Positions 1-32,000 are shown, counted from the stretch's first letter. The stretch: 32,000 nt of DNA from Candidatus Electrothrix yaqonensis (GCA_047651235.1 CP178758.1:960001-992000), one strand, 5' to 3'. Program-made: numbers and translations. Notes: generated by a model from the sequence alone, not told the origin.

Positions 1-757
1 GCTCAGAAGCAAGCGCGGACCGGATGACCTCACCGGTGCGGGTGATATCAGGCTCGGCAGGGGCCATGACGTTGGGCCTGACCGTGGCCATCTGGGGGCG
101 GGAACGGGGACACTCAATGGTGGCCATGATATTGCCGCCAAAGGCAGGGCGGGTCTGGAGCAGCACGCCATCTTCCGGGCGGATGGCAAGATCGGTGCAG
201 TCTGCAGTCAGCCCGGCTCCCATGACATTGGCCACGTGGGGGATAACGGAGCGGCCGATGGCAGTGGCACCGGCAAGCACAACCTCCGGTTTATATTCCG
301 TCATTAGGTGCTGGAGCACCTTGGCGTACACATCTTCCCGGTACTGGGCAAGGGCCGGATCATCGGCCAGCAGCACCTTGTCTGCACCGGCAGCGATCAG
401 GTCGGCTGTTTTGTCAGCAAGTTCTGCGCCGAGGACGACCGCCGTCAGGAGAACGCCGCGCTGGTCAGCCAGTTTTCTGCCGATGCCGAGCAGTTCAAAG
501 GCAACCGGTGCAACCTTGCCGTGCCTGGATTCGGCAAAGACCCAGATACCGGACCAGGCCGACAGGTCGGTCTGCATCTTTTTCTCCGCCCCTTCAATGC
601 GCAGGGCCTCGACCTCGCAGTTGTCCACGCAGGAGCCGCACAGGGTGCAGTTGTCGCCGACCACGGCAACGCCGTTCTGGAGGGTGATGGCGCCGAAGGC
701 GCAGTTTGCTTCGCAGACGCCGCAGCCGATGCAGGTTTCGGTATTAACTATGAGCAT
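1..757 (-). CDS. etfA: Electron transfer flavoprotein alpha subunit with N-terminal 2x[4Fe-4S] ferredoxin domain (partial; C-terminus runs off the left edge)
   Basis: Absent from the ORF track because it has no stop inside the window. My reverse-strand translation from ATG (755-757) reads MLIVNTETCIGCGVCEANC...CTLCGSCVDNC (two CxxCxxCxxxC motifs). It continues ...AGATAIGRSVIPHVANVMGAGLTADCTDLAI...LLQTRPAFGGNIMATI...PQMATVRP, the canonical EtfA/FixB core. The + strand ORFs 24..821 and 308..787 are its antisense shadows. Confidence 0.9.
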   Translation of the reverse strand, partial: MLIVNTETCIGCGVCEANCAFGAITLQNGVAVVGDNCTLCGSCVDNCEVEALRIEGAEKKMQTDLSAWSGIWVFAESRHGKVAPVAFELLGIGRKLADQRGVLLTAVVLGAELADKTADLIAAGADKVLLADDPALAQYREDVYAKVLQHLMTEYKPEVVLAGATAIGRSVIPHVANVMGAGLTADCTDLAIRPEDGVLLQTRPAFGGNIMATIECPRSRPQMATVRPNVMAPAEPDITRTGEVIRSALASE

Positions 758-774
758 GATATTTTTTACGATAA

Positions 775-807
775 AAAGAGACGTTAACTTTGTCGTTACG
801 TCTTTTT
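775..807 (-). terminator. Rho-independent terminator-like hairpin downstream of the vWA gene, about 20 nt upstream of the etfA start
   Basis: agacgt(t)aac (779-788) pairs with gttacgtct (795-803), with a 6-nt loop tttgtc. On the minus-strand RNA the stem is followed by CUUUUUAU. On the plus strand it is followed by UUUUAUAAUU. Confidence 0.5.
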
Positions 808-815
808 ATAATTGT

Positions 816-1490
816 CTATAAAATTCCGGCCTCAGCAGCGTTGTTGAGCCATTCCGGGAATTCATTAAGCAAGCGGTTATATAATACAGAGTCTTCAATG
901 GAAGCGATATCGTTGATATGCATAAAACCGGCATTATCTAAAAAGCGCTCTGTGAGATTATCCAGCTTCTTCAGGTATGGAAAATCTTCTTTTCCTATCC
1001 CGACAAATTGAAAAAATATTTTTTCTTTAGAAAGGCTGCGGATCAACTCCGTTGTTTCTTTCTTGTCGCTATTATTTCCATCTGTAATGAAGATGACAAA
1101 AGCTGGATCAGACTTGTTTCCCTGGTACTTTTTGTAAATAAGCTGCAAAGCAGTAGCGTATTTTGTGGCCTCAATAATTTTATATTTTGACATGATTACG
1201 CGTTCTACATAGCCTTCCAGCTCATCGAGCGAGACGCTTGGCAGTTGATACGCATTCGTGCCGAAGAGCATCATGTCAATGCTGCCGTCATCATCAAAAT
1301 TAATAGCTAATCCAAGTATTCGTTCAACAACCTCCTGGATAACGCCGCACTTAAAAAGGCGATTCATAGATTTGGAAATATCCAGTACCAGAACCACTTG
1401 AGCTTTGGTGTCTGCTAATCCCTGCTTCTTTATTTCGAGCTTAGCTTTTTTACTCAGTTCGATAACATGTTTTTTTAAATTAACAGACAC
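816..1490 (-). CDS. von Willebrand factor A domain protein of the TerF-C-terminal-like vWA type (224 aa)
   Basis: Track ORF. It shows VVLVLDISKSM (MIDAS-like DxSxS region), then ...AFVIFITDGNNSD... and ...FFQFVGIG..., the typical vWA strand pattern. GTG start (cac at 1488-1490) preceded by aagaagagg SD. Visibly AT-richer than the flanking etf genes. Confidence 0.75.
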   Translation of the reverse strand: MSVNLKKHVIELSKKAKLEIKKQGLADTKAQVVLVLDISKSMNRLFKCGVIQEVVERILGLAINFDDDGSIDMMLFGTNAYQLPSVSLDELEGYVERVIMSKYKIIEATKYATALQLIYKKYQGNKSDPAFVIFITDGNNSDKKETTELIRSLSKEKIFFQFVGIGKEDFPYLKKLDNLTERFLDNAGFMHINDIASIEDSVLYNRLLNEFPEWLNNAAEAGIL

Positions 1491-1551
1491 GACCTCTTCT
1501 TACAGGTGTTTAGTTTTTTTAGCATCAGTGAAAGCGTATTCATCTTCCACT

Positions 1552-2331
1552 CTATAAATACCCCCTGATTGCCTCCACCAGCTGCTCAACCTGTTCCTCG
1601 GCAGTCCCGGAAAACACCTGCCGCTCGCCTCTCGGTTCCGGTGAAAAGACATTGACCACCTGGGTCGGGGAACCGGCCAGCCCGATGCAGTCGGTATCCG
1701 CACCGATGTCGGCAGCAGATAATACTCTGATTTTTGCTGTTTTGGCTTTCATCTTGCCTTTCAGCGAAGGCACTCTCGGCTCATTGATATCCTTGACCAC
1801 GGTGAGCAGGGCAGGAAGGGGCAGCTGGACCACATCATACCCGTCATCCATCATCCGCTCTACCTGAATAACGGTATCGTTCACCTCGCGGGTTTTCTGC
1901 ACACAGGTGACATAGGGAAGATGCAGCTGTGCAGCCAGACCAGGACCGACCTGGGCAGTGTCGCCATCAATGGCTTGCTTGCCGCAGAGGATCAGGTCGG
2001 CATTACCAAGAGTTTTGACCGCCTTGGCCAGGGTGTAGGAGGTTGCCCAGGTATCAGCTCCGGCAAAGGCCCGGTCAGAGACCAGCACGCCTTCATCAGC
2101 ACCGCAGGTAATAGCCTCCCGCAGGACATCCTCCGCTTGGGGCGGGCCCATAGAGAGTACGGTCACCTTGCCGCCCAATTCTTCTTTCAGCCGGACAGCT
2201 TCTTCCAGGGCATGGCGGTCAAAAGGATTCATAATGGACTCCACCCCTTCTCTGGCCAAGGTGTTGGTCTTGGGGTCCAGGCGGACATCCTTGGCGTCAG
2301 GTACCTGCTTTATACAGACGATGATATGCAT
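1552..2331 (-). CDS. etfB: Electron transfer flavoprotein beta subunit
   Basis: Track ORF 1552..2385. The family-typical N-terminus MHIIVCIKQVPD starts at the internal ATG (2329-2331). It is followed by ...RLDPKTNTLAREGVESIMNPFDRHALEEA...GADLILCGKQAIDGDTAQVGP. The upstream 18 codons (MACPYCSS...) overlap hairpin sequence and are probably not translated. Confidence 0.9.
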   Translation of the reverse strand: MHIIVCIKQVPDAKDVRLDPKTNTLAREGVESIMNPFDRHALEEAVRLKEELGGKVTVLSMGPPQAEDVLREAITCGADEGVLVSDRAFAGADTWATSYTLAKAVKTLGNADLILCGKQAIDGDTAQVGPGLAAQLHLPYVTCVQKTREVNDTVIQVERMMDDGYDVVQLPLPALLTVVKDINEPRVPSLKGKMKAKTAKIRVLSAADIGADTDCIGLAGSPTQVVNVFSPEPRGERQVFSGTAEEQVEQLVEAIRGYL

Positions 2332-2410
2332 GTCATTTATTGCGCTGCTTAATGTTTCCAATGAAGAACAGTAGGGGCAGGCCATGTACCTGCCTGAAAA
2401 TTTTGCGGTT

Positions 2411-2442
2411 CCAGTAGGGGCACGACGCGCCGTGCCCTACTG
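2411..2442. repeat. GC-rich REP-like palindrome in the acd-etfB intergenic region
   Basis: cagtaggggcacg / cgtgccctactg form a 12-bp stem with one bulge and a 6-nt loop. The core cagtaggggca recurs at 2372-2382 next to a second small hairpin, ggcagg-ccatgta-cctgcc (2377-2395). There is no clean U-tract in either direction. Confidence 0.5.
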
Positions 2443-2453
2443 TAAAAACGAAA

Positions 2454-2517
2454 ATCTTAAATTCAGGCGTATTCCCGGTTCAGTTATCTTAAATTCAGGC
2501 GTATTCCCGGTTCAGTT
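2454..2517. repeat. Perfect 32-bp tandem duplication (2 copies) spanning the stop codon of the acyl-CoA dehydrogenase gene
   Basis: atcttaaattcaggcgtattcccggttcagtt occurs at 2454-2485 and again at 2486-2517. The second copy holds the last 20 nt of the CDS (...ELNREYA) plus the TGA at 2495-2497. Confidence 0.95.
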
Positions 2518-3643
2518 CCTGGCCGATCACATTGCGCTGGATCTGATTGGTGCCTTCGTAGATCTGCAGGATCTTGGCATCGCGCATCATTTTTTCCACC
2601 GGATACTCTTTCATATAGCCGTAGCCGCCCATAACCTGCACGGCATCGGTGGTGACCTTCATGGCCATATCTGTGGCAAAGACCTTGCACATGGAGGATG
2701 CCTTGCTCATGTCCTTGGGATGGGCATCAATATGCCGGGCAGCGCCGTACACCAGACCTCTGCCTGCTTCAACCTGAATCGCCATGTCCGCCAGCATATG
2801 CTGCACTGCCTGGAAACTGATGATCGGCTTGTTGAACTGAACCCGCTGCTTGGCATAGACTGCCGCTTCATCAAGAGCAGCCTGGGCCAGACCGACACCG
2901 AGGGCGGCAATGCTGGGCCGGGAAACATCTAACGTCTTCATAACTGTGATAAAACCCGTACCTTTCCGCCCGACTATCCGGTCTTTGGGAATGCGGCAGT
3001 CCTTCATGATCAGCTCACGGGTGGCTGAAGCGCGGATGCCCATCTTGTCTTCTTTTTTCCCATAGGAGAACCCCGGATCACCGTCTTCCACCACAAAAAG
3101 GGAAGCGCCGCGAATGCCTTTTTCCGGATTGGTCAGGGCCAGAATGGTGTAGATCTCCGCTTCACCGCCGTTGGTGATCCACTGCTTGGTGCCGTTGAGT
3201 ACCCACTCGTCGCCGTCAAGTACGGCAGTCGTTTTGACACCGGCAGCATCGGAACCGGCACCAGCTTCGGTCAGCCCGAAAGCAGCCCAGCGCGAGCCCT
3301 CGGCAATAGCTGGCAGGTATTTTTCTTTCATCTCTTTGCTGCCTGCGATAAGCACCGGCAGGATACCCAGGCCGTTGGCGGCAAAGCTGGTGGCTACGCC
3401 CACACAGCCCCGTGCCAGTTCTTCCAAGGCTAGAACGATTTCAAAACAGCCGCCGCCGAAGCCGCCGTATTCCTCCGGGACAAAAAGAGCAAACAGGTCC
3501 GCTTTGGCGATATCTTTGAGAATGTCGCCAGCAAATTCGTTTTTCTCGTCAAGTTCCGCCCGCTTGGGAATAATTTTTTCTTCTGCAAGAGCGCGGGCAG
3601 TCTCTTTGATCATCTGCTGTTCTTCCGTCAGAAAATAATCCAC
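2495..3643 (-). CDS. Acyl-CoA dehydrogenase (short-chain/butyryl-CoA dehydrogenase-like)
   Basis: 382-aa track ORF with MDYFLTEEQQMIKETARALAEEKI..., ...GLTEAGAGSDAAG..., ...WITNGGEA... and ...YEGTNQIQRNVIG, classic ACAD motifs. GTG start preceded by aaggag SD. Confidence 0.9.
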   Translation of the reverse strand: MDYFLTEEQQMIKETARALAEEKIIPKRAELDEKNEFAGDILKDIAKADLFALFVPEEYGGFGGGCFEIVLALEELARGCVGVATSFAANGLGILPVLIAGSKEMKEKYLPAIAEGSRWAAFGLTEAGAGSDAAGVKTTAVLDGDEWVLNGTKQWITNGGEAEIYTILALTNPEKGIRGASLFVVEDGDPGFSYGKKEDKMGIRASATRELIMKDCRIPKDRIVGRKGTGFITVMKTLDVSRPSIAALGVGLAQAALDEAAVYAKQRVQFNKPIISFQAVQHMLADMAIQVEAGRGLVYGAARHIDAHPKDMSKASSMCKVFATDMAMKVTTDAVQVMGGYGYMKEYPVEKMMRDAKILQIYEGTNQIQRNVIGQELNREYA

Positions 3644-3658
3644 CTTGTTCTCCTTTTT

Positions 3659-4633
3659 CTACCAGTGCATGAGCATGGAACCCCATGTGAATCCGCCGCC
3701 GAAGGAGCAGAACAGAATAAGATCCCCTTTGCGGAGGCGCTGCTGACGGTTGGCTTCGTCGAGCGCGATAGGGATGCTGGCTGCAGAGGTATTACCATAT
3801 TTATCAACATTTATGAACATCTTTTCCTGATCCGCACCGAGGCGCTCGGTTAATTTGCTCAGAATTCGAATGTTTGCCTGATGCGGAATAATCAGCGAAA
3901 GGTCATCCGGGGCAATCTGCTGCCGTTCAAGCAGTTCAACAGCAGCATTTTCCATCGCCCGGACTGCGTACTTGAAGACATCACGTCCGGTCATCTGCAG
4001 AAAACAACCGTTACGTCCGTTGATCAGCAGATCAGGATTGCGGCTGGCCGGGCTGTCCATGTAAAGGAGTTTCCAGAGGCTGCCGTCGGAAAACAGGTTG
4101 CAGTCGAGCACCCCCCGTTCTTCCGAGCCGGTGAGCACACAGGCTCCTGCGCCGTCGCCGAATAGAATACAGGTATTTCTGTCTTCCCAATTGACCCGTG
4201 CGGACAGGGTTTCCGAGCCGATCAGCAGGATTTTCATATCCGGCCGGGCAGCAATATATTTTCCGGCCATATCAAGCCCGTAAAGAAAACCTGAGCAGGC
4301 TGCATTGAGATCAAAGGCAAAGGCGTTTGCAGCCCCGATCTCGGCCTGAACAAAACAGGCGCAGGAAGGCATCATCATATGGGGCGTCAGGGTGGCAACC
4401 GCAACCAGATCGATTTCTTCCGCCCGGACTCCGGCTGCCTCCAATGCCCGTTCCGCAGCCCGTGCTGCCAGCTGAAAATTCTGTTCGTTCTGTCCGGCAA
4501 TCCGCCGGGTCCGAATGCCGGTACGGGTGGTGATCCACTCGTCCGAAGTGTCCACCATCTGCTCAAGCTCATCATTGGTCAGGATTCGTTCAGGTAGACA
4601 GGAGCCGGTTCCCAGAACAACAGCACGGTGCAT
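3659..4633 (-). CDS. fabH: 3-oxoacyl-ACP synthase III (KAS III)
   Basis: 324-aa ORF with ...TSDEWITTRTGIRTRR..., the active-site context NAACSGFLYGL, ...PHQANIRI... and ...GNTSAASIP.... Confidence 0.9.
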   Translation of the reverse strand: MHRAVVLGTGSCLPERILTNDELEQMVDTSDEWITTRTGIRTRRIAGQNEQNFQLAARAAERALEAAGVRAEEIDLVAVATLTPHMMMPSCACFVQAEIGAANAFAFDLNAACSGFLYGLDMAGKYIAARPDMKILLIGSETLSARVNWEDRNTCILFGDGAGACVLTGSEERGVLDCNLFSDGSLWKLLYMDSPASRNPDLLINGRNGCFLQMTGRDVFKYAVRAMENAAVELLERQQIAPDDLSLIIPHQANIRILSKLTERLGADQEKMFINVDKYGNTSAASIPIALDEANRQQRLRKGDLILFCSFGGGFTWGSMLMHW

Positions 4634-4654
4634 AAAATTTCCTCTAAGACAGAA

Positions 4655-5665
4655 CTACGCAGGGGTATATTGCTGCAGAAATTGGAGGATCGATTCGTTC
4701 ACTCTGTTTTTCACCATCTTGGCGGCTTCGCCGATGGCATTGCAGATGGCAATCGAGGAAGATGAGCCGTGACAGATAATCCCCACCCCGTTGACGCCCA
4801 GCAGAGGAGCTCCGCCGTACTCGGCATAATCCACCCGTCTGCGGAATGCGGCAAAGGCTTTGCGGATAAAAAGATAGCCGATTTTTGCCCGCAGAGACTG
4901 CATGATTTCATCCCTGAGCATCTGCATGGCTGCCTCGGCAAGCCCTTCGCTGAGTTTGAGGGAAATATTACCGACAAAACCGTCACAGACCACAACATCA
5001 AGGTCACCGCTGTAGATATCCCGGCCTTCCACATTACCGACAAAATTAAGCTGGCTGGCGCTGAGCAGTTCATGCGTTTCTCTGATCAGAGTATTGCCTT
5101 TTCCCGGCTCACTGCCGATGCTGAGCAGTCCGACCCGGGGACTTTTTTTGTTCAGCAGCACAGTATAGCAGGAGGAGGCCATGACGGCGAACTGAAAAAG
5201 ATGCATGGGACGGCAGTCCACATTAGCACCGATATCCATCAGCATGACAGGCGTTTTCCGCGTAGGAAACAGACTGGCGATACCGGGACGGGAAATTCCT
5301 TCCAACCGCCCGAGCTTGCGGACGGCCGCAGCCATGGTGGCCCCGGAATGACCGGCAGAAACCATGGCGTCCGCCTGCCCGTTTTTAACAAGCTCGAACC
5401 CCCGCATAATGGTGGAATCTTTTTTTTTGCGGATCGCCTCTACCGGCGATTCATGCATGGATACGGTCTGCGGAGCATGCTCAATGAACAGGCGGTCAGC
5501 AGGTACACCGGAAGCACTGCGGCGGGCCAGCTGTTCCTGCAGCAGTTCCTCAGGACCGAGCAGGATGACTGACAGCTCCTTGTCTTTGTCCATGGCCCGG
5601 AGCGCACCGTCGATCAGCAGCTCAGGCCCCTGGTCGCCGCCCATGGCATCAAGCGCTATTTTCAC
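4655..5665 (-). CDS. plsX: Phosphate acyltransferase PlsX
   Basis: 336-aa ORF with MKIALDAMGGDQGPE..., ...AMVSAGHSGA... and ...GNVEGRDI.... It sits in the conserved position downstream of rpmF. Confidence 0.9.
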   Translation of the reverse strand: MKIALDAMGGDQGPELLIDGALRAMDKDKELSVILLGPEELLQEQLARRSASGVPADRLFIEHAPQTVSMHESPVEAIRKKKDSTIMRGFELVKNGQADAMVSAGHSGATMAAAVRKLGRLEGISRPGIASLFPTRKTPVMLMDIGANVDCRPMHLFQFAVMASSCYTVLLNKKSPRVGLLSIGSEPGKGNTLIRETHELLSASQLNFVGNVEGRDIYSGDLDVVVCDGFVGNISLKLSEGLAEAAMQMLRDEIMQSLRAKIGYLFIRKAFAAFRRRVDYAEYGGAPLLGVNGVGIICHGSSSSIAICNAIGEAAKMVKNRVNESILQFLQQYTPA

Positions 5666-5682
5666 GGAGCGGTTATACCCGG

Positions 5683-5871
5683 TTAATCCAGTTCTTCTTC
5701 AAACTGATAAAAGGATTTTCCTTTATAGGTACCGCAGCCGGAACAGAGCTGGTGGGGCATTTTGGGTTCGCCGCACTCCGGGCAGTTACCTACACTGGGG
5801 CCGGTAAGGAAATCATGTGCTCTGCGTTTGCGGGTCCGTGAACGGGAATGCCGTCTTTTCGGTAATGCCAT
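5683..5871 (-). CDS. rpmF: 50S ribosomal protein L32
   Basis: 62-aa ORF MALPKRRHSRSRTRKRRAH... with CPECG...CSGCG zinc-ribbon cysteines. Confidence 0.9.
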   Translation of the reverse strand: MALPKRRHSRSRTRKRRAHDFLTGPSVGNCPECGEPKMPHQLCSGCGTYKGKSFYQFEEELD

Positions 5872-5983
5872 CTTTTTCTCCTGAATGAATTTAACAAAAA
5901 ATAATATCTGTTGCCTGAAGACAGAAAACGGAACTCGGAACTCGGATTTTCTTTTCCTCCGGTCGTGCAGGCTCTCCAGCAGT

Positions 5984-6511
5984 TTATGCCTTTTTCAGAT
6001 TCGCCAGAACGGCAAACGGAGAATCTGCTGCCGTCTGCGGACAGCAGCATTGCCCGGTATTCAGATTCTCACCGCAGCTCGGACAGAGTCCCCTGCAGTC
6101 TGCTGAACATATCTGTTTCACAGGGAGACTCAGGTACACCTGCTCCCCGAGTATGTCCGAAATATCCACGGTCGGTTCCTGAACCCGGATAATGTCCATT
6201 TCAGCGCCGCTGCATTCCATATCCCTGATATGAGTGTGCGTTTCACCCTCTGTTTCCGGGGCGGCTTCCAGGATGAAATGAAAGGCGGTCCGGACAGGCA
6301 AGCTGTACTCGGCAAGGCAGCGGTCACAGACAAGCAGCACACCGGTCCGCAGTTCGCCGTCCACTTCAATTCGGGTATAGTCTTTCCGGGTGAGCGTAAT
6401 CTCCGCATGCGGCGAAGCATCTGTCTGCAGATCTGTTCGGGCAAGCCAGGTATCGTCCGTAATTGTATAACGGCTACCAGAGGTTGCAATATCTCTAAAA
6501 GGAATTCTCAT
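5984..6511 (-). CDS. yceD: YceD/DUF177 family protein (large-subunit ribosome accumulation protein)
   Basis: This is the C-terminal 175 aa of track ORF 5984..6700. It starts at the internal ATG (6509-6511, MRIPFRDI...). It contains ...LVCDRCLAEY... and ...CSADCRGLCPSCGENLN.... It occupies the conserved position upstream of rpmF. The 63-codon N-terminal extension in the track is low-complexity and unlikely to be coding. Confidence 0.8.
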   Translation of the reverse strand: MRIPFRDIATSGSRYTITDDTWLARTDLQTDASPHAEITLTRKDYTRIEVDGELRTGVLLVCDRCLAEYSLPVRTAFHFILEAAPETEGETHTHIRDMECSGAEMDIIRVQEPTVDISDILGEQVYLSLPVKQICSADCRGLCPSCGENLNTGQCCCPQTAADSPFAVLANLKKA

Positions 6512-6787
6512 CCGTACTGTCCGGCAGGCTGATTGTACAAAGAGCATCGTTGCTGCAAAAATAGCCAACATACACAAAAAAAACAACCTGTGACAAGAAA
6601 AAAAGAACAGAGTTGCAGCAGGACGTGAAAAAAGAGGAGGAAGAGGGAAAGAATAACTTGTCGGCTGCGGGGAAAAGCTGTTGTCTGTTCGGCTGTTCAT
6701 CTCAACAGAACTTGACAGAAACAGCGGATTAAGGATACCCTGTTTTTGCCGACCCGGTTATTCTGACCGCAAAAAACAGATGGAGGG

Positions 6788-7651
6788 ATGCAGTATATGA
6801 TGCATCGACCGCTTACCATAGGGTACTCGCCCTGTCCCAATGATACCTTTATATTCTATGCCCTGATGCACGGCAGGACTGCGCTCCGGCAACTCCGCTT
6901 TGCTGCGCCCCGGCTTGAGGATGTGGAAACCCTGAACGCCTGGGCTCTCAGTAGCAGATTGGATGTAACCAAGCTGTCCTTTCATGCTCTGGGCCATGTG
7001 CGGGACAGGTACGCCATGCTCAATGCAGGGGCGGCCCTTGGTCGCGGCTGCGGCCCGCTGCTGGTGAGCAGAGCTGAAAAAACAGAAAAAAAGGACGATC
7101 CTTCCTCCTGGACAATTGCGGTTCCAGGCAGGTACACGACTGCTGCGCTGCTGCTGCGGCTTTTCCTGCCGGAACACCGGGAAACGGAAACAGTTATCCT
7201 GCGCTTTGATGAAATTATGGCAGCCGTGCAGGCAGGCCAAGTCGATGCCGGTGTGATCATTCATGAGAGCCGGTTTACCTATCCGCAGTACGGCCTTGTC
7301 TGTGTCCGGGATCTGGGCGAATGGTGGGAACAGGAGACCGGCCTGCCCATTCCCTTGGGCTGTATTGCAGCCCGCAGGGAGCTCGGCCCGCAGCTGATCA
7401 GCGAAATTGAACAGGCCGTTGCCGCCAGTGTGCAATGGGCCTTCAGGCATCAAGAGGAATGCGCTGCCTATATCCAGCAGCATGCCCAAGAGCTGGATGA
7501 TCAGGTGATTGCCGAACATATCAGGTTGTATGTGAATACTTTTTCCATTGATTTGGCGGAAGAGGGGAGGGCGGCAGTAAAGGAACTGCTGCACAGGGGA
7601 AAGGAAGCCGGGCTGTTTGGCGAGCCTGCTGCAGCAGAGACTGATCGGTGA
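6788..7651 (+). CDS. mqnD: 1,4-dihydroxy-6-naphthoate synthase (futalosine pathway, MqnD)
   Basis: 287-aa ORF with ...IGYSPCPNDTFIFYALMHG..., ...EDVETLNAWAL...DVTKLSF... and ...GRGCGPLLV, the MqnD-type pattern of the MqnA/MqnD fold. The exact start among the MQYMM methionines is uncertain. Confidence 0.8.
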   Translation: MQYMMHRPLTIGYSPCPNDTFIFYALMHGRTALRQLRFAAPRLEDVETLNAWALSSRLDVTKLSFHALGHVRDRYAMLNAGAALGRGCGPLLVSRAEKTEKKDDPSSWTIAVPGRYTTAALLLRLFLPEHRETETVILRFDEIMAAVQAGQVDAGVIIHESRFTYPQYGLVCVRDLGEWWEQETGLPIPLGCIAARRELGPQLISEIEQAVAASVQWAFRHQEECAAYIQQHAQELDDQVIAEHIRLYVNTFSIDLAEEGRAAVKELLHRGKEAGLFGEPAAAETDR

Positions 7652-8739
7652 GCGGACGAACGGAAACAGAATCGTCTCTGCTTGACCGTTATCCGGTCCT
7701 GGGTATCTGCGGCTGCAGCGGTGCCGGCAAGACAACCCTGATTGAGGCCCTGATTCCCCGGCTGCGTGCTTTGCAGCTGCAGGTGGTGGTAGTCAAGGAT
7801 GGCGCCCGGAATGTCCGGATTGATGCGCCCGGAAAAGACAGCGACCGTTTTTTTTCCGCTGGAGCAGATGTTGCCCTGCTGGGAGAGCAGCATTTTATCC
7901 GGCACCATCGGCAAGGCAACCTGACCGCCTTTCTGGTCACGCTCTGTTCTTCCTATGATATTGTCCTGGTGGAAGGCCATGCCGCCACAGATGTACCCAA
8001 GATCTGGCTGTCCGGCCCTGCAGGCCGGAGCGGTACAAGAGGAGGTACACGTGGTACGCCGCCGGAAAGCAGGGGGAAAATCATTGCTGCACTGACCAGA
8101 GAGGAGGCCACAGTGGACCGGGTTTTTGCGATGACCAGCTCGCTGCTGAAAAAAGCGTGGCAGCAGACACCGACCTGGGGCTGTGTACTGATCGGCGGCA
8201 GAAGCAGACGGATGGGGCAGCCCAAGCACCTTATCCGGGAAGGAAAAAAAAGAAAAACCTGGCTGGAATATGCGGTGGAAAAACTGACCCCGCAGGTGGA
8301 TCAGGTGGTGCTTTCCGGCTCAGGCCGGATTCCTGCAACCCTTTCTGCGCTGCCCCGCGTCCCTGATGCTCCGGGGCTGGCCGGGCCGCTGGCCGGAGTT
8401 CTGTCGGTCATGCGCTGGCAGCGTGCTGTTTCCTGGCTGGTTATGGCCTGTGATCTGCCCGATGTACAGCCGGAAAGCCTGCAGTGGCTTTTGGCGCAGC
8501 GCAGGCCCGGTCTCCGGGCTGTTGTCCCGGATCTGCAGAATGACGGGCATCTTGAACCGTTGCTGGCCTGGTATGATTTCCGCTGCCGTCCGCTGCTGGA
8601 AAACATTGCCGCCTCCGGTTCTCTGCGTGTCAGCCAGCTGGCCGAACAGACCGGAGTCCTCCGTGGGCAACCTCCGGAACATCTGCACGGCTCCTGGCGA
8701 AACGTCAATACCCCTGCTCAGCTTGTTTCAGGCAGGTAA
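7648..8739 (+). CDS. mobA: MobB-MobA fusion (molybdopterin-guanine dinucleotide biosynthesis adapter plus molybdenum cofactor guanylyltransferase)
   Basis: The N-terminal part carries the Walker A motif GICGCSGAGKTTLIEAL and ...VVVKDG.... After a Gly/Thr/Arg linker, the C-terminal part reads VLIGGRSRRMGQPKHL..., ...DAPGLAGPLAGVLS... and ...LVMACDLPDV... (MobA). The GTG start overlaps the mqnD stop (GTGA). Confidence 0.8.
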   Translation: MSGRTETESSLLDRYPVLGICGCSGAGKTTLIEALIPRLRALQLQVVVVKDGARNVRIDAPGKDSDRFFSAGADVALLGEQHFIRHHRQGNLTAFLVTLCSSYDIVLVEGHAATDVPKIWLSGPAGRSGTRGGTRGTPPESRGKIIAALTREEATVDRVFAMTSSLLKKAWQQTPTWGCVLIGGRSRRMGQPKHLIREGKKRKTWLEYAVEKLTPQVDQVVLSGSGRIPATLSALPRVPDAPGLAGPLAGVLSVMRWQRAVSWLVMACDLPDVQPESLQWLLAQRRPGLRAVVPDLQNDGHLEPLLAWYDFRCRPLLENIAASGSLRVSQLAEQTGVLRGQPPEHLHGSWRNVNTPAQLVSGR

Positions 8740-8779
8740 GCGCAAACAAAAAGAGGATCTGCCGTACAATGGAGATCAG

Positions 8780-10282
8780 ATGCTGATTATCCCTGTGTCC
8801 GACAGCCGCCGTTTCCCCTGGCTCACCCTGCTGCTCATTCTGCTGAACTGCGGAGTGTATTTTGTTCTGCAGCATGGCGACCAGCAGGGATACATGGGAG
8901 CTCTGTCCTGGGCGCGCTCTTCCGGGCTGCTGAAAATAGAACTGCAGGTCTACCAGGAATTTCTTCAGCGCCGCCATGAACCGATTCCTGATTTTCTCCG
9001 GAATACGGAAAAATCTACAGCGGTTTTTCAGCACCTTGCCGGAGACGATCAGTTTCAGTGCGCCCTGCGGAAACAGATTCTGATTCCCCCTGCTGATCCG
9101 CGTTTTGCCGACTGGTTGCCCAAGCGGCAGGTGTTTGAGGCAAAGCTCAACCAGATACCGGCGTACCGTTTCGGGTATTCTCCGGCCCGGAAAAACTATC
9201 CCGGCATCATCACCTATATGTTTTTCCACCAGGGGATTATCCGTTTTATCGGGAATATGCTTTTCCTCTGGTTTATCGGCTCCTGGATGGAGATCGGCGC
9301 TGGCCGCTGTCTGTATCTCAATCTCTATCTGCTTACAGGCGGATTTTCTGCCCTGACCTACGGATTTCTGTATCCGCTCTGTCAGGGACCGTTGCTCGGA
9401 GCAGCCGGGGCGATTGCCGGGCTTATGGGCGCGTATCTGCTGCTGTATGGTGGTCAGCGGAGCAGGATACGCTGTTCGCTCGGCTTCTGCGGCGGACATA
9501 CTGCTGTATTCGGTTGGTTCCTCTTTCCATTCTGGCTGAGCAAAGAGGTGTACCTATATATTCATGGAATGGAGTCGCAGGAAAGCTGTATTGCGCAGTT
9601 GGGCGGTCTGCTTGCCGGTCTGCTGTTTGCTGCTGTGCTGCTGGTGAAAAGAAGAAATGCTCCGGCAGTTCCTGTGATGCAGGAGGTGCAGGAGAAAAGG
9701 GAAGAGCGGGAGGAGGAAAAGGAACAGCTGCCCGATATATCCGGGAGGGTGCTGCCTGATCTGTCCGGGATGCCGGAAACGATCAGCGAGGGGGACAGAA
9801 AAGAAATTCTCCGGATGCTGGAGCAGGAACCGGAGAATCTGACCGCTCTGGTTCAGCTGTTCCGGCTTGATAAACGCACCCCGAATACGGAGCGGTTCCA
9901 CCGCACTGCGGGAAAACTGCTCCGGTATTTGGCAGAGCACGAACAGGGCCGGGATATAGAGATGTATTTTCAGGAGTATCAACAGGCCAGCGGTATGCCG
10001 CGTCTGCAGCCCCCGGTGCTGCTTGCGCTGGCAAGGGCATATATCGCTTCCGGTAAAACAGCCCGGTCTGGCCGCTTTCTCCTCCTGCTCCTCAAGCAAC
10101 GGCCCGGCTATCCGGGCCTGCCCTCCTGCCTGTTCAAGCTGGCCTGCGCCTACAGAGAACAGGGCAACGACGTGCGGGCGGAAAAATGCTTTCAGCTGAT
10201 CTGCAGGAAATATCCGCAGACCCTGATCAGTCAGGAGGCGGAAGAGCAGCTTACCCTGCCGTACAGGGTTGCGGTACGGTAA
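8780..10282 (+). CDS. Rhomboid-family membrane protein lacking the catalytic Ser/His dyad, with a C-terminal TPR-like domain
   Basis: In-frame ATG at 8780 of track ORF 8366..10282; the upstream part overlaps mobA. Rhomboid TM2 motif FFHQGIIRFIGNMLFLWFIG. The TM4 motif reads GAAGAIAGLMGAY where GxSG is expected. The TM6 motif reads AQLGGLLAGL where AHxGG is expected. The C-terminal ~200 aa are helical and TPR-like (LALARAYIASGK..., LACAYREQGN...). Confidence 0.8.
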   Translation: MLIIPVSDSRRFPWLTLLLILLNCGVYFVLQHGDQQGYMGALSWARSSGLLKIELQVYQEFLQRRHEPIPDFLRNTEKSTAVFQHLAGDDQFQCALRKQILIPPADPRFADWLPKRQVFEAKLNQIPAYRFGYSPARKNYPGIITYMFFHQGIIRFIGNMLFLWFIGSWMEIGAGRCLYLNLYLLTGGFSALTYGFLYPLCQGPLLGAAGAIAGLMGAYLLLYGGQRSRIRCSLGFCGGHTAVFGWFLFPFWLSKEVYLYIHGMESQESCIAQLGGLLAGLLFAAVLLVKRRNAPAVPVMQEVQEKREEREEEKEQLPDISGRVLPDLSGMPETISEGDRKEILRMLEQEPENLTALVQLFRLDKRTPNTERFHRTAGKLLRYLAEHEQGRDIEMYFQEYQQASGMPRLQPPVLLALARAYIASGKTARSGRFLLLLLKQRPGYPGLPSCLFKLACAYREQGNDVRAEKCFQLICRKYPQTLISQEAEEQLTLPYRVAVR

Positions 10283-10287
10283 AGTTT

Positions 10288-10887
10288 ATGCTATCATTAA
10301 ACACTGCAGTAATCCGGCAGAAACAGTTTTTTCTGCGTATCCTCCTGACAACCGCCTACCTGCTGACCATCTATTCAACCCTCGGCATTGCCCGGCCTGC
10401 AGCTGAATTTCTCCGCACAAAAGGACTGCTCATCCCGACAGTCATTCTTCTTTTCATCGGCTTCACCCCTCTTATCCTGTTCTGGCGATACACAGCAATC
10501 CGGCAGAAACAGCTTTTTCTGCGCATCCTCCTGATGACTGCCCTACTCTGCATTGCCGTCCTGATCCCGGCCCTCCCTGAAGAACGCCTGCATTTCCTTA
10601 CCTACGGGCTGGCGGGTTGGCTTATCTGCTGGAGTCAGGAAGCGATGATAGGCAGGTCGGAAGCAGCAGAGAGGAATCGCCTGAAAAAACTTTGGCTCGT
10701 TCCCTGCCTGCTGGTCTGGCTGGCAGGCGGTGTGGACGAACTGATCCAGTGGGTGCTGCCCACACGGGTGTTTGACATTCGGGACATACTGTTCAACAGC
10801 ATAGCCGGAACAGCAGGCGTTACGCTCTTTGCCACCGGCAGAAGAGAGAAGAAAGGACAGCGGGACGGAGAGAATCAGGCCGTCTGA
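10288..10887 (+). CDS. VanZ-like family membrane protein
   Basis: ATG at 10288, 5 nt after the rhomboid stop. It has several TM helices, with HFLTYGLAGWL... and ...GGVDELIQWVLPTRVFDIRDILFNSIAGTAGV typical of VanZ-like proteins. Confidence 0.7.
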   Translation: MLSLNTAVIRQKQFFLRILLTTAYLLTIYSTLGIARPAAEFLRTKGLLIPTVILLFIGFTPLILFWRYTAIRQKQLFLRILLMTALLCIAVLIPALPEERLHFLTYGLAGWLICWSQEAMIGRSEAAERNRLKKLWLVPCLLVWLAGGVDELIQWVLPTRVFDIRDILFNSIAGTAGVTLFATGRREKKGQRDGENQAV

Positions 10888-10929
10888 TTCCGGACCATTT
10901 TTTCAGAACAGAATACAGATCTGTGCAGA

Positions 10930-11580
10930 TCAGCTTATCCGCATCCTCCCCAGCACACTCTCCCCGGCCCGTACTTTCTGTCCTTTGCTGACCGTTACCT
11001 CGGTTCCCTTGGGCAGATACAGATCAACCCGTGAACCGAAACGGATCAGGCCGTAGCGCTGCCCGGCCCGGAGCCGATCTCCCGGTTCGGCCCGGCAGAT
11101 GATCCGGCGGGCAATAAGCCCGGCAACTTGGACGACGGCATACTGCTGCTGCGCTGCTGTGCTGACGAGCAGAGCGCAGTATTCATTATGCAGAACCGCT
11201 TTATCCTGGTCCGCAGAATAGAATTTTCCCGGCTGCAGCAGAACACGCTCCACTATTCCGGCAAAGGGCACCCGGTTGACATGCACATTAAATACGTTCA
11301 TAAAAATAGAAATCCGGACAACATCTTGGCGGAGAAAACGGTCATCAGCCATCTCCTGCACTGCAATAACCTTGCCGTCTGCCGGACAGATAATTGCGTC
11401 AGGGGCTTCCGGCAGAATGCGGGCTGGATTACGAAAGAACCAGGTCACAAAGGCCGTACAGGTCAGCCCGGTGAAAGCGGCGATCTGATAACCGAGCAGG
11501 GCGCAGATAAGGGTGGCAAAGCCGCAGAACAGGATAAACGGGACGCCTTCTTCGGCAATGGAAAATGAAGGTTTGGTCAT
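10930..11580 (-). CDS. psd: Phosphatidylserine decarboxylase proenzyme (short, Asd-type)
   Basis: From the internal ATG (11578-11580), MTKPSFSIAEEGVPFI.... Self-cleavage motif context GLIRFGSRVDLYLP near the C-terminus. The track ORF extends 30 codons further (to 11670), so the start is uncertain. Confidence 0.8.
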   Translation of the reverse strand: MTKPSFSIAEEGVPFILFCGFATLICALLGYQIAAFTGLTCTAFVTWFFRNPARILPEAPDAIICPADGKVIAVQEMADDRFLRQDVVRISIFMNVFNVHVNRVPFAGIVERVLLQPGKFYSADQDKAVLHNEYCALLVSTAAQQQYAVVQVAGLIARRIICRAEPGDRLRAGQRYGLIRFGSRVDLYLPKGTEVTVSKGQKVRAGESVLGRMRIS

Positions 11581-11705
11581 GTCGATATCTTTGAAAGAAA
11601 AGGGAGAAATGCTGCGAAAGACAGGCAGGAAAAGAGAGGCGTTCTCAGAGGCATGAGAAAAACAACCCATACCTCTGAAAAACGTATATCATAGAAGGGG
11701 CTGGT

Positions 11706-12188
11706 TTATTTTTTTGGCGCCCGCGCCATCGCAATGGTGCCTGTCCGGATAACCTCTTTGATGCCGATGGGACGGAGCAGGTCAATCACTGCTTTAATTT
11801 TGGACTCCGGACCAGTGATCTCCACTGCATAGGAGGTCGGGCTGACATCCACCACCTTGCCGCGAAAGATATCGATCACCCGCAGCACTTCGGCCCTGGT
11901 TCCGGCTTCGGCCTTGACCCGGATAAGCACCATCTCGCGCTCAACATATTCGCCTTCGCTGATATCAGACACCTTGATGACATCGATCAGCTTATGGAGC
12001 TGCTTGGTGATCTGCTCGATAATCGCATCACTACCCCGTGTTACCAGAGTCAGGCAGGAAACCTTGGGATCAAAGGTCTCGGCCACGCAGAGGCTTTCAA
12101 TATTAAATCCCCGACCGCTGAAAAGACCGGTAACCCGTGAAAGGGCCCCGGGTTTATTCTGAAGTAAAACAGAAAGAGTATGTTTCAT
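11706..12188 (-). CDS. ilvN: Acetolactate synthase small (regulatory) subunit
   Basis: 160-aa ORF MKHTLSVLLQNKPGALSRVTGLFSGRGFNIESL... (ACT domain), directly downstream of the large subunit. Confidence 0.9.
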   Translation of the reverse strand: MKHTLSVLLQNKPGALSRVTGLFSGRGFNIESLCVAETFDPKVSCLTLVTRGSDAIIEQITKQLHKLIDVIKVSDISEGEYVEREMVLIRVKAEAGTRAEVLRVIDIFRGKVVDVSPTSYAVEITGPESKIKAVIDLLRPIGIKEVIRTGTIAMARAPKK

Positions 12189-12262
12189 TGGTTTGATCCT
12201 GTTCGATAGTTCATGGAATGTTCAGCTTCCTGACAAAGCCCTGTCGGCTCTTTCTTCTTTCT

Positions 12263-13966
12263 TTACACAAGCAGCATTTCCGTGGTCGCCCCTCCGGCAG
12301 GAACCATCGGAAAAACACACTCTTCACGATTAACGGCAAAATCCATGATCACGACTTTGTCCTGCACAGCCAGGGCTTCTTTGATTACCGGCTCAACCTC
12401 GTCCTTTGTCTTGGCGCGTAGCCCCACAGCACCATAGGCTTTGGCCAGCTCGACAAAATCCGGGGTAACCTCCATCGGGGTCCCGGCATAGCGTCTATCG
12501 TAGAACAGCTGCTGCCACTGGCGGACCATGCCCAGGTAGTTGTTATTGAGGATGGCGACTTTCACCGGGGTGCCATACTGTTTGGCTGTGGCCAGTTCCT
12601 GAATGTTCATCTGAATGGAACCGTCCCCGGCGATATCAATGACCGTGGCATCGGGAAAGGCCATTTTGGCCCCGATGGCTGCCGGCAGGCCGTATCCCAT
12701 AGTGCCCAGTCCGCCGGAGGTCAGGAGATGGCGGGGTTTGTTGAATTTGTAGAACTGGGCCGCCCACATCTGGTTCTGCCCGACCTCGGTGGTGATAAGA
12801 GCATCTCCGCCGGTGAGCCTGTTGATGACCTCAACCACATACTGCGGCTTGATGACATCTCCTTCCTCTGTATAGGCCAGGGGATGCTTTTCATTCCACT
12901 CATTCACCTGCTTACGCCAGGGGGAATATTTTTCGGCAAAGGCAGCGGAATCAAAGTCCTCACAGCTGTCAAACCACTCGTTCATTGCCTTCAGGGCTTT
13001 TCTGCAGTCCGCAACAATGGGGATATCCACTTCCACATTCTTGGAAATAGAGGTCGGATCGATATCAATATGGACAACTTTTGCATCCGGGGCGAATTTA
13101 TCCAGCCGCCCGGTAATGCGGTCATCAAAACGGGCACCCACCGCGATGATCAGATCGCTCTTGGCCACCATCATATTGGCGGCATAAGAGCCGTGCATCC
13201 CTAACATGCCCATGGAGAGCGGGTTGGTGCCGGGAAATCCGCCCAGTCCCATCAGCGTCATGGTCACCGGAATCTGGGTTCTCTTGGCCAGCTCGGTCAT
13301 CTCTTCACTGGCATTGGATAGGATAACCCCGCCGCCGATATAAAACACCGGGCGTTCCGCCTCAAAAAAGGCCTTGCAGGCCTTGGCAACCTGACCGGGA
13401 TGCGGTTCCGTATTGGGCTGATAGGTCTTCATCCGGATTTCCTGTTTTTCCGGAAAATCGACCATGGAGCCGATCACGTCTTTGGGCAGATCAACAAGGA
13501 CCGGCCCGGGTCGGCCCGAAGAAGCCAGATAGAAGGCCTCCCGGATAACCGGAACCAGATCATCCGGATCGCTGACCAGATAGTTATGTTTGGTGCAGGG
13601 ACGTGTTATCCCGACGATGTCCACCTCCTGAAAAGCGTCGTTGCCGATCAGCGCTCTGGGCACCTGGCCGGTGAACACGACAACAGGGATGGAATCCATA
13701 TAGGCTGTGGCAATGCCGGTCACGCCGTTGGTGGCCCCGGGGCCGGAAGTCAGCAGGGCCACACCGGTCTTGCCGCTGGCCCGGGCATAGCCGTCCGCCG
13801 CATGGACAGCACCCTGCTCGTGACGGACCAGGACGTTTTTGATTGCCGTATTGGCCAGCTCGTCATACAGATCGATGATCACGCCGCCCGGAAAACCGAA
13901 AATGGTATCAACCCCTTCTTCCTGCAGACATTGGATAAAGGCCTTTGCACCTGTAATTTTGCTCAT
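12263..13966 (-). CDS. ilvB: Acetolactate synthase large (catalytic) subunit, biosynthetic type
   Basis: ThDP-enzyme motifs ...IFGFPGG..., ...RHEQGAVHAADGYARASGK... and ...GLGTMGYGLPAAIGAK...IAGDGS...NNN.LGMV. The likely start is the internal ATG at 13964-13966 (MSKITGAKAF), preceded by aaggaa. The track ORF starts 13 codons earlier. Confidence 0.9.
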   Translation of the reverse strand: MSKITGAKAFIQCLQEEGVDTIFGFPGGVIIDLYDELANTAIKNVLVRHEQGAVHAADGYARASGKTGVALLTSGPGATNGVTGIATAYMDSIPVVVFTGQVPRALIGNDAFQEVDIVGITRPCTKHNYLVSDPDDLVPVIREAFYLASSGRPGPVLVDLPKDVIGSMVDFPEKQEIRMKTYQPNTEPHPGQVAKACKAFFEAERPVFYIGGGVILSNASEEMTELAKRTQIPVTMTLMGLGGFPGTNPLSMGMLGMHGSYAANMMVAKSDLIIAVGARFDDRITGRLDKFAPDAKVVHIDIDPTSISKNVEVDIPIVADCRKALKAMNEWFDSCEDFDSAAFAEKYSPWRKQVNEWNEKHPLAYTEEGDVIKPQYVVEVINRLTGGDALITTEVGQNQMWAAQFYKFNKPRHLLTSGGLGTMGYGLPAAIGAKMAFPDATVIDIAGDGSIQMNIQELATAKQYGTPVKVAILNNNYLGMVRQWQQLFYDRRYAGTPMEVTPDFVELAKAYGAVGLRAKTKDEVEPVIKEALAVQDKVVIMDFAVNREECVFPMVPAGGATTEMLLV

Positions 13967-14066
13967 CGGAGATTCCTTTCCTTGTTTGTTGGAACGCCCG
14001 GTCATCCGGCCCGCGCGCAGAGTCGATGACTCAGTATTTCAGTGAATATATGAAGATTAGGTTCGG

Positions 14067-14095
14067 AATATATAGTTGATAAAAAATCATGTCAA
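14067..14095 (-). promoter_or_regulatory. Candidate sigma70-type promoter for ilvBN
   Basis: Minus strand reads TTGACA (14095-14090), a 17-nt spacer, then TATATT (14072-14067). This lies about 100 nt upstream of the ilvB start. Confidence 0.4.
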
Positions 14096-14270
14096 GGTGA
14101 AACAGGGAGGACATCCGTAGCAGGCGGAGTTTTTTCTTTTTTTTAAATATACAGGCGGGAACTCCGCCGGTCAGCCAGGGCTGTTCAATTCTATAAGAGC
14201 TTGTATTTTCAAGACGTATGCAGTAATTGATACAGAAAAACTTTACACGAGGATTCTGCATGCTGTTTTT

Positions 14271-14600
14271 TTGCTGAACACAATCAAAGATCATCGACGC
14301 GGGCAGGGCCGGCGATATGAGCTTACGCATATTCTTCTGTTTTCGATCATGGCGATCCTGAGCGGTTCGGATTCTTATCGCAAAATCCATCTGTTCGTTG
14401 ATGCGCATCGTGAAAGGCTCAATGAATATTTCGGCCTGGACTGGAAAAAAGCTCCTGCATATACAACGATCCGCACTGTCATTCTGAATACTTCCGGTTC
14501 GGAACTTGAGCGGATTTTCAGGGAGCACGGCAAAGCTCTCGCGGAAGAGGAACCGGACGAAATAAAGTTATAATCAGGGCGATTGACGGGTATTTTTTTG
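14271..14600 (+). pseudogene. Truncated and frameshifted ISAs1-family (H-repeat-associated) transposase, N-terminal fragment only
   Basis: 100-aa ORF ...IKDHRRGQGRRYELTHILLFSIMAILSGSDSYRKIHLFVDAHRERL... matches the DDE_Tnp_1-associated N-terminal domain pattern (D.R....R..L..IL......L.G..S...I..F). After the stop at 14571-14573, another frame reads ...IIRAIDG, the family's conserved IAIDGK block. It then diverges and stops. The ~270-aa DDE catalytic part is missing. Confidence 0.65.
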
Positions 14601-15021
14601 ATAGCTGTTATCAGGTGCTAGCTTGATCAAAAAGCGATAAAATCTTCCTAATGAAAGATACAACTTTATCCGGATATTGCAAGAAGTTTTTACAAACAGA
14701 TCAAAAGGTTATGGTTGACAAAGTAGAAGTATACAGAAGATCCATCAGCAGGCCGGAGAACAGGTATAGCAGAAGCCAGCACCGCCCGATGGAAAAGGAG
14801 AAACCGAGCAGGAAGAGATGACGTAAACTGTTCAGCTGGCGTGGGTAGGAGGATTGGGCAGGAGGAATTTCCGTTCTCTTCCTCTGCCACCCGGCAAGGT
14901 GCGGTCATGCAGGCCCTCCGGCGCAGTGCGGGCGGCCTGTTCTGTTCTGCCGGGCAATTGCTCAAAGTCAGAGAGGCTCATTGCGTTGCTCCTGTTTTCA
15001 GCGCAACACGGGATTTTTTTA

Positions 15022-16728
15022 TCAAAAATCAAATTTCCAGATGCCGGTGGCGGCATCAGCCAGCCGTTTCTGCCGGGCCGCGATCTTCTGTTCATTCCAG
15101 CTGTCATAATGCTCGGCAACAGCGCGGGTCATCTGAAATGCGCTCTCCTGATAGACTGCCCGCTTGACTGCGTAGTCCTCATTGCCGAGGTCCCGGTTGC
15201 GGCTGGTTTCCAGCGGTGTCATATTGCCGATCCGGTAGATCATCTGCTCCTGTTTGGGTTCCTCCATAAAAGACCATGCTTCGGAAGGATGTTCCGGCAG
15301 AATGTGCTCCAGACTGTACGACGCGCTTTCCAATTCAAAATCATTGCCATACAGCTGACGCTCTATCTCAAAGAGGATATAGCGCACCACCTTTTTATTG
15401 CGGCGGTTTGTGGTGCGGAATTCTTTTTCCGCAAAGGCCGTCCTGAATTGATTGTCGTCAGGATACACCTCCCGCAGTGCAGCAAACAGCTCGACAGGGT
15501 TTGCGTACTCTCTGCCGGAAACCTTGCGGGAAATTGCATTATACAACCTTTCCTGCTCATGCGTCTGCAGATTGCAGATTACATTGTAGCGGAAAGACAC
15601 TACCGTAATGGCCCGTATGATGCGCGTGAACAGCGACCGATCGGATTCATAGTACTGGTCATGGCAGGTCAGCAGCATGGCCAGCGGCTGCCGTACGCTG
15701 AACATCCTGAGCTGCTTAAGGTAATCTCGTTCATCAGAATTCCACAGACTGTCCTGAGCATCCCGGAGGGCTGCGTACACAGCGGCTGACTGATCCAGAT
15801 TCCGTAACAGTTCAAAGGCGGCTTCCCGCGAGGCGATCTGTTTGCGGATGGTCTTGAACAGCTCCGATTTCCGGGTCAGCTTGTTGCGGCTGTTCCAGAA
15901 AACCCGGAGAAATTCCGGAAAGCTCTCGCTGCCCAGCAGACCGACGATCCGCTCCCAGCGGTCCTCCAATGCCTTCAGTTCTGCCTCATGGATGTTCCGG
16001 GTGCTGATAATAGAAAAAAGATAATTTTTCAGCAGGTCAGTTGCTGACAGTCGCACCCCGCGAGCGTTCAGGGTTTCAAAGACTTTGAAGGCGTTCAGCT
16101 CGTCCGTTACGGTGATGACCGTGAACAGGAGTTTGTCTACCAGACTGTCCACAAAGGAGGCCAGCTCTCTGCCGCTCTCCGTTGTGGTTCCGCAGCGGAT
16201 TCTGATGCGTTCTTTGAACCAAATGAACGCCTTGCGCAGCTTGTGCTCGGAGGCATTCAGTCCGCGCTGCGGCAGTTTCTCTAAAGGCACCAGATAGGTC
16301 TGATAAAAGCGGTTGTTATGCCGATTCAGTTCCAATTTGGAGCGCGGCACCAAAATCACCGGATCAAGATAACCAATATAGCTGTTCTGCAGCTGCTCCC
16401 TGCGTCGGTCATTGTTCTGCGCGTCCAGATCAGCCGCAGCCAGGTCTTTCAGATGGCTCAGGCCGGCCAGAATCATTACGCTGAGGGTTGCCAGCCGCTG
16501 CTGGCCGTCAATGATGTCGAACTGCTTGCTGTCCGAGGATTGCAGTACCAGATACCCCATGTAGTGGGCCGGTTCGCCGTCCGGATCAAAGAGGCCGAGC
16601 AGATCCTGCCAGAGGTCATCCCATTCGTCTTCTGTCCACGAATAATCGCGCTGAAAGGGCGGCACCTTGTAGCTGAGTCCGTTGCCCAGCAGCTGCCGGA
16701 AGGTGGAGTTGTTTGTGTTGAAATTCAT
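15022..16728 (-). CDS. DUF262 + DUF1524 protein (GmrSD-like type IV, modification-dependent restriction endonuclease family)
   Basis: 568-aa ORF. The N-terminus has ...YKVPPFQRDYSWTEDEWDDLWQDL... and ...IIDGQQRLATL (DUF262/ParB-like NTPase motifs). The C-terminus has ...YSLEHILPEHP... and ...IGNMTPLETSRNRDLGN (His-Me/HNH-like DUF1524). Confidence 0.8.
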   Translation of the reverse strand: MNFNTNNSTFRQLLGNGLSYKVPPFQRDYSWTEDEWDDLWQDLLGLFDPDGEPAHYMGYLVLQSSDSKQFDIIDGQQRLATLSVMILAGLSHLKDLAAADLDAQNNDRRREQLQNSYIGYLDPVILVPRSKLELNRHNNRFYQTYLVPLEKLPQRGLNASEHKLRKAFIWFKERIRIRCGTTTESGRELASFVDSLVDKLLFTVITVTDELNAFKVFETLNARGVRLSATDLLKNYLFSIISTRNIHEAELKALEDRWERIVGLLGSESFPEFLRVFWNSRNKLTRKSELFKTIRKQIASREAAFELLRNLDQSAAVYAALRDAQDSLWNSDERDYLKQLRMFSVRQPLAMLLTCHDQYYESDRSLFTRIIRAITVVSFRYNVICNLQTHEQERLYNAISRKVSGREYANPVELFAALREVYPDDNQFRTAFAEKEFRTTNRRNKKVVRYILFEIERQLYGNDFELESASYSLEHILPEHPSEAWSFMEEPKQEQMIYRIGNMTPLETSRNRDLGNEDYAVKRAVYQESAFQMTRAVAEHYDSWNEQKIAARQKRLADAATGIWKFDF

Positions 16729-16813
16729 TTGTATCAGTTTTTAGAGTAATGCGGTTTTTCCGCTGCCAGAGGGGCATTCGTGATCCCCAAGTCCCGGTGC
16801 CCCCGGCTGCTTG

Positions 16814-17599
16814 CTACGTAAGGCCAAGGCCGCAGAGCATGAATCCGAGAATCGGATAACATTTTGACCGGCAGGACGGATACAATCTGCCGTGTTGCCG
16901 GGTGCCAGAAGAGTTTTCCCGGCCTACATAAAACTCGGCCAGACCCAGCGGTTGCAGACTATATTTTACTGCATGCTGCAACAGCTTGGGTGCACAGCAG
17001 TCCCCTGTCCCGGTGGGGATACCTGTTCCCGGCGGAAAAAGCTCCTCCAATCCGGCGGCCTGTCCCTGAAAATTCCGCAGCCGGTACAGGCCGTGAATTG
17101 TCCGCATGAGCTGCTGCGATTTTTCCCTCCGTTGCCGGACAAGCTGCCGGTGTTGTTCGGTGCCCGGAGGAAGTACATCAATCTGTCTGCTCAACACCTT
17201 GATTTCCCGCTCTTCAGCATCATGCACCTGGTGAAAGGCTGCAACATCGAAGACAGGGTCAACCCAGCCCGGAACCTGCCACATGCCGTTGTATTGCCCG
17301 GAAAAAGCGCGCAGACATACCTCTGTCCCATTCGGGGCAAGGGCAACCATTACCCCGAACATCTTGCCCCGCGCCGCTCCCCAAAGGTATTCTGTTGCAG
17401 CAGAACGGCATGTTGTCTGCTGGGCGGAGCCGAAGAAATCGATCCGGTCCCCGTTTTCCAAACGATGGAGCAGGCGAAGAGCAGTCTGCAGAGCCGGGGC
17501 CGCAGGAAGATGGTGTTCTTTGCCGCAGTTCGGGCAGAACCCTGCCGCACCTGCCTGCTTTTCATCTGAAAACAAAATACTACCCTGTCTGCAGGACAA
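16814..17599 (-). CDS. Cysteine-rich conserved hypothetical protein. It resembles the N-terminal module that I recall being fused to long RluA-type pseudouridine synthases.
   Basis: 261-aa ORF with a TTG start in the track and no in-frame ATG before residue 80. Motifs seen: CPNCGKEHH, ...ARGKMFGVMV..., ...LRAFSG..., ...GTGDCCAPKLLQHA... and ...YPSCRSKCYPILGFML. The family assignment is from memory of similar sequences, not from a search. Confidence 0.45.
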   Translation of the reverse strand: MSCRQGSILFSDEKQAGAAGFCPNCGKEHHLPAAPALQTALRLLHRLENGDRIDFFGSAQQTTCRSAATEYLWGAARGKMFGVMVALAPNGTEVCLRAFSGQYNGMWQVPGWVDPVFDVAAFHQVHDAEEREIKVLSRQIDVLPPGTEQHRQLVRQRREKSQQLMRTIHGLYRLRNFQGQAAGLEELFPPGTGIPTGTGDCCAPKLLQHAVKYSLQPLGLAEFYVGRENSSGTRQHGRLYPSCRSKCYPILGFMLCGLGLT

Positions 17600-17757
17600 A
17601 TCAGGACAAATGCCTCTGAAACCAAGAAAAGATTAATGCATTTTTCGCGATTCACGCTATAGTTACCCACGTATAGACTCTCGGCAGGGAAACCGTGCCC
17701 TATGCCGCGTCAACCGGAAACCTGCCGGAAGGATAAACATAAACCGGAGAGAACTTC

Positions 17758-18483
17758 ATGTCAAAACAAGAGAGCACCTTTCACCTTAAAGATTTGCGGG
17801 ATACGGCCCATGTCCAGCATAACGGCGTCCTTGATCAACTGGACCTGCCCCCGGGGCTGGTCGAATTCCTGCAGAAAAATCAGCGAAAGATTTGGACCAT
17901 GGTCGGTATTGCCGCAGTGGTTGTCATTACTGTTTCCCTGTATACTTCGTACCGTACACATATGCTGAACAATGCGGTCACAGCGTATGATCACGCCCTG
18001 CTGCTGGACGGTGACCAGAAAAAGGCTGCTCTGCAGAAGGTGGCGGAGGACTACAGTTCCACGCCGTCTGCAACTTGGAGCCGGATTGAGCTGGCCCATA
18101 TTGAGCAGGAGACCGGCAATCTCAGCGCAGCAATCGACAGGCTGGAAGAGCTGAAGAGCGGACTGAAGGAAAAAGATCTGCTCAGGCCCTTGGTTCTGGC
18201 TAATCTTGGCGGCCTGTACGAGCAGAACAAACAGGCAGACAAGGCGATAACGACCTATGAAAAACTGAAAAAAATATCCGGTTTTGAAGCAATGGCCCTG
18301 AGCAGCCTCGGGCGGGTGTATGAAACCAAGGGCGAAAAAGACAAGGCCGTGGCTGCGTATCAGCGCTACATGAGCCTGACCGGAAAAAAAGATGCACAGG
18401 ATGGTGACGGCAGGACACCTCAGATGCCTGATTCACCGGATCGGGAACTGGTGCAGTTCAGCTTGAACCGGCTGCTACAGTAA
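17758..18483 (+). CDS. Single-pass membrane protein with TPR-like repeats (YfgM/UPF0070-like architecture)
   Basis: 241-aa ORF with one TM helix (IWTMVGIAAVVVITVSLYTSY), followed by TPR-like helices (...LANLGGLYEQNKQADKAITTYEKL...LSSLGRVYETKGEKDKAVAAYQRY). Confidence 0.55.
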   Translation: MSKQESTFHLKDLRDTAHVQHNGVLDQLDLPPGLVEFLQKNQRKIWTMVGIAAVVVITVSLYTSYRTHMLNNAVTAYDHALLLDGDQKKAALQKVAEDYSSTPSATWSRIELAHIEQETGNLSAAIDRLEELKSGLKEKDLLRPLVLANLGGLYEQNKQADKAITTYEKLKKISGFEAMALSSLGRVYETKGEKDKAVAAYQRYMSLTGKKDAQDGDGRTPQMPDSPDRELVQFSLNRLLQ

Positions 18484-18513
18484 GCGGTCATAAGCTGTCC
18501 CTGCCATGATGCC

Positions 18514-19365
18514 ATGAAAATCATCCGTCAACCTGCCGGAATGACGGCCTGGGCCAAGAAACAGGCCGCAGCCGGAAAGACCGTCGGTTTTGTTCCAACT
18601 ATGGGTTTTTTTCATAAGGGCCATCTTGCGCTGATGCGCCGGGCCGGGGAACTTGCTGATCGGGTCGTGGTCAGTCTGTTTGTCAACCCAACCCAGTTCG
18701 GTCCGCAAGAGGATCTGGCTGCTTATCCGAGAGATTTTGAACGCGATCGGGAACTGACTGCCGAATCCGGGGTGGATGTGCTTTTTGTCCCGGAAACCGA
18801 GGATATGTATCCGGCAGGCTGCAGTACCACCGTAACCGTGGGCGCGGAACTGACCGACCGGCTCTGCGGGGCATCCCGGCCCGGCCATTTTGCCGGGGTT
18901 GCCACGGTGGTCTGCAAGCTCTTCAATATTGTCCGCCCTGATCTGGCCGTGTTCGGGGAAAAGGATTTTCAGCAGCTGGCCGTGATCCGCCGGATGACCG
19001 GGGACCTGAATCTGGGCGTGGAGATTATCGGGCACCCCGTTGTCCGGGAACAGGACGGCCTGGCCATGAGCTCCCGCAATACCTATCTGGAGGCTGCACA
19101 GCGGGAATCAGCCTGCAGTCTTTGCCGTGCCATCAACCTTGCCCGAAAAATGGCTGCCGACGGTGAACGGGACGCAGAGCGGCTCAATGCTGCCCTACAG
19201 GAGTTCATTCTTTCCTTTCCTGATACTGCGGTGGATTATATCAGCTTTGTCCATCAGCTCACCCTGCAGCTGGTGGCCGAGGTGGATGAGGAGACCGTAC
19301 TGGCTCTGGCTGTGAAGATCGGCGGCAAAGTGCGGCTGATTGATAACGGTTATGTGGTAATATGA
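18514..19365 (+). CDS. panC: Pantoate-beta-alanine ligase (pantothenate synthetase)
   Basis: 283-aa ORF with ...VGFVPTMGFFHKGHLALM..., ...SLFVNPTQFGP...D...YPR and ...AMSSRN.... Confidence 0.9.
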   Translation: MKIIRQPAGMTAWAKKQAAAGKTVGFVPTMGFFHKGHLALMRRAGELADRVVVSLFVNPTQFGPQEDLAAYPRDFERDRELTAESGVDVLFVPETEDMYPAGCSTTVTVGAELTDRLCGASRPGHFAGVATVVCKLFNIVRPDLAVFGEKDFQQLAVIRRMTGDLNLGVEIIGHPVVREQDGLAMSSRNTYLEAAQRESACSLCRAINLARKMAADGERDAERLNAALQEFILSFPDTAVDYISFVHQLTLQLVAEVDEETVLALAVKIGGKVRLIDNGYVVI

Positions 19366-19381
19366 GGTATGAGGTGCTATT

Positions 19382-20419
19382 ATGAAACCTTTTTCTCAAT
19401 GGACAATTGCCGAAGTTGAACGAAAATTCCATCTCAACCGACGCAGCTATCTCGAAACGCTTGAGCAGTGGCTGCAGGCAGAAGAGGAAATTACACCTGA
19501 GGAAGAAAAATTGTTCACAGCGTTCCATGAACGCCTGCAGAACCATATCTGGGACTGGAATGAACAGGAGCTGAAAGGAAAATTCATTTTTCCCCTGCTG
19601 GCGGCAATCAACTTTGATAATGAGCAGTCTCAGGTATTTATTGAACGGGAAATCTCTGTTGCAGCGGGGAACACCACCTTGTCCGGGACGGTTGATTTGC
19701 TTGTTGCCGGCGGCAGGGGCTATCCTGAACGGCCATATTGTTTTACCTGTGTCTTCAGTCAGGAACAGGAAGGGAGGATTGACCCTTTAGGGCGGCTGCT
19801 CATCGCAATGGTCGCTGTTCAGAAGCTGAACGATGACAACAGACCGATTTACGGCTGCTATGTAACAGGAAGGCTCTGGTTTTTCGTTGTCCTGGAAGGA
19901 AAATATTATGCGGCAGCTCCGGCCTATGACGCAACAAAAGACGGTATCAGAGAGATTTTTTTCCCGCTGAAGGCAGTAAAGACAATCACTGCGGAATATG
20001 TCATATCGGAAGCAGAAAAAAAGAAGGAGACGCTGAACGCCACCGGCAACGCAGAAGAAAAACAATTGAGCCCTCTCCTGATGAATAATATTTTCGTCAC
20101 CCTGCCTGCCGACCTGAAACATGAGCGGTTTGATGAACTGCTGCGGGACGGAAATGTCCGGATTGAACGGATTGTCTCCAAAGGGCATGTCTCACCGAAA
20201 ACAGGCTGGTACGATGAGAGGGAAAACGAGTGGATACTTATCCTGCAGGGAGCCGGGACCATCCTGTTCGACGATGACAGTCGGATCACACTGCGGGAAG
20301 GGGATTATCTCCATATCCCGGCCTATGCCCGGCACAAAGTTGTCTGGACAGAACCGGATGAGCTTACCGTCTGGCTGGCTGTGCATTATCCTGTTGAAAA
20401 CATTCCGCCGGACCGGTAA
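19382..20419 (+). CDS. Two-domain protein: uncharacterised N-terminal domain (~230 aa) fused to a C-terminal cupin domain
   Basis: 345-aa ORF with ATG preceded by gaggtg. The C-terminal ~110 aa read ...VRIERIVSKGHVSPKTGWYDERENEWILILQGAGTILFDD...GDYLHIPAYARHKVVWT...TVWLAVHY, a stand-alone small-cupin pattern. I cannot assign the N-terminal domain (WNEQELKGKFIFPLL...GTVDLLVAGG...). Confidence 0.6.
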   Translation: MKPFSQWTIAEVERKFHLNRRSYLETLEQWLQAEEEITPEEEKLFTAFHERLQNHIWDWNEQELKGKFIFPLLAAINFDNEQSQVFIEREISVAAGNTTLSGTVDLLVAGGRGYPERPYCFTCVFSQEQEGRIDPLGRLLIAMVAVQKLNDDNRPIYGCYVTGRLWFFVVLEGKYYAAAPAYDATKDGIREIFFPLKAVKTITAEYVISEAEKKKETLNATGNAEEKQLSPLLMNNIFVTLPADLKHERFDELLRDGNVRIERIVSKGHVSPKTGWYDERENEWILILQGAGTILFDDDSRITLREGDYLHIPAYARHKVVWTEPDELTVWLAVHYPVENIPPDR

Positions 20420-20471
20420 ACAGATTTACATTTACAGCTACAGCAGCAAAAAAAAAGCAGGAGAATATCCG

Positions 20472-20678
20472 ATGGGCAGCCCGGCTCAGCTCTTCTGGGG
20501 AATCATGTTCGGAGCAATCGGCTCTGGATTTTTTATCTACGGAAAGAAGCAGAACGCCTTGATTCCGCTTGGTACAGGGATAGTTTTATGTGTTCTGCCC
20601 TATTTTATCTCCAACATATATCTGATGCTGCTCGTCGGTGTCCTGCTGATGAGTGTTCCGTATTTTTTTAAAGGATAA
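20472..20678 (+). CDS. Small hydrophobic membrane protein (68 aa)
   Basis: Internal ATG of track ORF 20121..20678, preceded by gcaggaga SD. MGSPAQLFWGIMFGAIGSGFFIYGKKQNALIPLGTGIVLCVLPYFISNIYLMLLVGVLLMSVPYFFKG gives two to three TM segments. Confidence 0.55.
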   Translation: MGSPAQLFWGIMFGAIGSGFFIYGKKQNALIPLGTGIVLCVLPYFISNIYLMLLVGVLLMSVPYFFKG

Positions 20679-20736
20679 CCAGTCCTATAATTTTATAGAT
20701 TATAGGGCGCCACAAAAAAAAGGCTCTTCTGATTCC

Positions 20737-22731
20737 ATGCAACGTATCGCTACTATTTCATTAATATTCATATCTTTTGTTTTTGTGTACTCATCTGCGC
20801 AGGGACAAGATGCGGTAGATGTTTCTCTGGCCTATTATGAAAAAGAACTGCTGCCTGAACGGTCAGCGCAGAGACCGAAACATCATGGACATACGATTGA
20901 TGAATCACAAGCAGTCAATATTTTTTATGTTGACTGCAATGATCCGGATGCAGACGATCAGAATCCGGGAACTGCTGATAAACCTTTCAAGGGCATTGCC
21001 TATGCTGTGCATTTTGTTAATGAACAAAAGATACCGGCCAGAATCATCATCAGGTCCGGAACGTATCGGGAGAACGTCGTGCTGGCCGGTGAGTATGCGT
21101 CCAAGAAGAAAGATCCTGTTCTGATCATCGAAGCTGAAAAAAAAGGAACAGTTTTCATCTCAGGTTCCGAGGCCCTGCAGGGTTGGAAAAAAGAGAACAA
21201 AGGAAAGCAGTACAGTGCTGCATGGCCGTACAGATGGGGGTTCAGCAGGTTGGAGCACGAAGAGAAACTCGAATATACCCAGCTCGGACGCAGAAAAGAG
21301 CTGGTCACCCTGAATGATACCCTGTTAACCCAACGGCTGTCCCGCAGCGAACTTGATGCCGGATCGTTCTTTGTTGATGAACAGGGTGGAAAAATTTATC
21401 TGCATCCGCCGGAGCATCCTGATAAAAATATCGATATAAACACAGCTGGTGCTGAAGTCGGCGTCAGGACGAAAATATTCGAGATTAAACGAAGAGCCAA
21501 TTTCATTCTTCGCGGCATCAATATACAGCATACAATGGGCACTATGCATGAGGTTGCTCTGCGGCTGGCTAATGTAGCCAATTTTCTGATTGAAGATTGT
21601 ACCATCTCCGACAACGCGACAACAGGAATGCTTCTCGTTCTGGCAGCAGACGGAACCCTGCGCAGGGTCTCCAGTGTCAATAACGGCGGCAATGGCCTGG
21701 ATATGTATATCGCCCAGTCGATTCTTGTCGAAGACAGCGAGTTTTCCTATAATTGCTGGCGGTCGAATCAGGCCCGTGTATGGCATTATTTTCCGGCAGG
21801 GGCAAAATTATGCTATGCCAGAAATATCGAACTCCGCAGAAATAAATTTATCGGTAATCTGGCCAGAGGCTTCTGGATTGATATTAATGGTGAATTTAAT
21901 CTCTTTACAGAAAATCTGGTGATGGATAATACTGATTTTGGTGTATTCATTGAAACCAGTCACGGGCCGACACGGATAGAAAGAAATACGATAACCGGCA
22001 ATAAGTACGGCATTATGGTCGGAGAAAGCTGGCTCACTGAACTGGTCGGCAATACCATCTTTCAGAACCGCAGGGGCCAAGTGGGCGTAAGGGCGATAAA
22101 AAACCGGACCCAGCAGGATATCAAAAACAGAGAATTCTTTTATGCTCAGGAGACACGGGGAGAACATCTGAGATTCAGGTACCTGCCCATGAAGCTGACC
22201 ATGAACAACAATATCTTGTTTTCAGACCGTAAAGAGGATGTCCTGTACCGGCACGATACAGATTTGGGAACAGGTTTTGCTGAACATATAAAAACGTACA
22301 AGGGAAAGAACAATATATTTTATCACACGAAGAAAGAAAAGGTATTCCTGCCTGAACCTGTCTATACTGATTTGACCTTGGAACAATGGCAGCAGAAAAC
22401 AGAGGAGGATACACAGTCCCAATGGCAGGAACCGAAAATATATTACGTAACCATACAGCAGAAAGGGAAGAATATTGCTGTTGATATCCATAATCCGAAA
22501 TCAAACGTGACAAAAGTGGAACTTTACGGGGCGAAGAAAAGAAATCTCACCCGGAAAGAACTTTACGTTGTTGATTGGAATACTGTACAAAAGAGAGCGG
22601 TCAAGGATTCGCCGCCCTATACCTTTGTCGTTCCTGCTGAACAATCAGAAGGCAACCGGATGTTCTTTGCCAAAGTATATACAGAAGACAATCAGGTGCT
22701 CCATTCAGGGAGAATCTTTGTTGCTCAGTAA
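20737..22731 (+). CDS. Secreted right-handed parallel beta-helix repeat protein (DUF1565/pectate-lyase-fold-like)
   Basis: ATG at 20737 gives a signal-peptide-like MQRIATISLIFISFVFVYSSAQG. ...FYVDCNDPDADDQNPGTADKPFKGIAYAV...IIIRSGTYRENVVL is the typical N-terminal cap of this family. It is followed by repetitive ...I.DN...G..., ...GN..G..., ...N.I.GN.YGI... turns. Visibly AT-richer than the backbone. Confidence 0.7.
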   Translation: MQRIATISLIFISFVFVYSSAQGQDAVDVSLAYYEKELLPERSAQRPKHHGHTIDESQAVNIFYVDCNDPDADDQNPGTADKPFKGIAYAVHFVNEQKIPARIIIRSGTYRENVVLAGEYASKKKDPVLIIEAEKKGTVFISGSEALQGWKKENKGKQYSAAWPYRWGFSRLEHEEKLEYTQLGRRKELVTLNDTLLTQRLSRSELDAGSFFVDEQGGKIYLHPPEHPDKNIDINTAGAEVGVRTKIFEIKRRANFILRGINIQHTMGTMHEVALRLANVANFLIEDCTISDNATTGMLLVLAADGTLRRVSSVNNGGNGLDMYIAQSILVEDSEFSYNCWRSNQARVWHYFPAGAKLCYARNIELRRNKFIGNLARGFWIDINGEFNLFTENLVMDNTDFGVFIETSHGPTRIERNTITGNKYGIMVGESWLTELVGNTIFQNRRGQVGVRAIKNRTQQDIKNREFFYAQETRGEHLRFRYLPMKLTMNNNILFSDRKEDVLYRHDTDLGTGFAEHIKTYKGKNNIFYHTKKEKVFLPEPVYTDLTLEQWQQKTEEDTQSQWQEPKIYYVTIQQKGKNIAVDIHNPKSNVTKVELYGAKKRNLTRKELYVVDWNTVQKRAVKDSPPYTFVVPAEQSEGNRMFFAKVYTEDNQVLHSGRIFVAQ

Positions 22732-22796
22732 CCACAGGAAGACAGGTAATTATTCCTGCAGCCGAAAATAACTCCTGACACCCCGCTGTAACCGTT

Positions 22797-23573
22797 ATGA
22801 TTCCGAACAATATATATCAGGAAATCCTGAACAGGCTTGCTCAGGCGGAAAAAGAACATGATGTCCGCGTCCTGTACGCTGTGGAGTCCGGCAGCCGGGC
22901 GTGGGGCTTTGCCTCCCCTGACAGCGACTACGATGTGCGCTTTATCTATGCGCATCCGAAAGACTGGTATCTTGCTGTTGACCTGGAAAAGCGGTGTGAT
23001 GTTATAGAATATCCGATAGTTGATGAAATTGATCTCAGCGGCTGGGATGTGCGCAAGGCCCTGCGGCTTTTCGGGAAATCAAACCCGGCTATTGTGGAAT
23101 GGCTGCACTCTCCAGTTGTCTACATTGAGCATCAGTCGTTTGCCGACAGGGCAAGACAGCTTCTGCCTGACATCTATTCTGTGGAAAAAGGCATCTACCA
23201 TTACCGCAGTATGGCGAAAACAAACTACAGAGGCTATCTGAAAGAGGAGAAAGTACTTTTGAAGAAATATTTCTACGTCCTGCGTCCGTTGCTCTCTGTT
23301 CTCTGGCTGGAAAAATATCGCTCTCCGGCACCGATAGAATTTGATAAACTGCGACAGCTTGTCCAACATGATATAACCCTGGAGGCGGCGACAGCAAAAT
23401 TGCTTGTCCGGAAAAAAGCCAGCAGAGAAAATAAAAAAAAACCGGCAATTCCGGTACTGAATGCGTTTATTGAGGCAGAGCTGGCCAGACTGGAAGACTT
23501 TAACGCCAAGCCGGAAAAACAACAGGGCGGAATGGACGCTGTCAACGCACTGTTTCGTGCCGTTATCTCCTGA
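22797..23573 (+). CDS. Nucleotidyltransferase-domain protein (Pol-beta superfamily, PF10127/RlaP-like)
   Basis: 258-aa ORF with ...[26 protein letters not shown]... (GS...DxD NTase signature) and ...[13 protein letters not shown]..., ...NPAIVEWL... and ...YFYVLRPLL. Confidence 0.7.
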
Positions 23574-23611
23574 ATCTCTCTGAGAGTATAATATTTTACA
23601 GAAACAACCAT

Positions 23612-23974
23612 ATGCAGCGAACAATGCTTAAATCCAAGATCCACCGGGCAACGATCACCGAGGCGGATCTTAACTATGACGGCAGCCTGACCATTGACCA
23701 GGATTTGCTGGATGCCGCCGGAATCATCCCTTTTGAACAGGTCAAGGTGTATAATATCAATAACGGAGAGCGCTTTGACACCTACGCCATCCGGGGTGAG
23801 CGAGGCTCCGGGGTCATCGGCCTGAACGGGGCGGCCGCCCGCAGAGGGCATGTGGGGGATCTGATCATCATTGTCAGTTATGCTCAATATGATGAGAGCG
23901 AGCTGGATGGTTTTACGCCGAAGATTCTGCTTTGTGATGAACAGAACAGAATTCGGGAACGAATTGAGATATAA
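23612..23974 (+). CDS. panD: Aspartate 1-decarboxylase proenzyme
   Basis: 120-aa [32 protein letters not shown]... (self-processing G-S site), then ...[10 protein letters not shown]... and ...GAAARR...GD..II. Confidence 0.9.
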
Positions 23975-24080
23975 CCCGGCAGCTCTCCGGCTTCTGTCGT
24001 GGCTGTATGTCTAAACACAAAATATGAGGAACAAACTACGTTCGGTGAAGAAGCGTCCTTTTCCTTCTTCAGCCCGACCC

Positions 24081-24136
24081 TTCCGCTTCTCCATAGACCG
24101 GGGCGGCACCTTTACCGATGTCTATGCCGAGGTGCC
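24081..24136 (+). repeat. Left direct repeat: orphan copy of codons 7-25 of the oxoprolinase gene ([19 protein letters not shown])
   Basis: 52/56 nt identical to 26596-26651. All 4 mismatches are synonymous third positions in the shared reading frame. Homology ends 6 nt before the stop of the convergent TPR gene. Confidence 0.9.
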
Positions 24137-24142
24137 AGCCGC

Positions 24143-25825
24143 TTATCCCTGCTCCCGCAGCTTGGCGCGAACTTCCTGCAATGCCTCGCGCCATTCTTCC
24201 AACTTCGGGTGTTCCAGCTGCTTTGCCAAATCCACAGCACGGCTGAGGTATGGTTCGGCCTTGGTCAGCTCGCCTTGTTTTTCGTAAAGCAAGCCTATAT
24301 TCCCACAGGTGACTGCATCACCATCTTTGTCGCCAATCTCCTGTGCTATTACCAGAGCTTGTTCACACTGTTTCAGTGCGGCTGGATAATCTCCTTTTTC
24401 CTCATAAATCGCCGCGATATTGTTCAGCGTTATACCCTCGCCCTGACGGTCGCCGATTTGCCGGGTGATCGCCAAGTCCTGCTCTGAATACTCCAAGGCT
24501 GCATCGAGCTTGCCTTGCGCCCGATATACTTGGCTGATGTTGTTCAGCACCTTGCTTTCCGTGGCCTTATCCTTGATCTCCCTGGCTATAGGCAAAGCTT
24601 TAGTGTAATATTCTAGGGCCGCTGCATAATTGCCCCGCGTATAGTGAATCATGCCAATATTGTTCAGTGACCAACCCTTGCCTGCCTTGTCGTGTATCTC
24701 CCTAAGCAGCGCCAGGCTTTGCTCGATATATTGAAGTGCCTTCGGATCATCGCCCTTGGTGAGATAAGTCATGGCGATATTGTTCAGCGTTATGCCTTCC
24801 ACTCGCTTGTTACCGACTTCTCGGCATATCAGCAGGCTCTGCTCCAGATACTGCAAGGTATTGCCATAGTCACCCTGTATCTTATAAATCTGGCTGATGT
24901 TGTTCAGCAGTATGCCTTCGCCTTTACGGTCACCAATCTCACGACTTATAGACAGGCTTTGCTCGTATAATGACAACGCCTCAGAATAGCGGGTTATCTG
25001 TTTAAGGTTATAGCCAGCCGCGCTAAGGTAGTCCGCTCTTTTTGCTTTGCGCCCCTCAGGTAAGACAGTAGCAGCCTCTTGGTAATACTGCGCAGACTTA
25101 TCGTAGCGATATTGCAGTCGTTGCAGGTCAGCTTGTTCTGCACAACTTGCTGCTTCCGAGAGCTGCCGCTTCTCTAATGCGGCCTGCTGTTCCGCGATAG
25201 ACGCCTTCATCCGGGAAACAGCTTCTCGGTCTCGCTCCCGTGCTTGAGCAAGCAAATTTTCTGCTTCGGCAAATCGACCGTCCTCAATGGCATCCTTTGC
25301 CTGCACCTTGAGGCTGCGCACCTCTGGATCATCAGACTGCACTGCCTCGAAGCGCAACAGCAGCTCCTTGTGCCGGAAAGCTATTTCCCGTAGCTTGCTG
25401 TCCAAGTCACCACGAGCTACTTGCTGCTCTTCGAGTATCTTGAAAAAGCTGGCAAGCGCCGAATCGGTGACTCCAAGCTCACTCACATACTGCGCGAAGA
25501 GCTCTGGCGAAACACCGTAGTTGTTGATCTGCTTGCCAATCGCATGGTCGCCCTGCGCAATGTTTTGCTCGCCGCCATTACAGTTGAATTTGTTGCTTAC
25601 CGAAGACTTCTTTTTTCTCCGAAACACACATGAAGCAATAACAAGCACAGCACTGCCTGTCAGTGAAAGCGCATAAATACCACTGCCGCTCCACGTTACT
25701 TCAGGATGATCAAACAGCCATTGCAGCTTATTGATTGCCAAATCTATAACGGTTCCATCCATCGCATCGTTTTCGCAAGACTGCTGATTCGTTCTCTTTG
25801 AACATAGGCTATAATTTATATTCAT
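24143..25825 (-). CDS. Membrane-anchored tetratricopeptide-repeat protein: N-terminal TM helix, coiled-coil region, then about 7 KLC/TPR_12-type repeats
   Basis: 560-aa ORF with TM helix IYALSLTGSAVLVIASCVFRRKKK. A charged helical region follows (...EAENLLAQARERDREA...). Then come 40-aa repeats of the form A(L)xYxEQSLxIxREIGDKxGEGxxLNNIxxIY. The start is uncertain; an alternative ATG at 25760-25762 gives MDGTVIDL. Confidence 0.8.
   Translation of the reverse strand: MNINYSLCSKRTNQQSCENDAMDGTVIDLAINKLQWLFDHPEVTWSGSGIYALSLTGSAVLVIASCVFRRKKKSSVSNKFNCNGGEQNIAQGDHAIGKQINNYGVSPELFAQYVSELGVTDSALASFFKILEEQQVARGDLDSKLREIAFRHKELLLRFEAVQSDDPEVRSLKVQAKDAIEDGRFAEAENLLAQARERDREAVSRMKASIAEQQAALEKRQLSEAASCAEQADLQRLQYRYDKSAQYYQEAATVLPEGRKAKRADYLSAAGYNLKQITRYSEALSLYEQSLSISREIGDRKGEGILLNNISQIYKIQGDYGNTLQYLEQSLLICREVGNKRVEGITLNNIAMTYLTKGDDPKALQYIEQSLALLREIHDKAGKGWSLNNIGMIHYTRGNYAAALEYYTKALPIAREIKDKATESKVLNNISQVYRAQGKLDAALEYSEQDLAITRQIGDRQGEGITLNNIAAIYEEKGDYPAALKQCEQALVIAQEIGDKDGDAVTCGNIGLLYEKQGELTKAEPYLSRAVDLAKQLEHPKLEEWREALQEVRAKLREQG
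24296..25015. repeat. 120-bp periodic coding repeats (TPR units) inside the TPR gene
   Basis: The motif (g/a)at(a/g)ttgttcag recurs at 24416, 24536, 24656, 24776 and 24896, exactly 120 bp apart. Degenerate units flank these. The repeats also explain the shadow ORFs 23999..24487 and 24692..24970. Confidence 0.85.
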
Positions 25826-25940
25826 TCAATCTACGCCATATCGCATGATTATAGCAGGCATGAAGCAGAATAACGATGTTTTCATTCAGATGTACGTTCG
25901 AGTGTATGTCTTCTGCCTGTCGTTTCAAATGCTGGCTGAA

Positions 25941-25969
25941 TTGACAACTCATCCAGTATGAACTATTCT
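25941..25969 (+). promoter_or_regulatory. Candidate promoter for the antitoxin-toxin pair
   Basis: TTGACA (25941-25946), a 17-nt spacer, then TATTCT (25964-25969), in an AT-rich spacer upstream of the antitoxin. Confidence 0.3.
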
Positions 25970-26052
25970 GACAGGTAACCAGATAGCCCAAAAAAGCAAA
26001 GGAGACGATATGATTTCACTAAAGAAAACTATTGAAATATGAGAGTGTCACT

Positions 26053-26268
26053 ATGAATAACGCAGTTTCATTTAATAAAGTATTGGATGCCGTCGAACAA
26101 CTGCCGATAAATGAGCAGGAGTCGCTTATTGATCTGATCCGCCGCCGTATCGCTGAATACCGCCGTCAGGAGATAGCAACACTGGTATCCTCAGCGCAGG
26201 AGGAATACAACACTGGAAAATTAACTCCTGAAAGTCCGGACGATATTATGCAGTCTATCTTGTCATGA
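26053..26268 (+). CDS. Putative type II antitoxin (small helical addiction-module component)
   Basis: Track ORF 26032..26268 has a TTG start; the first ATG is at 26053 (MNNAVSFNKVLDAVEQLPINEQESLIDLIRRRIAEYRR...). Its stop overlaps the ATG of the downstream RelE/ParE-like reading frame (ATGA at 26265-26268), the classic TA operon arrangement. Confidence 0.6.
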   Translation: MNNAVSFNKVLDAVEQLPINEQESLIDLIRRRIAEYRRQEIATLVSSAQEEYNTGKLTPESPDDIMQSILS

Positions 26269-26548
26269 AGAGACTGCTGCTTAAATCCAGAGCCTTTGTC
26301 CGCAGTGCCAAACGAGAGTTGTACGAAAGAATCCTCAGTTGGCAGAAAATATCCGCGCAACCTTGGAACTGCTTTCCGCTGACGCCTTTCATCCGTCATT
26401 GAAGACCCATAAACTGAAGGGCAATCTTGCTGATTCATGGGCCTGCAGCGTTGCCTATGATTCGAGAATTGTCTTTTCCTTTGTCGAGCATGAAGGAAAG
26501 GAGGCTATTCTCCTGGAAGCAATAGGCACACATGATGAAATCTATTGA
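26265..26548 (+). pseudogene. RelE/ParE-family toxin gene interrupted by a frameshift
   Basis: Frame 1 from ATG 26265 reads MKRLLLKSRAFVRSAKR and then runs into a stop. Frame 3 reads (V)[75 protein letters not shown]. Skipping 2 nt in the gagag tract (26314-26318) joins them into a typical 93-aa toxin. Confidence 0.75.
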
Positions 26549-26577
26549 GATCAGTTTATCTTTCTCCTTCCCTCCTT

Positions 26578-29500
26578 ATGAAAGATACCAGAAAGTTCCG
26601 CTTCTCCATAGACCGAGGCGGCACCTTTACGGACGTCTATGCCGAAGTGCCGGATACACCGGAAAAGCCCGGCTTCCGGGTCATCAAGCTGCTCTCCGAA
26701 GACCCGACCAATTACCCGGACGCTCCCCGCGAAGGCATCCGCCGCATTCTGGCCGAGTTCGGCATCCCGCTGCGCAACGGGCTCGTGGACGGCTCCCGGA
26801 TCGACTGGGTGCGCATGGGCACCACGGTTGCCACCAATGCCCTGCTGGAGCGCAAGGGCGCACGCACCGCGCTGGTCACGACCAGAGGCTTCGGCGATGC
26901 CCTGCAGATCGGCTACCAGGACCGGCCCGACCTTTTTGACCTGCGCATCCGCAAACCTGAGCTGCTCTACGAGACCGTGCTGGAAGTGGACGAGCGGGTT
27001 CGCATCGTCAAGAACGACGAGGAGGCGGCGCGGCTGGCCGCACAGGGCTTTCCCTTGGTCACGGCCCGCAGCGGTGAGCGTTTCGCTGTCCTGGCTGCGC
27101 CCGATCTGACGGTCCTGAAGCCCCGGCTGCGGCAGCTCCTGGACCAGGGTATCAGCAGTCTGGCCATTGTCTTTCTCCATGCCTACGGTTTCCCGCAGCA
27201 CGAGGAGCAGGTCGGCGAACTGGCCCGGCAGCTCGGCTTCACGCAGGTCTCTCTCTCTTCCCAGGTCATGCCTGCAGTCAGGCTGGTCTCGCGCGGCGAC
27301 ACCACCACGGTGGATGCCTATCTCACCCCGCATATCCGCAGCTACCTGGACAGCTTCCGGGCCGGTTTCGCAGGCGGGCTGGAGGAGGGACAGCTCCTCT
27401 TTATGCAGTCGGACGGCGGCCTGGCCCGGGCGGACAGCTTTACCGGAGCGCGGGCCATCCTGTCCGGGCCTGCGGGCGGGGTGATCGGCTATGGCCGAAG
27501 TATGTGGGATACTGCCTCCCGGCAGCCGGTGATCGGCTTTGACATGGGCGGCACCTCCACGGATGTGTCCCGCTTTGCAGGCGAGCCGGAGCTGACCTTT
27601 GCCACCCGGACCGCCGGGGTGCGCATCCATGCGCCGCAGTTAGATATTCGCACCGTAGCGGCAGGCGGCGGCTCCCGTCTCTTCTTCGACAATGCCATGT
27701 TCCGGGTCGGGCCGGAGTCGGCAGGGGCGCATCCGGGGCCGGTGTGCTACCGCAAAGGCGGTTATCTTACCGTGACCGATGCCAATCTGGTGCTCGGCCG
27801 CCTGCAACCTTCGCATTTCCCAGCCATATTCGGGCCAGAGGAGAACCTGCCTTTGGACAGGGAGGCGGCCCGCAATGCCCTTGCCGAGCTGACCGCAGCA
27901 ATCAATGCTCAGTATACCGCCCAGAGATGCGAATCGCTCTCGGTCGAGGAGGCCGCCTTGGGCTTTCTCCGGGTGGCCAACGAGGCTATGGTGCGCCCCA
28001 TCCGCGAGGTTTCGGTGATGCGCGGCTTTGACATCCGCGAGCATGTGCTGGCCGCCTTCGGAGGTGCGGGCGGGCAGCATGCCTGCGCTGTGGCCCGCAT
28101 TCTCGGCGTCTCCAGGGTGGTGATCCACCGCTTTTCCGGCATCCTTTCCGCCTGCGGCTTGGGCATGGCCGATACCGTGATTGACCGTCAGCGGCCTGCT
28201 GCTGCCGAGCTGGGAGCAGACAGCCTGCCTGATTTGCTGGCTGCGCTTGGCCGCCTGCAAGCTGAGACGGAACAAGAGCTGCTGGATCAGGGGGTTCCGG
28301 TGGAGCGGATCAGCAGTCAACGCTTTCTTCACTTGCGCTATGCCGGAACCGATACAGCCCTGATGATTGAAGAGCCGGAAGACGGGGACTTCGCCGCCCG
28401 CTTCAGTGCAACCTGCAGACGGGAATACGGCTTTGTCTTAGAGAACCGTGCAGTCTTGGTGGATGACATCAGGCTGCGTTCCGTGGATCAGGCAGGGAGG
28501 ATGGAGCGGCCTCGCATCGCCCATGCCACAGCCTCGCCTCAGCAGGAAGCCGTGGTGCCGGTGTACTTTGACCAGGGCTGGCATGACACTGCTCTCTATA
28601 ATATGGAAACCCTGCTGGCCGGGCACGAGCTTCCCGGTCCGGCCCTGCTCGTCCAGGATACAGCCACCATCCTGGTGGAGCCGGGATGCACGGCCCGGAT
28701 CAGGGAATACGGGGATGTGGAGATCGAGGTTGGTCAACAGGAGCAGGCCAGGATCGGCACCGAGGTCGATCCCATTCGGCTCTCGGTCTTCTCCAGCCTG
28801 TTCATGTCCATTGCCGAGCAGATGGGCCGGATGCTGCAAAAGACAGCAGTGTCCACCAATATCCGGGAGCGGCTGGACTTTTCCTGCGCTCTGTTCGACC
28901 GGGACGGCGGCTTGGTGGCCAATGCCCCGCATGTGCCTGTCCACCTCGGGGCCATGAGCGAGGCGGTGCGCGGGCAAATCCTGCGCTGCCCTGACCCGCA
29001 GCCCGGTGACGTGCTGCTGAGCAACCACCCGGCAGCCGGGGGCAGTCATCTGCCCGACATCACGGTCATCACGCCGGTCTTCAGCCCGGCCAAGGAGCTG
29101 ATCTTCTGGGTGGCAAGCAGGGGACATCATGCCGACATCGGCGGCATCACGCCCGGTTCCATGCCGCCGGATTCCACCTGCCTTGCCCAGGAAGGCGCAG
29201 CTATCGAGTCCTTCCGGCTGGTTCGGGATGGAGTGTTTCAGGAGAAGGGCATCACTGCGCTGCTTCTGACTGCCGCGCCGGGTAGCAGCGGCACCCGCCG
29301 CCTGGCCGATAACCTCTCCGACCTGCAGGCCCAGGTGGCGGCCAACCAGAAGGGCATGGATCTGATCTTGGAAATGGCGGATCAGTACGGTCTGGCTGCG
29401 GTGCAGGCCTACATGGGCCATGTCCGTGATGCGGCGGAAGCGGCTGTGCGTACCTGCCTGCGGGAGATCTCCCTGCGCCGCAACATGGCGGAGCAGGACA

Positions 29501-30324
29501 CGGTCGAGGCGGTCGATTACTTGGACGATGGCAGTCCCATCCGCCTGCGTCTGAGCATTGATCGACGGGAGGGCAGCGCAGTCTTTGACTTCAGCGGCAC
29601 TGGTAGCCAGTTGCCCGGCAATCTGAACGCACCCAAGGCCGTGACCCAGTCGGCCCTGCTCTACAGCCTGCGCTGCCTGGTGGAACGGGACATCCCGCTC
29701 AACAGCGGCTGTCTGCAGCCGGTTGAGCTGCGCATCCCACAAGGTTCCCTGCTCGACCCTGCACCGGAGGCCGCCGTGGTCGGGGGGAATGTGCTGACCT
29801 CACAGCGGGTGGTTGATGTGATCCTGCGGGCCTTCGGCGCTGCAGCAGCCTCCCAGGGCTGCATGAACAACCTCTCTTTCGGCAATGCCTCGTTCGGCTA
29901 TTACGAGACCATCGGCGGCGGGGCAGGAGCCGGGCCGGACTGGCACGGGCAGTCCGGTGTCCACACCCATATGACCAATACCCGCATCACCGACCCGGAG
30001 ATCCTGGAACGCCGCTATCCGGTGCTGCTCAGACAATTTGCCCTGCGTCGAGGTTCAGGCGGCAGGGGCCAATTCCACGGTGGCAACGGGTTAGTGCGGG
30101 AACTGGAATTCCTGGAATCGCTCCAAGTGTCCATCCTCTCTGAGCGACGGGTTTATGCGCCGTATGGCATGAAGGGCGGGGAAGATGGAGCAAAGGGAGA
30201 AAATGTGCTGATCCGTAAGGATGGAAGCCGGGTTGATTTGGGCGGGAAGGGGTGGGTGCAGGTCGAGGTTGGGGAGAGGTTGAAAATATGCACACCGGGA
30301 GGTGGTGGCTGGGGATTAAAATGA
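26578..30324 (+). CDS. 5-oxoprolinase (ATP-hydrolysing), fused hydantoinase A / hydantoinase B type
   Basis: ATG at 26578 ([25 protein letters not shown]...) inside track ORF 26545..30324. The N-terminal half has HyuA motifs (...[12 protein letters not shown]...). The C-terminal half has HyuB motifs (...[24 protein letters not shown]..., ...[10 protein letters not shown]... and ...TPGGGGWG). Confidence 0.9.
26596..26651 (+). repeat. Right direct repeat (within the intact oxoprolinase CDS)
   Basis: Partner of 24081-24136. The repeat period is 2515 bp. Confidence 0.9.
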
Positions 30325-31490
30325 GATTGCTGGATACCAGCATGAAAGCATATGCGCTGTTTGTCATCAGCATTCTTTGCCTGTTCTGCACCCGCAACAG
30401 TCATGCTGACGGCAAGATGTATCTGCGTCAAGATCGTATCCCGGCAAATATTCCTTACCAGCGAGCTCTGATCTTGTTTGATCACGGCAGAGAGACACTC
30501 GTTGTGCAGAGCAAGTATTCTGCTCATGGCCTGAAAGAGAATGCTGTCGGCTGGGTGATTCCTGTGCCGAATGTTCCTGATGTGACATCAGTCGCCGCAG
30601 ATGCCGCTGCAACAGCATTCTGGAAACTTGAAGACATATCGTATCCAGCAGTCACGCATTTTCTTCCGCAAAAATTTTGTCTTAGGATTTTAGGCATAGT
30701 TTTTCTGTTTTCACTTGCCTATATGTTCTTGATGCCGGTCATTGTCCTTACCCGATGCGTCAAAGACAAATCATGCAGGCCGCTGAAACAGGCAGTTGCT
30801 CAGCGAACATGGCCTGCAAGCTATGCCATGAATTTTCTTGTCTTCCTGCTGACTCTCATCATCCTTCCAAATTTTATACGCTACCGAGGGGGCAATGATG
30901 TTGATATAGTGCAGGAGAAAGAAGCAGGGATTTACAACATACGCGTCATTCGCTCTGATCAAGGAAAATCCTTGGTCGAATGGCTGAACAGCAATGGCTT
31001 CAGATTCAACGCAGCTGATCAGGAAGCGTTCGATTTTTTCATTCACAAGAACTGGTGCTTTGTTACAGCGCAGATTAACGCCCAGAATCTTGCGGCCACG
31101 GATGAGCTTATCTCAGAAGGACTTGCCGCGCCCCTGATACTTGGCTTCAACACAGAGCAGCCTGTCTATCCTCTGAAGCTGACCGGCACCGCAGGCAGTC
31201 CGACAGAAATCTTGCTGTATATCTATGCAAAAAAGAAAATGCAGTGCGGCGACAAGCTGGAACTTAATTTTGCAGGTGAAAGCAGCTTTGACTTCTTTGC
31301 GTCAATCCTTTCTGAGATGATTGATACTATCACAGATAAACAGCTTGAACAGTTTATGCCGATTTCAGGAAAAGGCTACCTGACAAAATGCAAAGGCACC
31401 TTGCAGCCGGACCAGATGAAGAGCGACATTTGGTTTCTCGAAGCTGAGAACAGCACGGCTTATCGAAAAAAAATCAAAAAAGTATTGTAA
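30321..31490 (+). CDS. Exported/membrane protein, DUF2330-like
   Basis: ATG at 30321 overlaps the oxoprolinase stop (ATGA). An alternative ATG at 30342 gives the signal peptide [22 protein letters not shown]. ...[21 protein letters not shown]...[11 protein letters not shown]... and ...[48 protein letters not shown]... match my recollection of the DUF2330 pattern. Two central TM helices are present. Confidence 0.5.
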
Positions 31491-31538
31491 CAGGGCAGGC
31501 AGCGGTCAAGGGCGGAGCGTGACCATATCTCTTGAAAT

Positions 31539-31568
31539 TTGCAATAGCATACGATAGTGATGTATTAT
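31539..31568 (+). promoter_or_regulatory. Candidate promoter for the last (partial) gene
   Basis: TTGCAA (31539-31544), an 18-nt spacer, then TATTAT (31563-31568), about 70 nt upstream of ATG 31638. Confidence 0.3.
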
Positions 31569-31637
31569 TTGTGTTATACAAAAATATAACAGCCCGGAAC
31601 GGTTCCTGCCGCCCCGGTCGTCAATCCGAGAACCGCC

Positions 31638-32000
31638 ATGAAACCGATGCCTCTGCTGTTGATCTCCGTTCTTTTACTGCTCTCCCTCCTGTGCCCCCTG
31701 TGCATTCCGCCGGTGCTCTGCAGGGCTGAACTTCCTGCCCTCCCGGACACCCCTGTACAACAGAACATCCGCATTACCTTTGATGTGGAACAGGCAAAGA
31801 TGGCAGGAGAATCTACCATCACTCTGCCGCCGGGCGGGGCGCTCAAGCTCCTGTTTGGTGATCTTGAACAGGTACGGATCATGATCAGCGAGGGTAAAGC
31901 GATGGAGGATAAAGTGGGTCAGGAGATTGCGCCCAACGACGATAATACTCTGCTGCTACCCTCTGCTGCTCTGCAGCGCACCCTTCGGATCTCCTGGCAG
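31638..32000 (+). CDS. Secreted hypothetical protein (partial; continues past the right edge)
   Basis: Not in the track because it has no stop. ATG at 31638 opens a frame that stays open to the window end. MKPMPLLLISVLLLLSLLCPLCIPPVLCRAE is a signal peptide, followed by ...IRITFDVEQAKMAGESTITLPPGG.... Function not assignable. Confidence 0.55.
   Translation, partial: MKPMPLLLISVLLLLSLLCPLCIPPVLCRAELPALPDTPVQQNIRITFDVEQAKMAGESTITLPPGGALKLLFGDLEQVRIMISEGKAMEDKVGQEIAPNDDNTLLLPSAALQRTLRISWQ

Follow-up and report, generated by a model that had tools for sequence, protein, structure and literature searches.

Homology-facilitated illegitimate recombination is an established route by which pieces of displaced genes are left behind (PMC3240628; PMC5361080). 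The orphan modules of the V. cholerae T6SS effector-immunity arrays and of rhs/cdi loci are displaced pieces of this origin (PMC5361080), and that paper cites de Vries & Wackernagel 2002 and Prudhomme et al. 2002. The integrated elements e14, Rac and SXT encode their own integrase, span 15-100 kb, are matched by empty sites in sister strains and can excise (PMC6379469, PMC2791158).

The window analysed here is a stretch of 32,000 nt from Candidatus Electrothrix yaqonensis (GCA_047651235.1, CP178758.1:960001-992000; hereafter YB6), in which two copies of an oxoprolinase gene start flank a TPR gene and a toxin-antitoxin (TA) pair. The left copy is best read, with a probability of about 0.6, as what is left of a second oxoprolinase gene behind panD, a stump that a single illegitimate junction connects to an ancestrally linked TPR-oxoprolinase block.

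Two copies of an oxoprolinase gene start

The intact gene (26578-30324, plus strand) encodes a fused HyuA/HyuB 5-oxoprolinase-type protein of 1248 aa with the Pfam domains Hydant_A_N, Hydantoinase_A and Hydantoinase_B, which is 100% identical to P0001 of Ca. Electrothrix sp. YB6. Its stop codon overlaps the ATG of a DUF2330 gene (30321-31490, plus strand) in an ATGA motif. The CT-rich leader directly before the oxoprolinase ATG (26551-26577, plus strand) resembles the leaders of loci L007 and L008 in a leader alignment, and leader and gene start are therefore probably native rather than TA-derived or cassette-borne.

A repeat search returned a direct repeat of 56 nt (24081-24136 and 26596-26651), the copies of which are 52/56 (93%) identical and lie 2515 nt apart. 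A 48-nt sub-pattern, with up to 3 mismatches allowed, occurs at no site besides these two, with 0 expected in 100 shuffles. The right, resident copy (block 26596-26652) corresponds to codons 7-25 of the oxoprolinase ORF counted from the ATG at 26578, while the left, orphan copy begins 106 nt past the panD stop (23974) and ends 6 nt short of the TPR stop codon (24143-24145). Both encode the same 19 residues. They differ at block positions 21, 36, 39 and 51, and at position 57 just beyond the 56 nt; each of these five differences in 57 nt falls on a third codon position and is synonymous. The 52/56 repeat with exclusively synonymous mismatches, as described in the sequence-only reading, was recomputed and holds, position 57 included.

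The published YB6 genome is a Nanopore assembly that was polished once with Illumina data (PMC12093952), which could favour an assembly artefact as the source of the repeat. Two Logan short-read contigs from separate runs are, however, 100% identical to the window: L011 (17.3 kb, SRR31704081) across both repeats and the toxin frameshift described below, and L012 (2.6 kb, SRR31704082) across the orphan and its boundary with the TPR gene. An artefact is therefore very unlikely, to the point of being negligible, as the arrangement is exactly reproduced by two independent short-read assemblies.

The orphan stump (24066-24137, plus strand) consists of 5 variable N-terminal codons followed by the 19-codon block. 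The variable codons read SSARP, similar to MSSASQ of P0002, and are wholly different from KDTRK at the same place in the resident copy. Where an ATG would be expected, the orphan has none, and its leader may thus have changed already, which counts against reading it as a gene stump. The spacer after panD (23975-24065, plus strand), presumably the leader of the truncated oxoprolinase copy, has no detectable homolog, as judged by the lack of a blastn match in any fetched locus, and no terminator was predicted in it.

Block identity of the orphan amounts to 55/57 with L007, 54/56 with L005 and 52/56 with the resident copy. When polarised with six orthologs, the derived states are all confined to the resident copy; the orphan carries the majority state at all four in-block mismatches and 0 private changes in 57 nt. 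T45 and G54 are common only to the orphan, the resident copy and L007, assigning the orphan to the same lineage. The probability that 5/5 differences are synonymous is ~1e-3 if substitutions are random and ~0.013 if the block was duplicated in situ, and the polarised pattern has P ~4e-4 to 2e-3 in a model of in-situ duplication in which the orphan evolves neutrally. A local duplication of the gene start within YB6, followed by neutral drift of the orphan, would provide a same-orientation direct repeat 2.5 kb apart. It is nevertheless highly improbable, considering that all five differences are synonymous, that the derived states are confined to the selected copy, that the orphan lacks private changes in 57 nt (P ~4e-4 to 1e-2) and that the DNA directly upstream of the two blocks is unrelated. 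Relic and surviving gene are distinct alleles, each evolved under selection. Sequence comparison thus supports the orphan as the 5' end of another oxoprolinase allele that was selected until recently, in line with the earlier proposal that it is not a neutrally decaying local duplicate.

The TPR gene and the toxin-antitoxin pair

The TPR gene (24143-25762, minus strand) encodes a membrane-anchored coiled-coil/TPR protein (Pfam TPR_12, 7e-52) of 539 aa counted from M22. A start at 25825 was rejected in favour of M22 (25762), based on ortholog alignment and on the 539-aa gene call in L011. Elsewhere, relatives of the TPR family occur amid apparently ordinary chromosomal ORFs, such as a topoisomerase-like gene in L016, as judged from ORF translations.

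In L006, L009 and L010, the TPR gene lies immediately upstream of oxoprolinase in divergent orientation (69-72% nt and 64% aa identity, with colinearity up to the final codon), and the DNA beyond the YB6 relic is therefore found elsewhere as a contiguous TPR-spacer-oxoprolinase block. L008 has kept a 43-aa C-terminal TPR remnant upstream of oxoprolinase; the gene or its remnant is present beside oxoprolinase in 5/7 Electrothrix loci, YB6 counted. A conserved spacer segment (25842-25901), 80-140 nt upstream of the TPR start, shares 88% identity over 60 nt with L006 2541-2600 and probably marks the ancestral TPR-oxoprolinase intergenic region. The spacers of L009 and L010 hold a 236-aa ORF and that of L008 an RCC1-repeat gene. 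Downstream of TPR, no second block copy was detected in L006, L008, L009 or L010, where the best local scores equal the shuffled median, and the gene just past the TPR stop in L006 looks like a normal chromosomal ORF and bears no trace of a mobile element. Judged by this synteny, the TPR gene appears to be the ancestral divergent neighbour of oxoprolinase.

The spacer of YB6 contains an intact antitoxin gene (26053-26268, plus strand), which overlaps the ATG of the toxin gene at 26265. The 71-aa antitoxin has no match in Pfam or NCBIfam, and is homologous to a gene of the same length that precedes a RelE/StbE toxin gene on a plasmid of Picosynechococcus. The RelE/YafQ-family toxin gene (26265-26548, plus strand) is a pseudogene with a 1-nt deletion near 26316-26318. 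As encoded, its largest piece stays under the cut-off of 30, at 26.7 bits, while the frameshift-repaired toxin reaches 31.8 bits over the full length of YafQ_toxin and can be aligned over residues 5-94 with plasmid toxins annotated as RelE/StbE. L011, assembled independently of the published genome, has the frameshift too, and the toxin is probably inactive. Since TA genes are absent from the spacers of L006, L008, L009 and L010, the pair appears to be a separate insertion into the TPR-oxoprolinase spacer, covering roughly 25902-26550. Oxoprolinase starts 29 nt past the toxin stop codon and is thus probably read through from the TA promoter.

The sequence-only reading had regarded 24137-26595 as one inserted cassette that might travel as a unit with TPR and TA as joint cargo. 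This is not supported: TPR is conserved beside oxoprolinase elsewhere without TA and without a second repeat, TPR and TA occur apart in relatives, and the TA pair, with its frameshifted toxin, probably arrived separately. Searches of plasmid and phage collections returned nothing similar to the segment, and a search of viral contigs brought up no relative of the TPR protein. The reported absence of an integrase or recombinase between the repeats was confirmed, as Pfam searches of the ORFs in 24143-26548 returned only TPR, no match and YafQ. Recombinase families were likewise missing from ten long ORFs profile-searched in 1-14 kb of the window and from the precomputed Pfam matches of the L011 gene calls covering 14.7-32 kb. 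A cassette inserted into oxoprolinase is therefore disfavoured, failing on TPR synteny, the separate TA, the lack of a recombinase and the lack of plasmid or phage matches.

Probable origin of the stump

On the left side, panD (aspartate 1-decarboxylase, 23612-23974, plus strand; Pfam Asp_decarbox, 2.2e-52) is the last gene syntenic with Electrothrix GW3-4, the one relative informative about an empty site. Homology to GW3-4 ends at the panD stop codon, and the 84% nt identity to L013/L014 stops at the 3' end of the gene. On the right side, homology to L009/L010 begins at 24143, the TPR orthologs being colinear to the last residue and the TAA stop. The putative illegitimate junction between stump and TPR-oxoprolinase block lies somewhere in 24137-24142 (interval 24138-24142). 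The order panD-oxoprolinase was found in no relative examined, panD of GW3-4 being followed by a DegT aminotransferase gene; L005 and L007 carry oxoprolinase without TPR, but in unrelated contexts. No donor and no empty panD-oxoprolinase arrangement was found because YB6 is early-branching and has no close sequenced relatives.

The oxoprolinase neighbourhood differs in each of the seven Electrothrix loci, and in all seven the gene is 10-17 GC points above its flanks; closed genomes such as GW3-4 are absent from the best 120 oxoprolinase matches listed. This pattern fits a horizontally exchanged gene. The closest oxoprolinase among the matches listed has 83% aa identity, and a single YB6 protein is present among them, indicating that the second copy is gone. 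Sliding-window identity and informative sites revealed no mosaic breakpoint in the resident gene, although their power is low with relatives that are 17-25% diverged. Sites shared with L007 and sites shared with the TPR-linked lineages are interleaved from codon 3 on.

The following sequence of events would explain the locus best. A second oxoprolinase copy, functional until recently, would have stood behind panD, and only its first ~25 codons would be left. This stump would be joined to the TPR-spacer-oxoprolinase block at one non-homologous junction, located 0-6 nt beyond the TPR stop codon, so that nothing would have been inserted between the repeats and the right repeat would be the normal start of the surviving gene. 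The likeliest path is that TPR-(TA)-oxoprolinase DNA from a related Electrothrix of the YB6/L007 lineage recombined with the resident panD-linked oxoprolinase. Homology inside or beyond oxoprolinase would have served as anchor, while the other end would have been closed by an illegitimate join (homology-facilitated illegitimate recombination), displacing the resident gene save for its first ~25 codons. In a two-step variant, the second copy would have been acquired before the body of the redundant gene was deleted.

This variant can be phrased as a simple deletion, in which two same-orientation copies, panD-oxo2 followed by TPR-TA-oxo1, lost the DNA from oxo2 codon 26 to just past the TPR stop, and in which no recombination with incoming DNA is needed at the truncation step. 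It produces the same final structure with a single non-homologous junction at 24137-24142, agrees with the YB6/L007-specific states T45 and G54 on both copies, and would leave one full copy today, as expected once a redundant gene is lost. It appears possible but doubtful, because an earlier event is needed to bring two copies side by side, none of the Electrothrix loci examined has two oxoprolinase genes, and five synonymous differences in 19 codons imply a long coexistence of functional paralogs.

Reading the left copy as a stump carries its own difficulties. If the illegitimate join was random, two coincidences are needed: the stump ends <=2 codons from the end of the most codon-conserved block of oxoprolinase, and the junction lies <=6 nt from the TPR stop. 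An insert between direct repeats is, in addition, what a circular molecule classically leaves when it integrates by a single crossover or site-specifically, which also counts against the stump. An integrase-less or decayed element, or a circularised DNA fragment, may have brought TPR, TA and an oxoprolinase start of its own and integrated within the 57-bp block, either site-specifically in trans or by RecA-mediated Campbell-type recombination, with the native start displaced as in e14/icd, Rac/ttcA and SXT/prfC. The segment is indeed exactly bracketed by target-derived direct repeats with an intact oxoprolinase ORF, the two copies are different selected alleles, the 20-nt perfectly identical run at the left of the block could be the crossover site, and the block is the most codon-conserved stretch of oxoprolinase across Electrothrix. 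SXT/prfC (PMC2791158), Rac/ttcA and e14/icd (PMC6379469) set a precedent for 5'-end integration in which the N-terminus is replaced. Such an integration is still unlikely, as neither an integrase, a transposase nor another recombinase was found in the 32-kb window, and as TPR (in L008 its remnant) adjoins oxoprolinase in four other loci, none of which has the block twice. The ordinary-looking ORF beyond the L006 TPR stop, the separate occurrence of TPR and TA, the native-looking, L007-like leader before the resident ATG, the missing matches in plasmids, phages and, for TPR, viral contigs, and the apparently chromosomal surroundings of TPR-family relatives point in the same direction. With neither an own or adjacent recombinase nor travel as a unit with both att copies detected, an e14-type element is disfavoured. 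Quite improbable is a minimal integrase-less TPR(-TA) module that uses the first 57 coding bases of cable-bacterial oxoprolinase, which are unusually conserved at the nucleotide level, as attachment site and is mobilised by a recombinase elsewhere. If it existed, the module would bring a replacement promoter and N-terminus, and the TPR-oxoprolinase adjacency of several Electrothrix species would reflect repeated or ancient integrations instead of plain synteny.

Read as a leftover gene copy, the repeat is an ordinary recombination scar, and the YB6 stump reveals no new mechanism. It corrects a tempting mis-annotation, since a 'mobile defence cassette with att sites' would turn into conserved synteny plus a gene stump, and provides one dated example, at the level of sequence, of a gene copy being replaced in cable bacteria. 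As there are few genomes of these bacteria, with little synteny and no genetic tractability, such scars are among the only records of their DNA exchange. The analysis also flags oxoprolinase as a GC-atypical, context-hopping accessory gene in these bacteria.

Relation to orphan modules, integrated elements and TA pairs

The stump, as interpreted here, resembles the V. cholerae T6SS and the rhs/cdi orphans in that an incoming copy with a shared conserved segment would have replaced the resident one, leaving the old fragment beside the new module, with one homologous side, one non-homologous junction and no dedicated recombinase. It differs from them in being the 5' stump of a metabolic gene rather than a 3' toxin tip or an immunity gene. 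Unlike in the arrays, the YB6 relic is single, and the event is deduced with neither a donor nor a mosaic breakpoint identified.

With e14/icd, Rac/ttcA and SXT/R391/prfC the locus shares a piece of the target gene duplicated at both ends (PMC6379469, PMC2791158), a copy beside the gene body that keeps the ORF, and conservative differences between the copies. In contrast to these elements, the YB6 segment lacks a recombinase and a known empty site, and its 'cargo' gene TPR is conserved beside the target on the chromosomes of other species, where no second repeat occurs.

The TA pair corresponds to type II RelE/YafQ systems in its 71-aa antitoxin, which overlaps the toxin start by 4 nt (ATGA), and in its toxin, which matches the YafQ_toxin and RelE_StbE profiles and shares 48-53% identity with plasmid-borne RelE/StbE toxins. 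It deviates from them in the 1-nt deletion that probably inactivates the toxin and in an antitoxin that belongs to no curated family.

The oxoprolinase repeat and its two alleles

The chromosome of the cable bacterium YB6 contains a 56-nt direct repeat at 24081-24136 and 26596-26651 (identity 52/56), which was recovered by a repeat search of the window. Matches to its 48-nt sub-pattern are confined to these two sites, with none in 100 shuffles. The right copy lies in an intact gene for a 1248-aa fused hydantoinase A/B protein of the 5-oxoprolinase type (26578-30324, plus strand), of which it comprises codons 7-25. The left copy, the orphan, starts 106 nt past the panD stop codon; the TPR gene (24143-25762, minus strand) runs towards it, and 6 nt separate the end of the orphan from the TPR stop codon. 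Translation of both copies yields an identical 19-residue peptide, and the four mismatches as well as the next base (position 57) are all synonymous third-position changes, confirming what the sequence-only reading had reported. The closed YB6 genome derives from Nanopore reads with Illumina polishing (PMC12093952); the raw Nanopore data amount to 149 Gb. Two Logan contigs from separate runs and independent assemblies, L011 (17.3 kb, including both repeats) and L012 (2.6 kb, including the orphan-TPR junction), are 100% identical to the window and reproduce the arrangement, which makes an assembly artefact very unlikely.

The 19 residues of the block are nearly invariant among the retrieved oxoprolinase homologs, while the preceding 4-8 residues and the following residues are variable. 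On its left side the repeat thus begins where protein conservation begins, as expected of any pair of oxoprolinase alleles. On its right side it finishes together with the conserved block, and the orphan itself stops there. The five codons upstream of the orphan block are still recognisably homologous to an oxoprolinase start (SSARP vs MSSASQ in the homolog P0002), and the orphan is a true gene start, more than a motif. Among orthologs, the block is also the most codon-conserved stretch of the gene, with a codon identity of 0.83 vs 0.58 for all invariant-amino-acid columns; no other run of 19 such columns reaches this value, the best (0.81) overlapping the block. This codon conservation is lost in the resident YB6 copy, where non-majority codons occupy 39% of the block, equal to the gene-wide rate, and is kept by the orphan, with non-majority codons at 2 of 18 block positions. 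RNA structure or a riboswitch as its cause was rejected, because an Rfam search of the block gave no match (best E 0.16) and folding z-scores of -1.5 to +1.9 showed no sign of conserved structure.

Polarisation of the differences against six Electrothrix orthologs places the majority state on the orphan at each of the four mismatches inside the 56-nt repeat, and the orphan carries no private change in 57 nt. The derived states sit on the resident copy, two of them unique to it. T45 and G54 are common to both copies and, beyond them, only to L007, the closest ortholog. Random substitutions in the block would be synonymous about 25-28% of the time, and the probability that five of five differences are synonymous is about 1e-3 under random substitution and about 0.013 under an in-situ duplication in which the orphan evolves neutrally and the resident copy is selected; taking polarisation into account gives about 4e-4 to 2e-3. 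The orthologs L007 (55/57) and L005 (54/56) match the orphan better than does the resident gene 2.5 kb away. The all-synonymous differences and the confinement of derived states to the resident copy make a decaying local duplicate very unlikely. The earlier proposal of a different, selected allele is supported and sharpened by these data, according to which the stump would be what is left of another gene copy, belonging to the same lineage and under selection until recently.

A search with the orphan peptide for the parent allele returned eukaryotic exon-1 fragments and three short ORFs on small contigs, two of which belong to Electrothrix MAGs; the source allele was not found among them. One matching Logan contig (L042, 1114-4810) contains oxoprolinase domains in separated, exon-like pieces and is probably a eukaryotic OXP1 gene, which would explain the short 'RRILEV...' proteins P0241, P0242 and P0245.

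TPR-oxoprolinase adjacency in relatives

In the contexts of the nearest oxoprolinase homologs, a TPR gene lies directly upstream of and divergent from oxoprolinase in the Electrothrix loci L006, L010 and L009, being split into two ORFs in the last (L009 1826-3276). A fourth locus, L008, retains a 43-aa C-terminal TPR remnant (2143-2271). The TPR genes of the relatives share 69-72% nucleotide and 64% amino acid identity with YB6 TPR and are colinear with it to the last residue and stop codon. L006 and YB6 also have 60 nt of spacer (88% identity) and an N-terminal coding region (88% over 146 nt) in common. The spacer of L009 and L010 is occupied by an unrelated 236-aa ORF without known family, that of L008 by an RCC1-repeat gene beside the remnant; spacer and TPR gene are eroding in relatives. 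The toxin-antitoxin (TA) pair is absent from L006, L008, L009 and L010, and none of them has a second block copy downstream of TPR, local alignment scores equalling the shuffled median. The adjacency is therefore older than the orphan-forming event; the TPR genes differ at 28-31% of nucleotides, and a stump this old would have decayed. This synteny without TA pair or second block copy does not support the view of 24137-26595 as one cassette with att-like repeats.

A search of 72,556 plasmids and 50,697 phage records gave no match to the 2.46-kb segment, and IMG/VR yielded no relative of the TPR protein. The absence of a recombinase between the repeats was borne out, and integrase, transposase or other recombinase families were not found in the 32-kb window either. 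Searching metagenomes with a TPR alignment gave 27 TPR-family loci without oxoprolinase, TA genes or block copy, many of these contigs being too short to judge adjacency. As judged from ORF translations alone, these loci seem to have ordinary chromosomal surroundings; L016, for instance, contains a topoisomerase-like gene. No exact-protein match of panD and the 560-aa TPR ORF was obtained, because recorded start codons differ.

The toxin-antitoxin insertion and the oxoprolinase leader

The TA pair represents an insertion in its own right, spanning roughly 25902-26550. The 71-aa antitoxin (26053-26268, plus strand) is intact, and a homolog of it is paired with a RelE/StbE toxin on a plasmid. 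The toxin gene (26265-26548, plus strand) is split into two frames by a 1-nt deletion near 26316-26318; after frameshift repair, its product exceeds the YafQ_toxin threshold and aligns end-to-end with annotated RelE/StbE toxins. The frameshift is also present in L011, assembled independently of the published genome, and the module is therefore probably toxin-dead. Only 29 nt separate the stop codon of the toxin gene from the start of oxoprolinase, whose expression may rely on the TA promoter. The CT-rich leader right before this gene's ATG resembles those of L007 and L008, indicating that the surviving gene start is native and not element-supplied. The suggested defence role of TPR and TA is not supported, their sole PADLOC match being a generic TPR model. 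About 7 kb upstream of the repeat region, 15022-16728 (minus strand) encodes a GmrSD-type (DUF262/DUF1524) protein matching PADLOC HEC-06/Orf5 models at E ~1e-238, likely a type IV restriction or defence gene.

Rearrangement at panD and origin of the orphan

The closed Electrothrix genome GW3-4 shares panC, a cupin gene and panD in synteny with YB6, and homology ends at the panD stop codon, followed in GW3-4 by a DegT aminotransferase gene. Relative to GW3-4, where panC, cupin gene and panD are contiguous, YB6 has an insert at 20653-23573, behind the cupin/68-aa ORFs and ahead of panD; it encodes a beta-helix/NosD-like protein as well as an RlaP nucleotidyltransferase. The insert upstream and the loss of synteny downstream make both panD flanks rearrangement points in YB6. 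An empty site, with panD followed by a single oxoprolinase start, was not found among the relatives examined; an oxoprolinase scan of genome contigs returned only distant relatives (<=52%), which carry no empty-site information.

The oxoprolinase neighbourhood differs in each of seven Electrothrix loci. In all seven the GC content of the gene exceeds that of the flanks by 10-17 points (55-65% vs 43-50%; GC3 0.76 in YB6), and high GC as a sign that it is foreign specifically in YB6 was rejected on these grounds. Closed genomes such as GW3-4 are absent among the best 120 oxoprolinase matches. The gene looks like an accessory gene exchanged horizontally between genomes. Its stop codon overlaps the start of a DUF2330 gene (ATGA, 30321-30324), which suggests that the two genes may be translationally coupled; in none of the relatives does DUF2330 follow oxoprolinase.

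Most simply, the structure consists of the stump plus an ancestral TPR-oxoprolinase block, joined at one illegitimate junction in 24137-24142. The favoured route is homology-facilitated illegitimate recombination (PMC3240628, PMC5361080), in which a related cable bacterium would have supplied TPR-(TA)-oxoprolinase DNA, anchored by homology in oxoprolinase and closed illegitimately at its other end. No mosaic breakpoint is visible in the resident gene. Loci with TPR linkage also have a 3-codon 'long form' behind the block, which would suggest an imported 5' end, but flanking L007-type sites at codons 21, 24, 34 and 35 argue against this. A less favoured variant is a deletion that removed most of a redundant second oxoprolinase copy; neither the single copy now left in YB6 nor the lack of a visible breakpoint tells the two routes apart.

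The main rival, rated as unlikely, is a circular TPR-TA molecule integrated through the block by a single crossover or by site-specific recombination in trans, analogous to e14/icd, Rac/ttcA and SXT/prfC. Such an integration accounts for the direct-repeat geometry and for two coincidences of position, a stump ending right after the block and a junction within 6 nt of the TPR stop, but is at odds with the conserved TPR-oxoprolinase synteny lacking second repeats, the native-looking oxoprolinase leader and the absence of any recombinase. Records of such scars are scarce in cable bacteria, and the orphan-TPR-oxoprolinase arrangement is best read as one, belonging to a generally known type of recombination scar.
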